This document shows, piece after piece, positions 1-64,000 of a stretch of 64,000 nucleotides of DNA. The notes below the pieces were generated by a model. It worked only from the letters and a program-made list of their open reading frames with translations. It ran no database searches and was not told the origin of the DNA. The stretch is from Acidobacteriota bacterium. GTDB lineage: Bacteria > Acidobacteriota > Vicinamibacteria > Vicinamibacterales > UBA2999. The stretch's first letter is position 1. Every line of letters begins with the position of its first letter. Both the position numbers and the translations under genes were made by a program. The stretch covers positions 27,509-91,508 of the forward strand of contig JBKPDL010000006.1 of the NCBI GenBank assembly GCA_046727855.1, written 5' to 3'.

Positions 1-1
1 T

Positions 2-37
2 GTGCTCGCCGCGATCCGCGAGCTGGCGAAGTACTGA
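2..37 (+). CDS. 3' end of an upstream CDS (partial, ...VLAAIRELAKY-stop)
   Basis: Open frame runs off the 5' edge and ends at TGA 35-37. Too short to assign a function. Confidence 0.25.
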   Translation: MLAAIRELAKY

Positions 38-168
38 GCTGACGGACCCAATGGTTCGCGCTCGGGACGCACCAAGCATCGGGGACCGGAACGTCTGCGC
101 TGCGTACAAATCAAGTGGAGACCGGCCACGTGATCGAACCACCAGGCGCGGACCCACACCTCACACAC

Positions 169-1212
169 ATGCCGGGCGGACCTTCAGGTCCGCGACGCAC
201 GACGCGCGCCTTTTCGTTCTTCGTTCTTAGTTCTTACTTCTTCGCTCAAACCCCTTCACCCGGACGCATCGAAACCATCAGCGCGTCCGGCGGCCTTCCC
301 CCCGAAATCTGCGGCCAATATCGCGAGCCGCTCGCGTTTCAACAAACGGCGGGAGGTGTGTATTACATCTTCGACCGCCGCGGTCATTCGGTTCACAGTG
401 TCGATCCCGACGCAAGGGGGACGCGCACCGTCGTCACCATCGGCGGCGAGACGGGCCGCGTGATCGAACCCACCGCGTTCGGGCTCGCGCCGAATGGCAA
501 CTTCGTCGTCGCCGATGCGCCGAACGGACGCGAGCGCCTGCAGGTGTTCGACTTTGCGGGAACGTGGGTTTCGGGATTCACGCTTCCCGGCCGCGCCGAA
601 CCGCGCGTATCGGTGGGGGGCGTGTCGCTCAATGGTGTGGGGACCCTCGCGTTTCTGGGCAAGTTGATCGCGTTGAACCAGCCCGAGACAGGCGCCCTCA
701 TCACGGAGTACGGGCTCGCGGGCACGCCTGTGCGAAGCATCGGTCGCTTACGCACCAGCGGCCACGAATCCGATCGGGAACTGCAGCTGGCCATGAACGC
801 GGGAATTCCCGTTCCGCTCGCGGATGGCGGCTACTTTTTCGTGTTCTTTGCCGGCACTCCTGCGTTTCAACGCTACGACGAAAAGGGCGCCTTGATATTC
901 GAACGCGTGATCCAGGGGCGAGAGCTCGATCCGGTGATCGAGCAGATGCCGAAAAGCTGGCCGAGGCGTACCGTCGACGGCAAGGAACTGCCGCTGGTTG
1001 TGCCCACGGTTCGCGCGGCAGCCGCTGATCGCAACGGCCATCTGTGGGTATCGTTTCTGATTCCCTTCACCTACGTGTTCGACTCGTCCGGCGAAAAGAT
1101 TCGAACCGTGCAATTTCGTGCAGCTGGAACGATCGCGCCAACGAGTCTCTTTTTCAGCGCCAACGGGCGGCTGCTCGTCACTCCCGGATGTTACGCGTTT
1201 CCAGCGCGTTGA
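169..1212 (+). CDS. Secreted beta-propeller-like protein (NHL/SMP-30-like blades), function unknown
   Basis: ATG 169 gives an RRTTR n-region plus a hydrophobic segment AFSFFVLSSYFFA (signal-peptide-like). The body has recurring blade-like strands (GGVYYIFD, GNFVVADA, GGYFFVF, NGHLWVS, NGRLLVT). GTG 115 in the ORF track is an alternative start. Confidence 0.55.
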   Translation: MPGGPSGPRRTTRAFSFFVLSSYFFAQTPSPGRIETISASGGLPPEICGQYREPLAFQQTAGGVYYIFDRRGHSVHSVDPDARGTRTVVTIGGETGRVIEPTAFGLAPNGNFVVADAPNGRERLQVFDFAGTWVSGFTLPGRAEPRVSVGGVSLNGVGTLAFLGKLIALNQPETGALITEYGLAGTPVRSIGRLRTSGHESDRELQLAMNAGIPVPLADGGYFFVFFAGTPAFQRYDEKGALIFERVIQGRELDPVIEQMPKSWPRRTVDGKELPLVVPTVRAAAADRNGHLWVSFLIPFTYVFDSSGEKIRTVQFRAAGTIAPTSLFFSANGRLLVTPGCYAFPAR

Positions 1213-1223
1213 CCGGCCGGCGG

Positions 1224-2249
1224 ATGTTGATAGGATGTAGTGTTCCCCCAGCTGTGAGATTTCATCGCCTTACGTCGGTCGCGTTCGTCGCCGCGTTGTT
1301 TGGCGGCTGCAGTGGATCTCCGACGCGTCCCACGCCGCCCGTCACTCCGCCCGCAACACCTTCGCTTGCGATCACCTGCCCCGGCAATCTGACGACGAGC
1401 GCGCGCGAGGGATCGACCGTGGCGGTGTCATTTGCGACGCCGGCGGTGACCGGCGGCGTTAATCCGATTCAAGTGAGCTGCACCCGCCAGTCCGGATCGC
1501 TGTTTGGCGTCGGACAAACCAGCATCCTGTGCACGGCCGTAGACTCCACGGGGCAGTCAGCCTCTTGCCAGTTCAGCGTCATTGTCAACGCCCTCCCTCC
1601 GATCCTGACGAGCACGAAATTTCTCGCCTTCGGCGACAGCCTGACGGCAGGCGAACTGACGGTTACGGCCACGCACCCCTCGCGGCAAGGAGAGACGAAT
1701 TTCCCGCTAGCCGTGGTGCCCGCCTCGTCCTATCCGACCCAATTGGCCAACTTGCTGCGCAACCGCTACACCACGCAAGCGCAGGCGATTCAGGTCACCA
1801 ACGCTGGCTTACCCGGTGAAACGACACAGAACGGCGCCAAGCGGCTGCCGGGTGTACTCATGTCCACGAGACCTGAAGTGGTGATTCTGCTCGAGGGCGT
1901 CAACGATGTCGGTACGCAGGCCGACTTTGGTGTATCTGCGGCGGCGACCGGCATGACGGCCATGGTGCGCGAGGCGCGCGGACGCGGGGCGCGCGTGATC
2001 CTCGCCACCGAGCCACCGTCGCGTCCGGGATTTCGCGCAGTTTCGACCCAGTTCATCACCGCCTACAACGACCGGTTGCGTCTGATCGCGGCCGCCGAGG
2101 GCGCGCTGCTTGTCGACCTGTACGCGGGCATGGCGGGCGACGTGACGCGCTATATCGGCGTCGACGGGCTGCACCCGACGGAGGTTGGCTATGCGCGCAT
2201 GGCTGAGCTCATTCTTCAGGTTATTCGGCAAAACCTCGAAGAGCGCTGA
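1224..2249 (+). CDS. Lipoprotein with HYR-like Ig module fused to an SGNH/GDSL hydrolase domain
   Basis: ATG 1224 gives a signal sequence ending in a lipobox-like ALFGGCSGS. A Cys-rich Ig-like module follows (ITCPGN...VSCTRQSG...ILCTAVDSTGQSASCQFSV). Then come SGNH block I FGDSLTAGE and block V DGLHPT. The upstream part of track ORF 1044.. overlaps the previous gene. Confidence 0.75.
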   Translation: MLIGCSVPPAVRFHRLTSVAFVAALFGGCSGSPTRPTPPVTPPATPSLAITCPGNLTTSAREGSTVAVSFATPAVTGGVNPIQVSCTRQSGSLFGVGQTSILCTAVDSTGQSASCQFSVIVNALPPILTSTKFLAFGDSLTAGELTVTATHPSRQGETNFPLAVVPASSYPTQLANLLRNRYTTQAQAIQVTNAGLPGETTQNGAKRLPGVLMSTRPEVVILLEGVNDVGTQADFGVSAAATGMTAMVREARGRGARVILATEPPSRPGFRAVSTQFITAYNDRLRLIAAAEGALLVDLYAGMAGDVTRYIGVDGLHPTEVGYARMAELILQVIRQNLEER

Positions 2250-2286
2250 ACCAGCGGATTGACACGGCGCCGGCGACGGCAGAAAA

Positions 2287-2304
2287 TGAATGAACATTCA
2301 TTCA
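2287..2304. promoter_or_regulatory. Perfect 8-2-8 palindrome TGAATGAA-CA-TTCATTCA, candidate FadR (TetR-type) operator
   Basis: Read directly, 14 nt upstream of the TetR start codon in an AT-richer patch. It resembles my recollection of the Bacillus subtilis FadR/YsiA box (TGAATGA-N4-TCATTCA). Confidence 0.6.
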
Positions 2305-2317
2305 GTAAAGCGCTGCG

Positions 2318-2953
2318 ATGCCTGTTACCGCTTCACGCCGTGTCATCACCGCTCGCGCGCATCCCCCCGCGCTCGACAAACGCGACGCGATTCTGCGCGC
2401 GGCCACCCAGGTTTTCGCGCGTCATGGATTCTTCCAGTCGCAGGTCGCCGACGTCGCGCGCGCTGCGGGCATCGCCGCCGGGACTGTCTATCTCTACTTC
2501 CGCAGCAAGGACGATCTGCTGGTCTCGATCTTCGACCGCACCATGCGCGAGGCGATCGGCGAAGGGCGTGCGGCGTTGAGCAGCGTGACCGATCCGCGCG
2601 AGCGTCTCGAGCGGATTGCCCGACTTCATCTCGATCGACTCGGACGCGACCGCGAGTTAGCCATCGTGTTTCAGGTCGAACTGCGGCAATCGACGAAGTT
2701 CATGGAGCAATTCTCTTCGACGTATTTACGCGACTACATCGGTCTGATTCGCGAAACGATCGTTGACGGTCAGAAAGCCGGCACCTTTCGCGCCGATCTC
2801 AACCCCACCTCTGCCGCGAAGATTTTTTTCGGAGCGCTGGACGAGATGGCCACGAACTGGATCCTCAGCCGCCGGCGTTATTCCCTGGCCGCGGAGGCGG
2901 ACGCCGTGATCGATCTCTTTGTCAACGGCGTTACCGCAATGAGGCGGGCATGA
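2318..2953 (+). CDS. fadR: TetR-family transcriptional regulator, FadR-like (fatty-acid degradation repressor)
   Basis: N-terminal TetR HTH (ILRAATQVFARHGFFQSQVADVARAAGIAAGTVYLYFRSKDDLL). It is the first gene of the beta-oxidation cluster, and its stop overlaps the next start (ATGA at 2950). Confidence 0.8.
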   Translation: MPVTASRRVITARAHPPALDKRDAILRAATQVFARHGFFQSQVADVARAAGIAAGTVYLYFRSKDDLLVSIFDRTMREAIGEGRAALSSVTDPRERLERIARLHLDRLGRDRELAIVFQVELRQSTKFMEQFSSTYLRDYIGLIRETIVDGQKAGTFRADLNPTSAAKIFFGALDEMATNWILSRRRYSLAAEADAVIDLFVNGVTAMRRA

Positions 2954-5259
2954 CGATCAATTCCATCGCCGTGCTGGGCGCCGGAACGATGGGTGCGCAA
3001 ATCGCGCTGCATTGCGCCAACGCCGGGTTTCCTTCGCTGCTGCTCGACGTGACGCCGCAACTCGCGCGCGAAGGTCTCGACAAAGCCCGGCGCTTGAAGC
3101 CGGATCCGCAGTTCACACCCGAGGTCGGGCGGCTCGTCACCACCGCCGGTTTTGACGACGGCTTTGCGCATCTCGCGAAGGCTGATTGGATCATCGAAGC
3201 AGTGGTCGAGCGCCTCGACATCAAGCAGCAACTGCTGGCGCGAGTCGAGACCACGCGCAGGCCCGGCTCGATTGTCAGCTCGAATACATCGGGGATTCCG
3301 ATCAGCGCGCTCGCCGAGGGCCGCAGCGCCGACTTCCGGCGTCATTTACTCGGCACGCATTTCTTCAATCCACCGCGCTATCTGCGCCTGCTGGAGCTGA
3401 TTCCGACGACCGACACCGATCCCGCAGTGGTCGAAGCGATATCGGTGTTTGCGGACCATCACCTGGGCAAAGGCGTGGTGTTGGCGAAGGACACGCCGAA
3501 CTTCATCGGCAATCACATCGCGCTCTACGGGGTGGTGCGCACGCTCGAAGCCGTCGCCACTGGACGCTACACCATTGAGGAAGTTGACGCCATCACGGGA
3601 CCGGCGCTCGGTCGTCCCGCCAGCGCGACGTTCAGAACCATGGACATTGCAGGCGTCGATGTGCTCGCTCACGTGATGCGAAATCTCGGCGAACGCCTGC
3701 GCGATGAAACGGATCGCAAGGCGTTTGCGATGCCCGCGTTCCTGCCGCGCATGCTGGAGAAGGGCCTTTTCGGCGAGAAGGCCGGCCGCGGTTTCTACGA
3801 GAGGCGCAAATCGGCGTCGGGGGAGAGCGAAATCTGGACACTCGACCTCGACTCGCTCGAATACCGCCCGCGCAAAACCCCGCGTATCCCCTCCATTGAA
3901 GCCGGCAAGTCGATTGACAGCGTGCCGGAACGCGTGCGCATGCTGTTCAACGCCAAGGACAAGGCCGGGGATTTCCTGCGTGAAACGCTCGCGCCGACAC
4001 TGATCTACACAGCGCGTGTAACTCCTGAGATCGCCCACTCGATTGACGACGTCGATCGCGTCATGCGCTGGGGCTTCGGATGGGACTTGGGACCATACGA
4101 GCTCTTCGACGCCATCGGGGTGCGCGAAGTGCTCGCGGGGGCACAGGCCGTTGGCGGCCATGCGCTGAGCAAGGGTGTGCCGCCTCTTGTGCAGGAGCTG
4201 CTCGATTCGGGGAAAAACACATTCCGGACCGGCCTCGTGCCGCCCGGCACGAACGACTTGCTGATTCTGCGGCAGGCGCGCGAGCAACAGCGCGTCGTCA
4301 AAAAGAACAGCGGCGCGAGCCTCGTCGATCTCGGCGACGGAGTGTTCTGCGTCGAGTTCCACTCGAAGATGAACGCGATCGGCGGCGACACCGTTCAGAT
4401 GCTCAACGCGGGTGTGAAAGAGGCGGCCAAGAACGGCGTCGCGCTGGTTGTCGGCAATGAGGCTCCCAACTTTTCCGCTGGTGCCAACCTCATGCTGGTT
4501 CTGCTCGAGGCACAGGAGGGCAACTGGGAGGACCTCGAATTGATGATTCGCGCCTTCCAGCAGGCGACGATGGCGCTCCGCTACAGCGATGTGCCCGTCG
4601 TCGTGGCGCCCGCGGGCCTCACGCTCGGCGGCGGCGCCGAAATCGCCATGCACGGCGACCGCGTTCAAGCCGCGGGCGAAACCTATCTCGGTCTCGTGGA
4701 AGTTGGAGTCGGGCTCGTTCCTGCGGGCGGCGGCACTAAAGAAATGACGGTTCGCGCCATGAGCAGGATGCCGTCGCCGCAGAGCGATCCGTTGCCGTAC
4801 GTGCAAAAGGCCTTTGAAACAGTGGCGTTGGCGCAGGTATCCGCCAGCGGTCCCGACGCTGCCCGCCTCGGATACTTGAGTGCCACGGACGCCTTTACGA
4901 TGAACCGTGAGCGGCTGATCGCCGATGCGAAAGCGCGTGCGCTCGAGCGCGTGCGCGAGGGCTATCACAAGCCTGCGGCGCGCACGGCGATTCCCGTCGG
5001 TGGCGCATCGCTGCGCGCCGCACTCAACCTCGGTGTTCATCTCGCGTGGCGGTCCGGCCGCGCCTCCGATCACGACGCCTTGGTCGCGCGCAAGGTCGCT
5101 CACATCTTCGCCGGCGGCGACGTGCCTCACGCTACCACGGTGACGGAGCAATACCTGCTCGATCTCGAGCGCGAGGCGTTTCTCAGTCTGCTCGGCGAGC
5201 GGAACACGCTGGAGCGTATCCAGCACACACTCAAAACAGGCAAACCATTGAGGAACTGA
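2950..5259 (+). CDS. fadN: Bifunctional 3-hydroxyacyl-CoA dehydrogenase / enoyl-CoA hydratase (FadN-type, dehydrogenase N-terminal)
   Basis: Rossmann motif IAVLGAGTMGAQIA at the N-terminus. 3-hydroxyacyl-CoA dehydrogenase-like core (GTHFFNPP, PNFIGNHI). C-terminal crotonase-like half (GANLMLV, LGGGAEIAMHGD). Length is 769 aa. Confidence 0.9.
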   Translation: MTINSIAVLGAGTMGAQIALHCANAGFPSLLLDVTPQLAREGLDKARRLKPDPQFTPEVGRLVTTAGFDDGFAHLAKADWIIEAVVERLDIKQQLLARVETTRRPGSIVSSNTSGIPISALAEGRSADFRRHLLGTHFFNPPRYLRLLELIPTTDTDPAVVEAISVFADHHLGKGVVLAKDTPNFIGNHIALYGVVRTLEAVATGRYTIEEVDAITGPALGRPASATFRTMDIAGVDVLAHVMRNLGERLRDETDRKAFAMPAFLPRMLEKGLFGEKAGRGFYERRKSASGESEIWTLDLDSLEYRPRKTPRIPSIEAGKSIDSVPERVRMLFNAKDKAGDFLRETLAPTLIYTARVTPEIAHSIDDVDRVMRWGFGWDLGPYELFDAIGVREVLAGAQAVGGHALSKGVPPLVQELLDSGKNTFRTGLVPPGTNDLLILRQAREQQRVVKKNSGASLVDLGDGVFCVEFHSKMNAIGGDTVQMLNAGVKEAAKNGVALVVGNEAPNFSAGANLMLVLLEAQEGNWEDLELMIRAFQQATMALRYSDVPVVVAPAGLTLGGGAEIAMHGDRVQAAGETYLGLVEVGVGLVPAGGGTKEMTVRAMSRMPSPQSDPLPYVQKAFETVALAQVSASGPDAARLGYLSATDAFTMNRERLIADAKARALERVREGYHKPAARTAIPVGGASLRAALNLGVHLAWRSGRASDHDALVARKVAHIFAGGDVPHATTVTEQYLLDLEREAFLSLLGERNTLERIQHTLKTGKPLRN

Positions 5260-6053
5260 TGATCGATCGCGGCAACGGGATTCCTGTCGTACTCGTTCCC
5301 GGCATTCAGGGCCGCTGGGAATGGACCGCGCCAACAGTGGAGGCATTGGCGCGGCGCTGCCGCGTGATTACCTTCTCGCTCTGCGACGAACCAACGAGCG
5401 GGTTCCCGTTCGACGCGGACGCTGGCTTCAATGCCTACGTGCAGCAGATCGACGCGGCGTTGCAACGAGCGCACATTCAGAAAGCCATCGTGATCGGCGT
5501 GTCATATGGCGGGCTCATCGCCACGGAATTTGCGGTTCAGCATCGCGATCGGGTTCTGGGCCTGGTGCTGGCCTCGGCGTTGCCGCCTGGATGGACGCCA
5601 AACGCACGCGCACGTTTCTACATGCGCGCGCCGCGGCTGCTGATGCCGTTGTTCGTGGTGGCATCACCGCTGCGCATGTTTCCCGAGGTACGAAGCGCGC
5701 TCGCTTTGAAGAAGGGAGTGCCCTTCATGATCGGTCACGGATATCGGGTGGTGCGCGCTGCTCCGTCGCCAGTCCGCATGGCGAGACGCGCGGAATGGAC
5801 GGAACAGCATCGTTTCTGCGATCTGAGTGAGCTGCAGGTACCGACGCTGGTGATTACCGGTGAGGATCGGCTCGATCGGATCGTCGCGCCCGAGCTGACG
5901 CGTGAGTATCTTGCCCGCTGGCCGCACGCGCGGCATGCCACGCTTCAGCGAACCGGTCACATCGGACTGGTGACCAAGCCGGAAGAATTTGCGGAGCTGG
6001 TCGGCCGCTTTGCCGCCGACCTCGACACCGATGCCGAGCCAATCTCTGCGTGA
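5259..6053 (+). CDS. Alpha/beta-fold hydrolase
   Basis: ATG 5259 overlaps the fadN stop by 1 nt (TGATG). Motifs VVLVPGIQG and nucleophile elbow GVSYGG. The upstream 71 codons of track ORF 5046.. overlap fadN and were not used. Confidence 0.75.
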   Translation: MIDRGNGIPVVLVPGIQGRWEWTAPTVEALARRCRVITFSLCDEPTSGFPFDADAGFNAYVQQIDAALQRAHIQKAIVIGVSYGGLIATEFAVQHRDRVLGLVLASALPPGWTPNARARFYMRAPRLLMPLFVVASPLRMFPEVRSALALKKGVPFMIGHGYRVVRAAPSPVRMARRAEWTEQHRFCDLSELQVPTLVITGEDRLDRIVAPELTREYLARWPHARHATLQRTGHIGLVTKPEEFAELVGRFAADLDTDAEPISA

Positions 6054-6660
6054 TATTCAGGGGCCCGAGGGACCGCTCGAAGCGTTGCTCGAAGCGCCAG
6101 CAGTGCGCGCACGCGCCGCGGCCGTATTTGCGCACCCACACCCGCTGTACGGCGGGACGATGCACAGCCGCGTGGTGTTCCAGGCAGCGAAGGCGCTCGC
6201 GCGCATCGGTGTCGCGGTGCTGCGGTTCAACTTTCGCGGCGTCGGCCGCAGCGCCGGCACATTTGACGATGGCGCCGGGGAGAGGGAGGACTATCGCGCG
6301 GCGCTCGATTTTGTCGCGGCGCAATATCCAGGACTGCCGTTGTGGACGGCCGGATTCTCGTTTGGAGCGTGGATCGCGATGACCGTCGGCGCCAACGATC
6401 CGCGGGGCCGCGTGCTGCTCGGCATCGCGCCAGTCGTCGATCGCTACGATTTCGGCCGCGTCAGGACGAGCACGAAGCCGAAATTCCTCATTCACGGTGA
6501 GCGCGACGAGGTTGTTTCGTTAAAGGATGTTCGACGCTTCTACAGCGAGCTCTTCGAACCGAAGGAGCTCGTCGTGATCGACGCCGCCGATCATTTGTTC
6601 GACGGCAAAGCGTCGGAAGTTGGAGACGCAATCGAAGATTTGCTGGGTGACTTCTCATGA
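6031..6660 (+). CDS. Alpha/beta hydrolase of the small COG2945-like type
   Basis: [26 protein letters not shown], nucleophile elbow [16 protein letters not shown]. The stop overlaps the thiolase start (ATGA at 6657). The start is chosen at in-frame ATG 6031. Confidence 0.7.
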
Positions 6661-7838
6661 AAGACGCAGTCATTGTTTCCGCTGTTCGTACCGCCGTCGG
6701 CCGCGCGCCGAAGGGCACGTTGAACGTGATGCGTCCCGACGACATGGCCTCCGCGGCCATCGCCGAGGCGATCGCACGCGCACCAGGACTCGACAACGCA
6801 GACATCGAGGACGTGATCATCGGTTGCGCGATGCCCGAAGGCGAGCAGGGCCTGAACGTCGCGCGCATTGCCAGCCTTCGCGCCGGCGTTCCAATCAGCG
6901 CATCGGCTGTAACTGTCAACCGCTTCTGCTCCTCGGGTCTGCAGGCAATCGCCTATGGCGCGGAGCGCATCATGCTCGGCCAGGGACAGGTGGCGATCGG
7001 CGGCGGCACCGAGTCGATGAGCATGGTGCCGATGGGCGGCAACAAGATGTCGCCCAATCCGACACTCGTCGAAACCTACCCGGACGTCTATCTGAGCACG
7101 GGCCTTGTCGCTGAGAACCACGCCAATCGCTCACAGATCAGCCGCGAAGAGCAGGACGCGTTTGCGTTGCGCAGCCATCAGCGCGCGATCGCAGCCATCG
7201 ACTCCGGTAGATTCAAAGACGAAATCGTTCCGCTCACCGTCAAGGTTGTCGACCCGGCGACCAATGGCGGCAGACCCAAGACATGCGAGATTACGTTCGC
7301 GGTGGACGAAGGCCCACGCCGTGACACGTCGATGGAAGCGCTTACCAAGTTGAAGCCCGCATTTCATGCCACCGGCAGTGTGACGGCCGGCAACTCCTCG
7401 CAAACGAGTGATGGGGCTGCGGCCGTCGTGCTCACATCGTCGGATTACGCGGCATCGCACGGGCTCAAGCCGCTAGCGCGCTTCGTGACGTTTGCCACCG
7501 CGGGCGTCGAGCCGGAACTGTTCGGGATCGGGCCGGTGCCGGCGATCAAAAAGGCGCTGAAGCAGGCAAGTCTCACGCTCGAGCAGATCGATCTGATCGA
7601 GCTCAACGAGGCCTTTGCCGCGCAGGTGCTCGCGTGCCTCAAGCAACTGCCGATGGATCCCGATCGGCTCAACGTCAACGGTGGCGCGATTGCGCTCGGC
7701 CATCCACTGGGATGCACCGGCGCGAAGCTCACGACGTCGCTGATCTACGAAATGCATCGCCGCGGGTCGCGCTATGGGCTGGTGACGATGTGCGTCGGTG
7801 GCGGTATGGGTGCGGCTGGTATTTTCGAAAGGCTTTAA
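6657..7838 (+). CDS. fadA: Acetyl-CoA C-acyltransferase (3-ketoacyl-CoA thiolase)
   Basis: Thiolase signatures: [11 protein letters not shown] (active-site Cys), [31 protein letters not shown]. Length is 393 aa. Confidence 0.92.
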
Positions 7839-7966
7839 CCGCTCAATTTACCTGTGTTGCGAAGGGTGGCTTCGGGGTAATTCGAGTGAATGGGCGGAAA
7901 CCCGCGGCTTTCGAGCGGCTCGCGCCATTGGCGCTATCCGCTCGAGTGAGCTCCGGACGTTAAATC
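7839..7966 (+). repeat. Intergenic repeat family 1, copy A (about 128 nt)
   Basis: Starts 1 nt after the fadA stop. Shares blocks with four other copies: CTCAATT.., GGTGGC(A/T)TCG, ATGGGCGGAAAC, GGCTCGCGCC(A/G)TTGGCGCTA, CTCGAGTGAGCTCCGG, TTAA tail. Confidence 0.8.
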
Positions 7967-8036
7967 AACTTGTAGTGGGCGTGGCTCGTGACCGTCGTGG
8001 CATTCTGCGAAGGCGGTCAGACACGCCGGAGGACGT

Positions 8037-9812
8037 ATGGCAACGACGACTGAACAAGACATCAAAGGCGGAGCGTGGCTCCTCGACGACACCGATCCGG
8101 CAAGCGTCATGACGCCGGAGAAGCTCACCGACGAGCACAAGTTGATCGAGCAGACAGCGGCTGAGTTCGTGGACAACGAGGTGCTCCCGCTTGCCGAGCA
8201 GCTCGAAAAGAAAGACTGGGCGCTCAGCCGGCAGCTGCTCGCCAAGTGCGGCTCACTTGGCCTGCTCGGTCTGAACGTTCCCGAAACCTACGGCGGCGTC
8301 GATCTCGACAAGATTTCCGCGCTGGTGATCTCCGAGCAGTTGACGCGCTACGCGTCGTTCGGCGCGACGGTCGGCGCTCAGGCAAACCTGACGATCACGC
8401 CGATCCTGATGTTCGGCAGCGAGCAGCAGAAGCAGAAGTATCTGCCCAAGCTCGTGTCCGGCGAGATGGTGGGGGCATATTGCCTGAGCGAATCAGGTTC
8501 GGGTTCGGATGCCCTCGGCGCCAAGAGCCGCGCGATGCGGCAGGCGGACGGGAGTTTCGTCCTTTCCGGCGAAAAGATGTGGATCACCAACGGTGGCTTT
8601 GCCGACATGTATATCGTCTTTGCCAAGGTTGACGGCGAGCACTTCACTGCCTTCATCGTGGAGCGCAACTGGCCCGGCGTCTCGACCGGCAAGGAAGAGC
8701 ACAAGATGGGGCTGCACGGGTCATCGACCTGTCCGGTGATTCTGCAGGAAGTGAAGGTGCCCGCCGACGCCGTACTCGGGGAGATCGGCAAAGGCCACAA
8801 AGTCGCGTTCAACGTGCTCAACTTCGGCCGCTTCAAGTTGGGTGCGATGAGCTCGGGCGGCGGGCGAGCGGCGATCGCCGAATCGGTACGGTATGCGGCC
8901 ACGCGCAAACAGTTTGGCGTGCCGATCGCAAGTTTCGGCGCAATCAAACACAAGATCGGCGAGATGGTGTCGCGCCAGTACGCGCTCGAGAGTATGGTGT
9001 ATCGCACCGGTGGCCTGATCGACGCCTACATCGCCGGCAAGCCGGGTGCTCACGACGGCTCCGCCATGCTGCAGGCGCTCGAGGAATTTGCCGTTGAAGC
9101 GTCAATCGCGAAGGTCTTAGGAAGTGAAGTGCTGGAATACATCCTCGACGAGAATGTCCAGATTCACGGCGGCAATGGATTCGTCCGCGACTACCCCGCC
9201 GAGGGTCATTATCGGGACGCGCGCGTGAACCGGATCTTCGAAGGCACGAACGAAATCAACCGGCTCCTGATTCCCGGCATGCTGATGAAAAAGGCGCTCA
9301 AAGGTGAGCTGCCGCTCATTCCTGCGGCGATGAAGCTGCAGGACGAGATCATGAGCGCGACCATGACGCTGGCCGACGAATCCGAAGGCACGCTCGTGGA
9401 GCAGTCGCGCGCCGTGAGTGCTTTCAAGAAGGTGGTCCTCCTGGTCGCGGGTTCGGCGATGCAGCGCTACGGCGACAAGCTCCAGGACGAGCAGGAAGTC
9501 CTGAGCTACATTGCCGACATCGTGATCGACACGTTTGCCGCTGACAGTGCTGTGCTCCGTGCAAAGGTGGCGCAGAGCGGCGCGGATCTGCACGTCGATG
9601 CGGCCACGGTGTATGTGCAGGAAGCGGCAGGACGAATCGAGATGGCGGCGAAATCGTGTCTCGCGGCCATGAGCGACGGCGACATGCTGCGCACCCAGCT
9701 GGCAGCGCTTCGCCGTTTGCTCAAGGTGACGCCGGTCAACGCGGTTGCTTTGCGGCGTCGGCTGGCCGAGCGAGCTGTGACGAAAGGCGCATACCCGCTC
9801 TATATGGCATAG
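8037..9812 (+). CDS. fadE: Long-form acyl-CoA dehydrogenase (FadE-type, 591 aa)
   Basis: ACAD motifs YCLSESGSGSDA, MWITNGG, HGGNGF. It also has the extra C-terminal helical extension seen in roughly 590-aa FadE-type enzymes. Confidence 0.88.
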   Translation: MATTTEQDIKGGAWLLDDTDPASVMTPEKLTDEHKLIEQTAAEFVDNEVLPLAEQLEKKDWALSRQLLAKCGSLGLLGLNVPETYGGVDLDKISALVISEQLTRYASFGATVGAQANLTITPILMFGSEQQKQKYLPKLVSGEMVGAYCLSESGSGSDALGAKSRAMRQADGSFVLSGEKMWITNGGFADMYIVFAKVDGEHFTAFIVERNWPGVSTGKEEHKMGLHGSSTCPVILQEVKVPADAVLGEIGKGHKVAFNVLNFGRFKLGAMSSGGGRAAIAESVRYAATRKQFGVPIASFGAIKHKIGEMVSRQYALESMVYRTGGLIDAYIAGKPGAHDGSAMLQALEEFAVEASIAKVLGSEVLEYILDENVQIHGGNGFVRDYPAEGHYRDARVNRIFEGTNEINRLLIPGMLMKKALKGELPLIPAAMKLQDEIMSATMTLADESEGTLVEQSRAVSAFKKVVLLVAGSAMQRYGDKLQDEQEVLSYIADIVIDTFAADSAVLRAKVAQSGADLHVDAATVYVQEAAGRIEMAAKSCLAAMSDGDMLRTQLAALRRLLKVTPVNAVALRRRLAERAVTKGAYPLYMA

Positions 9813-9819
9813 TTGGGCT

Positions 9820-10440
9820 GTGTGCTCCCGTTGGCTTCTCGCGCTGGTGATCGCCGCCGCTTCATCGACCAGCGGCGGCTGTTCTCCACCTCCCGAGAAC
9901 TACACGGCGAAGATCACGAATCAGCGCGCGCAGAAAGACGAGTTCCTTCGGCAATCGCCGGACATCATCCGCCCCGACGAGCGCGAGAAGTTCCTCCCGA
10001 TCTCCTACTTCGCAATCGACGAAAGCTATGCCGTGCCTGCACAGTTGCAGCCCACGCAGGATCGCCTCCGCATGGAGGTGCCGACCTCGACGGGCAAGCT
10101 GCGCGCCATGGAGCGGGTGGGATTTTTGCAGTTCACACTCAAGGGGCAGCCGCTTCGGCTGAGTGCGCTCGTGGACGCTGGCACGACGAGAATTGATCGG
10201 CTGTCGGTATTGTTTTCGGACCTGACGAGCGGCACAGAAACCTATCAGGCGGGTCGCTATATGGATCTGGATCCGACGCCGACCGGGATTTACATCGTTG
10301 ACTTTAATCTGGCCTATCACCCGTACTGCTACTACAACCCTGAGTACGACTGTCCGTACCCGCCGCCCGAGAACCGATTGAAAGTCCCGATTCGCGCGGG
10401 CGAGAAGCTGCGCCCGGCGGACACGACGGTGCTGCGATGA
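9820..10440 (+). CDS. DUF1684-family protein (probable lipoprotein)
   Basis: N-terminal hydrophobic signal with Cys (AAASSTSGGCSPP). C-terminal LAYHPYCYYNPEYDCPYPPPENRL matches the characteristic DUF1684 Cys/Pro motif as I recall it. Confidence 0.7.
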   Translation: MCSRWLLALVIAAASSTSGGCSPPPENYTAKITNQRAQKDEFLRQSPDIIRPDEREKFLPISYFAIDESYAVPAQLQPTQDRLRMEVPTSTGKLRAMERVGFLQFTLKGQPLRLSALVDAGTTRIDRLSVLFSDLTSGTETYQAGRYMDLDPTPTGIYIVDFNLAYHPYCYYNPEYDCPYPPPENRLKVPIRAGEKLRPADTTVLR

Positions 10441-11318
10441 CGGCGCGGCGCACGTTGGCCGAGCAACTCGCGGCGGCTGCGGATCGCCCTGGTCCGGATT
10501 TGGCCGCGCCAGCGTTCCTGATTGCCCGCATCGAGTACCCGCATCTCGATCCGGGACCCTACCTGGATCGGATCGACGAGCTTGGCGACGTCGCGCTGCA
10601 TCGCGTTGCCGCCGACCCAGGTCACCACGGACCTCTCGCGGGACGAGTCGACGCGCTCAACCGGTATCTGTTCAGCGAGCTCGGATTCTTTGGCAATCGC
10701 GAACAGTACGACGATCCGCGCAACAGCTATCTCAACGAGGTGCTCGATCGCCGCACCGGAATTCCGATTTCGCTGGCGCTTGTTTACATCGAAGTCGCGC
10801 GCCGTGCGGGGCTGCGCGCCGAGGGCATCAACTTTCCCGGCCACTTTCTGGTGCGCGTGCTGCAGGACCTGCACACCGACGATCCCGGCGACGGCCTGAT
10901 CGTGGATCCATTTCACGGCGGCGCGATTCTCAACGAAACCGACTGCCGTTCGCTGCTGCATCGTCTCGGGGAAAATACCGCCTTCGAGCCGCAGCTGCTC
11001 GCGCGCGCAACACGGCGGGAAATCCTCGTGCGCATGCTGCTCAACCTCAAACGCATTTATGTCCGCTGGCGATCGTTCCCACAGGCGCGCACCATCACTG
11101 ACCTGCTGCTCGCCATCTCACCCGCGTCGCTCAGTGAGCTGCGCGATCGTGGTCTGCTCGCCTATCACATGAACGACTTTCCGGCCGCACTCCGCGATCT
11201 CGAGCACTACCTGAAGCACTCGCGCGTGCTCGAAGCGGACGAAGAGCAAAAGAAGGAACACGAGCAGGTCTGGGAGCACGTCAAGGCGCTGCGCAGGAGA
11301 GTAGCGTCAATGAATTGA
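10437..11318 (+). CDS. SirB1/YchA-like protein (transglutaminase-like N-domain plus TPR-like C-domain)
   Basis: ATGA overlap with the previous gene. GIPISLALVYIEVARRAGL...INFPGHFLVR core and a helical C-terminal repeat region. Confidence 0.65.
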   Translation: MTARRTLAEQLAAAADRPGPDLAAPAFLIARIEYPHLDPGPYLDRIDELGDVALHRVAADPGHHGPLAGRVDALNRYLFSELGFFGNREQYDDPRNSYLNEVLDRRTGIPISLALVYIEVARRAGLRAEGINFPGHFLVRVLQDLHTDDPGDGLIVDPFHGGAILNETDCRSLLHRLGENTAFEPQLLARATRREILVRMLLNLKRIYVRWRSFPQARTITDLLLAISPASLSELRDRGLLAYHMNDFPAALRDLEHYLKHSRVLEADEEQKKEHEQVWEHVKALRRRVASMN

Positions 11319-11374
11319 ACTGGCCGTCTTCGTTCGTCGTTCTTCGTTCGTCGAATCCGCGCAGCACGTGCAGG

Positions 11375-12745
11375 TCAGGAAAGGGCAGCGATCTCTTTGT
11401 AAAGGTACGCGGAGGCGATGACGCCGTTGTGAAAGTTACCAAGATCGAGCTTTTCGTCGGGAGCGTGGGCGTTTTCGTCGGGCAGTCCCACACCGAACAG
11501 GACGCACGGCAGGCCCAGCTCCTCCTGAAACGTGGCGACCACGGGAATCGAGCCGCCCTCGCGATTGAATAGCGGGCGCTTGCCAAAGCCTTGTTCGATC
11601 GCGCGCGCTGCGGCCTGCACGAATGGATTGTCGAATGCCGTCATCCACGGCCTGCCGCCGTGCATCCGCGTTACCTTCAACTCGACCGTCTTGGGTGTGA
11701 CTTTCTTCACGTACGCTTCGAACAAGTCGCCGATCTTCTGCGGATCCTGATTGGGTACAAGCCGCATGCTCACCTTCGCCATCGCCACGGCTGGAATGAC
11801 CGTCTTGGCGCCCTCGCCGGTAAATCCTGAAAGCAGTCCGTTCACCTCGAACGTCGGTCGGGCCCAGAGGCGCTCGAGCGTCGTGTAGCCGGCTTCGCCG
11901 AATAACTTGGGCGCACCCAGATCCTGCTTGTACTTGCGCTCGTTGAACGGCAGCCTGGCGAATTCCTGGCGCTCTTCGTCGCGCAGCGGCACGACATCGT
12001 CGTAGAAGTTCGGGATCTTGACGCGTCCGCTCTTGTCCTTCATCTGCGCGAGTACTTGTGCCAGAACCATTGCGGGATTGGCAACCGCGCCGCCGAACGA
12101 GCCGGAGTGGAGGTCCGACTTCGTGCCGCGCAAATCGATCTGGAAGTAGGTCAGTCCGCGAAGGCCGTAGCAAATCGACGGCACACCGCGCTCGAACATG
12201 GGCGAGTCGCTGATGACCACGACGTTCGACTTGAGCAGATCCTTGTGCGCGTTGATGAAGTTATCGAGGTTGGCGCTGCCGACTTCTTCCTCGCCCTCGA
12301 GCAGGAACTTCATGTTGACCGGAAGCCTTCCGTTCTGCTTGATGTGCGCTTCGACGGCCTTGAAGTGCATGAAGACCTGACCCTTGTCGTCGGCGGCTCC
12401 GCGTGCGTAGATTTCGCCGTCGCGAATCGTTGCTTCGAACGGCGGCGACGTCCACAGGTTCAAGGGATCGACCGGCTGGACGTCGTAGTGACCGTAAAAC
12501 AGAATCGTGGGCGCGCCGTCGGCGCCGAGCCATTCGCCGTATACAACCGGATGCCCGGGCGTTTCCTCGAGCCGCACATTCTGCAGGCCAATGCGCGTCA
12601 TCTCTGTCTGTGTCCACTCGGCGCAGCGCCTGACATCGGACGCGTGTTGCGGCAGCGCGCTGATGCTCGGGATCGCCAGATACTGTTTGAGTTCTTCGAT
12701 ATAGCGATCGCGGTTGACGTGGATGAAGTCGACGACGTTTTCCAT
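11375..12745 (-). CDS. M20-family metallodipeptidase
   Basis: M20 metal-ligand motifs FYGHYDVQP, ARGAADDKGQ, LLEGEEEVGS. Length is 456 aa. Confidence 0.85.
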   Translation of the reverse strand: MENVVDFIHVNRDRYIEELKQYLAIPSISALPQHASDVRRCAEWTQTEMTRIGLQNVRLEETPGHPVVYGEWLGADGAPTILFYGHYDVQPVDPLNLWTSPPFEATIRDGEIYARGAADDKGQVFMHFKAVEAHIKQNGRLPVNMKFLLEGEEEVGSANLDNFINAHKDLLKSNVVVISDSPMFERGVPSICYGLRGLTYFQIDLRGTKSDLHSGSFGGAVANPAMVLAQVLAQMKDKSGRVKIPNFYDDVVPLRDEERQEFARLPFNERKYKQDLGAPKLFGEAGYTTLERLWARPTFEVNGLLSGFTGEGAKTVIPAVAMAKVSMRLVPNQDPQKIGDLFEAYVKKVTPKTVELKVTRMHGGRPWMTAFDNPFVQAAARAIEQGFGKRPLFNREGGSIPVVATFQEELGLPCVLFGVGLPDENAHAPDEKLDLGNFHNGVIASAYLYKEIAALS

Positions 12746-12796
12746 AACAAGCTCAGCCGCCTGTGCGGCAAGGCGCGACGTGCGTGATGCCGTGCG

Positions 12797-13591
12797 TCAG
12801 TATATCGCCCGCATTTGCCAGCTGTCGCCGACGCGCTGCACCACACCCTCCTGATCGAGTTTCAGCAAGTGCGCGAGCACGCTCTCGCGCGCCATCGGCT
12901 TGAGCGCCGGATCCAGAGCGGTATAGATCCGGCTGGTAATCGCGTCGAGATCGCTGAGGCCCGCCTCGAGCGCGGCCAATACTTGCCGTTCACGAATATG
13001 TCGATGCGTGATGTACTCGCGGATGAGCGTTTGCGGATCTTCGATGGGCGGACCGTGCGCGGGCAACAGCCGGATCGGCGCGAGCGCGCTCACGCGATTG
13101 AGCGACTCGAGGTAAGCGGCCAGGCTGCCGCCGAACGACGCAGGAATCACCACGGTGCTTCCACGCACCACGAGGTCGCCGCTGAATAACGACCGCGTCG
13201 GATCGTGCCAAAGAGAAATATGGTCCGGAGCGTGGCCAGGTGTGTGGATCACCTGGATCGACCCGTCCCCGGCGGTCAGCACATCGCCGTCTGACACGTA
13301 GTGCCATTCGACCGGGTACTTCGAATCGCGCTCGGGCCAGCGCATCTTCGAAAACCGCGCGTTCGGCCAGCGCGCCGCGAGCGCGGCAGCTCCGGACGCA
13401 TGATCGTCATGGGCATGCGTCACCACGACGTGAGCAGGACCATCTGGCACGTGCGCAGCGATGGAATCGAGATGCTCTTGCTTGCCGACGCCGGCGTCGA
13501 TGAGCACAGGCGTCGCTCCGGTCAGCAGATACGTCCAGTTGCCGCTGCCGGTCATCGTTCCCGGATTGCCGGCATGAAGCGGGATGATCAA
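12797..13591 (-). CDS. MBL-fold metallo-hydrolase with C-terminal winged-helix-like tail
   Basis: HxHxDH motif VVVTHAHDDHASG, later HTPGHAPDH. Length is 264 aa. Confidence 0.8.
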   Translation of the reverse strand: MIIPLHAGNPGTMTGSGNWTYLLTGATPVLIDAGVGKQEHLDSIAAHVPDGPAHVVVTHAHDDHASGAAALAARWPNARFSKMRWPERDSKYPVEWHYVSDGDVLTAGDGSIQVIHTPGHAPDHISLWHDPTRSLFSGDLVVRGSTVVIPASFGGSLAAYLESLNRVSALAPIRLLPAHGPPIEDPQTLIREYITHRHIRERQVLAALEAGLSDLDAITSRIYTALDPALKPMARESVLAHLLKLDQEGVVQRVGDSWQMRAIY

Positions 13592-13641
13592 ACAAAAACC
13601 CGGTCACGCGTGGCCCCATCCCGTGAGGCCCGCTACACCCC

Positions 13642-13848
13642 TCAGGTGCCACCAAACCCAATTGTGACGTTGCCGTTTTCGACGATCACCGGCACTTGCC
13701 GGCGGCCACCCGAATACTCGAGCATGCGCGCGAGCGCCGCCGAGTCCTTCTTGACGTTGAAATACTGATGCCGCTGCTGATACTCCTCACGGGCGGCTTG
13801 CGTGTAGGGTCAGGTGTCCTTCCCGAAAATCAGGACAGCATCGGCCAT
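13642..13848 (-). CDS. Glutaredoxin-like (YruB/NrdH-type) small redox protein with in-frame TGA at the active-site Cys position; candidate selenoprotein (68 codons)
   Basis: Hand translation of the minus strand gives MADAVLIFGKDT-TGA-PYTQAAREEYQQRHQYFNVKKDSAALARMLEYSGGRRQVPVIVENGNVTIGFGGT-stop. TGA lies at 13810-13812. The translation aligns with the glutaredoxin pattern (V.IYTK.TCPYC ... TVP.I.. ... GG). It is absent from the ORF track because the TGA splits it into pieces under 60 aa. Confidence 0.65.
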
Positions 13849-13865
13849 GTCTGCACGTTAGCAGG

Positions 13866-15014
13866 TCACGACGATCGCGACAAGCTCGCCAGTGCCATCA
13901 CGCACGCCACCGACATAATCGCTGCCGCGCTCAGATACGGCGTTGTCGGCCCGAACCGATCGAAGAGCAAACCGCCCCAGGCGGGACCGACAATGCGCCC
14001 AAGGCTGGCAAGCGATTGCGCAAGACCAAGCACGCCCCCTTGATCGTTCGGATCCGACAGGCGCGAGATCACCGCCGAGAGCGATGGACTATTGAATCCC
14101 ATGCCGCACGCAAGCAACCCGCACGCGGCGAGGAGTACCGGTATTGACTGGGCGAGCGGCACCAGGGCGAGTCCCACCGCGACGACACCCAAGGCAGCGG
14201 GAATCAGGCGATGCTCGCCCGTTACACGCACCACTCGGCCGACGAGCACGCCTTGCACGAACGACAGCACGAACCCGATGAACGCAAACACGTAACCGAT
14301 GTTCGCGCTGGTAAGCCCGAAACGGCGCTCCGTAAACAGTGCAAATGTCGCCTCGAAGCCCGAAAACGCCACGCTGACGACGAAATAGAGGAGCAGCAGA
14401 AGCAGGAGCTTCGGCGTCGCAAACGAGCGGCGAAACAGATCGAACCGGCCGAGCGTCTGGCGCGCGCGGCTGACGGATCGCGACTCAGGCAGCAGAAGCC
14501 AGGCGGCGAGAAAGTTGGCGAAGCAGAGCGCCGATGCGACCCACATCGGCGCCGCGGGGCCAAGGTGCGTGAGTACGCCGCCCAGCGCCGGACCGAAGAT
14601 GAAGCCGAGGCCAAAGGCGGCGCCCACCATGCCCATGCCTCTCGCCCGATTCTCCGGCGTGGTGATGTCCGCAATGTAGGCCTGCGCCGTCGGAATGTTC
14701 GCACCGGCGATACCGCCCACGATTCTAGCGGCGAGGATCAACGCGAGCGAGTCGGCGAGCGCCAGCGCGAGATACGACACGCACGACCCGACCAGCCCAA
14801 TCAGGATGATCGGACGCCGTCCGACGCGATCCGACCAGCGACCCCAGATCGGCGCGAACACGAACTGCATCAACGAATAGACCGTTCCCAACATGCCCAC
14901 CGTGAAGGCGTTGGCGCCGTACGATTCCGCATAGAACGGCAGCAGCGGAATGATGATGCCGAAGCCGAGCAGGTCGATGAAGACCGTGACAAAGATGATG
15001 ACGAGCGGCGACAC
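13866..15014 (-). CDS. MFS transporter (drug/H+ antiporter-like, 12 TM)
   Basis: Hydrophobic profile throughout and the MFS motif-A-like GRWSDRVGRRPI. GTG 15014 lies 1 nt after the pcs stop (15016-15018). The longer track ORF (to 15101) would overlap pcs. Confidence 0.8.
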   Translation of the reverse strand: MSPLVIIFVTVFIDLLGFGIIIPLLPFYAESYGANAFTVGMLGTVYSLMQFVFAPIWGRWSDRVGRRPIILIGLVGSCVSYLALALADSLALILAARIVGGIAGANIPTAQAYIADITTPENRARGMGMVGAAFGLGFIFGPALGGVLTHLGPAAPMWVASALCFANFLAAWLLLPESRSVSRARQTLGRFDLFRRSFATPKLLLLLLLYFVVSVAFSGFEATFALFTERRFGLTSANIGYVFAFIGFVLSFVQGVLVGRVVRVTGEHRLIPAALGVVAVGLALVPLAQSIPVLLAACGLLACGMGFNSPSLSAVISRLSDPNDQGGVLGLAQSLASLGRIVGPAWGGLLFDRFGPTTPYLSAAAIMSVACVMALASLSRSS

Positions 15015-15015
15015 G

Positions 15016-15708
15016 TCAGTGACGCACTTTCCAGTACAGCCAGAGCGAGAGTGCCGCGTAATAGATCGGAAACAACAGCGACAGTGCAGCCCACGGTCCA
15101 TCGGTTGCAGGCAGACGCCAGACAGACCAAATCACGATCGCGCCCCACACCACGCCGAGAAGCACAGTCAGTGAGCGCAGCGTTTGGGTGCGCGAGGGAT
15201 AGACGTATCGCAGCGGCACGAATACAAGAGCCACGAACGCGATCAGAATCGCCGCGTTCCTCGCGGGCGAGAAATGCAGCACGTACAAGTAGAAGACGAC
15301 GATGTTCCAGTATGAGGGGAAGCCGGTGAAAAAGTGTTCCCGGTCATGAACCTTCGCGTCGGATCGGCTGAATCCGTATCCGCTCGCGATCAGAATCGCC
15401 ATGCCGATCCAGACACTCCATGCTTCTGGAACGAGTTGCGCCCGAATCACGATGAGCACGGGAATGAAGACGTACGTGATGTAGTCGATCAGGTTGTCGA
15501 GCAACGCACCGTCGAACCATGGCAGCCGCCCCTTGACTTTCGCGGCGCGCGCGAGCAGCCCGTCGGTCGAGTCGATGAAGATTTGGACACCCAGCCAGAA
15601 GAACGCGGCACGAAAGTCGTCGGCGAACACGGCGAGCGTGGAGAGCAGCGCGGCCGCGGCGCCGAGCGCCGTATACAAGTGCGCGATCCAAGCGAACACC
15701 ACGTTCAC
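15016..15708 (-). CDS. pcs: Phosphatidylcholine synthase (CDP-alcohol phosphatidyltransferase family)
   Basis: CDP-alcohol motif DSTDGLLARAAKV...GALLDNLIDYITYV. Pcs-like segments AHLYTALGAA and EHFFTGFPSYWNIVVFYLYV resemble rhizobial Pcs as I recall it. Confidence 0.7.
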   Translation of the reverse strand: MNVVFAWIAHLYTALGAAAALLSTLAVFADDFRAAFFWLGVQIFIDSTDGLLARAAKVKGRLPWFDGALLDNLIDYITYVFIPVLIVIRAQLVPEAWSVWIGMAILIASGYGFSRSDAKVHDREHFFTGFPSYWNIVVFYLYVLHFSPARNAAILIAFVALVFVPLRYVYPSRTQTLRSLTVLLGVVWGAIVIWSVWRLPATDGPWAALSLLFPIYYAALSLWLYWKVRH

Positions 15709-15835
15709 TCCCTCAATTCACTCGCGCCGCGAATGGTGGCATCGACGTGATGCGAGTGGATGGGCCGAAACGAGCGGCTTTTCGCACGGCTCGCGCCGTT
15801 GGCGCTACACACTGAAGCGAGCTCCGTTTTTAGAG
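15709..15835 (+). repeat. Intergenic repeat family 1, copy B (about 127 nt)
   Basis: Fills the gap between the pcs start codon (15706-15708) and the ThyX-like gene. The stop codon of the ThyX-like gene (15830-15832) lies in the repeat tail TTTTTAGAG. Confidence 0.8.
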
Positions 15836-17377
15836 CCGGCGCTGAGCGTTGGGGAAACTGTTCCAGACGGGCACACCACAGAAGTGGGTGCCTTCGGTGC
15901 ATCGCGGCGACACCAGCTTGTTCCGCAACACGCAGGGTGGACCAAGGTGGCGCGCGAGGCGCGCGTGAATCGCGCCAACCTGCTCGATTTCGTCCATCGA
16001 CGCCAGGTAGATCTCTTCCTGCGCGTTGAAACAGGTACGTAACGTCCACTTGTGTTGCAGGGCGATCATCGTCCCGGACTCGACCAATCGCAGCGCCTTG
16101 GCGTTGGGCAACACATACAACGCGAATTCGAGCGGGACACCGAGCGAGAGGAGCTTATTCTTGGCCGTCCAGGCGTCCTGCATCGAGCGCTCGTAGACCG
16201 CAAACGCCGCGGGATTCCGCTGGATCAACGTCGGCGTGACGAAATCGGGCGCCGTCGTGTCCGCGAACGTGAGCAGCGGCCGCGAGGCCGGCACCATGCG
16301 ATGACGCTGATCCTGCGAATCGGCGGTGTGACTCAGCCGCTTTTCAAACACGTACGAGGCGTGATGCAACGCCCGCATCATCGGCGAGTGATACGACACG
16401 TTGAGCATGTCGACGCGGTACTTGTTGCGTGCCGGATTCATCACGCGATCGATCGCGTCGTCATCTGACAGCTCGTCGGCCGTGAGGCCAAACGTCGAAC
16501 GCACGGCGTCGGCGACAACCGTTTCCGCATTGGGCGACCAGTCGCGCAGCTTTGAGACACGCCCTTCCAGCCGGCGATCGAAATCGCGAACAAACGCGTC
16601 GCCTTCGGCGCGCGGGCGGGGAAAATTCTTCTCCGGCAGCTCATCGGCCTGCAGCGTCTCGAGGCCAACCTTCTCGAAAAACAGCGGATCGACCCGGTTG
16701 ACCAGATCGACCATACGGCCGATGACCAGCCGCGCTTCGTACGGCGTGTCGCCGGAGCTCAGCATGCGATGAAGGCGATGCAGAACGAGGCCGGAGATCG
16801 TGTGCACCATTGAGGTGAACGCGCCAATCGGCACCACATAACGTGCGGTTTCGATGGCCTTTTTCTCCGCCTCGCGCTCGACCGCTTTCAGACGCTCTGG
16901 CGTGTTGGTGGCGCGTACGTAGCGCAGCTCTTTGAGGATCGCCCACGCGTCGTCTTTGAGAATCGACGACAGCCGCTCGTATGCGTCCCACGCCCGTAGC
17001 ACTTCCTGTTCGTAAACGTCCAGCGCGTCGCCGTCAATCGGCGGCACAAACGCACGCGGTTCCCGCAGCTTGACGTATCGCTGGCTCGACTGCTCCGAGT
17101 TGTAGAACGGATAGCCGTGCAGCACGCTCCACACGAACTGCCTGGAGATGTTCTCCATGCCAAACTCGAAGTGGGCGTGCTGGAAGACGGTGTGATGGCC
17201 GCCGTCAAACGTCAGCGGGCCAATCGAATTGCGCTGCTTTTCGGTAATTTCGGCGGGTGCGATCACGCGAGGCGAGTAGCAGGTGCGCGCCGCCGCAATC
17301 GCTCCGTCATACGGAACCCCCGGAGCATTGCGCAGCGTGATGTTCGGCTCTCCGGTGGCTAGAGCGAGCGTCGGCAT
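15830..17377 (-). CDS. Tandem-domain flavin-dependent thymidylate synthase (ThyX)-like protein, 515 aa
   Basis: There are two ThyX-like halves. Half 1 reads GGHHTVFQHAHFEF...RQFVWSVLHGYPFYNSEQSSQRY (the S-x-R-Y part is kept, the RHR part is lost). Half 2 reads HHASYVFEKRLSHTADSQDQRHRMVPASRP and later NAQEEI (RHR is kept). Confidence 0.7.
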   Translation of the reverse strand: MPTLALATGEPNITLRNAPGVPYDGAIAAARTCYSPRVIAPAEITEKQRNSIGPLTFDGGHHTVFQHAHFEFGMENISRQFVWSVLHGYPFYNSEQSSQRYVKLREPRAFVPPIDGDALDVYEQEVLRAWDAYERLSSILKDDAWAILKELRYVRATNTPERLKAVEREAEKKAIETARYVVPIGAFTSMVHTISGLVLHRLHRMLSSGDTPYEARLVIGRMVDLVNRVDPLFFEKVGLETLQADELPEKNFPRPRAEGDAFVRDFDRRLEGRVSKLRDWSPNAETVVADAVRSTFGLTADELSDDDAIDRVMNPARNKYRVDMLNVSYHSPMMRALHHASYVFEKRLSHTADSQDQRHRMVPASRPLLTFADTTAPDFVTPTLIQRNPAAFAVYERSMQDAWTAKNKLLSLGVPLEFALYVLPNAKALRLVESGTMIALQHKWTLRTCFNAQEEIYLASMDEIEQVGAIHARLARHLGPPCVLRNKLVSPRCTEGTHFCGVPVWNSFPNAQRRL

Positions 17378-17393
17378 TTAAAGCGTCAGTATA

Positions 17394-17460
17394 GCGAACC
17401 TGCCACGTGCCTGCCCTGAGCGAGTCGAAGGGCCTGCCCTGAGCGAGCGACGCGAACCTG
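17394..17460. repeat. Two tandem 23-nt units (CCTGCCCTGAGCGAG..) bracketed by a 10-nt direct repeat GCGAACCTGC
   Basis: Read directly: GCGAACCTGC-CACGTG-CCTGCCCTGAGCGAGTCGAAGGG-CCTGCCCTGAGCGAGCGAC-GCGAACCTGC. The same core recurs inside lpdA (36966-37037). Confidence 0.75.
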
Positions 17461-17469
17461 CAATCCTGT

Positions 17470-17519
17470 GTTATGCGGCCACAGACGTGAATTTTGCACA
17501 CGTTGTGGACCCGCATAAC
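17470..17519. other. Long imperfect hairpin (about 19 bp stem, 9-nt AT-rich loop) between def and the ThyX-like gene
   Basis: GTTATGCGG-CCAC-A-G-CGTG pairs with CACG-T-T-GTGG-CCGCATAAC (the G and one T form a wobble pair) around the loop AATTTTGCA, with two small bulges. No T-run follows on either strand. Confidence 0.55.
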
Positions 17520-17636
17520 GGTCTACGGCAGGGCCCTTGGCTAGTTAAGTTAGGTTGTCAGCCCGCGTGCGAGAGCCATCGCATGATGTTTCGCGCGAAC
17601 CGCTCATTGTCGCTAGACGACAGTGCCCGCCAGGGC

Positions 17637-18170
17637 CTAGTCCTCATCGTTGTGGCGTGCGTGATAGCGCGAGAACTCCTCCATATAGGTCAGCGACTCG
17701 AACGAGCGCATACGGTCAAAGAAGAGGATCCCATTCAGATGATCGGTTTCGTGCTGTACGACGCGTGCGGGGAAATCCTTGGCCTCGAACTCAATGCGTT
17801 TTCCGTGCCGATCGAGCGCAACGACGTTGATGTGAAAAGCGCGCGGTACCATGCCGCGAATGTCCGGAATGCTCAGGCATCCCTCCCAGCCCTCGATAGT
17901 CTTGTCACCAATCACCGAGATTTGTGGGTTGATGATCACGGAGGCTTCGCCCTCGGCGCGCCCTTCGGGATCGAGGTGGGCGACAAACAATCGGAGCCCT
18001 TCGTGGATCTGGGGTGCGGCAAGGCCGATGCCCGAATATTCGTGCATCGTCTTGATCATGTCGTCGATCAACTTCTGCATCTGTGGATCCTCGAGCTCCT
18101 GCTTGTCGATCGGACGTGCCTTCTGGCGCAGCACCGGGTGCCCCATGCGCGCCACTTTCAGGATGGACAT
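17637..18170 (-). CDS. def: Peptide deformylase
   Basis: Three canonical motifs: GIGLAAPQI, EGCLSIP, HETDHLNG. Confidence 0.93.
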   Translation of the reverse strand: MSILKVARMGHPVLRQKARPIDKQELEDPQMQKLIDDMIKTMHEYSGIGLAAPQIHEGLRLFVAHLDPEGRAEGEASVIINPQISVIGDKTIEGWEGCLSIPDIRGMVPRAFHINVVALDRHGKRIEFEAKDFPARVVQHETDHLNGILFFDRMRSFESLTYMEEFSRYHARHNDED

Positions 18171-18184
18171 GAAGGAAATCTTAT

Positions 18185-18763
18185 ATGGTCGCGGCCCTGA
18201 CGGTCCGCGCTACAGTACGGCGGTTGCACTCCCACGATCTCACGCCGCCCTATCGGTTCTGCCCCGTCTGTGGCAGTGCGCTCGAAGCACGGGTGCTCAA
18301 GGCCTCCGAGCCCAAGCGGCTGGTGTGCGTCAACGCAGCGTGTGGATTCGTGTTCTATCTCGACCCGAAGATCGCCGTCGGCACCGTCATCCGTATGAAC
18401 GGCGATATCGTGCTGGTCCGGCGCGCGATTGAGCCTGGATACGGCAAGTGGGTGTTTCCCGGCGGTTATGTCGATCGCGGCGAAGAGATCACGCTCGCGG
18501 CCATTCGCGAAGCGCGCGAAGAATCGGGCCTCGACGTGCGCATCGATCACCTGATCAACATCTATTCCTACGCTGGACGAACGCCGATCGTGGTCGTCTA
18601 TGCCGCAACGTGCATCGGTGGCACGCTCACGGTGGACGACGAAGGCCTCGAGGCGAAGGCCTTTGTGCCCGCGGCAATTCCGTGGGATGAGCTCGCGTTC
18701 CGCAGCACTCGCGAAGCGCTCACCGATTATCTGAACTCCGTGTCACTACACGGCCGCCGGTAA
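18185..18763 (+). CDS. NUDIX hydrolase with N-terminal zinc-ribbon
   Basis: CPVCGS...CVNAACG zinc ribbon. Nudix box GGYVDRGEEITLAAIREAREESGL. Confidence 0.85.
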   Translation: MVAALTVRATVRRLHSHDLTPPYRFCPVCGSALEARVLKASEPKRLVCVNAACGFVFYLDPKIAVGTVIRMNGDIVLVRRAIEPGYGKWVFPGGYVDRGEEITLAAIREAREESGLDVRIDHLINIYSYAGRTPIVVVYAATCIGGTLTVDDEGLEAKAFVPAAIPWDELAFRSTREALTDYLNSVSLHGRR

Positions 18764-19930
18764 TGGCACCGGCGGAAACTGGAAGCGCTCGAGCGCAGTC
18801 GTCGAAACGGCGAGATCAGCCATCGCTTCGATCGGCAGCGTGTCTTCGGCGGCCGTAATATCCCGGCGCCGCGCGCTCGTAACCGGATGACGCGGCGTGA
18901 AGAGCGTGCAGCAATCTTGGTCGGGAACGATCGAGATCGCATACGTCCCGAGCTTCTCCGCCTGCGCCGTGATTTCTTCCTTGTCCATGCCGATCAGCGG
19001 ACGGAACACGGGAAGGGTGGTCGCCTCGCCGATGGCAATGAGATTCTCCAGCGTCTGCGACGCCACCTGCCCCACGGCTTCGCCGGTGACGAGCGCGTGC
19101 GCGCGCCGCAGTCTGGCGATTCGCTCGGCGATGCGCAACATCATGCGCCGGTAGATCACCACACGCAGCGGCCCGGGCACGCTCAACGTAATCTGCCGCT
19201 GCAACTCGCCGAATGGGACCAGGTACAGGTGCGTGTGGAACTGATATCGCGTCAGCAGTTGCGCCAGCTCGCGCGCCTTGTCCTGCGATGTCCGCGACAG
19301 AAACGGATAACTGTGAAAGTGGATGAGCGTGGTTGCGCATCCACGCTTCATCATCCGCCACGCGGCTACTGGAGAATCGATGCCGCCCGACAGCAGCGCG
19401 GCGACACGGCCGGCGGTTCCCATGGGCAGCCCGCCCGGCCCGGGCAGCTTGCCAAAGTGGTAATAGGCCTCGTTTCGTACGAGCTCCACGCCAATCGTCA
19501 TGGCCGGGTGCGACAAGTTGACGTTCCAGCCGCGCGCGTCCTGCACGCGGCGTCCAAGCACGCGCTCGATCTCGGGAGAAGGAAGAGGAAATCGTTTGTC
19601 GGCCCGCCGCACGGCAATGCGAAAGCTGGCTACCGGCTCCTGCGGCAGATCGTGTACGAGCGCGTCGCCAATCGCATCGATGTCAAGCGAGACGCGGCGG
19701 GCGAGCGAAAAATTGGCAAGACCAAACATGCGGCCGAGACGTTCTCGGACTTCGGGCCACACAGCCTCGTTACCCAGGACGATCTCGATGCGCCCCATTG
19801 GCGTGCGCACTTCGCGGACGTCAAGGTCGGACAGCGCCAGCCGGATGTTGCGCACGAGCCGGTGCAGAAACCACGGCCGGTTTTTGCGCTTGAGCGCGAT
19901 CTCCTGGTAGTGCGCTATGACGGATAACAC
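18746..19930 (-). CDS. thiI: tRNA 4-thiouridine synthase ThiI (THUMP plus PP-loop, no rhodanese domain)
   Basis: PP-loop LLSGGIDSPVAAW, a THUMP-like N-half and conserved ALVTGEAVGQVASQT. Confidence 0.85.
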   Translation of the reverse strand: MLSVIAHYQEIALKRKNRPWFLHRLVRNIRLALSDLDVREVRTPMGRIEIVLGNEAVWPEVRERLGRMFGLANFSLARRVSLDIDAIGDALVHDLPQEPVASFRIAVRRADKRFPLPSPEIERVLGRRVQDARGWNVNLSHPAMTIGVELVRNEAYYHFGKLPGPGGLPMGTAGRVAALLSGGIDSPVAAWRMMKRGCATTLIHFHSYPFLSRTSQDKARELAQLLTRYQFHTHLYLVPFGELQRQITLSVPGPLRVVIYRRMMLRIAERIARLRRAHALVTGEAVGQVASQTLENLIAIGEATTLPVFRPLIGMDKEEITAQAEKLGTYAISIVPDQDCCTLFTPRHPVTSARRRDITAAEDTLPIEAMADLAVSTTALERFQFPPVPLPAAV

Positions 19931-21258
19931 GCGTTCCTCAACGCCGCGCGCGCCGCGGCATGCCCCGACACAACCGCACTTTCAATCGTAGCGGGGAGCC
20001 CGGTGTCGATCCAATCACCGGCGAGCAGCAGGCCCGCGATCGGAGTCACCGTCGCGGGACGCGCCGGCATGGAGGGCGACAACGAAAAGGTCGCGCGCCG
20101 CTCGCGAACGACGGAGGTGCGCCGAATCTCCGCGCTGCGCATCGCCGGCACGGCCTGTTCGAGCTCAGCGACGGCCATGCGGCGTACCGCGTCGTTATCG
20201 AGCGCGACGATCGCTTGCGCGCCGCTCGAGACGAGTGACAGGTGCGAAAAGGCACCACCCAGGATGCGCGCCTTGTCGAACACCCATTGAAATGCGCGGC
20301 CTGGGAGGCCGATGAAGTCGTCTTCCAGAACAGGACGATCCAGCCACAGATTCAGCGTGACAATCGGTGAGCTGGCGAGGGCACGCGCGTTCGCAATCGT
20401 TCCATCAATCGAAGACGGGGCGCCGGCGAGTAGATTGGGCAGCGCAAACCAGGGCACTGCGCTCACGATCGTGGGCGCAGCGAAAACATCGTCGCCGACC
20501 GATACACCGTGAATTTTCCCGCCTGCGAACACGACGCGCGCGAGTTGGCCAGTTTTGCAGACAGAGCCGCGATCCGTCAGGTAAGTACGCGCGGGCTCCG
20601 CGTACAATTCGTCCAGCAGCGTGCCCGGCAACAGAATGGTGGCCGCGTCGCCGTCGGACGCGAGCATTCGGCCGATCACGGTGAGGAACGGCGCAGCGGA
20701 CGCCTGATCGATCGACTGGTTCAGCGTCGCCAGCGCCAACGGCTCCCAAAACAATTTGCAAAGCCGCGCCGGCTGACGATGCCGCTCAAGCCACTGGCGC
20801 ACCGTTTCGCCGGTTGGCGGCGCCGCCGAGCCTTTCGACAGGCGCTGTAGAACGGGGCCGATGCGAAGCACCGCGAGGCGTTCGCTCCATGAGAGCTCGC
20901 GCCACGCGAGCACGCCCGCAAAGAGATGCAGCGGCGGCGGCAGCGGCGGCAAACTCAGCTCGAGGCGCGATCCGTCTTCGCCGATCAGCGCGACGTCGAG
21001 CGTCGTGGGGCGGCGCAGCGCGCTGTCCCGTCCAATGCGGCGGAGAAATCGCAGCGTTTCGTCGTAGCATCCGGCGAGCACGTGCTGGCCGTTGTCGATT
21101 CGTTCGCCAGTGACGGGGTCGCGATAGGCGGTCGCGCGGCCGCCGAGATGCGGGCGCGCTTCGATTACCAGCACACGCGCGCCCGCCTCGGCCAGCGCGG
21201 TCGCGGCGGAGAGACCCGCGAACCCGCCGCCGATCACAATCGCGTCGGCATCACTCAA
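19915..21258 (-). CDS. hpnE: Hydroxysqualene dehydroxylase (FAD-dependent, phytoene-desaturase family)
   Basis: FAD fold IVIGGGFAGLSAA. Amine-oxidase-like length (447 aa). Third position after the two squalene-synthase-family genes, with overlapping start and stop codons. Confidence 0.75.
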   Translation of the reverse strand: MSDADAIVIGGGFAGLSAATALAEAGARVLVIEARPHLGGRATAYRDPVTGERIDNGQHVLAGCYDETLRFLRRIGRDSALRRPTTLDVALIGEDGSRLELSLPPLPPPLHLFAGVLAWRELSWSERLAVLRIGPVLQRLSKGSAAPPTGETVRQWLERHRQPARLCKLFWEPLALATLNQSIDQASAAPFLTVIGRMLASDGDAATILLPGTLLDELYAEPARTYLTDRGSVCKTGQLARVVFAGGKIHGVSVGDDVFAAPTIVSAVPWFALPNLLAGAPSSIDGTIANARALASSPIVTLNLWLDRPVLEDDFIGLPGRAFQWVFDKARILGGAFSHLSLVSSGAQAIVALDNDAVRRMAVAELEQAVPAMRSAEIRRTSVVRERRATFSLSPSMPARPATVTPIAGLLLAGDWIDTGLPATIESAVVSGHAAARAALRNACYPS

Positions 21259-22138
21259 CTTCGGCTTTCAGCATTCGCAGACCATCACGCTGCAGGCTCG
21301 AGGCGATGGTTTTAATCCACGTGACGATAGCAATCACGGCGCGGGCGGGACGCGGCACGCGAATGACGTGAGAGAACACATCGTAGTTACGGCGTTCGAC
21401 GCGCCGGAGAATCTCGAGATACACGGCACCCATGATTTCCGCGGCCACCAACCGGCGTGCGTTGGTATGGCGCAGCGCCGCGGCGGCGTGTGCGAAATAC
21501 TGCCGCGCGCGTGCCGCTTCGAATGCCAGGAGCGCGCGCACAGGCCCCGTCATCACCCCGCGGCGCAAGTCCTCATCCGAGCAGCCAAATCGCGACATAT
21601 CCTCCTGCGGCAGATAGACACGGCCGCGCGCAAGATCGACGCCCACGTCACGAAGAATGTTGGTCAACTGCAGCGCAAGTCCCAGATTGATCGCGTAATC
21701 CCGCGCCGCCTGGTCGCGGCAGCCGAAGATCTCGATGCAGACGAGTCCGACCGCGGATGCGACGCGGCGGCAGTAGCCGGCGAGCTCGTCGAACGTCTCG
21801 TAGCGATCGTGGCCGAGGTCCATTCGGACGCCATCGATCAGGTCGTCGAAGGGTTGTCGCGGAAGATGAAACGCGAGCACGACAGGCTTGAGCGAGCGGC
21901 CTTGCGTGGTCGCCGGGGCCGCCGATGCGAAGCACGCATCGACTTCGCTGCGCCAACCGGCAAGTTCCCGTTCGGCCTTCTCGCGCGCGGCCGGCGACAG
22001 CGGCCACTCACCGAGCGGCACCGCTTCGTCGACAGCGTCATCCACCGCGCGGCAGAAGTCCCACACCGCCACGATAGCGTTGCGCTTTGCCGGCGGCAGC
22101 ATCAGGAAGGCGTAGTAGAAGGACGTGTCGCGCGCCAT
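21251..22138 (-). CDS. hpnD: Presqualene diphosphate synthase (squalene/phytoene synthase family)
   Basis: SFYYAFLMLP, Asp-rich CRAVDDAVDE and ILRDVGVD. Second of a tandem pair. Confidence 0.78.
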   Translation of the reverse strand: MARDTSFYYAFLMLPPAKRNAIVAVWDFCRAVDDAVDEAVPLGEWPLSPAAREKAERELAGWRSEVDACFASAAPATTQGRSLKPVVLAFHLPRQPFDDLIDGVRMDLGHDRYETFDELAGYCRRVASAVGLVCIEIFGCRDQAARDYAINLGLALQLTNILRDVGVDLARGRVYLPQEDMSRFGCSDEDLRRGVMTGPVRALLAFEAARARQYFAHAAAALRHTNARRLVAAEIMGAVYLEILRRVERRNYDVFSHVIRVPRPARAVIAIVTWIKTIASSLQRDGLRMLKAEVE

Positions 22139-22154
22139 TTTGCGTACTGCAGCC

Positions 22155-23072
22155 CTACCAGCGGGCAGTTCTCCACGCTATCACCAACGCGTCTCGCCAT
22201 CCGAGTGACGGTCGGCGGCGAAACACATCGAACTCGCCGCGCTCGAGACGCTCCAGGATGCGGACGCCGCCGAGCCACGTCACGCGGAGCTCGTAGCGCA
22301 GTCGGCCCGCGACGCCGTCGGCAACCGGCCGTCCGGTTTCGAACAGCCCGCGCGTGCGCTCGGCCGCGCGCGCCAATGCTGACTGCCATGCCGGCGTGAG
22401 CCGGCCGGCGTCGAGATCAGCCAGCGACGCGCCCGCGGCCCGCCACTCCTCGGCTGGAAGATAGAGACGGCCGCGCTGCCAGTCGACCGCAAAGTCCTGC
22501 CAGAAATTCGTGAGCTGCAACGCCGTGCACATCGCATCGGATTGACGGTCCAGTTCGGGATCCTGGTACCCGAACAGGCGCAAAACCAGCCGCCCCACAG
22601 GATTCGCAGAGCGCCGGCAGTAATCCGACACGTCCCGCCACGTTTCGTAGCGACTGGTTGTGACGTCCTGCCGAAATGCGCTCAATAAATCCTCGAACGG
22701 CTCGATCGGCAGCGCGAATTGCTGTCGCGTGTGCGCGAGCGCCGCAAACACGCCCTGGCGCGCCGACGCGGCGTCGGGCGGCGACAGTTGGGACGACTCC
22801 GCGCGCGCGGGTTCCTCGGTCACGATGGGCGTTGACCTCACCATGCGGCCCCATTCATTCAGCAGTTCGAGCCGCTCGGCGGGTGATCGCCCGGGCTCGT
22901 CGGCGAAGTCGTCCGCAATGCGAGCAAACGTGTAGATCACCGCGACGTGCGGCCGCAGTGCTTTGGGCAGCAACCACGAGGCAACAGGAAAGTTCTCCGG
23001 ATGCTCGCGCGCGACACGTTGACACTCGTTGTACGCCTCAGACAGCGCGGCGGCCCCGGCGGTCCTCACCAT
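22155..23072 (-). CDS. hpnC: Hydroxysqualene synthase (squalene/phytoene synthase family)
   Basis: ENFPVASWLLP, Asp-rich FARIADDFADE and NFWQDFAVD. First of the tandem pair. Confidence 0.78.
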   Translation of the reverse strand: MVRTAGAAALSEAYNECQRVAREHPENFPVASWLLPKALRPHVAVIYTFARIADDFADEPGRSPAERLELLNEWGRMVRSTPIVTEEPARAESSQLSPPDAASARQGVFAALAHTRQQFALPIEPFEDLLSAFRQDVTTSRYETWRDVSDYCRRSANPVGRLVLRLFGYQDPELDRQSDAMCTALQLTNFWQDFAVDWQRGRLYLPAEEWRAAGASLADLDAGRLTPAWQSALARAAERTRGLFETGRPVADGVAGRLRYELRVTWLGGVRILERLERGEFDVFRRRPSLGWRDALVIAWRTARW

Positions 23073-23605
23073 TCGGTTTCAGGGACGCCCGCGCGTTGAT
23101 TGGCCGCGCGCGCCATCACAAAGAGCAGATCGGAAAGACGATTCAGATACACGCGGACGACCGGCTCGACGGCTTCTCCGCCCAGCGCCAGCGTCGCGCG
23201 TTCCGCGCGGCGGCACACAGTGCGCGCCACATGCAGCGCGGCGCCCGGCATCGCCCCCCCGGCGAGGATGAAGTGCCGCAGCGGCGGCAGCGCTCCTTCG
23301 AGTTGATCGATCCATCCTTCGAGCCGCGCGACGCTCCGATCGTCGATGACCACTTTGGTCACCCGCGGCGCGATACGTTGCGCGGGGTCGGCGAGCCTCG
23401 CGCCAAGCGCAAAGAGATCACGCTGCAGTGCGATCGTCATCTCGCGCAGTTCGGCATCGAGACCGGCCGCGGCGGCCAGGCCGAGGCAGGCGTGCAGTTC
23501 GTCCACTTCGCCGTAGGCCACGACGCGCGGATCGGTCTTGGGCACGCGGGTGCCGTCGAATAGGCTGGTTTCGCCGGCATCGCCGCTTTTTGTGTAGATT
23601 TTCAC
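23066..23605 (-). CDS. ATP:cob(I)alamin adenosyltransferase, PduO type
   Basis: The N-terminus MKIYTKSGDAGETSLFDGTRV is the PduO/MMAB-type signature. Length is 179 aa. Its 3' end overlaps the hpnC start by 7 nt. Confidence 0.85.
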   Translation of the reverse strand: MKIYTKSGDAGETSLFDGTRVPKTDPRVVAYGEVDELHACLGLAAAAGLDAELREMTIALQRDLFALGARLADPAQRIAPRVTKVVIDDRSVARLEGWIDQLEGALPPLRHFILAGGAMPGAALHVARTVCRRAERATLALGGEAVEPVVRVYLNRLSDLLFVMARAANQRAGVPETEW

Positions 23606-23633
23606 CTGGCCCGATTATAAAAGCCGATCGACC

Positions 23634-24332
23634 TTGCCGCGCCCATCGCCGCCGCCAGCACTCCCAAGCAGTCTCGATCGCCAGCGCTTTCGCCGGACGC
23701 TGCTTGCGTGGTATCGGAAATACGGGCGCGATCTCCCGTGGCGGCGCACCGACGATCCGTACCACATTCTCGTTTCCGAAATCATGCTGCAGCAGACGCA
23801 GGTCGATCGCGTGCTGCCGAAATACCAGGAGTGGCTCGCGAAGTATCCCTCATTCGAAGCGCTCGCCGGCGCGCCGATCGACGAGGTCACGAAAACCTGG
23901 TATCCGCTCGGCTACAACATCCGGCCCAAGCGCCTGCATTCGATCGCGCGCGAGGCGATGGAAAAATTCGGCGGCGAGCTGCCCTCCGACGAGGCCACGC
24001 TGCGATCGTTCAAAGGCATCGGCGATTACACGGTCGGCGCGATTCGCAGCTTCGCCTTCCGCGAGCGCGCGGCCATCCTCGACACCAACGTGGCACGCGT
24101 GCTCCTGCGCGTCTTCGGCGGCGGCGGCCGCGCCAAGGCGCATGCGACCAGGCGCCACCTGTGGAATCTGTCGGAGGCGCTGGTGCCGCGCCGGCAGGTG
24201 TTCGATTTCAACCAGGCGTTGATGGACTTCGGCGCCACCGTGTGCGTTGCGCGTCAACCAAAGTGCTTGATCTGCCCGATGCGGCGGATGTGCCGCGCCT
24301 ATCCCTGGAATCCGGACAACGAGCCGCGCTGA
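23634..24332 (+). CDS. MutY-family HhH-GPD DNA glycosylase, catalytic domain only
   Basis: VSEIMLQQTQV, HhH FKGIGDYTVGAI and 4Fe-4S loop CVARQPKCLICPMRRMC. At 232 aa it lacks the C-terminal MutT-like domain of full-length MutY. Confidence 0.8.
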   Translation: MPRPSPPPALPSSLDRQRFRRTLLAWYRKYGRDLPWRRTDDPYHILVSEIMLQQTQVDRVLPKYQEWLAKYPSFEALAGAPIDEVTKTWYPLGYNIRPKRLHSIAREAMEKFGGELPSDEATLRSFKGIGDYTVGAIRSFAFRERAAILDTNVARVLLRVFGGGGRAKAHATRRHLWNLSEALVPRRQVFDFNQALMDFGATVCVARQPKCLICPMRRMCRAYPWNPDNEPR

Positions 24333-24407
24333 CGACACCGGCGAGCGTCCCGTAACGATGAGCTCGACGGCCGACCACGGCAGTTCGGCCAGGAAGACCG
24401 CGCCATT

Positions 24408-24426
24408 ATGGTAGTATTACTACCAT
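24408..24426. promoter_or_regulatory. Perfect 19-bp palindrome ATGGTAGTA-T-TACTACCAT, candidate TetR operator
   Basis: Read directly. It lies 26 nt upstream of the TetR ATG (24452) and is AT-rich relative to its surroundings. Confidence 0.6.
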
Positions 24427-24451
24427 CCACTCGCGTTGGATGGAATGACGC

Positions 24452-25114
24452 ATGACACCGCGTCCGACGAGGGATCAAAGCTCATCCCGCAGCCGGTTGC
24501 TGCAGGCTGCCAAGCGCCTGTTCGCGCTGCAAGGATACGAACAAACCGCCACCTCAGCTATCGCTCGCGAGGCGGGCACGTCCGAATCTCAGCTGATGCG
24601 CTATTTCGGCGGCAAGGTTGGGCTGCTGGATGCGCTGTTCAACGACGCCTGGCTCGAGCTCAACGAACGCGTCCGCAAAGTCGTGAGAGAAGCCGCGACC
24701 AGCCGCGACGCCATCGTCAACGTGCTGCAGCTGATCGCCGGATCGCTCGCGCGCGATCCTGATCTCGCAACCCTTTTCCTGTTCGAAGGCCGTCGTTTGC
24801 GCGGCGACACCCCGCGCGTGCGTTTGTCCGAAGGCTTTCAGGCGTTCGCGGACATCGTCAAGGGTCTGGTGAGGAAGGGGCAAGCCGATCGTGAGATCGA
24901 TCCGCGGCTCGATGCCGGCGCCGTCGCCTCCGCCATGATGGGCGCGTGCGAATCGATGATACGCGACCGAGCGGTGGCACGCGATACTGGCAGCCGCACC
25001 TTTGCCGAGCGCGAAATCAAGCGCACGCTCGAGGCGATGATCGCTGGCTTCTCCGGCCGATCCGCGAAGGCGGTCAAGACTGCTCGCGGGACGCGCGCCC
25101 GCCAGGCGAGCTAA
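24452..25114 (+). CDS. TetR-family transcriptional regulator
   Basis: HTH LLQAAKRLFALQGYEQTATSAIAREAGTSESQLMRYFGGKVGLL. Confidence 0.85.
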   Translation: MTPRPTRDQSSSRSRLLQAAKRLFALQGYEQTATSAIAREAGTSESQLMRYFGGKVGLLDALFNDAWLELNERVRKVVREAATSRDAIVNVLQLIAGSLARDPDLATLFLFEGRRLRGDTPRVRLSEGFQAFADIVKGLVRKGQADREIDPRLDAGAVASAMMGACESMIRDRAVARDTGSRTFAEREIKRTLEAMIAGFSGRSAKAVKTARGTRARQAS

Positions 25115-25553
25115 GCAGCCGAATCAGCTGCGCGTCGGCATCTGGAAACGGCAGCGACGTCAAGTCCTCGCGCTTCACCCAGCGCATCTCCTGACCAAGC
25201 ATCGGCTTGGGCTCACCACGGTAGCCGCAGCGATAGAAATGAAGTTCGACCGTCTTCTCCGGATACGTGTGCGTGATCGACTGAACGAGCTCGCCGACAT
25301 CAGCCACGATGTCGAGCTCCTCGTGAAGCTCGCGGCGCAACGCTTCGATGTGTGTTTCGTGCGGATAGCACTGGCCGCCGGGAAATTCCCAGCGGCCCTC
25401 GAGATGCGTCCCCGCGGGCCGCAATGTCAGGAGAAAGGACTCGTCCCGCTCGATGACAGCGGCGACGACGGTAATCGGCACGCCGTAAAAAGTATCAGTT
25501 GTTGCGCGGTCGCTTGCGCCTGGGACACGAGTGGCGGGGCAAAGCCCCGCCAC
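25074..25553 (-). CDS. NUDIX hydrolase, MutT-like (8-oxo-dGTP diphosphatase-like)
   Basis: Nudix box GRWEFPGGQCYPHETHIEALRRELHEELDI. The start is uncertain (an internal GTG at 25481 is possible). The 3' end overlaps the convergent TetR gene. Confidence 0.75.
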   Translation of the reverse strand: MAGLCPATRVPGASDRATTDTFYGVPITVVAAVIERDESFLLTLRPAGTHLEGRWEFPGGQCYPHETHIEALRRELHEELDIVADVGELVQSITHTYPEKTVELHFYRCGYRGEPKPMLGQEMRWVKREDLTSLPFPDADAQLIRLLSSPGGRASREQS

Positions 25554-25562
25554 CAGGAGAAA

Positions 25563-26426
25563 CTAACGACGGGTCGTTCCCACAAGTTGGACTTGCACCT
25601 GGAACTCGCCGCCGTTGTCATTGACGTGGTCGTCATTGATTCCGAGGAAGAGTTCACCACCGGTTGCCATCGGGATCGTCGCGCCGTCAGGAATCGCGAA
25701 AGGAGCCGAGTTGCCGATCTTCCCAATCAACGCGCCCGCGAGCGCGCTCGGCAGTGGCGCGCCAGCGGTGCGGCGGCCCTGTGTCGAACCGGCCGGCGTG
25801 GCGACGTCGGATTCCTGCGACAGCCTCACCTGACCACTGGCGTTGAACGCCAGTCGATCACCGCGACGCACGACGATGTTGGTCGGGACCCACGCGGCGT
25901 TGCCGGGCACGCGAATCGCTCCGGCAGGGATGTTCTTGGCAGGTTGGTTCGCGGAGGTGTTGAACGGATAGTTGCCGAAGTAAATACGGCCAACTTGATT
26001 GAGCCCAATCCGCCGCTCTTCACCGCCGACGCGGAAGATCAGCGTATGCGGCTCGTCTGGCGACGTATTCGCTTCGCCGCCGCGGATGTCCACGAACTGC
26101 CCCTGCCAGTGCGATCCGTTGCGCAGCATGACGAGGTGCTCCGGTCGCGCGGCAACCGAGAGCTCCGTATCGGGCAGCCCCTGAGCGCCGCCGACAAAGT
26201 CGATCACCAGCGTTTCACCGATAGGAATACGTCGCTGATCGTTGAGAGAGACGCGCACGTAGACCGTGCCGTTTTCAACGTCTTCGAGCACACCGGAGAC
26301 ACGTTCGCCGCTGCGCGTGAGCACCGTTGCGCGGTGCTCGGGATCGGCGATGGCGAAGCCCGGCATCGCGAGCCACGTCAACGCAACCATGAGGACGAGT
26401 TTGCGAATTGCCATGTCACCGGCCAT
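25563..26426 (-). CDS. Secreted protein with C-terminal PA-IL/LecA-like lectin domain
   Basis: Signal peptide MAIRKLVLMVALTWLAMPGFAIA. The C-terminus GALIGKIGNSAPFAIP...LFLGINDDHVNDNGGEFQVQVQL parallels Pseudomonas LecA (GALVMKIGNSGTIPV...[21 protein letters not shown]) as I recall it. Confidence 0.6.
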   Translation of the reverse strand: MAGDMAIRKLVLMVALTWLAMPGFAIADPEHRATVLTRSGERVSGVLEDVENGTVYVRVSLNDQRRIPIGETLVIDFVGGAQGLPDTELSVAARPEHLVMLRNGSHWQGQFVDIRGGEANTSPDEPHTLIFRVGGEERRIGLNQVGRIYFGNYPFNTSANQPAKNIPAGAIRVPGNAAWVPTNIVVRRGDRLAFNASGQVRLSQESDVATPAGSTQGRRTAGAPLPSALAGALIGKIGNSAPFAIPDGATIPMATGGELFLGINDDHVNDNGGEFQVQVQLVGTTRR

Positions 26427-26698
26427 TGCAAGGAAGATTCCAGAACGCTCACCTCATTTCGGTGCAACCGAACCCGCTGGGACCGGGCCGCGTCCACGCC
26501 AGATGCCTATTCGATTCCAGCACCTTGACGCGAACGTACCGTTCATCGCCCTTGATGGCCGTACGCAGCCCTACAGTGCTTGCTCCGATAAAACCCCGTC
26601 CGCCGCGCCCGACGAACTGGATGAGCTTTCAGCTCATGTTGTCGTGCTTGACCTCGACGGTCGTCGGATGCGGCGGTGACCATGCCCGAGAGCACAGG

Positions 26699-27640
26699 TC
26701 AGGGCGACCAGGCTGGCGCAACGAATGGCAGTTTCGCGATCGTTGCGGCAGCCCAACCTCCTGCGGTTTTCACTTCCACGGCGGTTCCTGGCGCAACGAA
26801 ATCGCGATGCACGTAACCGAGCGCGATTGGACGCTCGAGCGCCGGTGACCAAACTGCGCTGGTAATGCGGCCAACATCGCGCTCCCCCGCACGAACGCTG
26901 TCGCCTGACTTCGGCGACGCGTTTTTTTCAAACTGAAATCCAATCAGCTTCTTCGCGACGCGGCCATGCCCACGCTGCGTCACGCGCACGATCACTTCCT
27001 GTCCAACGTAGCAACCCTTGGTAAACGAAATCGCGCGATCCTCGATTCCAGCTTCGAGCGGAATAGTGTGTTCATCCATGTCGACCAGAAACTGCGGCGT
27101 CCCCGATTCCACACGGACGACGTCGAGAGTCTCGAGTGTCGTCTCTACGGCGCCTGCGGATAACAATTTCGCGACCACGACATCGACGTCGTTTCGCGCC
27201 ACAAACAGCGTCATCGCAGAACCGCCAAACACATCGTCTTTGATTGCCGCGATCGCTGTAATGGCAGGCGGCATCACAGCCTGCGGCCCATGGATGTCAA
27301 CGACCGCAATCGAACCGGTTTCGTCAGCGATCTGGACGTCTTCCGCGAAGATCAGCGCATCGAGCCGCACCCGCAGAGCTTCGGCGAGGACGGCGGGTAC
27401 TTCAAGGAACGTGCAATCCGCAAGCTCCGCTACCCGCATGTCGGAGATCATCCGTCCCTGCGGCGTCAGGGAGGCGGCGTAGCGGCTCTCCCCTGGTTGC
27501 AGCTTCGACACGTCGTTCGTCACCAGCCCCTGAAGCCATGCCAATCTGTCGTCACCGCGGACCACCAAAACACCACGATCGCCGCGGCGAATGACGGCGC
27601 TCGCCGTCCGGAGGGCGCGGTAGCCGTCTGAGGAATACAT
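26699..27640 (-). CDS. YgfZ/GcvT-family folate-binding protein
   Basis: Aminomethyltransferase-like fold and the YgfZ signature TKGCYVGQE. Confidence 0.75.
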   Translation of the reverse strand: MYSSDGYRALRTASAVIRRGDRGVLVVRGDDRLAWLQGLVTNDVSKLQPGESRYAASLTPQGRMISDMRVAELADCTFLEVPAVLAEALRVRLDALIFAEDVQIADETGSIAVVDIHGPQAVMPPAITAIAAIKDDVFGGSAMTLFVARNDVDVVVAKLLSAGAVETTLETLDVVRVESGTPQFLVDMDEHTIPLEAGIEDRAISFTKGCYVGQEVIVRVTQRGHGRVAKKLIGFQFEKNASPKSGDSVRAGERDVGRITSAVWSPALERPIALGYVHRDFVAPGTAVEVKTAGGWAAATIAKLPFVAPAWSP

Positions 27641-27646
27641 GATCTA

Positions 27647-27776
27647 ACCCCTCAATTCACTTTGAGTGGCAAATCGTGGCATCGAAGTGATTCGACCGTA
27701 TGGGACAGAACCCGGGCGGCTTTCGGGCGGCTCGCGCCGTTGGCGCCATCCACTTCGAGTGGTCTCCGGGGTTAAG
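27647..27776 (+). repeat. Intergenic repeat family 1, copy C (about 130 nt)
   Basis: Occupies nearly the whole divergent intergenic region between the ygfZ-like start (27640) and the hydrolase start (27788). Confidence 0.8.
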
Positions 27777-27787
27777 CTGGAATTACC

Positions 27788-29467
27788 GTGCTCAAGCTTC
27801 ATTCTACGCGGCTCATTCTCGCGGCGTGTCTGGCCTCCTCCGCTCCGGCCGCATGGTCGCTCAACGGCTTTCAACTGTCCACCGATTCCGGCAGCCGCTC
27901 GTACGTGGTCTTCCTGCAATCGCGTCCGATTGGGCGTGAAGAAGTGTCGATTACGCGGGTCGCCGGCGAGTGGATCGTCCGCGGCAGCTCGCGCATCGGA
28001 CAGCCGGTTGACACCGTCACGCGATCGACCGAGATCCGCTACACCGAGCAGTGGCATCCGACGCGTTTTGCGCTCGAAGGCTCAAACCGTGGACAGGAAA
28101 TCGCCATCACCACGACGTTTGCCGATGGCAAGGCAAATAACGAAATCACCGTCGCCGGTAAGACCGACACCAAGTCCGACGCTGTATCGCCTGACGCGGT
28201 CGTCTTGCCCAACACGCTACTCACCTCATATTCGGTTCTCGCACACCGGCTGGCCGGCGCAAAGCCAGGCGACACATTCCCCGGCTACATCGTGCCGCAG
28301 ATCGAAGTGCCGATCTCGGTTGCCGGCATCAATCGCGACCGCGTGGAAACTCCACAGCGGGTCGCCGAAGCCACGCGCTACACGTTGATCGTGAAGCACC
28401 CAAACGGCGAATTGCGCATCACACTGTGGGGAGACGCAGATGGGTCGCTATTGCGCCTCAGCGTTCCGGCGCAAGGTCTCGAACTGGCGCGCGAAGACAT
28501 CGCATCTGCCGCGGCGCGAACGACGTCTTTTTCGCTGCCCACCGACGAAGCCGTTCGAATTCCTGCAAACGGATTCAATCTCGCCGGGAGCGTGGCGAAG
28601 CCTGTTGGCGCAACCGCCAAGCTTCCCGCGGTGTTGCTGGTGGGCGGCTCGGGACCAACCGATCGCGATGAGACCGTTTTTGGGGTGCCCGTGATGGGGC
28701 ACATTGCGGCTGCTCTCGTCGACGCCGGCTTCCTGGTTGCGCGCTACGACAAGCGGGGCATCGGCCAAAGCGGTGGTCGCGCCGAAAGCTCGACCATTAC
28801 CGATTTTGTCGAGGATGCGCGTGCCGGCATCGCCTGGCTGGTTAAGCGCCCCGACGTCGATAAGGAGCGCATTGCCATCGTCGGCCACAGCGAAGGCGCA
28901 TGGGTTGCGCTCACTGTCGCGGCGCGCGATAAGCGCATCGCGGCCGTCACGATGATTGCCGGTCCGTCCATGCCCGGGACCGACGTCGTTCTCGAGCAGC
29001 AGGCGCATCTCTTCGAGCAGATGAAGACGCCGGACGCCGAGCGCCAGGAGAAAGCGGGGTTACAAAAGCGGATTCACGACGCCGTACTCGGTCGCGGCAG
29101 CTGGGACGGCATTCCGGCGGACCTCCGCAAACAGGCCGAAACGCCGTGGTTCCACAGCTATCTCACGTTCGATCCGATCAAAACAATGAAGGACGTGCGA
29201 CAGCCGATTCTGATTGTGCAAGGCGAGCTCGACACGCAGGTACCGCCTCACCATGCCGACAAGCTCGCTGAGGCGGCACGGGCGCGTAAACGGAAGGCAG
29301 GCGTCGACATCGTCAAAGTGCCGGGCGTCAACCATCTGCTCGTGCCCGCGAAGACCGGCGAAGTCACTGAATACGGCACCCTGAGCGATAACAAGGTGTC
29401 GCCCGCCGTGACATCCGCAATTTCCCTGTGGCTCGCAAAAACGCTGGGGCCGGCCGAACGAAAATAA
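27788..29467 (+). CDS. Secreted alpha/beta hydrolase (S9/dienelactone-hydrolase-like C-domain with N-terminal beta-rich domain)
   Basis: Signal-like N-terminus (LILAACLASSAPAAW). Nucleophile elbow VGHSEGAW, then QGELDTQVP and GVNHLLV completing a Ser-Asp-His arrangement. Confidence 0.75.
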   Translation: MLKLHSTRLILAACLASSAPAAWSLNGFQLSTDSGSRSYVVFLQSRPIGREEVSITRVAGEWIVRGSSRIGQPVDTVTRSTEIRYTEQWHPTRFALEGSNRGQEIAITTTFADGKANNEITVAGKTDTKSDAVSPDAVVLPNTLLTSYSVLAHRLAGAKPGDTFPGYIVPQIEVPISVAGINRDRVETPQRVAEATRYTLIVKHPNGELRITLWGDADGSLLRLSVPAQGLELAREDIASAAARTTSFSLPTDEAVRIPANGFNLAGSVAKPVGATAKLPAVLLVGGSGPTDRDETVFGVPVMGHIAAALVDAGFLVARYDKRGIGQSGGRAESSTITDFVEDARAGIAWLVKRPDVDKERIAIVGHSEGAWVALTVAARDKRIAAVTMIAGPSMPGTDVVLEQQAHLFEQMKTPDAERQEKAGLQKRIHDAVLGRGSWDGIPADLRKQAETPWFHSYLTFDPIKTMKDVRQPILIVQGELDTQVPPHHADKLAEAARARKRKAGVDIVKVPGVNHLLVPAKTGEVTEYGTLSDNKVSPAVTSAISLWLAKTLGPAERK

Positions 29468-29469
29468 CG

Positions 29470-29929
29470 AAGCGAGCCATCAAATGACGATCCACATTTC
29501 GTCGACAGCGTGGCGCAAGCGGTTCGCCGAATCTCCGTAATCGGCAGCGGCCTCGAACCGCAGCGGTTCTCCAAACCTGACGCGCACGCGATGCCAGGCG
29601 CCGCACCATCACGCATCGTTTTCCGCGAGAATCGCACAGCGGTCGCCGGCGACGAGATCCTGCTCCGCGAGCCATGCAGCGCGTGATAAGGCCAGCGCGC
29701 GCAGTTCACGGTAGCTGCGGCGTTCGAGCCCGTCGCGGCGCTGGACTTCGACGGCCACTCGATCCGCGAAACGCGTGGCCAGGTCGTCGAACGCCTGCCA
29801 GAAATTCACGCGGCTAACTTTGAACTGACATCGAAAAGCTGGCAACTGGGGACACGAATAGGCCGCGACCGCCTGCGGATGCCGATTTCGAGGCGCCGGT
29901 CGCCGTGGCTGAACGCGCTGCGCCGACAC
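29470..29929 (-). pseudogene. Remnant of an AMP-dependent synthetase/ligase (acyl-CoA synthetase) N-terminus
   Basis: FWQAFDDLATRFADRVAVE...SYRELRALALSRAAWLAEQDLVAGDRCAILAENDA resembles the first roughly 70 aa of adenylate-forming enzymes. It then meets TGA (29609-29611), continues WCGAW and degenerates. No AMP-binding core follows. Confidence 0.5.
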
Positions 29930-30092
29930 TCGCGAGCGATTGGTGGCAGCGATGGCTTGCGAGCTTCAGTACGCGCGACCGATGCGGCGAAACGCGCATT
30001 GAACCCGGGCGTCGCTCGGGCAAACGCGGCCTACGCGGAGGCCGAGCCCCGAGCGCGCCGCGGCGGCGGGCCCTCAGTTACACTAACGGCCG

Positions 30093-30380
30093 ATGTGGAT
30101 TCTCGAATCGACCGATCGCGACCTTCCCTTCATCTTTCGCATCGTACCCGGATCAATCAAAACCATCGGCCGCGCGCCGTGTGCAGACTTCATCGTGGAT
30201 GCTGCGCTCGTGTCGCGTCTGCATTGCCGACTGACGCTTGATTCCGGCCGGCTCGATGTCGAGGACCTGGGGAGCACCAACGGCACCTGGGTGAACGGGC
30301 GCAAGATCGCGCGCGCGCCACTGCTGGCGGGCGATACGCTGAAAGTTGGACGCGTCGAATTCGCGGTGCAGGCGCCATAG
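30093..30380 (+). CDS. Small FHA-domain protein (95 aa)
   Basis: FHA core GRAPCADFIVDAALVSRLHCRL...VEDLGSTNGTWVNGRKI. Confidence 0.85.
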   Translation: MWILESTDRDLPFIFRIVPGSIKTIGRAPCADFIVDAALVSRLHCRLTLDSGRLDVEDLGSTNGTWVNGRKIARAPLLAGDTLKVGRVEFAVQAP

Positions 30381-30396
30381 CGAGTCGCCGAGCGTG

Positions 30397-31044
30397 TCAG
30401 CGGCCGCCGGCCAGGAACGGATTGGTCCGACGCTCCTTCCCGACCGTCGTCGCCGGGCCATGGCCCGGGTACACGCGCGCTTCGTCACCAAACGCAAACA
30501 GCACGCGCGTAATCGACCGAATCAGCGTTTCGTAGTCGCCGCCCGGAAGATCAGTGCGGCCGATCGAACCGGCAAACAGCGTGTCGCCCACGAACAAATC
30601 GAGCCCCGGCTCACCACGCCGGCCGATCTGCAGGCACACTCCGCCTGGGCAATGACCCGGCGTGTGATGTACCAACACGTCGTACTCCCCGAACGGAATC
30701 GGCCCGGATCCGTCGTAAAACACGTCAACCGGCGGCGGTTGCTCAACCGATAAGCCAAAGAGGGTTCCGTGTGCCACCGCCTGGTTGTAGAGAAAGAGAT
30801 CGTCGCGATGCAGGTAAACCGGCACGTTCAGCGCACGCTTCGCGCGCGCAACGCCGCTGACGTGATCGACATGGGCGTGGGTCAGGAGGATTGCAGCGAC
30901 GTGCAGTGACTCACGCGCGATGAAGGCCAGCAGGACGTCAACTTCGTCGCCCGGATCGATGATGACGGCCTGACGCGTGGTTTCACAGCCAACGACAAAC
31001 CCGTTCTTGTAGAACGGCGCAACAGCCGCGGTTTCGAGGATCAC
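30397..31044 (-). CDS. MBL-fold hydrolase, glyoxalase II (GloB)-like
   Basis: LTHAHVDHVSG, HTPGHCPGG, GDTLFAGSIGRTD. GTG 31044 is chosen because the longer track ORF (to 31440) is low-complexity and overlaps the response regulator on the other strand. Confidence 0.8.
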   Translation of the reverse strand: MILETAAVAPFYKNGFVVGCETTRQAVIIDPGDEVDVLLAFIARESLHVAAILLTHAHVDHVSGVARAKRALNVPVYLHRDDLFLYNQAVAHGTLFGLSVEQPPPVDVFYDGSGPIPFGEYDVLVHHTPGHCPGGVCLQIGRRGEPGLDLFVGDTLFAGSIGRTDLPGGDYETLIRSITRVLFAFGDEARVYPGHGPATTVGKERRTNPFLAGGR

Positions 31045-31068
31045 TAGAGATAGGATAACGAAAGACCG

Positions 31069-31428
31069 ATGATCCTTGTTGTCGTAGACGACTTGATGTT
31101 CCGCTCGAAAATCTCGACTGCCGCCAAGGCGGTTGGCGCGACGATCGCTGCCGCGACGAGCGCCGACGCGGCGATCGCGCGGGCGCGTGAGCTCAAGCCC
31201 GCGCTCGTGATCCTTGATCTCGACAGTGCACGAGTTCAACCGTTCGAAGTGCTGCGTCGGCTGGCGGCGGACGAAGAGCTGTCTCGCACCCCGACCGTCG
31301 GATTTGTATCGCACGTGCACGCGGAGACGATTCGAGAGGCGCGCGCGCTCGGGATCGGCGAAGTGCTGGCGCGAAGTGCCTTCGCTGCCACTCTGCCCGA
31401 CATTCTGACGCGCGGTCGAGATGATTAG
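31069..31428 (+). CDS. Single-domain response regulator (CheY-like receiver)
   Basis: MILVVVDD acidic pocket, phospho-acceptor region ALVILDLD and a conserved later Ser/Lys-region fold. No output domain. Confidence 0.8.
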   Translation: MILVVVDDLMFRSKISTAAKAVGATIAAATSADAAIARARELKPALVILDLDSARVQPFEVLRRLAADEELSRTPTVGFVSHVHAETIREARALGIGEVLARSAFAATLPDILTRGRDD

Positions 31429-32383
31429 CGTCCTCGACATCCTCGCCGCGCGGCGACGTCTCGTCCCTTATCTACGCGACACGCCGCTCCAGCCTTCCGA
31501 CTGGCTCTCTGCGGCAACGGGCGCCCGGGTTCATCTCAAGCTCGAATCGCTACACCTGACGAACTCGTTCAAGATTCGCGGTGCGTTCAATGCGGCACTG
31601 CGAATTGTCGAAACCGCGGGCACGGCGAAGGCGCCGAAGATCGTTACTGCGTCGGCCGGCAACCATGGAAGGGCGCTGGCCCTGGCAGCCGAGCGGCTTG
31701 GTCTCGAGGCTGTGGTGTTCACGCCGCGCACCGCGCCGGCAACGAAGAAGGCGGCCATTCGCTATCACGGCGCCAAGTTGCGGGACGAGTCACCGGACTT
31801 TGATGCCGCTGAACACGCCGCCCAAGCCTTTACTAGTCAGGAAGGTGCGCTTTACGTCTCGCCCTACAACCATGCCGACGTAATCGCGGGTGCCGGCACC
31901 GTGGCCCTCGAGATCCTCGATGTGCTGCCCAGGTTCGATGTGTTGATCGCGCCGCTCGGCGGAGGCGGCCTCGTAAGCGGAGTGGGAACAGTCCTGAAAG
32001 CCGCGGCACCTCACGTGCGCGTGATCGGGGTCGAAACATCCGCCTCGACTCCGTTTGCCGCATCACTCGCCGCGGGTCACATCGTTCAGATACCCGTCAA
32101 AGCGTCGCTCGCCGATGGTCTCACCGGAAATCTCGAGCCTGGGGCAGTAACCTATGAAATTGTCCGGCGCGTCGTCGATCAGCTTGAAGCTGTGGACGAA
32201 GGCGAAATCGCCACCGCGATTAGCAGCCTGGCGGCGGAGGAGCACTTGATTGTCGAAGGCGCCGGCGCCGTCGCTTCCGCCGCTGTCCTGGCCAAGCGCG
32301 TCATTCGCCCCGGCGAAACCGGCGTGGTGTTGGTCACAGGCGGAAACATCGACGTCGTGAAATTAGCCGAGCTGCTTCGGTAA
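31421..32383 (+). CDS. PLP-dependent threonine/serine dehydratase-family enzyme
   Basis: PLP-lysine motif ESLHLTNSFKIRGAFN and glycine loop PLGGGGLVSG. Its start overlaps the response regulator gene end by 8 nt. Confidence 0.8.
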   Translation: MISVLDILAARRRLVPYLRDTPLQPSDWLSAATGARVHLKLESLHLTNSFKIRGAFNAALRIVETAGTAKAPKIVTASAGNHGRALALAAERLGLEAVVFTPRTAPATKKAAIRYHGAKLRDESPDFDAAEHAAQAFTSQEGALYVSPYNHADVIAGAGTVALEILDVLPRFDVLIAPLGGGGLVSGVGTVLKAAAPHVRVIGVETSASTPFAASLAAGHIVQIPVKASLADGLTGNLEPGAVTYEIVRRVVDQLEAVDEGEIATAISSLAAEEHLIVEGAGAVASAAVLAKRVIRPGETGVVLVTGGNIDVVKLAELLR

Positions 32384-32385
32384 CG

Positions 32386-32528
32386 CGTTTCACTCCGCGG
32401 ACGTGCCGCAGCCGCTCGCAGCGACGCCGCGATCGAGCTTGGCGTTGCCCATCCGACTGTATCGTCGGACACCGGTGCCTTCGCGCGGTTCGCGCCGTTG
32501 GCGCTATCCATTCGAGTGAGCTCGGGGG
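32386..32528 (+). repeat. Intergenic repeat family 1, copy D (about 143 nt, diverged 5' half)
   Basis: The 3' half GCCTTCGCGCGGTTCGCGCCGTTGGCGCTATCCATTCGAGTGAGCTCGGGGG is conserved. The 5' half is recognisable (CGACTGTATCGTCGGACACC vs CGACCGTATGGGCGGAAACC). It supplies the last codons and the stop of the convergent SDR gene. Confidence 0.7.
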
Positions 32529-33235
32529 CGAGCGGGGCGCGCCGGCCGGATTTCGATTCGGCTCGGCAGGCTGCGCGCCGGGAATTCTAAAAGTCCAACA
32601 ACCGCGCGCGCCACGTCCTCCGCGTGCAGCCTCCAGTCACTCCCCTGGCCAGCGGATCGCCCTGAAAACTCGGTTGCTACCGACCCAGGCAGCACGTAGG
32701 TCACGCGAATGTTGTCGTAGCGGAGCTCCTGCATCAGCACTTCGCTCAGTGCGTTGAGCGCGGTTTTCGACGCGCAGTACGCGCCGGCGCCGGGAAATGG
32801 ATTCTTGCTCGCCAGACTGCTCACATTGATGATCCAGCCTCCGCCGCGCGCGCGGAGATGCGGAATAGCTGCCTTGCAACAATGAAAGACGCCGGTCAAA
32901 TTGGTTCCGATAATCCGGTTCCATTCATCGTAGGTCATATCGGCAATGGTGCCGCCGACACCGACGCCGGCGTTGTTGACGAGCACATCCAGCTGCCCGA
33001 ACCTGTCCGCGACATGACGCACAGCACGCTCCACGGCAGCCGGATCACGCACGTCGCACACAATGCCTGTCACCTGTTCGGCGCGGCCATCTGCCCCGAG
33101 TTGTTGTTCGGCACTCTGCGTACCACCGTCTGACGTACCAGTGATCGCCACGCGATTGCCGTGCGCGATCAGCATTTGCGCAATCGCAAAACCGATGCCG
33201 CGCGTGCCTCCCGTTACCAGGCAGACTCGATCCAT
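32504..33235 (-). CDS. Short-chain dehydrogenase/reductase (SDR)
   Basis: ATG 33235 gives MDRVCLVTGGTRGIG. NNAG and catalytic YCASK are present. The track ORF extension to 33397 has no SDR similarity. Confidence 0.85.
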   Translation of the reverse strand: MDRVCLVTGGTRGIGFAIAQMLIAHGNRVAITGTSDGGTQSAEQQLGADGRAEQVTGIVCDVRDPAAVERAVRHVADRFGQLDVLVNNAGVGVGGTIADMTYDEWNRIIGTNLTGVFHCCKAAIPHLRARGGGWIINVSSLASKNPFPGAGAYCASKTALNALSEVLMQELRYDNIRVTYVLPGSVATEFSGRSAGQGSDWRLHAEDVARAVVGLLEFPARSLPSRIEIRPARPARPRAHSNG

Positions 33236-33253
33236 GCAGATAGAATAGTCCGC

Positions 33254-34105
33254 GTGGCAACGGCAGTCATCATCGGCGCCGGCGATCTGGGCGGTGCGCT
33301 GGCGCGACAACTCGCCGCCGTCGATGTGCTGTCGAACGTCACGCTCGTCGACGAAGCGGGCGGCGTCGCACAGGGAAAAGCGCTCGACATCCGGCAAGCC
33401 GCTCCCATCGATTGCTATTCGACGATTGTTATGGGCGCGACCGCACTCGATGTTGTCGTCGGCGCCACCTTTGTGGTTGTCGCCGATCGCGGCGACCTGC
33501 AGGGGGAGTGGCGCGACGACGCTGGTGTCGAGTTGATCAGGCGGATTGCAACGCTCAACGCCGTCGCCCCGATTGTTTGTGCAGGCGCGATGCAGGCGCC
33601 GCTTGTCGAACGCGCGGTTCGCGAGCTGGGTGTTTCGCGCTCACGAATACTCGGAACCGCGCCGGAGGCGTTGCGTTCGGCGGTCACCGCGGTGGCGGCA
33701 CTGGAAGCGGGCTGCGCGGCGACGGATCTCAGCCTCACGGTTCTCGGTCGCCCGCCGGATCAGATCATCGTCCCGTGGGAGGACGCGTCAATCGCCGGCC
33801 GTCGCGCGACCTCAGTTCTCGCGCCGCCGGCGGTGACGCGCTTGGATTCGCGCCTCGCCAGGCTATGGCCACCGGGACCTCTCACGCTGGCAGCGGCCAC
33901 AACACGCGTGATTTACTCCGCGTTCTCACGCACGCCGCAAACGTTGTGCGCGTTTGTCTCGATGACGCGCGAAGAAGGCTCGCACGGTACCGTCGGCATG
34001 CTTCCAGTGACGCTCTCGCCGAGAGGAATTGCATCGGTCGCGACGCCGGCGTTGTCCACGCGTGACCGGGTCCGACTGGAAAGCGCGCTCTCAATTCAGA
34101 AGTGA
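33254..34105 (+). CDS. Lactate/malate dehydrogenase-family protein lacking the canonical catalytic His
   Basis: GTG 33254 gives VATAVIIGAGDLGGAL (GxGxxG) followed by LVDEAGGVAQGKALDI, as in MDH. Where MDH/LDH have GGHGD..VP this protein has LGRPPDQIIVP, and the NNP(L/V)D segment is also absent. Confidence 0.6.
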   Translation: MATAVIIGAGDLGGALARQLAAVDVLSNVTLVDEAGGVAQGKALDIRQAAPIDCYSTIVMGATALDVVVGATFVVVADRGDLQGEWRDDAGVELIRRIATLNAVAPIVCAGAMQAPLVERAVRELGVSRSRILGTAPEALRSAVTAVAALEAGCAATDLSLTVLGRPPDQIIVPWEDASIAGRRATSVLAPPAVTRLDSRLARLWPPGPLTLAAATTRVIYSAFSRTPQTLCAFVSMTREEGSHGTVGMLPVTLSPRGIASVATPALSTRDRVRLESALSIQK

Positions 34106-34122
34106 ATGCGCGCCGCGATGCG

Positions 34123-34851
34123 TCACGACCGCAGCGCCGCTTGCGCGACGGTCGGCTCCGCAGCCGTCGACCCGAACACATCGAGAAAATGACGCACCAG
34201 GACATCCTCGACGGTCCGCAACGCATACTGGTGGCCAGTAAGTTTGGCAAGCGATGTGACGCCGCGATCGGCAATGCCGCACGGCACGATCAGATTGAAG
34301 AACTCGAGGTTGGTGTTGACGTTGAACGCGAAGCCATGGCTGGTGATCCAGCGCGAAATACGCACGCCAATGGCGCCGATCTTGTCGGTTTCAACCCATG
34401 CGCCGGTCAACCCGGCAACGCGGTTCGCGTGAACGGCAAACCCGGCACAGGTGCGAATCATCACTTCTTCGAGGTCGCGCACGTAATGATGGACATCTTG
34501 CCGATCAGGCCGAAGGTCCAGAATTGGATACCCAACGATTTGACCCGGCCCGTGGTACGTCACGTCGCCACCGCGGCCGCTGTTGAACACCTCCACGCCT
34601 AATTTGGTCAGACGCTCTGCTGCGGCGATGATGTTGGAGGCGCCGCCCTTGCGCACGCCAACTGTAATGACATGCGGGTGCTGCAGCAGCAGCAACGTAT
34701 CCGGCATGCGGCCTGCCTTACGGTCTTGAACCAGCCGTTCCTGCAGCGCGAGGCCATCGGCGTAAGGCACCACGCCGAGCCGAGAGATCGCAAGTTGCCT
34801 CGTTGGTCCCGTCGGTCTGGTCACTGATCTACCGACTGTATCGACATTCAA
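34123..34851 (-). CDS. lipB: Octanoyltransferase (lipoyl(octanoyl) transferase)
   Basis: LLLLQHPHVITVG, RGGDVTYHGPGQ and KIGAIGVR (catalytic Lys region). Confidence 0.9.
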   Translation of the reverse strand: MNVDTVGRSVTRPTGPTRQLAISRLGVVPYADGLALQERLVQDRKAGRMPDTLLLLQHPHVITVGVRKGGASNIIAAAERLTKLGVEVFNSGRGGDVTYHGPGQIVGYPILDLRPDRQDVHHYVRDLEEVMIRTCAGFAVHANRVAGLTGAWVETDKIGAIGVRISRWITSHGFAFNVNTNLEFFNLIVPCGIADRGVTSLAKLTGHQYALRTVEDVLVRHFLDVFGSTAAEPTVAQAALRS

Positions 34852-34921
34852 CGCATCAGCCCCTGCGCGCCCTATCAGCCCTACGCGCCCACCAGCCCGA
34901 CCTGCTGCCGCCAGACGACTA

Positions 34922-36283
34922 TCAGACCTGCGACGGATCGAAGTTCTCGATGCCGTTCTTGACCTCGGCCATGAATCGATCGGCCACGGCGCCGTCGATC
35001 AAACGATGGTCGTAACCGAGGGTGAGATATCCCATCAGACGTATGCCAATCATGTCGTCAATCACCACCGGCCGCTTTTCGATCGTGCCGACGCCGAGAA
35101 TCGCAACCTGCGGTTGATTGATGATCGGCAATCCGAATTGCGCGCCAAAGTTGCCTGGATTGGTAACTGTGAACGTGCCGCCCTGTACTTCGTCCGGGCT
35201 CAATTTCTTCGCCCGCGCGCGATCGGCGACATCGGAAATGGCGCGGGTCAGGCCGAGCAGATTCAACTCATCGGCTCGTTTCACGACCGGCACAATCAAG
35301 CCGTGGTCGAGCGCCACCGCGACGCCGAGATTGATGTCGCGCTTGTACACGATGTTGTCGACGTCGATCGACGCGTTGATCACGGGATGGCGCCGCAGCA
35401 CGTCGATCGCGACCTTGGCAATGAATGACGTGTAGGTGAGCTTCACGCCCCGCTGCTCGTAATCGGCTTTCCGTGCTTTACGAATCTCGTCCACCTTGGT
35501 GTAGTTGACTTCGAAGACCGAGTACACGTGCGCCGAGGTCCGCCGGCTGACGACCATGTGCTCGGCGATTTTCTTGCGCATGATCGACATTGGCTCGACA
35601 CGATCGCCTGCTGCACGCACCTCAGGAGAGCCTGCGTCGCCGTAGCCCGGTTGCGGAGCGGGCGGAGCGGAGGCGGGCGATCTGCTGAGATAGCCGAGGA
35701 TGTCGTTTTTCGTAACGCGTCCCGCAATGCCTGTCCCGCTGATCTGGCCGATATCGACGCCGTGTTCCTTCGCAATGCGGCGCACGAGCGGCGACGACTT
35801 TTGACGATCAGGCCCGCCTTCGCGGCCCTCAGGCAGCTTCGGCGCGGTCTCGCCGTAGCTCGCGTCAGTTACACCGCGAGCGGAGGCGGATGCGACAGGT
35901 GCGGGAGGCACGACGGACGCAACAGAAGCGCTTGCCGGCGACGGCACTCCATCGGCTTGCGGCGTCTGCGGTTGTGCCTTTCCGGATGGCGGTGGGGCGG
36001 TCGCAGTCGTTGCGGTCTTTGCGGGCGGGGTTGCAGCCGCTTCTCCGGCCGTCCCGATGGTCGCGACGACGCTGTTCACGGCAACCGTTTCCCCCTCTTT
36101 GACTTTGATCTCCAGCAGTGTCCCGGCTGTCGGCGATGGGATCTCGGCATCGACCTTGTCGGTCGAAATCTCGAACAGCGGCTCGTCGCGATCGACCGCG
36201 TCGCCGATCTTCTTGATCCAGCGGACAATCGTGCCTTCGGCAATCGACTCGCCCATCTGGGGCATAACCACTGGTGTTGCCAT
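34922..36283 (-). CDS. 2-oxoacid dehydrogenase E2 dihydrolipoamide acyltransferase
   Basis: Lipoyl domain (MPQMGESIAEGTIVRW...ISTDKVDAEI). Ala/Pro linker. E3-binding domain (SPLVRRIAKEHGVDIGQISGTGIAGRVTKNDI). Catalytic DHRLIDGA. Confidence 0.9.
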   Translation of the reverse strand: MATPVVMPQMGESIAEGTIVRWIKKIGDAVDRDEPLFEISTDKVDAEIPSPTAGTLLEIKVKEGETVAVNSVVATIGTAGEAAATPPAKTATTATAPPPSGKAQPQTPQADGVPSPASASVASVVPPAPVASASARGVTDASYGETAPKLPEGREGGPDRQKSSPLVRRIAKEHGVDIGQISGTGIAGRVTKNDILGYLSRSPASAPPAPQPGYGDAGSPEVRAAGDRVEPMSIMRKKIAEHMVVSRRTSAHVYSVFEVNYTKVDEIRKARKADYEQRGVKLTYTSFIAKVAIDVLRRHPVINASIDVDNIVYKRDINLGVAVALDHGLIVPVVKRADELNLLGLTRAISDVADRARAKKLSPDEVQGGTFTVTNPGNFGAQFGLPIINQPQVAILGVGTIEKRPVVIDDMIGIRLMGYLTLGYDHRLIDGAVADRFMAEVKNGIENFDPSQV

Positions 36284-36323
36284 TCATTCACTCAATGTCG
36301 ACGGTCTAAGTCTCAGTCGACGG

Positions 36324-37808
36324 TTAAATATGAATTGCGGCACCGTGCACCGCGTGCGCGGCCTCTCCTACAGCCTCCGACATCGTTGGATGCGCGTGCA
36401 TGGTTTTAATCAGCTCCTCGACTGTGCACTCCAGGCGCAGCGCCAGCACTGCTTCGGCGACGAGTTCCGTGGCACGAGGGCCGATGATGTGCACGCCCAA
36501 CACCTCGTCGTATTTCTTATCGGCCACGATCTTCACGAATCCGTCGGTCTCGCCCGCCATTCGTGCGCGGCCGAGCGCTTTGAACGGGAACGATCCGACG
36601 CGTACGTCGTAGCCCTGCTGTTTCGCCTGCGCTTCGGTCAGTCCAACGCTGCCGATCTCGGGATCGCAGTACGTACACCGCGGAACGTGGTCGTAGTTAA
36701 TCGGCCGTACTTCCTGGCCAGCGATCCGTTCCGCCAGAACCACCCCTTCCATCGAGGATACATGCGCCAGCTGGTAATGGGGGCCCCCCATCGTGATGAC
36801 ATCGCCAATCGCCGATATCCCGGGCACGCTGGTGCGAAACAGTTCATCCACCACCACGTAGCCGCGATCCATCTTGACGCCGAGTGCTTCGAGACCAAGC
36901 CCTTCGGTCACGGGTCCGCGTCCTGTCGCGACGAGCAGCACGTCGGCCAGGAGTTTGCCCGGCTTGCTCTGCCCTGAGCTTGCCGAAGGGCTCTCTCCTG
37001 AGCTTGCCGAAGGGCTCTGCCCTGAACTGCCCGCGGGCACTGTCATTTCGATTTCTGTACCTTTGCCGCCCGGTTTCGCGGAAGTGACCTCCGTGTTCGT
37101 AAACGATTTGATCCCTCGGCGTTTGAAGCTCTTTTCGAGCTCTGACGAAACCGCTTCGTCTTCGCCCGGTACGAGCCGCGGCAGCAACTCGAGGATGGTC
37201 ACTTCGCTGCCAAAGCTCCTGAAGATCGACGCGAACTCCACGCCGACCGCGCCGCTGCCCATGATCGCGATCGACTTCGGCACGTCTTTCAGGTGGATCG
37301 CTTCGTCGCTGAAGATGATCTGCTTACGATCGACGTCGATGCCTGGCACGCTGCGCGCTGCGGATCCTGTCGCGACGATGATCTCTTTTTTCGCGATGAC
37401 CGTCTGCTTGCCGCCATCGTGCAGCCTGACCTCAACATTCCTGCCGCCGGTCAGGCGCGCGGTGCCCTTGATCCACTCGATCTTGTTCTTCTTCATCAGC
37501 AGCTCGACACCACCGGTGAGCCCGCTGACGATCTTGTCTTTGCGCGCGTGGACGGCGGTCATGTCGAGTTTCACCGCGCTGCCGTCGATGCTCAGTCCCC
37601 AGTCTTTTGCCGCCTGCGCCACCTTCAACGCGTGCGCATGTTCGAGCAGCGCCTTCGTCGGAATGCAGCCCCAGATCAAACAGGTACCGCCGAGCGCCTG
37701 TTGTTTTTCGATTAAGCCGACTTTGAAGCCGAGCTGCGCGGCGCGAATCGCCGCCACGTAGCCGCCTGTGCCAGCGCCAATCACAATGACGTCGTACTCG
37801 TTGGCCAT
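36324..37808 (-). CDS. lpdA: Dihydrolipoyl dehydrogenase (E3) carrying an in-frame Ser/Gly/Pro-rich repeat insertion
   Basis: GAGTGGY FAD motif, redox disulfide GGTCLIWGCIPTK and C-terminal HAHPTMSE. Insertion is GSSGQSPSASSGESPSASSGQS. Confidence 0.92.
   Translation of the reverse strand: MANEYDVIVIGAGTGGYVAAIRAAQLGFKVGLIEKQQALGGTCLIWGCIPTKALLEHAHALKVAQAAKDWGLSIDGSAVKLDMTAVHARKDKIVSGLTGGVELLMKKNKIEWIKGTARLTGGRNVEVRLHDGGKQTVIAKKEIIVATGSAARSVPGIDVDRKQIIFSDEAIHLKDVPKSIAIMGSGAVGVEFASIFRSFGSEVTILELLPRLVPGEDEAVSSELEKSFKRRGIKSFTNTEVTSAKPGGKGTEIEMTVPAGSSGQSPSASSGESPSASSGQSKPGKLLADVLLVATGRGPVTEGLGLEALGVKMDRGYVVVDELFRTSVPGISAIGDVITMGGPHYQLAHVSSMEGVVLAERIAGQEVRPINYDHVPRCTYCDPEIGSVGLTEAQAKQQGYDVRVGSFPFKALGRARMAGETDGFVKIVADKKYDEVLGVHIIGPRATELVAEAVLALRLECTVEELIKTMHAHPTMSEAVGEAAHAVHGAAIHI
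36966..37037. repeat. Three tandem 24-nt units inside lpdA (GCTCTGCCCTGAGCTTGCCGAAGG / GCTCTCTCCTGAGCTTGCCGAAGG / degenerate third)
   Basis: Read directly. The minus-strand reading CCTTCGGCAAGCTCAGGGCAGAGC encodes PSASSGQS. The core matches the intergenic repeat at 17411-17458 (CCTTCG-N4-GCTCAGGGCAG). Confidence 0.8.
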
Positions 37809-37935
37809 ATGAACAGCCTCCCACTGTCCCTTGGAAAGGTACGGCAGGTCAAGGGGCGGACCCGAAGGTCCGCCGCTACGTACATTCCGTTGGGGTCGAG
37901 GGCGACTCGCTGCGCTCAGTCAAGGCGCGGAAGAA

Positions 37936-38184
37936 TTACGTGCGTTCCCGTTTCAGGCTGGAAAGCGGAACAAACGACTGCTGCACTGGCGAGGCAGCGG
38001 CCGCTTGCTCCTCGGGCGTCGGCGCCAACGCCTTCACGCGCGCTTTCAGCTCGCCATGGTCGTATTTGAGCTCCCAATACAATTCCTGGAGCTGAGCCAA
38101 TCGGCGCGAGAGCCGCCTGGCCGTCGCAAGCGCGCCCAGGGCTATCAGCCAACCGGTGACGGCCACGAGCCAGAGCCACGTCAT
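37936..38184 (-). CDS. Small membrane-anchored coiled-coil protein (82 aa), function unknown
   Basis: N-terminal TM helix WLWLVAVTGWLIALGALA followed by an amphipathic helix. GC-rich third codon positions. Lies upstream of lpdA on the same strand. Confidence 0.45.
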   Translation of the reverse strand: MTWLWLVAVTGWLIALGALATARRLSRRLAQLQELYWELKYDHGELKARVKALAPTPEEQAAAASPVQQSFVPLSSLKRERT

Positions 38185-38207
38185 ACCTGAACGAATATAC
38201 TTCGGCC

Positions 38208-39608
<1,401 letters not shown>

Positions 39609-39635
39609 CGGGGCCGAAGCTCATAGGCAGAAATC

Positions 39636-39654
39636 AAAAGGCTCGGCGCCTTCT
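39636..39654 (-). terminator. Weak intrinsic-terminator-like hairpin downstream of the HU gene
   Basis: Minus-strand RNA AGAAGGC-GCCGA-GCCUUUU (7 bp including one G-U) followed by GAUUUCUG. The stem is short and the U-tract modest. Confidence 0.3.
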
Positions 39655-39700
39655 GACTTCTGCCCGCTTCCTGCCCGGGAGGAGTAAGAGACCCGCGGCG

Positions 39701-40000
39701 TTACTTGCGCGGCAGGACGGCGTCCTTGAGCTGCTTGACGATTCGCGCCTTGACAACGGTCTTGGCGGGAATCTTGATCGGTTCGCCTGTTGCCGGATTG
39801 CGGCCCATGCGCGCCTTCCGCTTTTGCACGACAAGCTTCACCATACCTGGCAGCACGAACTCGCCCGAACGCTTCAGTTCCTTTTCGCACAGCGACGCGA
39901 GCTCATCGAAGAATTCGCGCGCCTGCGTGCGCTTCATCTCGAACCGTTCTGCAAATGTTGAAAACAGCTCCGATTTGCCCATCCTGCGGGCTTCAGCCAT
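39701..40000 (-). CDS. HU/IHF-family DNA-binding protein
   Basis: Arm motif RMGRNPATGEPIKIPAKTV and the typical roughly 95-aa length. The start may be the internal Met (MGKSELF). Confidence 0.88.
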   Translation of the reverse strand: MAEARRMGKSELFSTFAERFEMKRTQAREFFDELASLCEKELKRSGEFVLPGMVKLVVQKRKARMGRNPATGEPIKIPAKTVVKARIVKQLKDAVLPRK

Positions 40001-40150
40001 CGTGGTCCCCCTGGTCAGTGCCGCGCGCGTGTTGACGATGATCCCGCGACGGGCGGCTGCGCGCGGTGCAGCCGCTCACGGAAAATAGCGAAAAAACGCC
40101 CGTAATCCTACTGCGCGCGCTCGGGGCTGTCAAACAAACGCGGTGCTAAC

Positions 40151-40507
40151 ATGAGTTCGATGTCAAGCGCGCATGCGCTCGAGACGTTTCCCAATCCGCG
40201 TCCGGAGCGTGAGTACGAGGTCGCGATCGACTGTCCGGAGTTCACATCGATGTGCCCGAAGACCGGGCTGCCCGACTTCGGCACGATCCGCATCCGCTAC
40301 GTGCCCGACGCGCACTGCATCGAGTTGAAGTCGCTCAAGTACTATCTGCTCGACTATCGCACGCAAGGAATTTTCTACGAGGCCGCTACCAACAAGATCC
40401 TCGACGACCTCGTGGCCGCATGCCGGCCGCGGCGCATGACGGTGATCGGCGATTTCACTGCGCGCGGCGGTATTACCACCAAGGTCACGGCGGAATATGC
40501 ACGATGA
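40151..40507 (+). CDS. queF: NADPH-dependent 7-cyano-7-deazaguanine reductase (unimodular QueF)
   Basis: [19 protein letters not shown] (catalytic Cys) and the QueF motif ELKSLKYYL. Confidence 0.9.
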
Positions 40508-40817
40508 TGACGCGGCGGACGACGAGCCAGTCGCGATTCCGATCGAAGACGCGCTCGATCTGCACGCCTTCCAGCCGCGTGACGTGTTATCCGTCGTAGA
40601 CGAATACCTGCGGGCGGCGCAGGAGAGCGGCTTCGACGAGGTCCGTTTGATTCACGGACGCGGCAAAGGCGTGCAGCGCGCGGCTGTGCACCGGCTGCTG
40701 AAAACACATGTCCTCGTCTCCGGCTTCCGGGATGCGGCGGAAACGCACCTGGGCGCGACCATCGTCAGGCTGAAGCCGCGAGGCGCGACGCCACCAGAGC
40801 GCGAGCCATCGCGCTGA
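40497..40817 (+). CDS. Smr-domain protein
   Basis: LDLHAF...[20 protein letters not shown] is an Smr (MutS2 C-terminal-like) core. Length is 106 aa and the start overlaps the queF end. Confidence 0.75.
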
Positions 40818-41502
40818 TCTGCGCGTGCAGCTCGGTCGTGCGCAGGGCCGACACCGGGACACCGGAATTCACGGCGGCGGCCACAGTGCGGTAATCGCTC
40901 GGCACCTGGTATTCAATCGAGCGGTTCATCACCTTCTCGATTTGACTCGCGGGAAGGACGCCGTTTTCCGAGGTACGATTGAGCACAATGCGCACTCGCT
41001 CCGGCGCGACGCCGGCGAGCTTGAGCGCGTCGCTGTAACGCTGCATGTTCCTCAAGCACGGCACGTCGGGATTCGCCACCAGCATCACGACATCCGACAT
41101 CGTGAGCGCGGCTGCCGCGCACGCGTTGACCGTGCTGCCTGCATCGACCACGATGAAGTCGTAGATCGAAGAAAAGCAGCGGAGCGTTTGCTCGACACCC
41201 TCTGCGTCGCGGGGCAACAGGCGTCCGAATGCGTCTGGGGCCGCGAGCACCTGCAGCCCGCATCCATGCTCGACGGTAAAGCGCGTCGCCAGGCCGCGAT
41301 CCGCCCACCCGAGTTGGTCAATCAAATCAACGATGCTGTATCGCGGCCGTAGGCCGAGAAAGACAGCGACGTCGCCAGGGCCCGACTTGAGGTCGGCGAT
41401 GAGCGTCGGCCGTTCGGTCAAACGCTGGATGTCTGCGGCGCAGTTGACGGCCAGCGTCGTGGTGCCGGTGCCACCTTTCGTGCCAAGGAAAGTCACGATC
41501 AT
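40765..41502 (-). CDS. ParA/MinD/CpaE-like P-loop ATPase (orphan)
   Basis: ATG 41502 gives MIVTFLGTKGGTGTTTLAVN (deviant Walker A). Walker B is FIVVDAG. No partner parB/min/tad gene was seen nearby. Confidence 0.75.
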   Translation of the reverse strand: MIVTFLGTKGGTGTTTLAVNCAADIQRLTERPTLIADLKSGPGDVAVFLGLRPRYSIVDLIDQLGWADRGLATRFTVEHGCGLQVLAAPDAFGRLLPRDAEGVEQTLRCFSSIYDFIVVDAGSTVNACAAAALTMSDVVMLVANPDVPCLRNMQRYSDALKLAGVAPERVRIVLNRTSENGVLPASQIEKVMNRSIEYQVPSDYRTVAAAVNSGVPVSALRTTELHAQISAMARALVASRLAASA

Positions 41503-41792
41503 GTAGCGAAGGCACAGGCAACCCGTGTGCCACGATGTGAAGAGGCCGCAAACGGCAGATTTCCGACGAAACAGCTTCGGCGCGGCTGGCAGCGAGTTGC
41601 ATATCTGTAACGCCACGCGCGGCTTTGGTCGTTGCCGTGGCGCTCACGGCGCCGTTTGCCGCGCGGCCGAAACTCGCAAGCTGCGCGCAGCGCGGAACGT
41701 CCTGCCCGCCGGGCGAGGCTCGAGCTGGAGGCATGTTAAAGAACGAAGAACGAGGAACCAAGCACCAAGTTCCCGCAGGCGGAGTTGCGTCA

Positions 41793-41835
41793 GTCTGCCG
41801 CATATATGTATGCTCCACACCTATATGCGACAGAC
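41793..41835. promoter_or_regulatory. Inverted repeat GTCTGCCGCATATA-N15-TATATGCGACAGAC overlapping the PadR start codon; candidate autoregulatory operator
   Basis: Read directly. The arms match in 13 of 14 positions. The right arm contains ATG 41825. Confidence 0.5.
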
Positions 41836-42172
41836 CGATTCGTCGCCGCGTGCGCTGCAGAAAGGGAGCGCCGAAGTCCTCGTCCTGGCAGTACTCGATG
41901 GACCGCAGCGTCATGGATACGAGATCGCGCAGCTCATCGAAAACCGCTCCGACGGCCGCCTCAAGTTTCAGGCGGCGACGCTTTACCCCCTTCTCTACAA
42001 GCTCGAAAAACGCGGCCTGGTCGAGGGCCGCTGGGTTGAAAAGGCGGGCCAACGTCGCCGCCGTTTCTATCGCCTGACGCCGGCCGGCCGGGCTGCGCTT
42101 GGCGAGCGGCGCAGGCTGTGGCGCGAATTCTTCGAAGCGCTCGATCGAGTCGCGCGCGTCAAACGCGCGTGA
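41825..42172 (+). CDS. PadR-family transcriptional regulator
   Basis: LQKGSAEVLVLAVLDGPQRHGYEIAQLI...LYPLLYKLEKRGLVEGRW is a PadR winged helix. Its stop overlaps the GTG of the downstream permease (GTGA). Confidence 0.88.
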   Translation: MRQTDSSPRALQKGSAEVLVLAVLDGPQRHGYEIAQLIENRSDGRLKFQAATLYPLLYKLEKRGLVEGRWVEKAGQRRRRFYRLTPAGRAALGERRRLWREFFEALDRVARVKRA

Positions 42173-44050
42173 TCAAGAGGGACTGGAACACCGTGCAGCA
42201 ATGGCATCGCTACGTGCGTGAGCACCTGCCTCCGCTCGACATCACGCCGGAACGTGAGATCGAGATTGTCGAGGAGCTCGCGCTGCAGCTCGAAGGCGCC
42301 TACGAGAGCGCGCGAGCACGGGGCGCCTCGGAGGAGGAAGCACGCGCGCGAGCGTGTGCAGAGGTGCCTGATTGGCGCGCGCTCGCGGCGACGCTCGCAC
42401 GGATCGAGAGGCGGCCGTCACGAGCGCCAGTTCTCGGCTCACCACGGGGAGATCTCATGTCCGGGTTCATACAGGATGTGCGCTACGCGGGTAGAGCGCT
42501 GCTGCGCGCGCCGGGGTTTGCCGTTGTCGCGACTGTCACACTCGCACTCGGCATCGGCGCGACGACGATCGTTTATGCGCTGGTCGATGGAATCCTGCTG
42601 CGTCCGTTACCCATCAAAGACCCAGCGCGTGTCGTGCTGGCGCGCGAGATCAATCCGGCGGGAGAGCAGTTCGGCATTGCGTGGCCGAACTTCAGGGATT
42701 GGCAGGCGCGCGCGCAGTCGTTCGAGAACCTGGCCGCGTGGCGCGGCCGAACGGCCAATCTCACCGGCATCGCCGATCCTCAGCGAATCTACGTCCGTGA
42801 TGTGACGTGGAATCTGTTCGACGTGCTCGGCGTCCAGCCGATCGCGGGTCGCGGCTTCACCGCCGCAGACGATGTGCCGGAGGCGGCGCGGGTGTGTTTG
42901 ATCAGCTACGGGTTTTGGGAACGCCACTTTGCCGCGGATCCGTCGGCGATAGGGCAACGCATTCTCCTCGACGAAGTGCCGGTCACCGTTGTCGGCGTAC
43001 TGCCTCGCGACTTTACGGTTGCGCGTGTCGAAGATGCGTTCCTGCCGATGGGAAATCTGATCACGCCGAACAGCGGGATGCTCAACCGCGGTAATCACTT
43101 CGGCGTCGCTGCCGTCGCGCGGCTGGCGCGAGGCGCGACAGTCGAGAGCGCCCGATCGGAGCTGCAGGTCATCGCGGCGCAACTCGCCGCGGCCTATCCT
43201 GATACCAACAGCGGTGTCAGTGCGACCGCGCAGCCGTTGTTTGACGTTCTGGTGGCTGAAGCGCGGCCAGCGCTTGGGGTCCTCGCCGGCGCCGTTGCCG
43301 CGATGCTGCTGATCGCCTGCGTCAACATCGCGAACCTGCAACTCGTCCGGGCGATGGCCCGGGCGCAGGAGATGGAAGTGCGCCGGGCGCTGGGCGCGGA
43401 ACGTTGGCGGCTGCTGCGGCAACTCCTTGTTGAGAGCGTGCTGCTGGCGCTCGCCGGCGGTGCGGCGGGCGTGGCGCTCGCCTACGCGGGGTTCGGACTG
43501 TTTGTTGGATTGCTGCCGGCTGATCAGCCTCGCATTCATCAAGTAACCATCGATTCTCGCGTATTGATCTTTGCCACGGCCATGTCAGTCGGAGCAGGCC
43601 TGCTGTTCGGACTGATGCCGGCCCTGCACGCCGGTTCGCGCCGTGCAGGTGCGCTGCTGCGCTCGGTCCGGGTTGCCGGTACGGCCGCGGGCCATCACGC
43701 TACGCGTCAGTTGCTGCTCGTTGTCGAGGTCGCGTTGTCGCTCGTCCTGCTGGTGGCTGCCGGGCTGATGGCGCAGACGATGAGCAATCTGCTCGCGGTG
43801 GATCTCGGCTTTGCGCCGGAGCAGGTGTGGACTGCGCAAATGTCACTTCCGAGCAGCCGCTACACGCGGGAGCGCCGGCGCACCTTCTACAAAGCTTTTG
43901 CGGACCCTGTTGTATCAGGTGACGCCATACGATCCGGGAACGATCAGCGCAGTCACGCTCGTGCTGTTGACGGTCACGGGAGTGGCTTGTTACCTGCCTG
44001 CGAGAAGGGCCACCAGGATAGATCCAGTCGCCGCGCTGAGAGGGGAGTGA
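42169..44050 (+). pseudogene. MacB/FtsX-type duplicated orphan permease (ADOP-like), internally deleted and frameshifted
   Basis: The N-terminal helical region, first periplasmic domain and first FtsX module are intact. The second half begins (LPSSRYTRERRRTFYKA), then near 43890-43900 the conserved C-terminus continues in the +1 frame (LLRTLLYQVTPYDPGTISAVTLVLLTVTGVACYLPARRATRIDPVAALRGE-stop). About 200 aa of the second periplasmic domain and FtsX helices are missing. Confidence 0.6.
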
Positions 44051-44199
44051 AGGATAGATGGCCAGGCTGAAAGCTGGCCCACTACTGCGCCTTCGGCGGT
44101 CCGAGCCGAACGAGCGATAGCTCTCCGGGCTCGACACAAGCCATGCGACAGCAGGGACGCCCGAGGGAAAGTCACTGCCCATGTCAGATAATCGCTTCC

Positions 44200-46830
44200 A
44201 TGCGTCGCGCCGCTCTCAGCGTCTTTCTCCTCGCCTCCGCCGCTCTTTCCGCTCAAACACCGACACTACGCGCGCCCGTGGAGTTCTTTGGCTTCCAAAT
44301 GGGCGAAGATCGCCAACTCGCCGGCTGGCCCGAAATCCAGAAGTACTTCACCGAGATGGCCGCGGCGTCGGATCGCGTGGAGTTGGTCGATGCGGGGCCC
44401 ACCACCGCCGGCAATCGGATACTTGCCGCGATCGTTTCTTCACCCGAGAACATCGCGCGGCTCGAGGAGATTCGCACATCGAGCCTGCGGCTGGCCGATC
44501 CGCGCAGAACCAGTGAAGCCGAGGCACGCGAGCTCGCCGCGCGCATGCCGGTGATCGTGGCGATCGGCGCCAGCATTCACGCCAGCGAAATCGGCGCCAC
44601 GCAAGCTGCCAACGAGCTGCTTTACACGCTCGCGACGTCGACCACTCCACAGATCGAAAGCGTGCTTCGCAACGTCGTCCTCGTTCTTCTTCCCTCCCTC
44701 AACCCCGACGGCCACACCCTGGTCGTCGACTGGTATCGCAAGTGGCGGGGCACCGAGTTCGAAGGCGCGCCCATGCCGTGGCTCTATCACCGCTACGTCG
44801 GGCACGACATCAACCGCGATGCATTCATGATGAACATGGCAGAGAACCGCACGATCGCCGATTTCTTCTATCGGCGCTGGCATCCGCAGGTGTTCCTGGC
44901 GATGCATCAGATGGGCCCGCGCGGGCCGCGGTTCTTCGTCCCGCCCAACTACGATCCGATCGATCCGAATTACGACCCGTTGATCTGGCGAACCGCCGGC
45001 CTGCTGGGTCACGCGATGGCGCTCGCCATGGAGGAAGACGGTCGCCGCGGCGTCGTGTCGAACGCGCTTTACGACTACTACTGGCCGGGATACGAAGACT
45101 CCGCCCCTCTCGGGCACAACACCGTCTGCCTGCTGACCGAAGTCGCGAGCGTGCGTGTCGCAACGCCGATTACTGTGGCGCCTGGTGAGTTGGAGGGGTC
45201 GCCACGCGGCCTGCCGGAGTATCGCGCGCAGATCAATTTCCCCAATCCCTGGCCGGGCGGACCCTGGCGGCTGCGCGACATCGTCGATTACGACCTTTCC
45301 GCGGTTCGTGGACTGCTCTCGGCTGCGGCACGTTATCGCGAAGAGATTCTGCTCAACTTTTTCCGCATGGGCCGCAACGCCATCGACGCCGGCTCGCGCG
45401 GCGGACCGTTCGCGTTCGTCATTCCCCTCGAACAGTTCGATCCAAATGCGGCCAACAAACTCCGACAGCTGTTGATCGACGGCGCTGTCGAAGTGCGCCG
45501 ATCGATTGAACCGTTTTCGATCGGAGAAACAACGTATCCGGCCGGCACGGATCTCGTGCTGATGCCGCAGCCGTTCCGCGCCTATGCCAAAACACTGCTC
45601 GAGAAGCAAACCTATCCGACGCAGCGGCGCACTCCGAACGCCCCGCCGGAACGGCCCTACGACGTCGCCGGATGGACGCTCCCGTTGCAGATGGCCGTGA
45701 CCGTCGAACGCATCGAGCAGCGATTCGAGGTGCCGCCCGCGCGCCTGCTCGATCGATCGACGATCGCGCCGGCGCAGGTATGGGGCGACAAAAAGGCCGC
45801 GTCTTTTGTCATCGACGGACGCGGCACAGGCGCGTCGATCGCGATCAATCGCCTGCAGCGCGCCGGGTTTGACGTCTCCTGGAGCACAGCGCCGATCGAG
45901 ATCGACGGCTTTGCTTATGCGCCGGGATCGATTCTGGTGTCAGGCAAGTCGAATTTGCCGGCCGCGGTGGAAACCATCACCAGCTCGCTTGGCCTTCGCG
46001 TCAACGGGCTGCCGCGCCGAGTGACACCGTCCGCGCGGCGCCTGGCAACGGCACGAGTCGGGCTCTACAAGTCGTGGGTTGAGAACATCGACGAAGGATG
46101 GACGCGATGGATCCTCGAACAATACGAGTTTCCTCATGAAACATTGAGCGATCAGGACATCCGCAAAGGCGATTTACGCGCGCGTGTGGACGTGATCATC
46201 ATTCCGGACCAGCCGTCCGACCGCTTGATGAACGGCCACGCCGCCGGAACCATGCCAGCCCAACATACCGGCGGCCTCGGCACCGACGGCGCAGCGGCGA
46301 TCAAGCAATTCGTCGACAGCGGCGGCACCCTCGTCACGCTCGATTCAGCGAGTGACTTCGCGATCAACCTTCTCGCACTGCCGGTGCGCGACGTGCTCCG
46401 TAACGCGCCTCCGGACAAATTCTTCTGCCCGGGCTCGCTTCTGCGCGTCAGCCTCGATCAGGAGGAGGAATTGAGCTACGGTCTGCCGCCGACGGCCGCC
46501 GCGTTTTTTGCTTTCGGCAGCGGATTCGAACTGACCTCCCGCGGCGAGAGCTCGAATCCGGAATCGGGCGCGGTTCGGCCGTCCGCAAAAATCATTGCGC
46601 GTTATGCAAGACAGGACGTCCTCCTGAGCGGCTGGCTCGAAGGCGAACCGGCGATCGCTGGCCAGGGCGCGATCGTCGACGCGCATGTCGGTGCCGGCCG
46701 AGCGGTGCTGTTCGGATTTCGGGTGCAGCATCGCGCGCAGGCGCTCGGCACGTTCCGTTTGCTCTTCAACACCATCCACACGGCATCGTCTTTGCCTCCT
46801 TCCGCAAAAAGACGACGGACAGGCCGGTAA
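44200..46830 (+). CDS. Large secreted M14-family metallocarboxypeptidase-like protein
   Basis: ATG 44200 gives the signal peptide MRRAALSVFLLASAALSAQTP. Zinc motif SIHASEIGA (HxxE). Multi-domain, 876 aa from this start. Confidence 0.7.
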   Translation: MRRAALSVFLLASAALSAQTPTLRAPVEFFGFQMGEDRQLAGWPEIQKYFTEMAAASDRVELVDAGPTTAGNRILAAIVSSPENIARLEEIRTSSLRLADPRRTSEAEARELAARMPVIVAIGASIHASEIGATQAANELLYTLATSTTPQIESVLRNVVLVLLPSLNPDGHTLVVDWYRKWRGTEFEGAPMPWLYHRYVGHDINRDAFMMNMAENRTIADFFYRRWHPQVFLAMHQMGPRGPRFFVPPNYDPIDPNYDPLIWRTAGLLGHAMALAMEEDGRRGVVSNALYDYYWPGYEDSAPLGHNTVCLLTEVASVRVATPITVAPGELEGSPRGLPEYRAQINFPNPWPGGPWRLRDIVDYDLSAVRGLLSAAARYREEILLNFFRMGRNAIDAGSRGGPFAFVIPLEQFDPNAANKLRQLLIDGAVEVRRSIEPFSIGETTYPAGTDLVLMPQPFRAYAKTLLEKQTYPTQRRTPNAPPERPYDVAGWTLPLQMAVTVERIEQRFEVPPARLLDRSTIAPAQVWGDKKAASFVIDGRGTGASIAINRLQRAGFDVSWSTAPIEIDGFAYAPGSILVSGKSNLPAAVETITSSLGLRVNGLPRRVTPSARRLATARVGLYKSWVENIDEGWTRWILEQYEFPHETLSDQDIRKGDLRARVDVIIIPDQPSDRLMNGHAAGTMPAQHTGGLGTDGAAAIKQFVDSGGTLVTLDSASDFAINLLALPVRDVLRNAPPDKFFCPGSLLRVSLDQEEELSYGLPPTAAAFFAFGSGFELTSRGESSNPESGAVRPSAKIIARYARQDVLLSGWLEGEPAIAGQGAIVDAHVGAGRAVLFGFRVQHRAQALGTFRLLFNTIHTASSLPPSAKRRRTGR

Positions 46831-46841
46831 GTACGCAGGTT

Positions 46842-46872
46842 CTGCTCGCGTCTGCAGAGAGGAGGCGAGCAG
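46842..46872 (+). other. Hairpin CTGCTCGC-N15-GCGAGCAG just after the M14 peptidase stop
   Basis: An 8-bp perfect stem read directly. No U-tract follows, so a terminator function is unproven. Confidence 0.35.
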
Positions 46873-46890
46873 AAAGTGCGAGCGTCATTT

Positions 46891-47017
46891 ACCCCTTCAA
46901 CTCGACTCAGTTGCGAATCGTGGCATCGCGGCGATCCGACCGTACGGGCGGAAACGGACGTCTTTCGCATGACTCGCGGCGTTGGCGCTACCCACTCACG
47001 TGAGCTGCGCGTTTAAG
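46891..47017 (+). repeat. Intergenic repeat family 1, copy E (about 127 nt)
   Basis: Shares AATCGTGGCATCG, CGACCGTA(C/T)GGGCGGAAAC, CTCGCG(G/C)CGTTGGCGCTA and the TTTAAG tail with the other copies. Its 3' part overlaps the annotated 5' end of the SNF2 helicase ORF. Confidence 0.8.
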
Positions 47018-49309
47018 TCCGGCGACCAGGTGGAAGTGCGCGGCGAAGTGTGGGTCGTTGTCCAGAGCGAAGTCTTTGCCGACTGCACGCTCGTCACGCT
47101 GCGCGGCAGCGGCGAAGACAACCACGGGCAGACCACACGCATTCTCACGCCATTCGATCGGCCGCGCATGCTGCACGTGACGGATCTTCCTCGGCGCGTC
47201 AACCGGCAGCGCGTGCTGCAGACCGCCGCGCGGGCTGTTGCTCGCACTTATCGCTGGGTCGACCCGTGGACGGCGGCGCGCGCACGAATCGACCTTCTGC
47301 CCTGGCAGCTCGAACCGGCCACTGCGGTGATCGGCGGCGCCACCCGAGTGCTGCTGGCGGATGAGGTCGGGCTCGGTAAAACGATCCAGGCTGGCCTGAT
47401 CCTTTCCGAGCTGCGTGCACGCGGGCTCGTCACGCGGGCGCTCGTTCTCACGCCGGCATCGCTACGTGAGCAGTGGGCGGCGGAACTGCGCGACCGCTTC
47501 GCGCTCGATGCGCAGGTGCTCGACCATGCCGCGCTGACGACGGTGCTGGCCACGCTTCCTGTCGGCGTGAATCCGTGGGAAACGACCGAGATTGCGATCT
47601 CGTCGATCGATCTGGTCAAACGCGGCGACATGCGCGGCGCAGTCGACGCCGTTCCTTTCGATCTGTTGATTGTCGACGAGGCACATCATCTCAATCCAGG
47701 CACCGAGCGCGGCGCGCTCGTCATGTCGTTGGCGGCTCGTATTCCGTGGGTCGTGCTCGCAACCGCCACTCCGCCCGCCGGTGACGACCGTGCCTTTGCA
47801 TTTCTGCAGAACATCGGCGCGCACCAGAACGGGCCCGATCTGCTCGTGTTTCGACGGTCGGCACAACAGACGGGGCGCCGCCGCACGCGCCGTTCGCGGT
47901 TTCGGGCGGTCGCGCCGAGTCCGCTGGAGCGCCAACTGTTGGACGAGACATATGTGTATGCACAGGAGATCTGGCGCCACGCCGGCGACGGTCCCTACGG
48001 CGCCATGGTCGCGAGCGTCACGTGCAAGCGTGCCGTGTCTTGTCCCTCCGCGCTTGCGCGCACCCTCGAACGCCGCCATCAGCTGCTTCGCGGCGGCAAT
48101 GTGAGCGAGGCCTCGCAGCCTGTGCTGCCATGGCTCGAGGACGAGAGGGCCGACGATTGCGAGCCGGATGCGGTGCTCGGCAGTCCGGGACTGGCCGATC
48201 GATCGCGCGAGCTCGCATGGATCGAGCGCATCGTGAGCCTGGCAAAGGCGCTCGCGGGTCGATCAACGAAGTTCGACGCGATCGGACGGCTGCTTGCGCG
48301 AACCAACGAACCGGCAATTGTGTTCAGCGAATATCGGGATTCGATGACGGCACTGGCGACGCGCCTAGGGCAGTGCGTTGCGGTTGCGCTCCTGCACGGC
48401 GGCATGTCGCCGCGTGAGCGCCGCGAATCGATCGAGCGCTTTGTGCGCGGCCAGGCGCGCGTCCTGCTTGCGACCGACGCCGCTGGCGAAGGGTTGAATC
48501 TGCAGGAACGCTGCCGGCTGGTGATCAATCTCGAGCTGCCCTGGAGCCCGACGCGGCTCGAGCAGCGCGTCGGACGCGTTGACCGTCTTGGACAGCGTCG
48601 CCGCGTGCACGCACGACATCTGTTCTATCGAGACACGTTCGAGGACCACGTCCACAGCCGGCTGCAGGCGCGGCTTGACGCGATGCCGGCGTTCGCTGAG
48701 GACTTCAGCGACAAAGCAATCCAGGAGGTCGTCGACCGTGTATCTCTGGCTCGCACCGCGTTGCACCTCACCATCTCAGGGCGATACCGCTGCCGGCACG
48801 AGCGGCGGCCGGTTTGCGCGCTGTTTCCGCGGCGACGCGATCGAACGTCGGCGATCCTGCTGCTGTTCGGCGCGGACGTTCACGACCGCAGCGGGCGATG
48901 GGTCGCCCGTGAGCTTGTCCCAGTTCGCGTTGTCTGCGACCGTGGTGCGTTCCGCAGCGACGATCGTCATGCCATCTCGCGATTGGCTCAATCGGACGTG
49001 GTGCAGAGCGCGATTGCCGCAACGCTGAAGCGGCATCTGAGCGTCGCGCACACCGACGCAGGTCGCACGTCGTCCGCGCTCAGCGCACGGCTCGCCGGCA
49101 TTCTGGAAACTCTGACGCCGCAGCGTCCGGCGCTGTTTCAGGGCTCTCTTTTCGACCGCCAGGCCGAGCGCGCCGCAGGTGCCAGCAATGCCGCTGCACA
49201 GAAACTGCGCCACCACCTCGAAGCGCGGCGCGACGCGTTCATCGCGCTGGCCTACGTGAAGGCGTCGGCTCCGCGACTCATCGCGGCATGGCCGCTGGTC
49301 GCGGAGTAG
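46982..49309 (+). CDS. SNF2-family (SF2) helicase/translocase, 775 aa
   Basis: Motif I LLADEVGLGKTIQAG, II LLIVDEAHHLN, III LATATP, V LLATDAAGEGLNLQ, VI LEQRVGRVDRLGQ. It also has an N-terminal beta-rich module and a roughly 220-aa C-terminal extension without recognisable motifs. The start is uncertain: TTG 46982 or GTG 47000, both inside repeat copy E. Confidence 0.85.
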   Translation: MALPTHVSCAFKSGDQVEVRGEVWVVVQSEVFADCTLVTLRGSGEDNHGQTTRILTPFDRPRMLHVTDLPRRVNRQRVLQTAARAVARTYRWVDPWTAARARIDLLPWQLEPATAVIGGATRVLLADEVGLGKTIQAGLILSELRARGLVTRALVLTPASLREQWAAELRDRFALDAQVLDHAALTTVLATLPVGVNPWETTEIAISSIDLVKRGDMRGAVDAVPFDLLIVDEAHHLNPGTERGALVMSLAARIPWVVLATATPPAGDDRAFAFLQNIGAHQNGPDLLVFRRSAQQTGRRRTRRSRFRAVAPSPLERQLLDETYVYAQEIWRHAGDGPYGAMVASVTCKRAVSCPSALARTLERRHQLLRGGNVSEASQPVLPWLEDERADDCEPDAVLGSPGLADRSRELAWIERIVSLAKALAGRSTKFDAIGRLLARTNEPAIVFSEYRDSMTALATRLGQCVAVALLHGGMSPRERRESIERFVRGQARVLLATDAAGEGLNLQERCRLVINLELPWSPTRLEQRVGRVDRLGQRRRVHARHLFYRDTFEDHVHSRLQARLDAMPAFAEDFSDKAIQEVVDRVSLARTALHLTISGRYRCRHERRPVCALFPRRRDRTSAILLLFGADVHDRSGRWVARELVPVRVVCDRGAFRSDDRHAISRLAQSDVVQSAIAATLKRHLSVAHTDAGRTSSALSARLAGILETLTPQRPALFQGSLFDRQAERAAGASNAAAQKLRHHLEARRDAFIALAYVKASAPRLIAAWPLVAE

Positions 49310-49310
49310 A

Positions 49311-52300
49311 GTGGTGCGCTCGGCGATCTCCGGAGCTCTCATTCCCCCAGGCTTTCTCGCCGATCATCTTGCCGCCCAATTCCAATCGGAGCTAACGGCG
49401 GCGAAGCAGTCGATGCCGATTGCCGCCTTCGCACGATGGTGGCGCCGCGCGGCGCGGCAACTCGGTCCCGCGTCGAGCGTACGGCGCGTTCTCGACATCG
49501 GCGTGCTGCCGTTGCTCGATCTGCTTGGCCATGAGGTTCTCCACCTCGAGCCATCTTCAGAAGGATTCACCGCTGTCCTCGGCTACAAGCGGAGACCTAT
49601 CGCTGTTCTCCTCGTGCTGCCATGGGACCGCGCTTCGGATCACACCTTTCGGACGGCAGCGCGGATCGCGCGGACGGCCGGAACGCGCTGGTCGGTGGCG
49701 GCCACAGGAGCTCGCCTGCAGATCATCGACTCGTCGCGCCCGTGGTCGCGGCGCGCGCTGGAGTTCGATCTCGAGCGCGTCATCGCCGACGAACGCGCGC
49801 TGCATCTCCTCTGGACGCTCGCACGGGCGGGGGCCTTCGCGGACTTTCTCGAGTCCGTGATCGAACGCGCGGATGCCCACACGGTGGACGTCTGCACCTC
49901 GCTCAGCGACGGCGTCATGACGTCATTGAGCACGCTCGTGACTGCCATGACACGGAGTGGCACAACACGCAGGCACGATCCCGAGGTCACGTTCGAACAG
50001 GCGCTCACGTTGGTCTATCGCCTGTTGTTTCTGCTCTTTGCGGAAGCGCGTGCGCTCGTGCCCACATGGCACCGCGTTTATCGCGACGCTTACACCATCG
50101 AGGCGCTCTGCACGCGCAGCACGCGGCACAGTCGGCCGGCCGGCTTGTGGCAGGCGTTGCAGGCAATCTCTCGCCTTGCACATGCAGGATGCCAAGCCAG
50201 GGATCTCTGCGTCACGCCGTTCAACGGACGGCTTTTTTCTCCAGCTCACACCCCGCTCGGCGAGCGCGCGCGCATCCCTGACGCAGTGGTTCGCGAAGTG
50301 GTGCTCTCGCTCGCGACTGCGCCCACGGGCGTCGGACGCCGGCGTATTGCGTACGCGGATCTCGGTGTGGAGCAGCTCGGCGCCGTGTACGAAAGAGTAC
50401 TTGAATACGAGCTGCGGCCGCACAACGGGCCACTCATCCTCACCCGCACGTCCACGGAACGAAAAGCGACGGGCAGCTTCTACACGCCACGCTCGATCAC
50501 CGAATTTCTCGTGCGCCGCACGCTTCATCCGCTCGTCGCCGGACGGACGAGCGACGAGATTCTTTCGCTTCGAGTTGTCGATCCAGCCATGGGCAGCGGC
50601 GCGTTCATTGTGGCTGCCTGCCGCTTTCTAGCGAACGCCGCGGAACACGCGCGGATCGAATCAGGAGAGTGGCGCGCCGACGAGGTCACCGTGGAGCAGC
50701 GTGCCGAACTGCGACGCACCATCGCGCAGCGCTGTTTGTACGGCGTCGATCGGAACCCTACAGCGGTGCAACTGGCGCGCTTGTCGCTGTGGCTGACGAC
50801 GCTCACGACCGATCGCCCGCTGACGTTTCTCGATCATCACCTGGTCAGCGGTGATAGTCTCGTCGGCGCTCGTCTCGAGGACCTCGCGCGACAACCGTCT
50901 GCGGGAGGCAGCGCACGCTCACCTGCAGGTCAGGCGCTTCCGTTATTCGAAGGCGCCGCCTCGTCTGAGATGGCCGCACACGTCCTGCCGGATCGTTTTC
51001 GCATCGCGGAAGAACCCGGCGACACGCTTGCGGCGGTGCGGGCGAAAGAGCGCGCTTTGCAGAGCCTCAACGCACCGGGCGCGCCGCTGCAGCGATGGAA
51101 GGCCGCCGCCGACCTCTGGTGTGCGGGGTGGTTCTGGCCGGAACGCGCGCTCACACCAGCCATGTACGGCGAATTGCTCGCGGCCATTCTGCAGTGCCCT
51201 TTGACGCTGCCGGACCGGCAGGTGCAGAAACTGCTCCATCAGGCCGGCACGCTGGCGCGGCAGCTACGCACGTTCCACTGGCAACTCGAGTTTCCTGAAG
51301 TGTTCTTCGATCGTGTGGGACGGCTGCGGCCTGACGGTGGGTTCGACGCAGTGCTCGGCAATCCTCCGTGGGATGTGCTCCGCGCCGACACCGGCAGCGA
51401 ATCCGTTAGAGCCGAGGCTCGCCGTCAACAGAAGGACGGCCTCAGATTCCTCAGGAGCTCCGGCGTGTATGCCCGTCAGGGCGGCGGACATCCGAATCGC
51501 TATCAGTTGTTCGCCGAACGTGGGTTGCAGCTGCTGCGGCACGGCGGGCGGTTTGGTGTGATTCTGCCATCCGGCATCGCAAGCGATCGCGGGAGCGCGC
51601 CGCTTCGGCGCCTGCTGCTCGACTCGACCGCGATTGATCGCTTGTTTGGCTTCAGCAATCGCGATGGCATCTTCCCCATTCATCGCGACATGCGATTTGT
51701 GCTCGTCACCGGCACGCGAGGAGGTGTTACCACTCGTCTCGCGTGTCGGTTCGGCATACGTGACGCAACCTGGCTCGATAGCCTTCCCGACGCGGCGTCA
51801 GAAGATCCGGCGGACGCGAGACCGATCGTGCTTTCGCGTACGTTGCTCGATGCCTGGGACCCCTCTCATCTGGCAATCCCGGAACTTGATAGCCCGACGG
51901 ATCTCGAAATCCTTGCGCATGTGACGGCGACAGTGCCCGGACTCGGCAGCGAACGCGGCTGGCGGGTGCAATTTGGCCGCGAGCTGAACGCGACCGACGA
52001 CAAAGCTCACTTTGAGCCCTGTCGCGAGGCAAATCGAGAGAGCCTGCCCGTGATCGAAGGCAAGCACCTGACGCCGTTCAGGGTCGATGCCGCCCGAGCG
52101 GCATGGGCTATTCCGCCACGAACGGCCTCGCGATTGCTGAACGTCTCTGCAACGTTCGGGCGAGCGAGAATTGCGTATCGCGATGTCGCGAGCGCGACCA
52201 ACCGCCTTACGTTGATTGCCGCCATCCTGCCAGCGAAAACCGTCTCAACACACACTGTGTTCTGCCTCAAGACCCCGCTCGGCGCCGCAAGTCAGTACTG

Positions 52301-52643
52301 TCTTGTCGCTCTTCTCAACAGCCTGGCCGCGAACTATCTCGTGCGGCTACAGGTCACGACACATGTGACCGCGTCGCTGATGTCGCGTCTGCCGGTACCG
52401 AAACCGGATGGCCGCTCGCCTGATTTCCGCGAGCTGGCGCAGCTCGCGCGCGAGTTGGAGAAGAGCGGCATCGAAGCACGTCCCGACGCCTATGCGCGCC
52501 TCAACGCAATTGCGGCACGCCTCTACGGGTTGCGCACCGACCAGTACGAACACGTGCTGACGACCTTTCCGTTGATTCCGCTCGAAATTCGGCAGCGATG
52601 TCTCGCCGCCTACCGTGAAGCCACGGAAGCACGGAAACACTGA
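49311..52643 (+). CDS. Large gamma-class N6-adenine DNA methyltransferase of type IIG / PglX / Eco57I-like architecture, 1110 aa
   Basis: GSFYTPRSITEFLV. SAM motif I VVDPAMGSGAFIV. CLYGVDRNPTAVQLARLSLWL. FHWQLEFPEVF. Catalytic motif IV VLGNPPWDVL (NPPW at 51360-51371). Roughly 400-aa C-terminal TRD-like region. GTG lies 1 nt after the helicase TAG, with GGAG 5 nt upstream. Confidence 0.85.
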   Translation: MVRSAISGALIPPGFLADHLAAQFQSELTAAKQSMPIAAFARWWRRAARQLGPASSVRRVLDIGVLPLLDLLGHEVLHLEPSSEGFTAVLGYKRRPIAVLLVLPWDRASDHTFRTAARIARTAGTRWSVAATGARLQIIDSSRPWSRRALEFDLERVIADERALHLLWTLARAGAFADFLESVIERADAHTVDVCTSLSDGVMTSLSTLVTAMTRSGTTRRHDPEVTFEQALTLVYRLLFLLFAEARALVPTWHRVYRDAYTIEALCTRSTRHSRPAGLWQALQAISRLAHAGCQARDLCVTPFNGRLFSPAHTPLGERARIPDAVVREVVLSLATAPTGVGRRRIAYADLGVEQLGAVYERVLEYELRPHNGPLILTRTSTERKATGSFYTPRSITEFLVRRTLHPLVAGRTSDEILSLRVVDPAMGSGAFIVAACRFLANAAEHARIESGEWRADEVTVEQRAELRRTIAQRCLYGVDRNPTAVQLARLSLWLTTLTTDRPLTFLDHHLVSGDSLVGARLEDLARQPSAGGSARSPAGQALPLFEGAASSEMAAHVLPDRFRIAEEPGDTLAAVRAKERALQSLNAPGAPLQRWKAAADLWCAGWFWPERALTPAMYGELLAAILQCPLTLPDRQVQKLLHQAGTLARQLRTFHWQLEFPEVFFDRVGRLRPDGGFDAVLGNPPWDVLRADTGSESVRAEARRQQKDGLRFLRSSGVYARQGGGHPNRYQLFAERGLQLLRHGGRFGVILPSGIASDRGSAPLRRLLLDSTAIDRLFGFSNRDGIFPIHRDMRFVLVTGTRGGVTTRLACRFGIRDATWLDSLPDAASEDPADARPIVLSRTLLDAWDPSHLAIPELDSPTDLEILAHVTATVPGLGSERGWRVQFGRELNATDDKAHFEPCREANRESLPVIEGKHLTPFRVDAARAAWAIPPRTASRLLNVSATFGRARIAYRDVASATNRLTLIAAILPAKTVSTHTVFCLKTPLGAASQYCLVALLNSLAANYLVRLQVTTHVTASLMSRLPVPKPDGRSPDFRELAQLARELEKSGIEARPDAYARLNAIAARLYGLRTDQYEHVLTTFPLIPLEIRQRCLAAYREATEARKH

Positions 52644-52677
52644 GGCCAAGGGACCGATCTCGCCAGCTCTCTGTCCA

Positions 52678-52742
52678 AAATACCTCCTTATCTCCCGATC
52701 TCCTTGTGAAATACCTCCCCGATCTCCCCGATCTCCCTGTGA
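52678..52742. repeat. Two tandem 32-33-nt direct repeats (AAATACCTCC..CCGATCTCC..TGTGA) in an AT-richer patch
   Basis: Read directly. The CCGATCTC(C) core occurs four times between 52654 and 52736. The minus-strand reading contains AAGGAGGT and GGGGAGGT Shine-Dalgarno-like cores. Confidence 0.7.
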
Positions 52743-52753
52743 ACTCGTATCAC

Positions 52754-52767
52754 TTCGCTCGAGCGAA
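52754..52767. other. Perfect 14-nt palindrome TTCGCTCGAGCGAA between the convergent MTase and panE genes
   Basis: Read directly. It has no loop and no U-tract. The surrounding TATCACTTCGCTCGAGCGAAAC weakly resembles the tail of repeat family 1 (TATCCGCTCGAGTGAGC). Confidence 0.4.
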
Positions 52768-52787
52768 ACCAACGGTCGCGACGCCGG

Positions 52788-53729
52788 TCAGAGTTTTCTC
52801 GGATCGCCGTTCTCCCAAGGCTTCAGCGCAGCGTACAGCGTGCTGATGATCGGCATTGGCAAGCCGCGTGCGGCTGCCCGGCGCACCGCCGCGCCCTGCA
52901 GCGCCTCGACCTCGATGCGCTTGCCCATCTCGAGATCGATCAACAACGACGAGCGCGTTGTCGGAGGAATGTTGTCCATGTAGTCGTTCAGCGACGACCA
53001 TCGCGTCGGCGAAATCTCGACCCCTTCTGCCGCGGCGAGCGCGGCAACCTCGTGAGCCGCCGCGTAGAACATGTCGCGCACATGCGGGTGCTTCCAGATG
53101 GCGCCAATCGGAAGCCGCGCGGCGCCGGTAAAGCCGGAGAACGGCGCGAGGTAGACGAACTTGTCCCAGATCGGCACGCGACCGTCGGCCACCGCGGTTA
53201 CCTGAATGTCGGCCGGCGCCATGACGTCCGCTATCGCGCGCACGCGCGGCGTGATGGCGACGCCGCGCTTGCGGAACACCTCGCCGAAGATGATTGAGCG
53301 GTGCACGCCGGTCTGAACAACTAGTCCCGGTTCCTCGAGCGCCGTTGCCACGTACGTCGTCCCGCCAAGGACGTGATCTTCGCCAACTGCTACCGCCACT
53401 TCGTCGACGCTGTCCACGCCGTTCTGCAGCGTCAGAACCACGGTGTCCGGTCCGACGAGCGGGTTGAGGAGCGGGATCGCAGTGCGGTTGTCGTACGCCT
53501 TGACCGCAAAGATCGCCACATCGACGTGGCCAACCTTCGTCGTGTCTTCTTCCGCGTTGGCCCTGACACTGAAATCGCCGAGCTTGGCGCTGCGAACGCT
53601 CAAGCCGCGCGCGCGAATCGCCGCAAGGTGCGCCCCCCGTGCGATAAAGGTCACGTCCTGACCGCTGTGCGCCAGCTTCGCCCCGAAATAGCCGCCCACG
53701 GCGCCGGACCCGACAATCGCAAATCGCAT
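52788..53729 (-). CDS. panE: 2-dehydropantoate 2-reductase
   Basis: MRFAIVGSGAVGGYFGAKLA Rossmann N-terminus and ApbA/PanE-like length and C-domain (…SSLLIDLEMGKRIEVEAL). Confidence 0.85.
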   Translation of the reverse strand: MRFAIVGSGAVGGYFGAKLAHSGQDVTFIARGAHLAAIRARGLSVRSAKLGDFSVRANAEEDTTKVGHVDVAIFAVKAYDNRTAIPLLNPLVGPDTVVLTLQNGVDSVDEVAVAVGEDHVLGGTTYVATALEEPGLVVQTGVHRSIIFGEVFRKRGVAITPRVRAIADVMAPADIQVTAVADGRVPIWDKFVYLAPFSGFTGAARLPIGAIWKHPHVRDMFYAAAHEVAALAAAEGVEISPTRWSSLNDYMDNIPPTTRSSLLIDLEMGKRIEVEALQGAAVRRAAARGLPMPIISTLYAALKPWENGDPRKL

Positions 53730-53767
53730 GGGACCGTATCTTTTAGCACAGTGCTAAGATCGCCCTC

Positions 53768-54892
53768 GTGGCGGCCCGCCTCGCGGCCTACAGCGTAGCC
53801 ATCATCGTCGGCATCACGTTCATCGCAGGCTTAATCGTTGGTGCCCAACGCGCGGACGATGGTCCCGTCGATGTGATGGTGGTGAACGGACGCGTGTATA
53901 CGGCGGACGGCAAAGGCACCACTGCGGAAGCCGTTGCCATCCAAGGCAACAAGATCCTGCGCGTGGGTACGACACGGGAGATTCAGCGGCTGCGACGCGC
54001 GCAAACAGTTGTGATCGACGCCAAGGGTGGCGCGGTGTTACCCGGCTTCATCGAGACCAACACGCAGCTCCTCGACACAACGCCGGAGTCTGCGAACGAA
54101 CCGTTCATCGGGCCAGTGCTTGCCCACACGCGAGGCGAGGACCTCGCCGCCGTTCGGGCCGCGGCCGTGCAGGCGCATCGACGCGGCATTACCAGCGTGC
54201 AGGATGCCGGCGGTACGCCGCAGGAGCTCGATATCTACGACGAGTTGCGCCGGGACGGCGCGCTTGCGCTGCGCGTCTATGGCGCCCTTTCCGCGACGAC
54301 CGGCATGACGAACGAGCAACTCGACGCGTTCGACGAGCTTCGTGAAAAGTATGCGGATGATCCGCTGTTCAAAGCCGGGGCTGTTCAGATTGTCGTTTCG
54401 AACGAGGAGCCGTCCACGAACTTCACCGCCGCCGGCCTCAATCGCCTCGTGGCCGAGCTGGATCGCCGAGGCTGGCAGATCGTCATTCACGCGCAGGACG
54501 AACACGCGCTTGCGATGGCGTACGACGCCTACCAGCATGCGATCGAGACGAACCCGGCGCCCTCACGAGGGCGGCGACATCGCATCGAGCCAGGCGAAAT
54601 CATCGGGCCAATAGATTTCACGAAGTTCGATGCGCTCGGCATCGTTCGCCCGCTGCCGGTTGAGCCGGAAACGCTGCGGCGCGCGATCGATACGGTGACT
54701 CGCCAGGCGGCCTGGGCCTCGTTCGACGAACAGCGCAAAGGCGTGCTCGCGCACGACATGCTGGCCGACGTGGTCGTGCTCACGAAAGACATCTTCGTGC
54801 AAACGGCGGCCACTCTCGACGATGCGGAAGTGAGCGTCACGATCTTCGACGGCAAGGTCGTTTTTCAGCGATCGACAGACACTGATTACTGA
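53768..54892 (+). CDS. Membrane-anchored amidohydrolase-3 (YtcJ-like) homologue with lost metal ligands and shortened barrel
   Basis: TM anchor VAIIVGITFIAGLIVGA. The family-typical N-terminus (MVVNGRVYTADG..., AVLPGFIE) is followed by TNTQ where HxH is expected. HRIEPGE replaces the RIEH motif. The typical C-terminus is kept (GVLAHDMLADVVVLTKDIF...TIFDGKVVF). Length is only 374 aa. Confidence 0.55.
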   Translation: MAARLAAYSVAIIVGITFIAGLIVGAQRADDGPVDVMVVNGRVYTADGKGTTAEAVAIQGNKILRVGTTREIQRLRRAQTVVIDAKGGAVLPGFIETNTQLLDTTPESANEPFIGPVLAHTRGEDLAAVRAAAVQAHRRGITSVQDAGGTPQELDIYDELRRDGALALRVYGALSATTGMTNEQLDAFDELREKYADDPLFKAGAVQIVVSNEEPSTNFTAAGLNRLVAELDRRGWQIVIHAQDEHALAMAYDAYQHAIETNPAPSRGRRHRIEPGEIIGPIDFTKFDALGIVRPLPVEPETLRRAIDTVTRQAAWASFDEQRKGVLAHDMLADVVVLTKDIFVQTAATLDDAEVSVTIFDGKVVFQRSTDTDY

Positions 54893-54979
54893 CGCCTTCT
54901 GCGCAACGGGCGCGAACTTTCCTCCTCGATTTCGCGTCTCATGCCCTAAGCGCCCGCCTGCTTTTGGAGGAAGGTTCCA

Positions 54980-55987
54980 GTGAGAATTCGTGCATGGCTT
55001 CCGGTGGCGGCTGCTTTCGCTGTTCTTTTCGGCCTGCGAGTGCCTCAGGCCGCGATGAGTCTGTCGAATGGCGCCCCTCCCGCAACTCCAGGCGCTCAGT
55101 CGGACCTCGACGCGTTCATGGAACGCGTGATCGCGCGGCGCGATGAAAACTGGAAAAAACTTCAGCAGTACATCCTCGACGAACGCGAAACCTTCCAGCT
55201 GACAGGACCGGACGGCGGCCGCCTATATGGCTTCGAACGGGAATACACCTGGTTCATCCGTCAGGGGTACTTCGTCAGGAGCCCGCTCAAGGCGGACGGC
55301 GTGCGTGTGAGCGAAGACGATCGCGCCATGGCTGAGCGCCGGTGGGTTGCGCGCGAACGCGCACGCGAGAAGCGCCGCGCGCAGGCGGACGCGAACCGAC
55401 CGGGCGACGCGGGCAGTGCCCCGCCACCCGATGAAAACGCGGCAACCACAGCGGACACGCCGTCAAACGTGGAGGACGTCCTGAAGCAATCGCTCGAACC
55501 GCGATTTGTCTCGGCGGCGTACTTCCTGCGTTTCAAATTCGACCCTGCACATTACGCGCTCGCCGGACGCGAGCGGCTCGCCGATCGAGATGTTCTGCGC
55601 GTCGAGTACTACCCATCGAAACTCTTCAGCGAAGGGCGTACGCGTCCCAACAAGCGCATTCGCGACAAGGACGACGAAATCGAAGAGAAGATGAACAAGG
55701 TGTCGCTGGTCACGCTGTGGATCGATCCGACGCAGCACCAAATCATTCAGTACACCTTCGACAACATGGACTTCGATTTCCTGCCGGGCCGCTCGATCGT
55801 CCGCATCGACGACCTGCGCGCATCGATGCGCATGGCGCAGCCGTTTCCAGACGTCTGGCTGCCGAGCACGATTGCGATGCGGTTCCGCATGACGATGGCG
55901 ATCGGATCGATCGCGGCGCGCTACGACGTGGAATACCACGACTACCGCCTGGCGGAAGTGACGACGAGGATCAAAGGCAATGAGTAG
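54980..55987 (+). CDS. Secreted hypothetical protein (335 aa)
   Basis: GTG 54980 is preceded by GGAGGAAGG. Signal peptide MRIRAWLPVAAAFAVLFGL. Its 3' end overlaps the Omp85 gene start by 8 nt, suggesting a functional pair. Confidence 0.6.
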   Translation: MRIRAWLPVAAAFAVLFGLRVPQAAMSLSNGAPPATPGAQSDLDAFMERVIARRDENWKKLQQYILDERETFQLTGPDGGRLYGFEREYTWFIRQGYFVRSPLKADGVRVSEDDRAMAERRWVARERAREKRRAQADANRPGDAGSAPPPDENAATTADTPSNVEDVLKQSLEPRFVSAAYFLRFKFDPAHYALAGRERLADRDVLRVEYYPSKLFSEGRTRPNKRIRDKDDEIEEKMNKVSLVTLWIDPTQHQIIQYTFDNMDFDFLPGRSIVRIDDLRASMRMAQPFPDVWLPSTIAMRFRMTMAIGSIAARYDVEYHDYRLAEVTTRIKGNE

Positions 55988-57242
55988 GCGCGCCGTCCTG
56001 CTCATTGCCGCCGTGTCATTCGCCGCGGCTCCGCTGAGCGCGCAAACGCCCGCGACCCCGCCGCCCGAAGTCATTGGCGAAGTCCGAGTGCACGGCAATC
56101 ACACGACACCCGATGCCGATGTGCTTGCGCTCGCCGGTCTCACCGTGGGTGCGGCGCTCGCATCAGACACGCTGCAGCAGGCGGAATCACGCTTGCGCGC
56201 GTCAGGACGCTTCAGCAACGTCGAGGTGAGAAAGCGATTTCGATCGCTGAGCGATCCGTCCGACATTCTTCTGATTCTTCTCATCGACGAGCGCACGGGG
56301 ATCAGTGACATTGACTTGACGCCCGGGCCGATGAAGCGCGTGTTCGGCACTGGAATGTGGCTGCCCGTGCTCGACTACGAGGACGGATACGGGTTCACGT
56401 ACGGCGCACGCTTTAGCTTTGTCGACCTGCTCGGTCAACGCAGTCGCATATCGGTGCCGCTGACGTGGGGTGGCGAACGGCGCGCCGCCGTTGAAGTCGA
56501 TCGCACGTTCGAGCGTGGCCCGTTCACTCGCATCGAAGGCGCATTGTCACTCAGCCGGCGCGAGAATCCGCACTATGAGATCGGCGACACGCGGCGTGAT
56601 GTTCGCGTGCGCGCAGAGCGGGCGCTCACGACCTGGCTTCGCGCCGGCGGCAGTGCCGGCGTCGTCAATGTCCGATTTGGCGACATCGATCAGACGCACA
56701 CAACGACGGGCGTGGACGCGATCGTCGACACGCGCCGGGATCCCGCATTCCCGCGCGATGCCGTTCACGCCACGCTCGCATGGAACCACCTGCAGTTTAC
56801 TGGCGGCAGCGGCGTGAACGTCCGCTCAGCCGACTTGCGCGGCTATGTTGGCGTTGTGCGATCGACCGTGCTTGCGCTGCGGTTCACCACCGCGCAGGCA
56901 AATGCGCCGTTGCCGCCGTATGAACAACGCCTGCTGGGCGGAACCTCTCTTCTTCGCGGTTATGGATTCGGTTATCGCGCCGGCGACAACCTCGTGGCCA
57001 TGTCGGCGGAATTTCGCGTGCCGCTCACTTCTCCCCTTCGTATTGGCCGATTTGGTGTCAAGGGCTTCGTCGATTACGGGACGGTTTATCCCTACGGCGC
57101 GAAGCTTTCGGACCAAACCTTCGATCGGGGTATCGGCGGCGGCCTGTTTTTGACGGCAACCGTCGTTCGAATGGGGCTCGATGTAGCGTGGTCGGCGGAG
57201 GGCAAGCCACGCGGCCACTTTGGATTGGGTGTGACGTTCTAG
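55980..57242 (+). CDS. Omp85/BamA-TamA-family outer-membrane protein (one POTRA plus beta-barrel)
   Basis: Signal peptide, POTRA-like IGEVRVHGNHTTPDADVLALAGLTVG and a barrel ending with the C-terminal GLGVTF (terminal Phe). Confidence 0.78.
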   Translation: MSRRAVLLIAAVSFAAAPLSAQTPATPPPEVIGEVRVHGNHTTPDADVLALAGLTVGAALASDTLQQAESRLRASGRFSNVEVRKRFRSLSDPSDILLILLIDERTGISDIDLTPGPMKRVFGTGMWLPVLDYEDGYGFTYGARFSFVDLLGQRSRISVPLTWGGERRAAVEVDRTFERGPFTRIEGALSLSRRENPHYEIGDTRRDVRVRAERALTTWLRAGGSAGVVNVRFGDIDQTHTTTGVDAIVDTRRDPAFPRDAVHATLAWNHLQFTGGSGVNVRSADLRGYVGVVRSTVLALRFTTAQANAPLPPYEQRLLGGTSLLRGYGFGYRAGDNLVAMSAEFRVPLTSPLRIGRFGVKGFVDYGTVYPYGAKLSDQTFDRGIGGGLFLTATVVRMGLDVAWSAEGKPRGHFGLGVTF

Positions 57243-57289
57243 GCGCGGAATTCGATGATCGAGTTACGCGTGGGCGAATAAACCGCGCT

Positions 57290-58126
57290 CTAACGATAAC
57301 GACGAATCGCCTGCGCAACACCGGCTTCGTCGTTCGTTCCCGTCACTTCCAAACCCTCTTTCAGCTGAGGCGCGGCGTTGCCCATCACCACGCCGATGCC
57401 GGCCCATTCCAGCATGTCGCGATCGTTGAGGTTATCGCCGACCGCCAGGACCTGGTCGCGGGCAATACCGAGATGGGCGGCGAGGCGCGCGAGCGTCGTG
57501 CCCTTGGTGGTGTCGGTCGCGCACACGTCAACGAGGGAAAAATCGCGATGCGGATACTCGGTCAGCGAGACCGACAGATGCGCGACCGGCGCCTGGCTGC
57601 GCAGCCTCTCGACCAGCGCCCGCATGGTCGCGACGCTGCCGTTGAAAGCGATCTGGATCGGGTCCTCAATCAGCGCATCCTCGAGCGCCGGCACTTCTTC
57701 AATCAGCTCACGATTCTTTTCTCGAAAGCGAACGCGGTTGGGATGCGTCCAATCGAGCCGGTCGTACACGAGCTGACCGCGGCTTGGCCGGTCGAACTGC
57801 ATCAAGGCGCTGTCACGCCAGGGTTCGGCAACATTCAGCACGTCGCGGGCCGCGGCCACCGGCAGAAGGCGACGAATCAGCGTTTCGCCGCTGCGCATGC
57901 GCGCAATGGCGCCGTTGTAGACGATGAGCACGAGCGGATCGGGCAGGCTTTCGACCGCAGGCAACGCAAAGTGGAAGCTGCGGCCGGTTACGACCGCAAT
58001 GCGAACGCCTCGCGCAGCGGCTTCGGCGATTGCCTCGACATTGTCGGGCAGCACGCGACCCTTGCTGTCGAGAAGGGTGCCGTCGATGTCGACGGCAATG
58101 AGCTTGATGGACGGCTCGTCGTGCAT
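57290..58126 (-). CDS. Cof-type HAD-IIB phosphatase
   Basis: ATG 58126 gives MHDEPSIKLIAVDIDGTLL (motif I DxDGT). VVTGRS (motif II). GDNLNDRDM (motif IV). The start overlaps the upstream stop (TGATG). The track ORF extension to 58627 was not used. Confidence 0.85.
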   Translation of the reverse strand: MHDEPSIKLIAVDIDGTLLDSKGRVLPDNVEAIAEAAARGVRIAVVTGRSFHFALPAVESLPDPLVLIVYNGAIARMRSGETLIRRLLPVAAARDVLNVAEPWRDSALMQFDRPSRGQLVYDRLDWTHPNRVRFREKNRELIEEVPALEDALIEDPIQIAFNGSVATMRALVERLRSQAPVAHLSVSLTEYPHRDFSLVDVCATDTTKGTTLARLAAHLGIARDQVLAVGDNLNDRDMLEWAGIGVVMGNAAPQLKEGLEVTGTNDEAGVAQAIRRYR

Positions 58127-58560
58127 CAGCCTTTGACGCGCTTTACAAAGGCGTCGTAGCCTTCCGCGCTTCGCCCTCTGAAGTAGGTCACAAACTCCGT
58201 GCCCACGGTTTCGAGATGGTGATACAGGTGCGGGTCCTTCAACATTTCGCGCAGCTGCGGCAGGACGTCGCGCAGACGCTCCCACACGAACAACAGCTCG
58301 CGCCCACTCTGAAAAAACAACTCCTTGTCGAGCACGCCGGTCGTGATGAACGACGCCACCATGTCCCAATAGCTCACCACCATGCGATACGACGCGTTTT
58401 CGTCGGTGCCCGGCGCCGCGATTTTCTGGAGCTCGTCCCACGTCTTCACTTTGAAGTTGCCGACGAACCACGCGCGCGCCTTTCGCATGCGTTCTTCGCG
58501 CCGCATTTCGTACAGCCGCAAGATGAGGTTCGCATCGTCGTAGGTTGGACGTGTGGTCAT
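58126..58560 (-). CDS. Hypothetical cytoplasmic protein (144 aa)
   Basis: Coding-like composition and translational coupling to the HAD phosphatase. I cannot recognise a motif. Confidence 0.55.
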   Translation of the reverse strand: MTTRPTYDDANLILRLYEMRREERMRKARAWFVGNFKVKTWDELQKIAAPGTDENASYRMVVSYWDMVASFITTGVLDKELFFQSGRELLFVWERLRDVLPQLREMLKDPHLYHHLETVGTEFVTYFRGRSAEGYDAFVKRVKG

Positions 58561-58595
58561 GGAGGTCTCCGCGCTGGATATAGACTAGAAAAGTT

Positions 58596-61412
58596 ATGAA
58601 CCCGTGGGACCAGTTTACCGGGGTCAATGCCGGCTACGTCTTCGATCTCTACGAGCGCTTCCGGCGGGATCCCCAATCGGTGGACGAGGCGACCCGCGCT
58701 GCCTTTTCCCAATGGTCCCCGGAGATCGAGGCGGAGCCGCGAACCGACGGTGCCGAGGTCCGGACCACGGACATCACGGCGGCGATCGCTACGTTCAACC
58801 TGGCGGAATCGATCCGCCGTTTCGGTCACCTTGCCGCGCGGCTCGATCCGCTCGGCTTGCACGAACCAATCGGCGACCCGTCGCTCCTGCCGCAATCACA
58901 CGGACTGACGCCGGACACCCTCGCGCGGCTACCGGCGTCGATCGTCGCGGGGCCAGTTGCGGCAAACGCGTCGAATGCGCTCGCAGCCATCGAGCGGCTT
59001 CGCGCTAGCTACTGCAGCACCACCGGACACGACTACAACCACGTGTTTGTACCGGAAGAACGAGTGTGGCTGCGCCGGGCAGTGGAAAACCGCCAGTTTC
59101 GTCCGCCAAACGACCCGATCAATTCCACCGAGCTGCTCGCGCGCGTCACCGAAGTCGAGATGTTCGAGCGCTTCTTGCAGCGGACGTTCCCAGGCAAGAC
59201 ACGCTTTTCCCTCGAAGGTCTGGAAATGATGATCCCGGTGCTCGACGAGATCATCAACGACGCGGCGAGTTCCGGCGTGCAGCACGTGATGATCGCCATG
59301 GCGCATCGCGGCAGACTGAACGTGCTCGCGCACATCCTTCAGAAGCCGTACGCACAGATCCTCGCGGAGTTCAAGGATCCAGTCTTCACCCGTTCGTGGC
59401 GCATCGATTTGGGCTGGATGGGCGACGTCAAATACCATGCGGGCGCGCGCTACGAACGCGACGGCAGCCGTCCGCAGACGCTCGTGATTACGATGCCTCC
59501 GAATCCAAGCCATCTCGAAGCCGTCGATCCGGTGGCGCACGGCATGGCGCGCGCGGCAGCCTCATCTCTCGACGCGCCGGGCCGGCCCCGTCTGGACACA
59601 GGCCGCGTGCTCACCATTGTCATTCACGGCGACGCCGCGTTTCCTGGACAAGGCGTTGTTGCGGAAACGTTGAACCTCTCGCGTCTCGAGGGCTATCAAG
59701 TCGGCGGGATGATTCACATCATCGCCAACAACCAGCTTGGGTTCACCGCGGAAGCGAAAGAGTCCTACAGCACGAGCTACGCGAGCGGCCTGGCGCGTGG
59801 CTTCAAGATTCCGATTGTTCACGTGAACGCCGACGATCCAGTCGCGTGCATCGAAGCGGCGCGGCTGTCCTGGGCATATCGCGACAAGTTCAAGCTCGAT
59901 TTCCTCATCGACCTCGTCGGCTATCGTCGTCACGGACACAACGAGGGCGACGAGCCGGCGTTCACGCAGCCTGTGATCTATCAAATCGTTCAAGCGCACC
60001 CGACCGTGCGCGAGCTCTACGCGCGCCAGCTGGTGGAAAGCGGCGAGATCACACAGCAGGCGGCCGACGACATCGTCAAGAGGTTTCAAACCGAGCTCGA
60101 ACGGGCGTACGCAGCGCTGAAGCCGGAGCAGGATTACGCCCCTCCGATTCCGGAAGCGCCGCCAAGCGGCGCGGCGCGGCGGGTGCAAACAGGCGTCGCA
60201 CTCGAGCGTTTGTTGGCGCTCAATCGTGAGCTGCTCAAGGTGCCCGCAGGATTCACCGTGCACCGTAAGCTGGAACGCGCGCGTGAGCGGCGGGGCGCGA
60301 TGCTCCAGCAACCCGACGAGCGCGCGATCGATTGGTCTGCGGCCGAGGAGCTGGCATTCGCATCGATTCTCGAAGACGGCATTCCCATTCGTCTGACCGG
60401 CGAGGATGTCGAACGCGGTACGTTCAGCCAGCGCCACGGCGTGCTGCACGACGCCGTGACCGGCGAAGAATACGTGCCGCTCGAGGTGCTGCCGCAGGCA
60501 CGCGCGTCGTTCGAGATCCACAACAGCGCCTTATCCGAAAACGCAGCGCTCGGATTCGAGTTTGGCTACAACATCCAGGCACGCGACTGTTTCGTGCTGT
60601 GGGAAGCACAGTACGGCGACTTCATCAACGGCGCCCAAGTCGTCCTCGACGAGTTCATCACGACGGGGCGCGCAAAATGGGGACTCCTGCCCTCGCTGGC
60701 AATGTTGCTGCCGCATGGGTACGAAGGACAGGGTCCCGATCACTCGAGCGCACGAGTGGAACGGTTTCTACAGTCGGCGGCCGATCTCAATATGCGGATC
60801 GCCAACTGCACGACGGCGGCGCAGTATTTCCATCTGTTGCGGCGGCAAGCGCTGCTACTGGATACCGATCCGCTGCCGCTCGTCGTTCTCACACCGAAGA
60901 GCCTGCTGCGTCACGCGCTTACGACGTCCACACCGCGCGAGCTCGCAGAGGGACGGTTTCGGTTGGTGATAGACGACGAGGAAGCGAAGCTGCAGCCCCA
61001 GAAGGTCCGTCGCCTCGTGCTGTGTAGTGGAAAGATCTTTGTCGATCTCGTTACCAGCGAGCAGCGAAAGACCGGAGGCGCGAGCGTGGCTCTGGTGCGC
61101 CTCGAGCAGCTGTATCCGTTTCCGTTGGAGGAAATACGGGCGGTGCTCGACGCATATCCGAAGTTGCATGAGGTGTGCTGGGTGCAGGAAGAGCCCGAGA
61201 ACATGGGCGCGTGGGAGTTTATCAGGCCGCTGCTCGAGCAACAGATCGACGGTCGCTGGCCGCTCCGTTACATCGGTCGCGCACGGAATTCGAGCCCGGC
61301 AGAAGGATCCTCCACATGGCATGCGGCCAATCAGCGCGCGATCATCGCTGAAACATTCGAGGAAAAGAGCGACGCGCCGGACGCGCTCCGCGTGCTCTCG
61401 AGACAGGTATAG
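58596..61412 (+). CDS. sucA: 2-oxoglutarate dehydrogenase E1 component
   Basis: A 938-aa protein with the characteristic N-terminus ([12 protein letters not shown]), a ThDP-binding region ([12 protein letters not shown]) and C-terminal [14 protein letters not shown]. Confidence 0.93.
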
Positions 61413-61414
61413 GA

Positions 61415-62650
61415 ATGGCGACGAACATCGTAGTGCCGGAGTTGGGCGAATCGGTTGTCGAAGCGCGCGTGGCGAAGTGGTTGAAGAACGAAGGCGACGC
61501 GGTGGCGAACGGCGAACCGCTGGTCGAGCTCGAAACGGAAAAGATCGATCTGGAAGTCAGCGCCGATCGCGAAGGCGTGCTGGCAACCATCAAGCACAAG
61601 GAGGGTGACGATGTAAGGGTCGGCGAAGTGCTCGCGGTATTAGAAGCGGCGCAAGGCGCGGCCGCCGTGTCCGCCTCCGCCCGCCCGGCAAATGAGGCGA
61701 GCCATGGCGAGACCTTGCCGAAGCGGCCTGAAGGCCGCGAAGGCGGGCCCGTGGCTGACGTGCGCGCCACCCCGACCGCCCGTAACGTGGCCAAGGAACA
61801 GGGTGTCAGTCTGGAAACGATCGCGCCGAGCGGGCCGGCTGGTCGTGTCATGAAGCAGGATGTTTTGAAGGCGCGCGGCACCGAGCCTGCTCCGGCTGCT
61901 CGACCGCTCCAACCACCCGTACCCGACCGCCCGGTCCCATCCGTCAGACCCGCCCGGAGCGAGGAACGCGTCCGCATGAGCAAACGGCGGCAGACCATCG
62001 CCCGCCGTCTCGTCGAGGCGCAGCACAACGCCGCGATGCTCACGACGTTCAACGAGGCGGACATGGCCGCGGTCATGTCACTTCGTGAGCGACGCAAGGA
62101 CGAGTTCCAAAAGCAGCACGGCGTCGGGCTGGGCATCGCGTCGTTCTTCGTTAAAGCGGCGATGGGTGCGCTGAAAGCATTTCCCCAGCTCAACGCCGAA
62201 ATCCAGGCCGACGAGATTGTGCTGAAGCACTACTACGACATCGGGGTAGCCGTTGGCGCCGAAGGCGGACTGGTCGTGCCCGTCATTCGCGATGCCGACG
62301 CCTTGAGCTTCGCCGAAATCGAGCGCGCGATTCGCGACTTTGCGAAACGTGCCACCGAAGGAACCCTGACGCTGGAGGATCTCAAAGGCGGCACCTTCAC
62401 GATCACCAACGGCGGCGTGTTCGGGTCGCTGATGAGCACGCCGATTTTGAATCCGCCGCAAGTCGGTATTCTGGGCTTACACAAGATCGCCGATCGGCCG
62501 GTGGCGGTGAACGGACAGATGGTGATCCGGCCGATGATGTACCTCGCGCTCAGCTACGATCACCGCGTCGTGGATGGCCGCGAGGCGGTGCAGTTTCTCG
62601 TCAAGATCAAGGAGTACGTCGAGGATCCGGCGTGGTTGCTGATTTCGTGA
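61415..62650 (+). CDS. sucB: Dihydrolipoyllysine-residue succinyltransferase (E2o)
   Basis: Lipoyl domain ([12 protein letters not shown]), E3-binding domain ([14 protein letters not shown]) and catalytic SYDHRVVDG. It starts 2 nt after sucA. Confidence 0.92.
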
Positions 62651-62701
62651 CCGGCCGGCCTGAAGCCGGCCCGCCACAGGTGAGCCGCGTGAAGAGCCAA
62701 C

Positions 62702-63928
62702 CTACCGCGGCAGGTTGTGCTGTACGTATCGGCTTCGCTCTCTCGCAAAGTTGATCATCGCCGCGCGCTTCTCGTTGAACTCGTCCATCGAATACGGCCG
62801 CCGCGGATCGTCGTTCATCGCGTCGGAGATCAAATCGAACTGCCTCCGCATTTCGTTTTCGAGCCAGCCGACATGGGATCCCTCAGCCCGCTCGTCGCTA
62901 ATGCGCGCCGCTTCGTCCAACGTCGCGTAATACAGGTCGCGCAGCTCACCGACTTCCATCGCCTTGCGAAACAGGACGTTCTCGTCGTGCCGCATCGTCA
63001 GGCCGAACTCCGGGCCCCAGAACGCGTTGTCTTCGTCCCACGCGATGAAGACGAACTGGTCGGAATTCTCCTTGCGATAGAAGTAGAAGTTGTTCATCCC
63101 GTCGTAGCCGAGAAAACCGTCGTTCTCACCAAGGAAATTCTGGATCGCGACGTAGCGAACAAACTGCCGCAAATCCAGCTTCGGGTCGAGCTGCTCGAGG
63201 AAGCGATCCGACGGCAAATCGTTGGCCAGCCGGACGATCTCCTCGATGCGCCGATACAGCTGTTGGTCGCTCGAGTTCTCGTGCGTCTTTGCGCTGAAGC
63301 GGTCCTTGTACGGCTGCAGGTCCGACCCGAAATAATTGAACGTCCAGTGATCGATGAAGTTGTATTCGTACAGGTGACCGTCGTTCTGCGTGTCGCCGTT
63401 GATCTCGCCGAAGGCGCGCGTCAGGAAGTCCTTGTTGATCTCCTCGACCACGGCATAAAGGCCCTGATACTCGTTGTCGATGTATAGGCGTGCGTGCGCT
63501 TCCCGCGGCGCGTAGATGTTCATCCTGGTGAACAGCTTCATCGCCGTTGTTTCGCGAATCCCAGACGCGTCCTGCCAGAGGTTGTCGAGCACAAACGCTC
63601 GCATCCCGAGAAAGCGCTGGCCCGTGGCGTAATGGTCTGCATCCACCCGGATGCCGAGCTTGTTTTCGTTGCGCGAGCCAAGGCCGCGGGACCGCACGCC
63701 GACGTTGTGTACGGTCACGTCGTTCCACACCACGTCGGCTGGGTAAAATTCGTTGGTCCGGAAGCCGGCCCTCAGCTTCTCCTTGTCGGCCGTATTCATC
63801 CGCAGATCGAGCCGCTGTACAACCTGATCGTTGAAAAAGTCGGAGGAACTTGGCTGCGCCCGCGCAGCCGAAGGCATGAGCGTCAGCACTGCCACTGCAA
63901 CGACGATTGCCCGATGAAGGCGACCCAT
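62702..63928 (-). CDS. Secreted CotH-family (atypical kinase fold) protein
   Basis: AGGAGG lies 6 nt upstream of the ATG. Signal peptide MGRLHRAIVVAVAVLTLMPSAARA. CotH-like blocks (VRSRGLGSRN, YQGLYAVVEEINKDFL, NNFYFYR, WDEDNAF). Confidence 0.75.
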   Translation of the reverse strand: MGRLHRAIVVAVAVLTLMPSAARAQPSSSDFFNDQVVQRLDLRMNTADKEKLRAGFRTNEFYPADVVWNDVTVHNVGVRSRGLGSRNENKLGIRVDADHYATGQRFLGMRAFVLDNLWQDASGIRETTAMKLFTRMNIYAPREAHARLYIDNEYQGLYAVVEEINKDFLTRAFGEINGDTQNDGHLYEYNFIDHWTFNYFGSDLQPYKDRFSAKTHENSSDQQLYRRIEEIVRLANDLPSDRFLEQLDPKLDLRQFVRYVAIQNFLGENDGFLGYDGMNNFYFYRKENSDQFVFIAWDEDNAFWGPEFGLTMRHDENVLFRKAMEVGELRDLYYATLDEAARISDERAEGSHVGWLENEMRRQFDLISDAMNDDPRRPYSMDEFNEKRAAMINFARERSRYVQHNLPR

Positions 63929-63937
63929 ACTGACCTC

Positions 63938-64000
63938 CTAAAACACTATCTGCAGCCGGAAGACGCCCGACCAGTAGTCCGTGATTCCCGTCTGCAACAC
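63938..64000 (-). CDS. 3' end of an outer-membrane beta-barrel-type gene (partial, ...GITDYWSGVFRLQIVF-stop)
   Basis: The open frame runs off the 3' edge of the window. The terminal aromatic Phe after alternating residues is typical of OMP C-termini. Too short for more. Confidence 0.35.
   Translation of the reverse strand: MLQTGITDYWSGVFRLQIVF

What the first reader, a model, noticed from the sequence alone, without database searches (positions are those of the whole stretch)
13642..13848. Unannotated glutaredoxin-like gene with TGA at the active-site cysteine position (T-U-P-Y-T): probable selenoprotein
Seen in sequence:
- The minus strand reads ATG GCC GAT GCT GTC CTG ATT TTC GGG AAG GAC ACC TGA CCC TAC ACG ...
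- This translates to MADAVLIFGKDT-U-PYTQAAREEYQQRHQYFNVKKDSAALARMLEYSGGRRQVPVIVENGNVTIGFGGT-stop.
- The frame stays open for 55 further codons after the TGA and ends at a second TGA (13642-13644).

Established knowledge:
- Small glutaredoxin/NrdH/YruB-type proteins have the pattern beta1-(T/G)CPYC-helix ... (T/Q)VP-beta3 ... GG. For example, E. coli Grx3 reads VEIYTKETCPYCHRAK...TVPQIFI...GG.
- Here every element aligns, and the TGA sits exactly where the nucleophilic Cys should be. The resolving Cys is replaced by Thr (a UxxT motif).
- Thioredoxin-fold proteins are the commonest bacterial selenoprotein class.

Inference:
- TGA is decoded as selenocysteine.
- Downstream RNA can form GCCGC...GCGGC (5 bp, starting 16 nt from the U of UGA) enclosing a 3-bp inner stem with a GGAGUA apical loop 24-32 nt from UGA. 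That distance and G-rich loop are compatible with a bacterial SECIS, although the fold is weak.
- The gene lies in the pcs - MFS - grx-like - MBL hydrolase - M20 dipeptidase string, all on the same strand.
Basis: partly seen in the sequence, partly recalled or inferred. Interest (0 to 1): 0.72.

Follow-up and report, generated by a model that had tools for sequence, protein, structure and literature searches.

The report
Known two-selenocysteine glutaredoxin-like gene

Summary
The sequence is exactly as described. With U read as C, the product matches NCBIfam NF041114 "UXX-star selenoprotein family 1" over the whole model at 117.7 bits against a cutoff of 72. A 2026 review already lists this family with a UxxT motif and 2 Sec residues.

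The second TGA (13644-13642) is followed by GGG GTG TAG, so the protein ends ...GFGGT-U-G-V. Of 201 related loci, 196 have a TGA at this position, and in 194 of those 196 a stop follows exactly two codons later. A SECIS-like hairpin follows that TGA, with its loop 24 nt downstream as in E. coli fdhF: 142/195 loci against about 7/195 shuffles.

The first TGA (13812-13810) is also credible. In 117 of 118 complete metagenomic copies with TGA there, the frame reads through to the conserved C-terminus. TGA-forms carry a synonymous-site signature, GCY-CGK-GAR, that Cys-forms lack (p about 1e-24), and the window has it. Its local fold is weak, however.

No Sec machinery lies in the 64 kb window. Verdict: genuine but already known. 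Function is uncharacterised; a Sec13-Sec69 diselenide is my inference.

The parts
13633..13848 (-). Complete coding sequence of a UXX-star family 1 glutaredoxin-like selenoprotein. It has 71 residues: MADAVLIFGKDT-U-PYTQAAREEYQQRHQYFNVKKDSAALARMLEYSGGRRQVPVIVENGNVTIGFGGT-U-GV. The start is ATG at 13848-13846 and the stop is TAG at 13635-13633.
   Evidence: Searches give the sequence. One search gives NF041114.2 at 117.7 bits against a cutoff of 72, matching profile positions 1-70 of 70. Without the three tail residues the match covers only 1-67 of 70 at 108.6 bits.
13810..13812 (-). First Sec codon (UGA, residue 13), at the nucleophile position of the [C/U]-P-Y-T active-site motif.
   Evidence: Searches show the codon; 117 of 118 complete metagenomic loci with TGA at this codon read through to the conserved ...G[FY]GG[TS] end; homologues carry Cys (TGC/TGT) at the same column.
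13770..13797 (-). Putative SECIS-1, inside the coding sequence, at nt 16-43 counted from the U of the first UGA. It has an outer stem G16-C20 / G39-C43 and a conserved core GCC-CGU-GAG (nt 19-27 = 13794-13786) carrying G23 and U24.
   Evidence: Sec-forms have GCY CGK GAR at codons 19-21. Arg20 is CGC in 0/115 Sec-forms against 41/63 Cys-forms (p = 1.4e-24), and the Ala19 third base is a pyrimidine in 117/118 against 24/78 (p = 4e-28); the outer stem is present in 25/118 Sec-forms, the window included, against 1/78 Cys-forms. The fold itself is weak: -13.9 kcal/mol, z = -0.67.
13642..13644 (-). Second Sec codon (UGA, residue 69). This is the 'U' of the family-defining C-terminal U-X-X-stop.
   Evidence: 196 of 201 family loci have a TGA here, whether codon 13 is Cys or Sec; in 194 of those 196 a stop follows exactly two codons later. 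The +1 codon is Gly in 150 loci (GGG/GGC/GGA/GGT) and the +2 codon is Val in 174 (GTC/GTG/GTT/GTA). That is wobble-position variation with the amino acid conserved, as expected of coding sequence.
13608..13633 (-). SECIS-2, a hairpin 3' of the second UGA, at nt 12-37 from its U. It has a 7-bp upper stem (15-21/27-33), 3 further pairs below a bulged A34, and the apical loop C22-G23-G24-G25-A26 (13623-13619).
   Evidence: -21.8 kcal/mol. The E. coli fdhF SECIS loop is G22-G23-U24-C25, so the spacing is the same; a hairpin is present in 190/195 loci, the median loop centre is 24 nt from the U, GG or GU lies in or beside the loop in 178/190, and a T-run follows in only 2; 142/195 loci meet strict criteria against 6-9 of 195 in dinucleotide shuffles; the hairpin is not picked up as a terminator.

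Best explanation
The locus encodes a 71-residue, minimal glutaredoxin-fold selenoprotein of the catalogued 'UXX-star selenoprotein family 1' (NCBIfam NF041114, also called 'Distant Grx-like protein 1'). It has two selenocysteines.

Shown here:
- Both UGA codons sit at positions where the family conserves either Cys/Sec (residue 13, motif [C/U]PYT) or Sec (residue 69, U-G-V-stop).
- The reading frame and the protein sequence are conserved across both UGAs in about 200 relatives.
- The second UGA is followed by a strong hairpin with G-G or G-U in an apical loop 24 nt downstream, the same geometry as the E. coli fdhF SECIS.
- The first UGA is followed by a stretch whose synonymous sites are constrained only in TGA-bearing copies (GCY-CGK-GAR, again placing G23-K24), plus a subgroup-specific outer stem that the window shares.

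Inferred:
- SelB with Sec-tRNA(Sec) is recruited separately by each element, and the ribosome inserts Sec at both UGAs.
- Termination occurs at the TAG 9 nt after the second UGA. At that position the hairpin loop is only about 15 nt away, which is outside the SECIS spacing window.
- The fold ends directly after strand beta4 and the GG motif. A homologue model shows beta1-alpha1-beta2-alpha2-beta3-beta4 with no C-terminal helix. In glutaredoxins the GG motif lines the active site.
- I therefore propose that the flexible C-terminal Sec69 acts as the resolving partner missing from the U-P-Y-T motif. It would form a reversible Sec13-Sec69 diselenide, or a selenenylsulfide in CPYT relatives, much as the C-terminal GCUG tail does in animal thioredoxin reductase.
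- A metal- or metalloid-binding role for the two Sec, as suggested in the review, is the main functional alternative.
For: - Family membership: (117.7 bits against a cutoff of 72, full-length 1-70/70).
- Literature. [quoted passage not shown]
- Read-through conservation at UGA-1: (117 of 118).
- C-terminal U-X-X-stop: (TGA at this position in 196/201 loci; stop exactly at +3 in 194/196; wobble-position variation in the Gly and Val codons).
- SECIS-2: (142/195 against about 7/195 in shuffles; loop centre 24 nt; the window hairpin at -21.8 kcal/mol meets all four criteria of the bSECIS consensus quoted).
- SECIS-1 signature.
- Syntenic orthologues with either Sec (L168, L142) or Cys (L045, L061) at codon 13.
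- Standard genetic code: the upstream MFS gene ends in TGA at 13866-13868.
- Fold. The AF2 model of the 73%-identical homologue P0004 has pLDDT 90. Its best PDB neighbours are glutaredoxins, NrdH and BC3987 (TM 0.78-0.84). There is no helix after beta4.
Against: - No selA, selB, selD or tRNA-Sec lies in the 64 kb window. This is uninformative about the whole genome, but it leaves the machinery unverified.
- SECIS-1 in this copy is thermodynamically weak (z = -0.67). It fails the 4-bp or longer upper-stem criterion of the bSECIS consensus under either candidate fold.
- Two of the four syntenic relatives compared at codon 13 (L045, L061) carry Cys there.
- There is no experimental evidence for Sec insertion (75Se labelling or mass spectrometry) for any family member that I could find.
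- The diselenide mechanism rests on fold reasoning only. The predicted structure was of a homologue lacking the three tail residues, and no inter-residue distance could be measured.
Confidence: 0.88

Rival explanations
1. The protein has a single Sec at residue 13 (a UxxT glutaredoxin-like protein), is 68 residues long, and terminates at the second TGA (13644-13642).
For: The second TGA is the next in-frame stop codon. TGA is used as an ordinary stop in this genome, for example by the MFS gene at 13866-13868. Gene callers end all Cys-form homologues at ...GGT.
Against: -: in 194 of 196 loci a stop follows exactly two codons after this TGA, and the two intervening codons show Gly and Val/Ile conservation with wobble variation, a coding signature.
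- a SECIS-geometry hairpin follows (142/195 against about 7/195 in shuffles), and only 2 are followed by T-runs, so these are not terminators.
- adding the three residues C-G-V extends the match to the whole curated model (1-70/70) and adds 9 bits.
- the published catalogue lists 2 Sec for this family.
Confidence: 0.06
2. This copy is a pseudogene. A Cys-form gene (TGC) suffered a single-base nonsense mutation to TGA at codon 13, translation stops after 12 residues, and the rest of the frame has simply not yet decayed.
For: Two syntenic relatives in the species-representative genome set (L045 and L061, with the neighbouring M20 dipeptidase 84-85% identical) have TGC at this codon. TGC to TGA is one substitution. 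The SECIS-1 fold in this copy is no better than shuffled sequence. This copy also has a 3-residue deletion in the alpha1-beta2 loop relative to the family consensus.
Against: -: the window carries the Sec-form-specific synonymous signature GCC-CGT-GAG, whereas Cys-forms mostly have GCG-CGC-GAC and CGC is never seen in 115 Sec-forms.
- the window also has the class II outer stem, seen in 25/118 Sec-forms against 1/78 Cys-forms. A recent nonsense hit in a Cys-form would not bring these features along.
- other syntenic orthologues (L168, L142) are Sec-forms with the same signature.
- the downstream frame, the invariant residues, the U-G-V tail and SECIS-2 are all intact.
- short deletions in the same loop occur in intact homologues (P0025, P0028).
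Confidence: 0.04
3. The first TGA is an artefact, either a sequencing or assembly error or non-Sec read-through (for example near-cognate Trp or Cys insertion), and only the C-terminal UGA is a true Sec codon.
For: The source appears to be an environmental genome. An identical neighbouring protein occurs on a JGI metagenome contig, and single-base errors happen in such assemblies. SECIS-1 is weak.
Against: At least 120 independent contigs from many metagenomes carry the same TGA. The Sec-form-specific synonymous constraints argue for a dedicated RNA element downstream of it, and the window's sequence matches that class precisely.
Confidence: 0.02

Closest known systems
NCBIfam NF041114 'UXX-star selenoprotein family 1', also called 'Distant Grx-like protein 1' (Zhang & Gladyshev 2008, as catalogued in the review PMC13188914)
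   Same: The match covers the full model and is above the curated cutoff. The [C/U]PYT motif, the C-terminal U-X-X-stop, the length of about 70 residues and the two Sec residues all agree.
   Different: Nothing essential differs. This copy has a 3-residue deletion in the alpha1-beta2 loop (QQRH---QYF) and a 5-bp rather than 6-bp outer stem in SECIS-1.
Sister families: UXX-star (seleno)protein families 2 and 3 (NF041211, NF047338) and the HUGP/GUXX-star fusion selenoprotein (NF045501)
   Same: They share the glutaredoxin-like scaffold and a C-terminal Sec-X-X-stop.
   Different: The scores are far below their cutoffs: 46.6 against 100, 44.2 against 97, and 46.8 against 325. The gene is not a member of these families.
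Classical dithiol glutaredoxins and NrdH-redoxins (E. coli Grx3, PDB 3grx; E. coli NrdH, PDB 1h75; Clostridium cGrx1, PDB 7c10/7c12; B. cereus BC3987, PDB 3zij)
   Same: The fold core is the same: beta1-alpha1-beta2-alpha2-beta3-beta4, with TM 0.78-0.84. The nucleophile sits at the N-terminus of helix 1, followed by Pro-Tyr. The VP (cis-Pro) and GG motifs are present. Pfam PF00462 is matched.
   Different: - There is no second Cys in the CxxC position; it is Thr.
- There is no C-terminal helix: only 56 of 80 positions of the Grx3 model are matched.
- A C-terminal Sec tail is present instead.
- The scores are below the curated cutoffs for Grx3, YruB and NrdH.
E. coli fdhF SECIS (the reference bacterial SECIS)
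   Same: A hairpin lies immediately 3' of the UGA, with the apical loop at nt 22-25/26 from the U and G23 followed by U or G at position 24. GGUC, the loop of fdhF, is also the second most common SECIS-2 loop in the family.
   Different: SECIS-2 lies almost entirely in the 3' untranslated region, because only two codons follow the UGA. The stem sequences are unrelated. No bulged U17 equivalent was examined.
C-terminal redox tail of animal thioredoxin reductase (-Gly-Cys-Sec-Gly) and the UxxU diselenide of SelL (recalled from established knowledge, not tested here)
   Same: In both, a Sec close to the C-terminus or a pair of Sec residues serves as a mobile redox centre. This is the analogy behind the proposed Sec13-Sec69 diselenide.
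   Different: The folds are unrelated. Here the partner residue sits 56 residues away in the sequence. The comparison is an analogy only.

Membership tests
UXX-star selenoprotein family 1 (NCBIfam NF041114.2, equivalog) | The HMM score is at or above the curated cutoff (72 bits), with a full-length match. | tested here: met
   117.7 bits, E = 1.9e-34, residues 5-71 aligned to profile 1-70 of 70 (U entered as C); 108.6 bits without the tail.
UXX-star selenoprotein family 1 (NCBIfam NF041114.2, equivalog) | The C-terminus is Sec-X-X-stop (TGA, two sense codons, then a stop). | tested here: met
   TGA GGG GTG TAG at 13644-13633; the same architecture is found in 194-196 of about 200 relatives.
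UXX-star selenoprotein family 1 (NCBIfam NF041114.2, equivalog) | A [C/U]-x-x-T active-site motif at the N-terminus of helix 1 of a glutaredoxin-like fold (the review lists UxxT). | tested here: met
   T-U-P-Y-T; the column is invariant C/P/Y/T in homologues; helix 1 starts at residue 14 in the homologue model.
UXX-star selenoprotein family 1 (NCBIfam NF041114.2, equivalog) | Selenocysteine is actually incorporated at the UGA codons. | not testable with these tools
   This needs 75Se labelling or mass spectrometry. I found no experimental report.
Bacterial selenoprotein gene (general) | The host genome encodes selA, selB, selD and tRNA-Sec. | tested here: inconclusive
   None was found in the 64 kb window (for tRNA, tblastn with E. 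coli SelA/B/D). The rest of the genome is not available.
Bacterial SECIS consensus (bSECISearch model as quoted in PMC13188914), applied to the element after UGA-2 | A 3-9 nt apical loop; a 4-16 bp upper stem; a G in the first two loop positions, usually followed by G or U; 16-37 nt between the UGA and the loop; MFE of -7.5 kcal/mol or lower. | tested here: met
   loop CGGGA (5 nt), a 7-bp upper stem, 18 nt of spacing, -21.8 kcal/mol.
Bacterial SECIS consensus (same model), applied to the element after UGA-1 | The same four criteria. | tested here: inconclusive
   The spacing, the G-G or G-U in the loop and the energy are satisfied (-12.6 kcal/mol for the 48-nt MFE fold; -9.1 for the outer stem plus GUGA mini-hairpin). 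The upper stem, however, has only 2-3 bp. Comparative synonymous-site evidence supports an RNA element here.
Classical glutaredoxin 3 (TIGR02181), YruB-type (TIGR02196) and NrdH (TIGR02194) | A score above the curated cutoff, and a CxxC dithiol motif. | tested here: not met
   28.1 against 90, 32.6 against 88.55, and 17.3 against 85.75 bits. The motif is UPYT, not CPYC or CVQC.

The most novel reading that the evidence does not exclude
The two selenocysteines form a catalytic intramolecular diselenide in the smallest known glutaredoxin fold, with the three-residue C-terminal tail swinging onto the active site. In addition, the first UGA is decoded through an unusually minimal in-frame SECIS. 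Half of the Sec-forms have only two base pairs closing the pentaloop at nt 22-26, which contains a GNRA-like G23-K24-G25-A26 stretch. The determinant of this element would then be mostly primary sequence (GCY-CGK-GAR) rather than a stable stem. Either point would be new biochemistry for a family that is so far only catalogued.
Probability: 0.3. Interest if true: 0.5.

Novelty: already known. Interest (0 to 1): 0.22.

Why it matters
The result matters for annotation. Standard gene callers either miss this gene altogether or, for its Cys-form relatives, truncate it by three residues at the C-terminal UGA. All 40 of the top database homologues I inspected end at ...GGT. Recognising the gene shows that this probable Acidobacteriota genome uses selenocysteine.

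The result does not matter for discovery. The family, its UxxT motif and its two Sec residues are already in NCBIfam and in a published selenoproteome catalogue. What remains open is biochemical: the function of the family, whether the two Sec form a diselenide or bind a metal or metalloid, and how the weakly structured first SECIS works.

Tried and rejected
- **Genome-collection scan.** The tool chose the peptide pattern I[FY]GKD[TSM]CPY, which contains the Cys, so it returned only Cys-forms.
- **MAFFT alignment of the 3' hairpins.** The stems share no sequence, so the alignment was unusable for covariation. I replaced it with per-sequence folding, position statistics and a shuffle control. 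I did not build a covariance model.
- **Thermodynamic comparison after codon 13.** Cys-forms fold slightly better than Sec-forms (-15.4 against -13.4 kcal/mol), so minimum free energy alone does not reveal SECIS-1. The signal is in synonymous sites.
- **Structure prediction of the window's own protein.** No Sec13-Sec69 distance could be obtained.
- The cluster look-up and the family scan both rejected the sequence, so I could not check whether the exact protein is already deposited.
- **Literature not held.** The Haft & Tolstoy 2025 paper on UXX-star neighbourhoods is not in the library.
- **Rfam.** No relevant family was found.
- **Window-wide scan for other UGA plus SECIS-like sites.** It gave 54 hits. 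The nine I translated are Arg-rich off-frame ORFs, not genes.
- **Search for a conserved functional neighbour.** The thyX / MFS / UXX-star / MBL / M20 order is shared, in whole or in part, with only a few close relatives (L045, L061, L168, L009, L037). Across the family the neighbours vary: ABC ATPase in 18 loci, MBL in 10, a kinase-like protein in 9. I therefore drew no functional inference.
- **PDB sequence search.** Only a marginal glutaredoxin hit was found (7c12, E = 0.007).

Full report
**1. Observation**

It translates to MADAVLIFGKDT*PYTQAAREEYQQRHQYFNVKKDSAALARMLEYSGGRRQVPVIVENGNVTIGFGGT*. The in-frame TGA is at 13812-13810 and the next in-frame TGA is at 13644-13642. The upstream MFS gene stops with TGA at 13866-13868, so TGA is an ordinary stop in this genome. 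The window has 63% G+C.

**2. What it is**

With C entered for U, the 68-residue product hits NCBIfam NF041114.2 'UXX-star selenoprotein family 1' at 108.6 bits against a curated cutoff of 72. The parent model NF041212 scores 80.4 bits against a cutoff of 66. Pfam sees only a generic glutaredoxin domain.

The match stopped at profile position 67 of 70. This suggested that 'UXX-star' means Sec-X-X-stop at the C-terminus. The DNA after the second TGA is GGG GTG TAG. Adding C-G-V makes the match full length (1-70/70) at 117.7 bits.

The gene therefore spans 13848-13633. It encodes 71 residues and contains two UGA codons, at residues 13 and 69.

**3. Relatives**

A protein search returned 905 homologues. 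All of the best 120 have C-P-Y-T at the active site, and all 40 that I inspected end at ...GGT. These are gene-caller products truncated at the C-terminal UGA.

A genome-collection scan returned 80 Cys-form loci. Most are Vicinamibacterales or other Acidobacteriota MAGs, with some Anaeromyxobacter and other deltaproteobacteria. The tool's search pattern contained the Cys, so this scan cannot report Sec-forms.

In 117 of the 118 complete ones the frame reads through the TGA and encodes the conserved family sequence to ...G[FY]GG[TS].

Across all 201 loci, 196 have a further TGA at the C-terminus, whether codon 13 is TGA, TGC or TGT. In 194 of those 196 a stop follows exactly two codons later. 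The intervening codons are Gly (GGG 73, GGC 59, GGA 11, GGT 7) and Val (GTC 91, GTG 50, GTT 30, GTA 3) or Ile. This is amino-acid conservation with wobble variation, which is a coding signature.

**4. SECIS after the second UGA**

A hairpin of at least 5 bp is present in 190 of 195 loci. Its loop centre has a median of 24 nt from the U of the UGA (interquartile range 23-25). GG or GU lies in or next to the loop in 178 of 190. Only 2 are followed by a T-run, so these hairpins are not terminators.

I then applied strict criteria: at least 6 bp, a 3-6 nt loop centred at nt 22-26, and G[GU] in the loop. These are met by 142 of 195 loci, against 6-9 of 195 in dinucleotide shuffles.

The window's element (13633-13608) has a 7-bp upper stem, three more pairs below a bulged A, the loop C22-G23-G24-G25-A26, and an energy of -21.8 kcal/mol. 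It satisfies all four criteria of the published bacterial SECIS consensus.

For comparison I extracted the E. coli fdhF SECIS. Its loop is G22-G23-U24-C25, counted the same way. GGUC is also the second most frequent loop in this family.

**5. SECIS after the first UGA**

In this copy the fold is weak: -13.9 kcal/mol and z = -0.67. As a group, Sec-forms do not fold better here than Cys-forms.

Synonymous sites, however, separate the two forms sharply.
- In Sec-forms codons 19-21 are GCY CGK GAR.
- Arg20 is CGT in 89 and CGG in 26, and never CGC (0/115). In Cys-forms it is CGC in 41 of 63 (p = 1.4e-24).
- The Ala19 third base is a pyrimidine in 117/118 Sec-forms against 24/78 Cys-forms (p = 4e-28).

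This puts G23-K24 at the same distance from the UGA as in SECIS-2 and in fdhF. Positions 21 and 27 co-vary (C-G 81, U-A 15, U-G 8), although most of the U-A cases appear to belong to one clade.

Below this core the Sec-forms fall into three groups:
- 40 have a continuous local stem.
- 25 have an outer stem GCCGCC/GGCGGC at nt 16-21/38-43. Only 1 of 78 Cys-forms has it.
- 53 have other arrangements.

The window has GCC-CGT-GAG and 5 of the 6 outer-stem pairs, so it is a typical member of the second group. The GGAGUA loop is probably not the conserved determinant.

**6. Orthology and the pseudogene question**

The order on the minus strand is ThiI, def (17637-18170), a thyX-like gene with two Thy1 domains (15830-17377, not 'pcs'), a Tet-like MFS transporter, the selenoprotein gene, an MBL-fold hydrolase and an M20 dipeptidase. 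A NUDIX gene sits on the plus strand among them.

Syntenic loci include Cys-forms (L045 and L061, with the M20 protein 84-85% identical) and Sec-forms (L168, L142). Cys and Sec therefore interchange among orthologues, as in many selenoprotein families.

The window carries the Sec-form RNA signature, not the Cys-form codons. This argues against a recent TGC-to-TGA nonsense mutation.

Across the family as a whole the neighbourhood is not conserved.

**7. Fold and mechanism**

An AF2 model of a 73%-identical Cys-form homologue (pLDDT 90) shows beta1-alpha1-beta2-alpha2-beta3-beta4 and then ends. Its best PDB neighbours are small glutaredoxins, NrdH and BC3987, with TM 0.78-0.84.

The classical C-terminal helix is missing. 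Only 56 of 80 positions of the Grx3 model align.

In glutaredoxins the GG motif after beta4 lines the active site; this is established knowledge, not tested here. The motif lacks a resolving Cys (U-P-Y-T), and the C-terminal Sec is nearly invariant. From these points I infer that Sec69 is the resolving partner of residue 13, forming a diselenide in this copy. The review instead suggests a metal-ligand role. Neither has been tested.

**8. Known or new**

[quoted passage not shown] It cites Haft & Tolstoy 2025 for the sister families. The kind of gene, its motif and its double-Sec nature are therefore already known. This locus is one more member.

**9. Limits**

- No selA, selB, selD or tRNA-Sec lies in the window. 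No Rfam family applies.
- Sec insertion has not been shown experimentally for this family, as far as I could find.
- A window-wide search for further UGA plus SECIS candidates produced only noise.

**Verdict**

The novelty is low.

Noticed in passing
TIGR02170 thyX scores 84.8 bits, just below its cutoff of 87.9. This is an unusually long, duplicated form. Orthologues at 69-74% identity sit next to the selenoprotein gene in L009, L037 and L168.
   Followed up: partly
window 17487-18200 (+) versus 17637-18170 (-): The 237-residue plus-strand ORF has no family hit, yet it gave tblastn matches in 44 loci. It is the antisense shadow of the peptide deformylase gene (PF01327, 182 bits) on the minus strand. 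This shows how high G+C produces long, apparently 'conserved' spurious ORFs here.
   Followed up: yes
family loci L002-L201, three codons after the C-terminal Sec codon: In 95 of 196 loci the true stop, two codons after the Sec-UGA, is itself TGA (UGA-X-X-UGA). Two identical codons 9 nt apart are then read differently. Presumably this is because the single hairpin puts its loop 24 nt from the first UGA but only 15 nt from the second. This would be a natural test case for SECIS spacing rules.
   Followed up: partly
protein database hits P0001-P0120: All 120 best homologues have CPYT, and all 40 inspected end at ...GG[T]. These are gene-caller products cut three residues short at the C-terminal UGA. 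Some carry the NCBI name 'UXX-star selenoprotein family 1' even though the stored sequence lacks the U-X-X tail.
   Followed up: partly
window 13750-13770 (-), residues 24-30: This copy lacks three residues in the alpha1-beta2 loop relative to the family consensus (QQRH---QYF against xRxVPFxY). Shorter deletions occur at the same place in P0025 and P0028, so the loop tolerates length change.
   Followed up: no
L001 (JGI metagenome 3300062131, contig Ga0586910_0344903): A 2.4 kb metagenome contig encodes an M20 dipeptidase identical over all 456 residues to the window's (11375-12745). The same or a very close organism is therefore present in that sample. The best named relatives of the neighbourhood are uncultured Acidobacteriota MAGs (L045, L061).
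   Followed up: partly
window 12797-13591 (-): The gene immediately downstream is an MBL-fold hydrolase with a BLACT_WH domain. Its best NCBIfam hit is hydroxyacylglutathione hydrolase GloB, but far below the cutoff (63 against 200.8 bits). A relative lies within 3 kb on the same strand in 17 family loci. A thiol-ester link to the glutaredoxin-like protein is conceivable but unsupported.
   Followed up: partly

What the first reader, a model, noticed from the sequence alone, without database searches (positions are those of the whole stretch)
27647..27776. Roughly 130-nt intergenic repeat family, five copies in 40 kb, all in the same orientation and fitted to gene boundaries
Seen in sequence:
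- The copies lie at 7839-7966, 15709-15835, 27647-27776, 32386-32528 (diverged 5' half) and 46891-47017.
- Conserved blocks, in order, are: CCCTCAATTCACT, (A)ATCGTGGCATCG, CGACCGTATGGGCGGAAAC, GGCTTTCG, GGCTCGCGCCGTTGGCGCTA (containing the hairpin GCGCC-GTT-GGCGC), CCACTCGAGTGAGCTCCGG, and a TTAAG-like tail.
- All five read in the same direction on the plus strand although the flanking genes are on both strands.
- Each copy nearly fills its intergenic gap:
  - Copy A starts 1 nt after the fadA stop.
  - Copy B spans from the pcs start codon to the stop codon of the ThyX-like gene, which lies inside the repeat tail.
  - Copy C occupies a divergent promoter region.
  - Copy D donates the last codons and the stop of the SDR gene.
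  - Copy E contains the annotated start of the SNF2 helicase.

Inference:
- This is a MITE/REP-like element or a structured noncoding RNA family.
- No transposase, RAYT-like gene or obvious target-site duplication was seen, and I cannot match it to a named family from memory.
Basis: seen in the sequence. Interest (0 to 1): 0.55.

Follow-up and report, generated by a model that had tools for sequence, protein, structure and literature searches.

The report
Small mobile repeat inserted at TAA
The five ~130-base repeats are real copies of a small gene-less mobile element (MITE-like) in a soil acidobacterium; it inserts at the triplet TAA, often a gene's stop codon, which is why it sits so snugly between genes, and this is an ordinary kind of element with no sign of being a functional RNA.

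Summary
The window has exactly five copies of a ~125-130-nt repeat, all on the + strand, at the stated places. A profile built only from copies in another genome finds these five and nothing else (E 1e-13 to 1e-27).

The window comes from a Vicinamibacterales (Acidobacteriota) genome. The family was found only in this species and in two closely related MAGs (JBKPAJ and JBKPHN). It is absent from Rfam, plasmids, phages, E. coli genomes, the viral contigs and the JGI metagenome contig collection that was scanned.

Comparison with syntenic relatives shows filled and empty sites:
- Copies B and C are shared with the MAGs.
- Copies A and E are missing from the MAGs.
- The C site is empty in a more distant relative.
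- The two clean junctions (A and C) each show a 3-bp TAA duplication. At A the duplicated triplet is the thiolase stop codon.

Orthologous copies evolve as fast as other spacer DNA (85.0% vs 87.4% identity). The predicted helices show no covariation beyond shuffles, and terminal inverted repeats are weak. No transposase is nearby.

Best reading: an old, partly decayed, non-autonomous transposable element with TAA target preference. It is a new member of a known kind. The same-strand orientation is not significant (p = 0.06), and two copies in a relative lie in opposite orientation.

The parts
7836..7963 (+). Copy A. Left TAA at 7836-7838 (the thiolase stop codon), element body 7839-7960, right TAA at 7961-7963. 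It lies between the thiolase and acyl-CoA dehydrogenase genes.
   Evidence: - nhmmer E 1.5e-37; sequence.
- The site is empty in both sister MAGs: spacer of 72 nt against 198 nt. Empty site reads CTC-TGA-ATCAAC; filled site reads CTT-TAA-[126 nt]-ATCAAC.
- Present and identical in the same-species contig L057.
15704..15833 (+). Copy B, between the pcs-like and ThyX-like genes (both on the - strand). Its right tail TTTAG holds the complement of the ThyX-like stop codon (15830-15832). Its left end reads GAGGGAG on the - strand, 5 nt before the likely GTG start of the pcs-like gene (15702).
   Evidence: -.
- An orthologous copy is present in the sister MAGs (L068/L069 3094-2966, 86% identical).
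- A more distant relative (L056) has an unrelated spacer at this place.
- The pcs-like naming rests on NCBIfam matches below the curated cut-off.
27645..27775 (+). Copy C (the finding's coordinates). Left TAA at 27645-27647, body 27648-27772, right TAA at 27773-27775. It fills the divergent spacer between the GCV_T-like gene (-) and the S15/S9 peptidase gene (+). The core hairpin GCGCC-GTT-GGCGC is at 27734-27746.
   Evidence: -.
- The ortholog is present in MAG JBKPHN (L055 5103-4977).
- The site is empty in the more distant relative L056: CATGGTC-TAA-GCTGAA against CATGRTC-TAA-[element]-TAA-GCTGRAA.
32388..32527 (+). Copy D. Its 5' half is diverged and carries about 16 extra nt, and it has no right-hand TAA. 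It starts 4 nt after the PALP (threonine dehydratase-like) stop codon. The last 7 codons and the TAG stop (32504-32506) of the convergent SDR gene are read from its right part on the - strand.
   Evidence: -.
- Present with one SNP in the same-species contig L071.
- Its state in the sister MAGs could not be fetched.
46888..47016 (+). Copy E, between the M14 peptidase gene and the SNF2 (DrmD-like) helicase gene.
- It is absent from three relatives.
- It sits after codon 5 of the helicase ORF as that ORF is called in the relatives.
- An ORF from the ancestral GTG start (by alignment, about 46872-46874) would now run through the element and end at its right TAA (47014-47016). This is my own reading of the sequence.
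   Evidence: -.
- Empty sites in L053/L052 (93% aa identity), L067 (78%) and L054 (72%).
- Translations.
- The junction is not clean: relatives read ATTTGCGTCC where the window has ATTTA[...]TTTAAGTCC.

Best explanation
**What it is.** The repeat is a small non-autonomous transposable element (MITE-like, about 122-126 nt). It belongs to a Vicinamibacterales lineage of Acidobacteriota.

**Shown.**
- It was inserted at different times. Copies B and C were inserted before the split between the window's species and its sister MAGs, and copy E after it. Copy A is also absent from the sister MAGs, but no outgroup was available for it.
- The two clean junctions carry a duplicated TAA.
- In 4 of 8 independent loci, the triplet at the TAA position of one end (TAA, or a variant such as TGA) is also the stop codon of the neighbouring gene.

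**Inferred.**
- A transposase encoded elsewhere in the genome mobilised it in trans. The enzyme would be a DDE type that makes TA or TNA duplications, such as some IS5-family subgroups or IS630.
- In a 63% G+C genome, TAA-containing A/T-rich sites are rare and sit mostly at gene ends. TTAA occurs 19 times in 64 kb. Insertions therefore land, or survive, at gene boundaries, which explains the snug fit.
- After insertion the copies drift like other spacer DNA. They have side effects on neighbouring genes:
  - keeping or donating stop codons (A, B, D);
  - replacing a C-terminal tail (D);
  - splitting the 5' end of the helicase gene (E);
  - placing a Shine-Dalgarno-like GAGGGG (the complement of the left end CCCCTC) 5-7 nt upstream of the start codons of the leftward genes at B and C.
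For: **Family is real and confined to one lineage.**
- establish the five copies.
- In the genome-collection scan the only true hits are in MAG JBKPAJ. The metagenome and viral scans gave only chance hits.
- Taxon assignment rests on protein homologs.

**Filled and empty sites.**
- E is absent in relatives at 93%, 78% and 72% aa identity.
- A is absent in both sister MAGs, with a size difference of exactly 126 nt.
- C is present in the sister MAG and absent in the outgroup.
- B is present in the sister MAGs.

**Duplication and target.**
- TAA duplication at the A and C junctions.
- Stop-codon coincidences at A-left, B-right, L008a-left and L008b-right.
- TTAA occurs only 19 times in the window, and four of these are element ends.

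**No sign of another function.**
- No coding potential and no 3-base periodicity.
- The consensus ends form a weak inverted repeat: 15 of 23 positions match, and 13 of 1000 shuffles score as well.
- Drift is near neutral: orthologous copies 85.0% identical, other spacers 87.4%, genes 91.4%, four-fold sites 78%. No slow region stands out between orthologs (p = 0.84).

**Definition used.** MITE features follow Delihas 2011 (PMC3184786) and the 2024 review PMC10969869.
Against: - No autonomous partner with matching ends was found. None lies in the window or in the syntenic loci. No solo ends occur in the 722 kb held.
- Terminal inverted repeats are short and weak. Only 2 of 8 individual copies score above shuffles.
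- The E junction does not show a clean TAA duplication.
- Paralogs differ by 20-39%. If A and E were inserted after the species split, their source copies must already have been diverged and lie elsewhere in the genome.
- The most conserved segment among paralogs is the internal GC hairpin (columns 91-104, mean 0.96), not the ends. This is not what transposase binding at the ends would predict.
- TAA duplication cannot be told apart from insertion 3' of a TYTAA motif by an element that itself ends in TAA.
Confidence: 0.75

Rival explanations
1. The element is a miniature derivative of a single-strand (HUH/Y1) transposon of the IS200/IS605 type (a PATE-like element). It would insert 3' of a TYTAA motif without duplication. 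It would carry its own TTTAA cleavage site at the right end and have a preferred strand.
For: - The left flank is always T-Y-T-A-A-like, and in the empty sites it is pre-existing flank (TCTAA in L056, TCTGA in L068).
- The right end is (G/T)TTAA in most copies.
- Inverted repeats are weak.
- Palindromes of the form CAC-N4-GTG lie near both ends in some copies.
- All five window copies are on one strand.
- Helix 1 is rich in G-T/G-U pairs, which only work on the + strand.
Against: - The ends are symmetric (CCCC...GGGG), and the consensus inverted repeat is above chance.
- The left hairpin is missing in several copies.
- Two copies in L008 are in opposite orientation 1.1 kb apart.
- No tnpA or tnpB lies in any held locus.
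- The strand bias is not significant (p = 0.06).
- GC skew in the window is too flat to assign a replichore.
Confidence: 0.1
2. The repeat is a host-selected cis-acting module, acting as RNA or as a protein-binding site. For example, it could be an intercistronic hairpin that stabilises or processes mRNA, with mobility only historical.
For: - The internal hairpin TCGCGCCGTTGGCGC is the best conserved segment among paralogs. It is unchanged between the B orthologs.
- Copies B and C have been kept since before the species split.
- Copy A folds better than shuffles on both strands (z = -3.1 and -2.8).
- Comparable effects on mRNA are described for ERIC and Correia elements (PMC10969869).
Against: - No covariation.
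- The hairpin is broken without compensation in E and in the L055 ortholog of C.
- Orthologous copies are no more conserved than other spacers, and no region is significantly slow.
- No terminator-like T run follows the hairpin, and no promoter-like site was found around copy C.
- No Rfam family matches.
- Copies sit in every transcriptional context and in either sense relative to neighbouring genes.
Confidence: 0.08
3. The repeats are integron attC-like recombination sites, either scattered single sites or ORF-less cassettes.
For: - Copy C and its ortholog start with RYYYAAC (ATCTAAC, GTCTAAC) and end with GTTRRRY (GTTAAGC).
- The size of about 130 nt, the imperfect palindromic ends, the common orientation in the window and the position just after genes all resemble the species-specific attC repeats of chromosomal integrons. 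This comparison rests on my own knowledge of attC sites.
Against: - Only 2-3 of 8 copies satisfy both boxes. The consensus right end is GGGTTTAA.
- Copies are 4.7-14.5 kb apart and separated by syntenic housekeeping genes on both strands, so there are no cassettes.
- The inserted unit at A and C is the repeat alone.
- No integrase lies in the window or the syntenic loci.
Confidence: 0.02

Closest known systems
Bacterial MITEs of the ERIC / Correia / RUP type (ERIC ~127 bp; PMC3184786, PMC10969869)
   Same: - Size of about 125-130 nt, with no ORF.
- Dispersed intergenic copies, often just after genes.
- Short A/T target duplication containing TA.
- Filled and empty sites differ between relatives.
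- Copies overlap gene ends and can alter 5' or 3' ends of genes.
- Able to form hairpins.
   Different: - No sequence similarity: no match in 5,426 E. coli genomes, which per the literature carry ERIC and REP, and no Rfam match.
- Inverted repeats are much weaker than the 20-26-bp repeats typical of those families.
- The host is a Vicinamibacterales acidobacterium.
- Few copies were seen in the sister MAG.
- The internal GC hairpin is better conserved than the ends.
IS5-family subgroups (IS1031/IS427-like, TNA or YTAR duplications), IS630 (TA), and the eukaryotic Tourist MITEs of the related PIF/Harbinger superfamily (TAA/TTA duplication). These target sites are from my own knowledge of ISfinder and the transposon literature, not tested here.
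   Same: A 3-bp TAA duplication (or a 2-bp TA) at the two clean junctions. All observed flanks fit YTAR (CTAA, TTAA, TTAG).
   Different: - No transposase or full-length insertion sequence with these ends has been seen.
- The element ends begin CCCC/CCC, not the GG/GA that I recall as typical of IS5-family ends.
- Assignment to any transposase family is an inference only.
IS200/IS605-derived miniature elements (PATEs)
   Same: A fixed penta-nucleotide-like left flank (TYTAA), a right end resembling that motif, weak inverted repeats, and one strand used in the window.
   Different: The ends are symmetric, there is no consistent left hairpin, two copies in a relative are in opposite orientation, and no tnpA or tnpB lies nearby.
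REP / REPIN elements with RAYT transposases (PMC3733652)
   Same: Intergenic, GC-rich hairpin, found next to gene ends.
   Different: REPs are 20-40-nt palindromes with GTAG or CGTC heads, usually in hundreds of copies. This unit is about 125 nt, lacks those heads, and has flanking TAA duplications.

Membership tests
MITE (features as listed in PMC3184786) | Small (under about 400 bp), with no transposase or other conserved ORF | tested here: met
   - Size is 125-133 nt, or 143 nt for copy D.
- Four of the six reading frames of the consensus are broken by internal stops, and conservation has no 3-base periodicity.
MITE (features as listed in PMC3184786) | Several dispersed copies in one genome | tested here: met
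   - Five copies in 64 kb.
- Five copies found in the sister MAGs: three at their own sites (L008a, L008b, L010) and the orthologs of B and C.
- The genome-wide number is unknown.
MITE (features as listed in PMC3184786) | Target-site duplication flanking the element | tested here: met
   - TAA on both sides at A and C, with a single TAA or TGA in the empty sites.
- Flanks are imperfect or decayed at B, E, L010 and L008b.
- This cannot be formally separated from insertion 3' of TYTAA by an element that ends in TAA.
MITE (features as listed in PMC3184786) | Terminal inverted repeats | tested here: inconclusive
   - Consensus ends match at 15 of 23 positions, and 13 of 1000 shuffles score as well.
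- Only copies C and L008a are individually above shuffles.
MITE (features as listed in PMC3184786) | Filled versus empty sites at orthologous positions in related genomes | tested here: met
   - A is empty in JBKPAJ and JBKPHN.
- E is empty in three relatives.
- C is empty in L056 but filled in JBKPHN.
MITE (features as listed in PMC3184786) | A full-length insertion sequence with the same ends that supplies the transposase | not testable with these tools
- No transposase lies in the window or the syntenic loci.
- No solo ends occur in the 722 kb held.
MITE (features as listed in PMC3184786) | Folds into a stable long stem-loop as RNA | tested here: inconclusive
   - Folding z-scores on the + strand are -3.1, -1.4, -2.1, -0.8 and 0.0.
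- The consensus structure has an energy of only -12 kcal/mol.
Structured non-coding RNA family | Match to a curated RNA family | tested here: not met
   - Rfam 15 gave nothing at gathering thresholds.
- Nothing relevant at E <= 10 around copy C or at E <= 1 over the whole window.
Structured non-coding RNA family | Compensatory changes that support a conserved structure | tested here: not met
   - 18 pairs over 9 sequences gave a covariation score of 0.153 against 0.155 in shuffles.
- One pair has changes on both sides, and 240 of 500 shuffles do as well.
- The sample is small.
Structured non-coding RNA family | Purifying selection relative to neutral DNA | tested here: not met
   - Orthologous copies are 85.0% identical, other spacers 87.4% and four-fold sites 78%.
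- No slow window stands out (p = 0.84).
REP / REPIN-RAYT | A 20-40-nt palindromic unit with a GTAG or CGTC head, and a RAYT gene in the genome | tested here: not met
   - The unit is about 125 nt and lacks those heads (definition from PMC3733652).
- No Y1 transposase lies in the window.
- The rest of the genome was not available.
IS200/IS605-derived miniature element | No duplication, insertion 3' of a fixed 4-5-nt motif, sub-terminal hairpins on one strand, and strand bias tied to replication | tested here: inconclusive
   - The motif-like left flank TYTAA is present.
- Hairpins are inconsistent.
- Orientation is 5 of 5 in the window, but mixed in L008.
- The replichore cannot be assigned.
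Integron attC site | R'' (RYYYAAC) and R' (GTTRRRY) boxes, cassette arrays with sites no more than a few kb apart, and an integrase or a cluster of sites | tested here: not met
   - Both boxes are met in only 2-3 of 8 copies.
- Spacing is 4.7-14.5 kb, with syntenic core genes between the copies.
- No integrase was found.

The most novel reading that the evidence does not exclude
The element could be more than a decaying MITE. It might be a strand-specific, stop-codon-homing mobile module, moved by a single-strand (HUH-type) or otherwise unusual mechanism. Its parts would have been co-opted by the host. The left end would supply a Shine-Dalgarno sequence (GAGGGG) to leftward genes. The terminal TAA would supply stop codons. 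The conserved internal GC hairpin would act at the RNA level as an intercistronic stabiliser or insulator. On this reading, the common orientation in the window would reflect the direction of replication.
Probability: 0.1. Interest if true: 0.6.

Novelty: new member of a known kind. Interest (0 to 1): 0.3.

Why it matters
- **New family in a poorly studied group.** It adds a repeat family to Vicinamibacterales (Acidobacteriota), where I found no description of this element. Two literature searches turned up nothing.
- **Simple cause for an odd-looking pattern.** Repeats fitted exactly to gene boundaries follow from a TAA target in a high-G+C genome, where TAA is largely confined to stop codons and spacers.
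- **Use in annotation.** These copies create misleading longest-ORF starts (the pcs-like and SNF2 genes) and altered gene ends (the SDR tail).
- **Use as markers.** Copies A and E are present in this species but absent from its sister lineage.
- **Limits.** It does not open a new mechanism unless the strand bias or the conserved hairpin turns out to be functional.

Tried and rejected
**Searches that found nothing**
- Rfam at gathering and at permissive thresholds gave no family.
- BLAST of copy C against plasmids, and of the consensus against E. coli genomes and phages, gave no match. There is therefore no detectable sequence similarity to any repeat in E. coli genomes.
- The metagenome scan with the core pattern gave 34 loci, all chance matches to the hairpin only.
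- Two viral scans also gave only chance matches.
- A literal search of papers for the core sequence gave no hits.

**Readings rejected**
- Duplicated gene fragment or peptide-coding repeat: four of the six reading frames of the consensus are broken by internal stops, and there is no codon periodicity.
- tRNA-derived element: no tRNA is present in the window.
- Promoter or terminator module: no sigma-70-like site was found around copy C, and no T run follows the hairpin.
- Orientation tied to the replichore: GC skew across the window is flat, at most about 0.03 in magnitude, so it cannot be tested.
- attC reading: see the rival explanations.

**Tests that came out negative or failed**
- Post-insertion constraint on the hairpin: a sliding-window test on the two ortholog pairs was not significant.
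- The source genome could not be extended on the right. The exact-protein look-up for the right-hand end gene failed, as did an earlier look-up with the thiolase gene next to copy A. A same-species contig added 6.7 kb on the left and holds no further copy.
- Copy D's state in the sister MAGs could not be fetched.

Full report

Yes.
- An alignment of the five stated regions shows a shared unit of about 130 nt.
- nhmmer with a profile of that alignment finds exactly five hits in 64 kb, all on the + strand: 7834-7962, 15704-15833, 27643-27775, 32409-32527 and 46888-47016 (E 1e-26 to 1e-37).
- That profile was built from the hits themselves, so I repeated the search with a profile made only from three copies found in another genome. 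It recovers the same five (E 9e-27 to 4e-13), and the next hit has E = 0.095.
- A seed-based repeat search independently makes this the largest direct-repeat family in the window.
- Copy D is full length but has a diverged 5' half with about 16 extra nt.
- Copies A and D are also present in independent metagenome assemblies of the same species (L057 and L071, 99.4-99.5% identical). They are not assembly artefacts.

**2. Where does the window come from, and where else is the family found?**

- Homologs of three window proteins place the window in Vicinamibacterales, Acidobacteriota.
- The nearest genomes are two MAGs, GCA_046726375.1 (JBKPAJ, labelled Acidobacteriota GB_HAYS_MAG_00008) and GCA_046729875.1 (JBKPHN). 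They share 87-93% amino-acid identity in the genes compared.
- A pattern scan of 185,579 species genomes gave 17 loci. Only two of these, both from JBKPAJ, hold full-length copies: L008 with two copies in opposite orientation 1.1 kb apart, and L010 with one.
- The scans of metagenome contigs and viral contigs gave only chance matches to the GC hairpin.
- There is no match in Rfam, plasmids, E. coli genomes or phages.
- The family is therefore real but confined to a narrow lineage.
- A further 6.7 kb of the same species to the left of the window holds no copy.

**3. Filled and empty sites**

Syntenic loci from relatives give the key evidence.

| Copy | Sister MAGs (JBKPAJ/JBKPHN) | More distant relatives |
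|---|---|---|
| A | absent | not covered |
| B | present, 86% identical | L056 has an unrelated spacer |
| C | present (JBKPHN) | L056 empty (45-nt spacer) |
| D | could not be fetched | not covered |
| E | absent (45-nt spacer vs 151 nt) | absent in L067 (78% aa) and L054 (72% aa) |

- **Copy E.** By parsimony it was inserted in the window's lineage after the split from the sister MAGs.
- **Copy A.** The thiolase-ACAD spacer is 72 nt in the MAGs against 198 nt in the window, a difference of exactly 126 nt. The junction is clean: the empty site reads ...GAACGACTC-TGA-ATCAAC and the filled site reads ...GAAAGGCTT-TAA-[CCGCTC...GGACGT-TAA]-ATCAAC.
- **Copy C.** Its junction is also clean. The empty site in L056 reads CATGGTC-TAA-GCTGAA. 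The filled site reads CATGRTC-TAA-[CCCC...GGGT-TAA]-GCTGRAA.

Two independent clean junctions thus show insertion of the repeat alone, together with a duplicated TAA. At A the duplicated triplet is the thiolase stop codon. The E junction is not clean: relatives read ATTTGCGTCC at the site.

**4. Anatomy**

- The 130-nt consensus, including the flanking penta-nucleotides, is TTTAA-CCCCTCAATTCACCTGAGTTGCGAATCGTGGCATCGAGGTGATCCGACTGTATGGGCGGAAACGGGCGGGTTTTCGCGCGGCTCGCGCCGTTGGCGCTATCCACTCGAGTGAGCTCCGGG-TTTAA.
- The left flank is always T-Y-T-A-A-like and the right end is (G/T)TTAA or TTTAG.
- The ends form only a weak inverted repeat. In the consensus 15 of 23 positions match, and 13 of 1000 shuffles score as well. 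Only two of eight single copies exceed shuffles.
- There is no coding potential.
- Paralogs are 61-80% identical. Window copies are no closer to one another than to the MAG copies, so the family is old.
- The window and the syntenic loci of relatives hold housekeeping genes only, with no transposase or integrase.

**5. Why the fit to gene boundaries?**

- TTAA occurs 19 times in the window against 72 expected from base composition. TAA occurs 135 times against 399 expected. Four of the 19 TTAA sites are element ends.
- In 4 of 8 independent loci the triplet at the TAA position of one end is also the stop codon of the neighbouring gene: A-left, B-right, L008a-left and L008b-right, the last as TGA.
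- A target preference for TAA, plus selection against insertions inside genes, is enough to explain the snug fit.
- The other boundary effects are side effects of insertion.
  - The last 7 codons and the stop of the SDR gene are read from copy D.
  - Copy E sits after codon 5 of the SNF2 ORF as it is called in relatives. That upstream start has a GGAGGAGG Shine-Dalgarno sequence. The ancestral start would now give an ORF that ends at the element's right TAA (my reading of the sequence), and the helicase must start internally.
  - The longest-ORF starts inside B and E are probably artefacts of ORF listing. The start matching the relative's gene call at B is 2 nt outside the element.
- One inferred point concerns the - strand. 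There the left end reads GAGGGG, which is Shine-Dalgarno-like. It lies 7 nt before the ATG of the GCV_T-like gene at C, and as GAGGGAG 5 nt before the GTG of the pcs-like gene at B. This was read and has not been tested.

**6. Is it a structured RNA or a selected element?**

The evidence does not support this.
- RNAalifold gives a weak consensus structure of -12 kcal/mol, consisting of two short hairpins and one longer-range helix.
- Pair counts on that structure match the shuffled controls: covariation score 0.153 against 0.155, with one pair changed on both sides.
- The GC hairpin is broken without compensation in E and in the L055 ortholog of C.
- Folding z-scores range from -3.1 to 0.0.
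- Between the two species, element positions are 85.0% identical. Other spacer positions are 87.4%, genes 91.4% and four-fold degenerate sites 78%.
- No window of the element is significantly slow between orthologs (p = 0.84).
- One point remains unexplained. Among paralogs, the internal hairpin segment is the best conserved part (mean 0.96 over columns 91-104), more so than the ends.

**7. Orientation**

- Five of five copies on one strand has a two-sided probability of 0.06.
- The two L008 copies are in opposite orientation.
- GC skew in the window is too flat to define a replichore.
- I therefore do not treat the orientation as a property of the family. A genome-wide census should check it, because it is the main feature that would favour a single-strand transposition mechanism.

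**8. Verdict**

- The repeat is a non-autonomous mobile element of the MITE kind with a TAA (or TA) target duplication.
- It was active both before and after the split between the window's species and its sister MAGs, and is now drifting.
- By the features listed in PMC3184786, it meets four: small size, multiple copies, target-site duplication, and filled/empty polymorphism.
- It is inconclusive for terminal inverted repeats and for a stable stem-loop.
- The cognate transposase could not be sought.
- The closest analogues in size and behaviour are ERIC- and Correia-type MITEs, without sequence similarity.
- The TAA duplication points to IS5-family or IS630-type enzymes, or, as a minority reading, to an IS200/IS605-type element that inserts after TYTAA.
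- It is a new member of a known kind, of modest interest.

Noticed in passing
window 46982-52643: An SNF2 helicase and a 1110-aa N6-adenine methyltransferase form an adjacent gene pair.
- The helicase's best NCBIfam match is DISARM DrmD, below the curated cut-off.
- The methyltransferase has Eco57I/MmeI-like Pfam domains and weak BREX PglX and MADS matches.
- The pair is conserved in all relatives examined and looks defence-like.
- Copy E is inserted at its 5' end in this species only.
   Followed up: partly
window 36966-37037: Three tandem 24-nt units (GCTCTGCCCTGAGCTTGCCGAAGG-like, 79-100% identical) lie inside the dihydrolipoamide dehydrogenase gene (36324-37808, - strand). They imply an 8-residue repeat in the protein. 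A fourth, weaker match lies at 17408-17431 (family D4).
   Followed up: no
window 15830-17377: The ThyX-like gene encodes 515 aa, about twice the usual ThyX length, and has two matched Thy1 stretches. It scores just below the TIGR02170 cut-off. The same length is seen in relatives: 515 aa in L068/L069 and 519 aa in L056.
   Followed up: no
L008 6139-6265 (-) and 7337-7466 (+): In MAG JBKPAJ, two copies in inverted orientation bracket a two-gene segment: a 171-aa ORF and a Bcp-type peroxiredoxin-like ORF (named from its sequence, not checked against a family library). Each copy abuts a stop codon. The layout resembles a composite transposon. I did not examine whether the segment is mobile.
   Followed up: no
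window 35811-35903 and 61657-61749: A 93-nt inverted match, 80% complementary, links the two 2-oxoacid dehydrogenase E2 genes (34922-36283 on the - strand and 61415-62650 on the + strand). This is paralog similarity and not part of the repeat family.
   Followed up: no
window as a whole; L057, L070, L071: - The window's species appears at 99.4-99.7% nucleotide identity in three JGI metagenomes (3300086367, 3300062131, 3300060916).
- Two of its exact proteins are on record from an NCBI contig of 91,508 nt.
- The genome-collection pattern scan nevertheless did not return this genome. It is probably not the species representative in that collection, or it is masked there.
   Followed up: partly
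It matches the NCBIfam phosphatidylcholine synthase models only below their cut-offs (191 bits against 440). It is best described as a pcs-like CDP-alcohol phosphatidyltransferase.
   Followed up: partly
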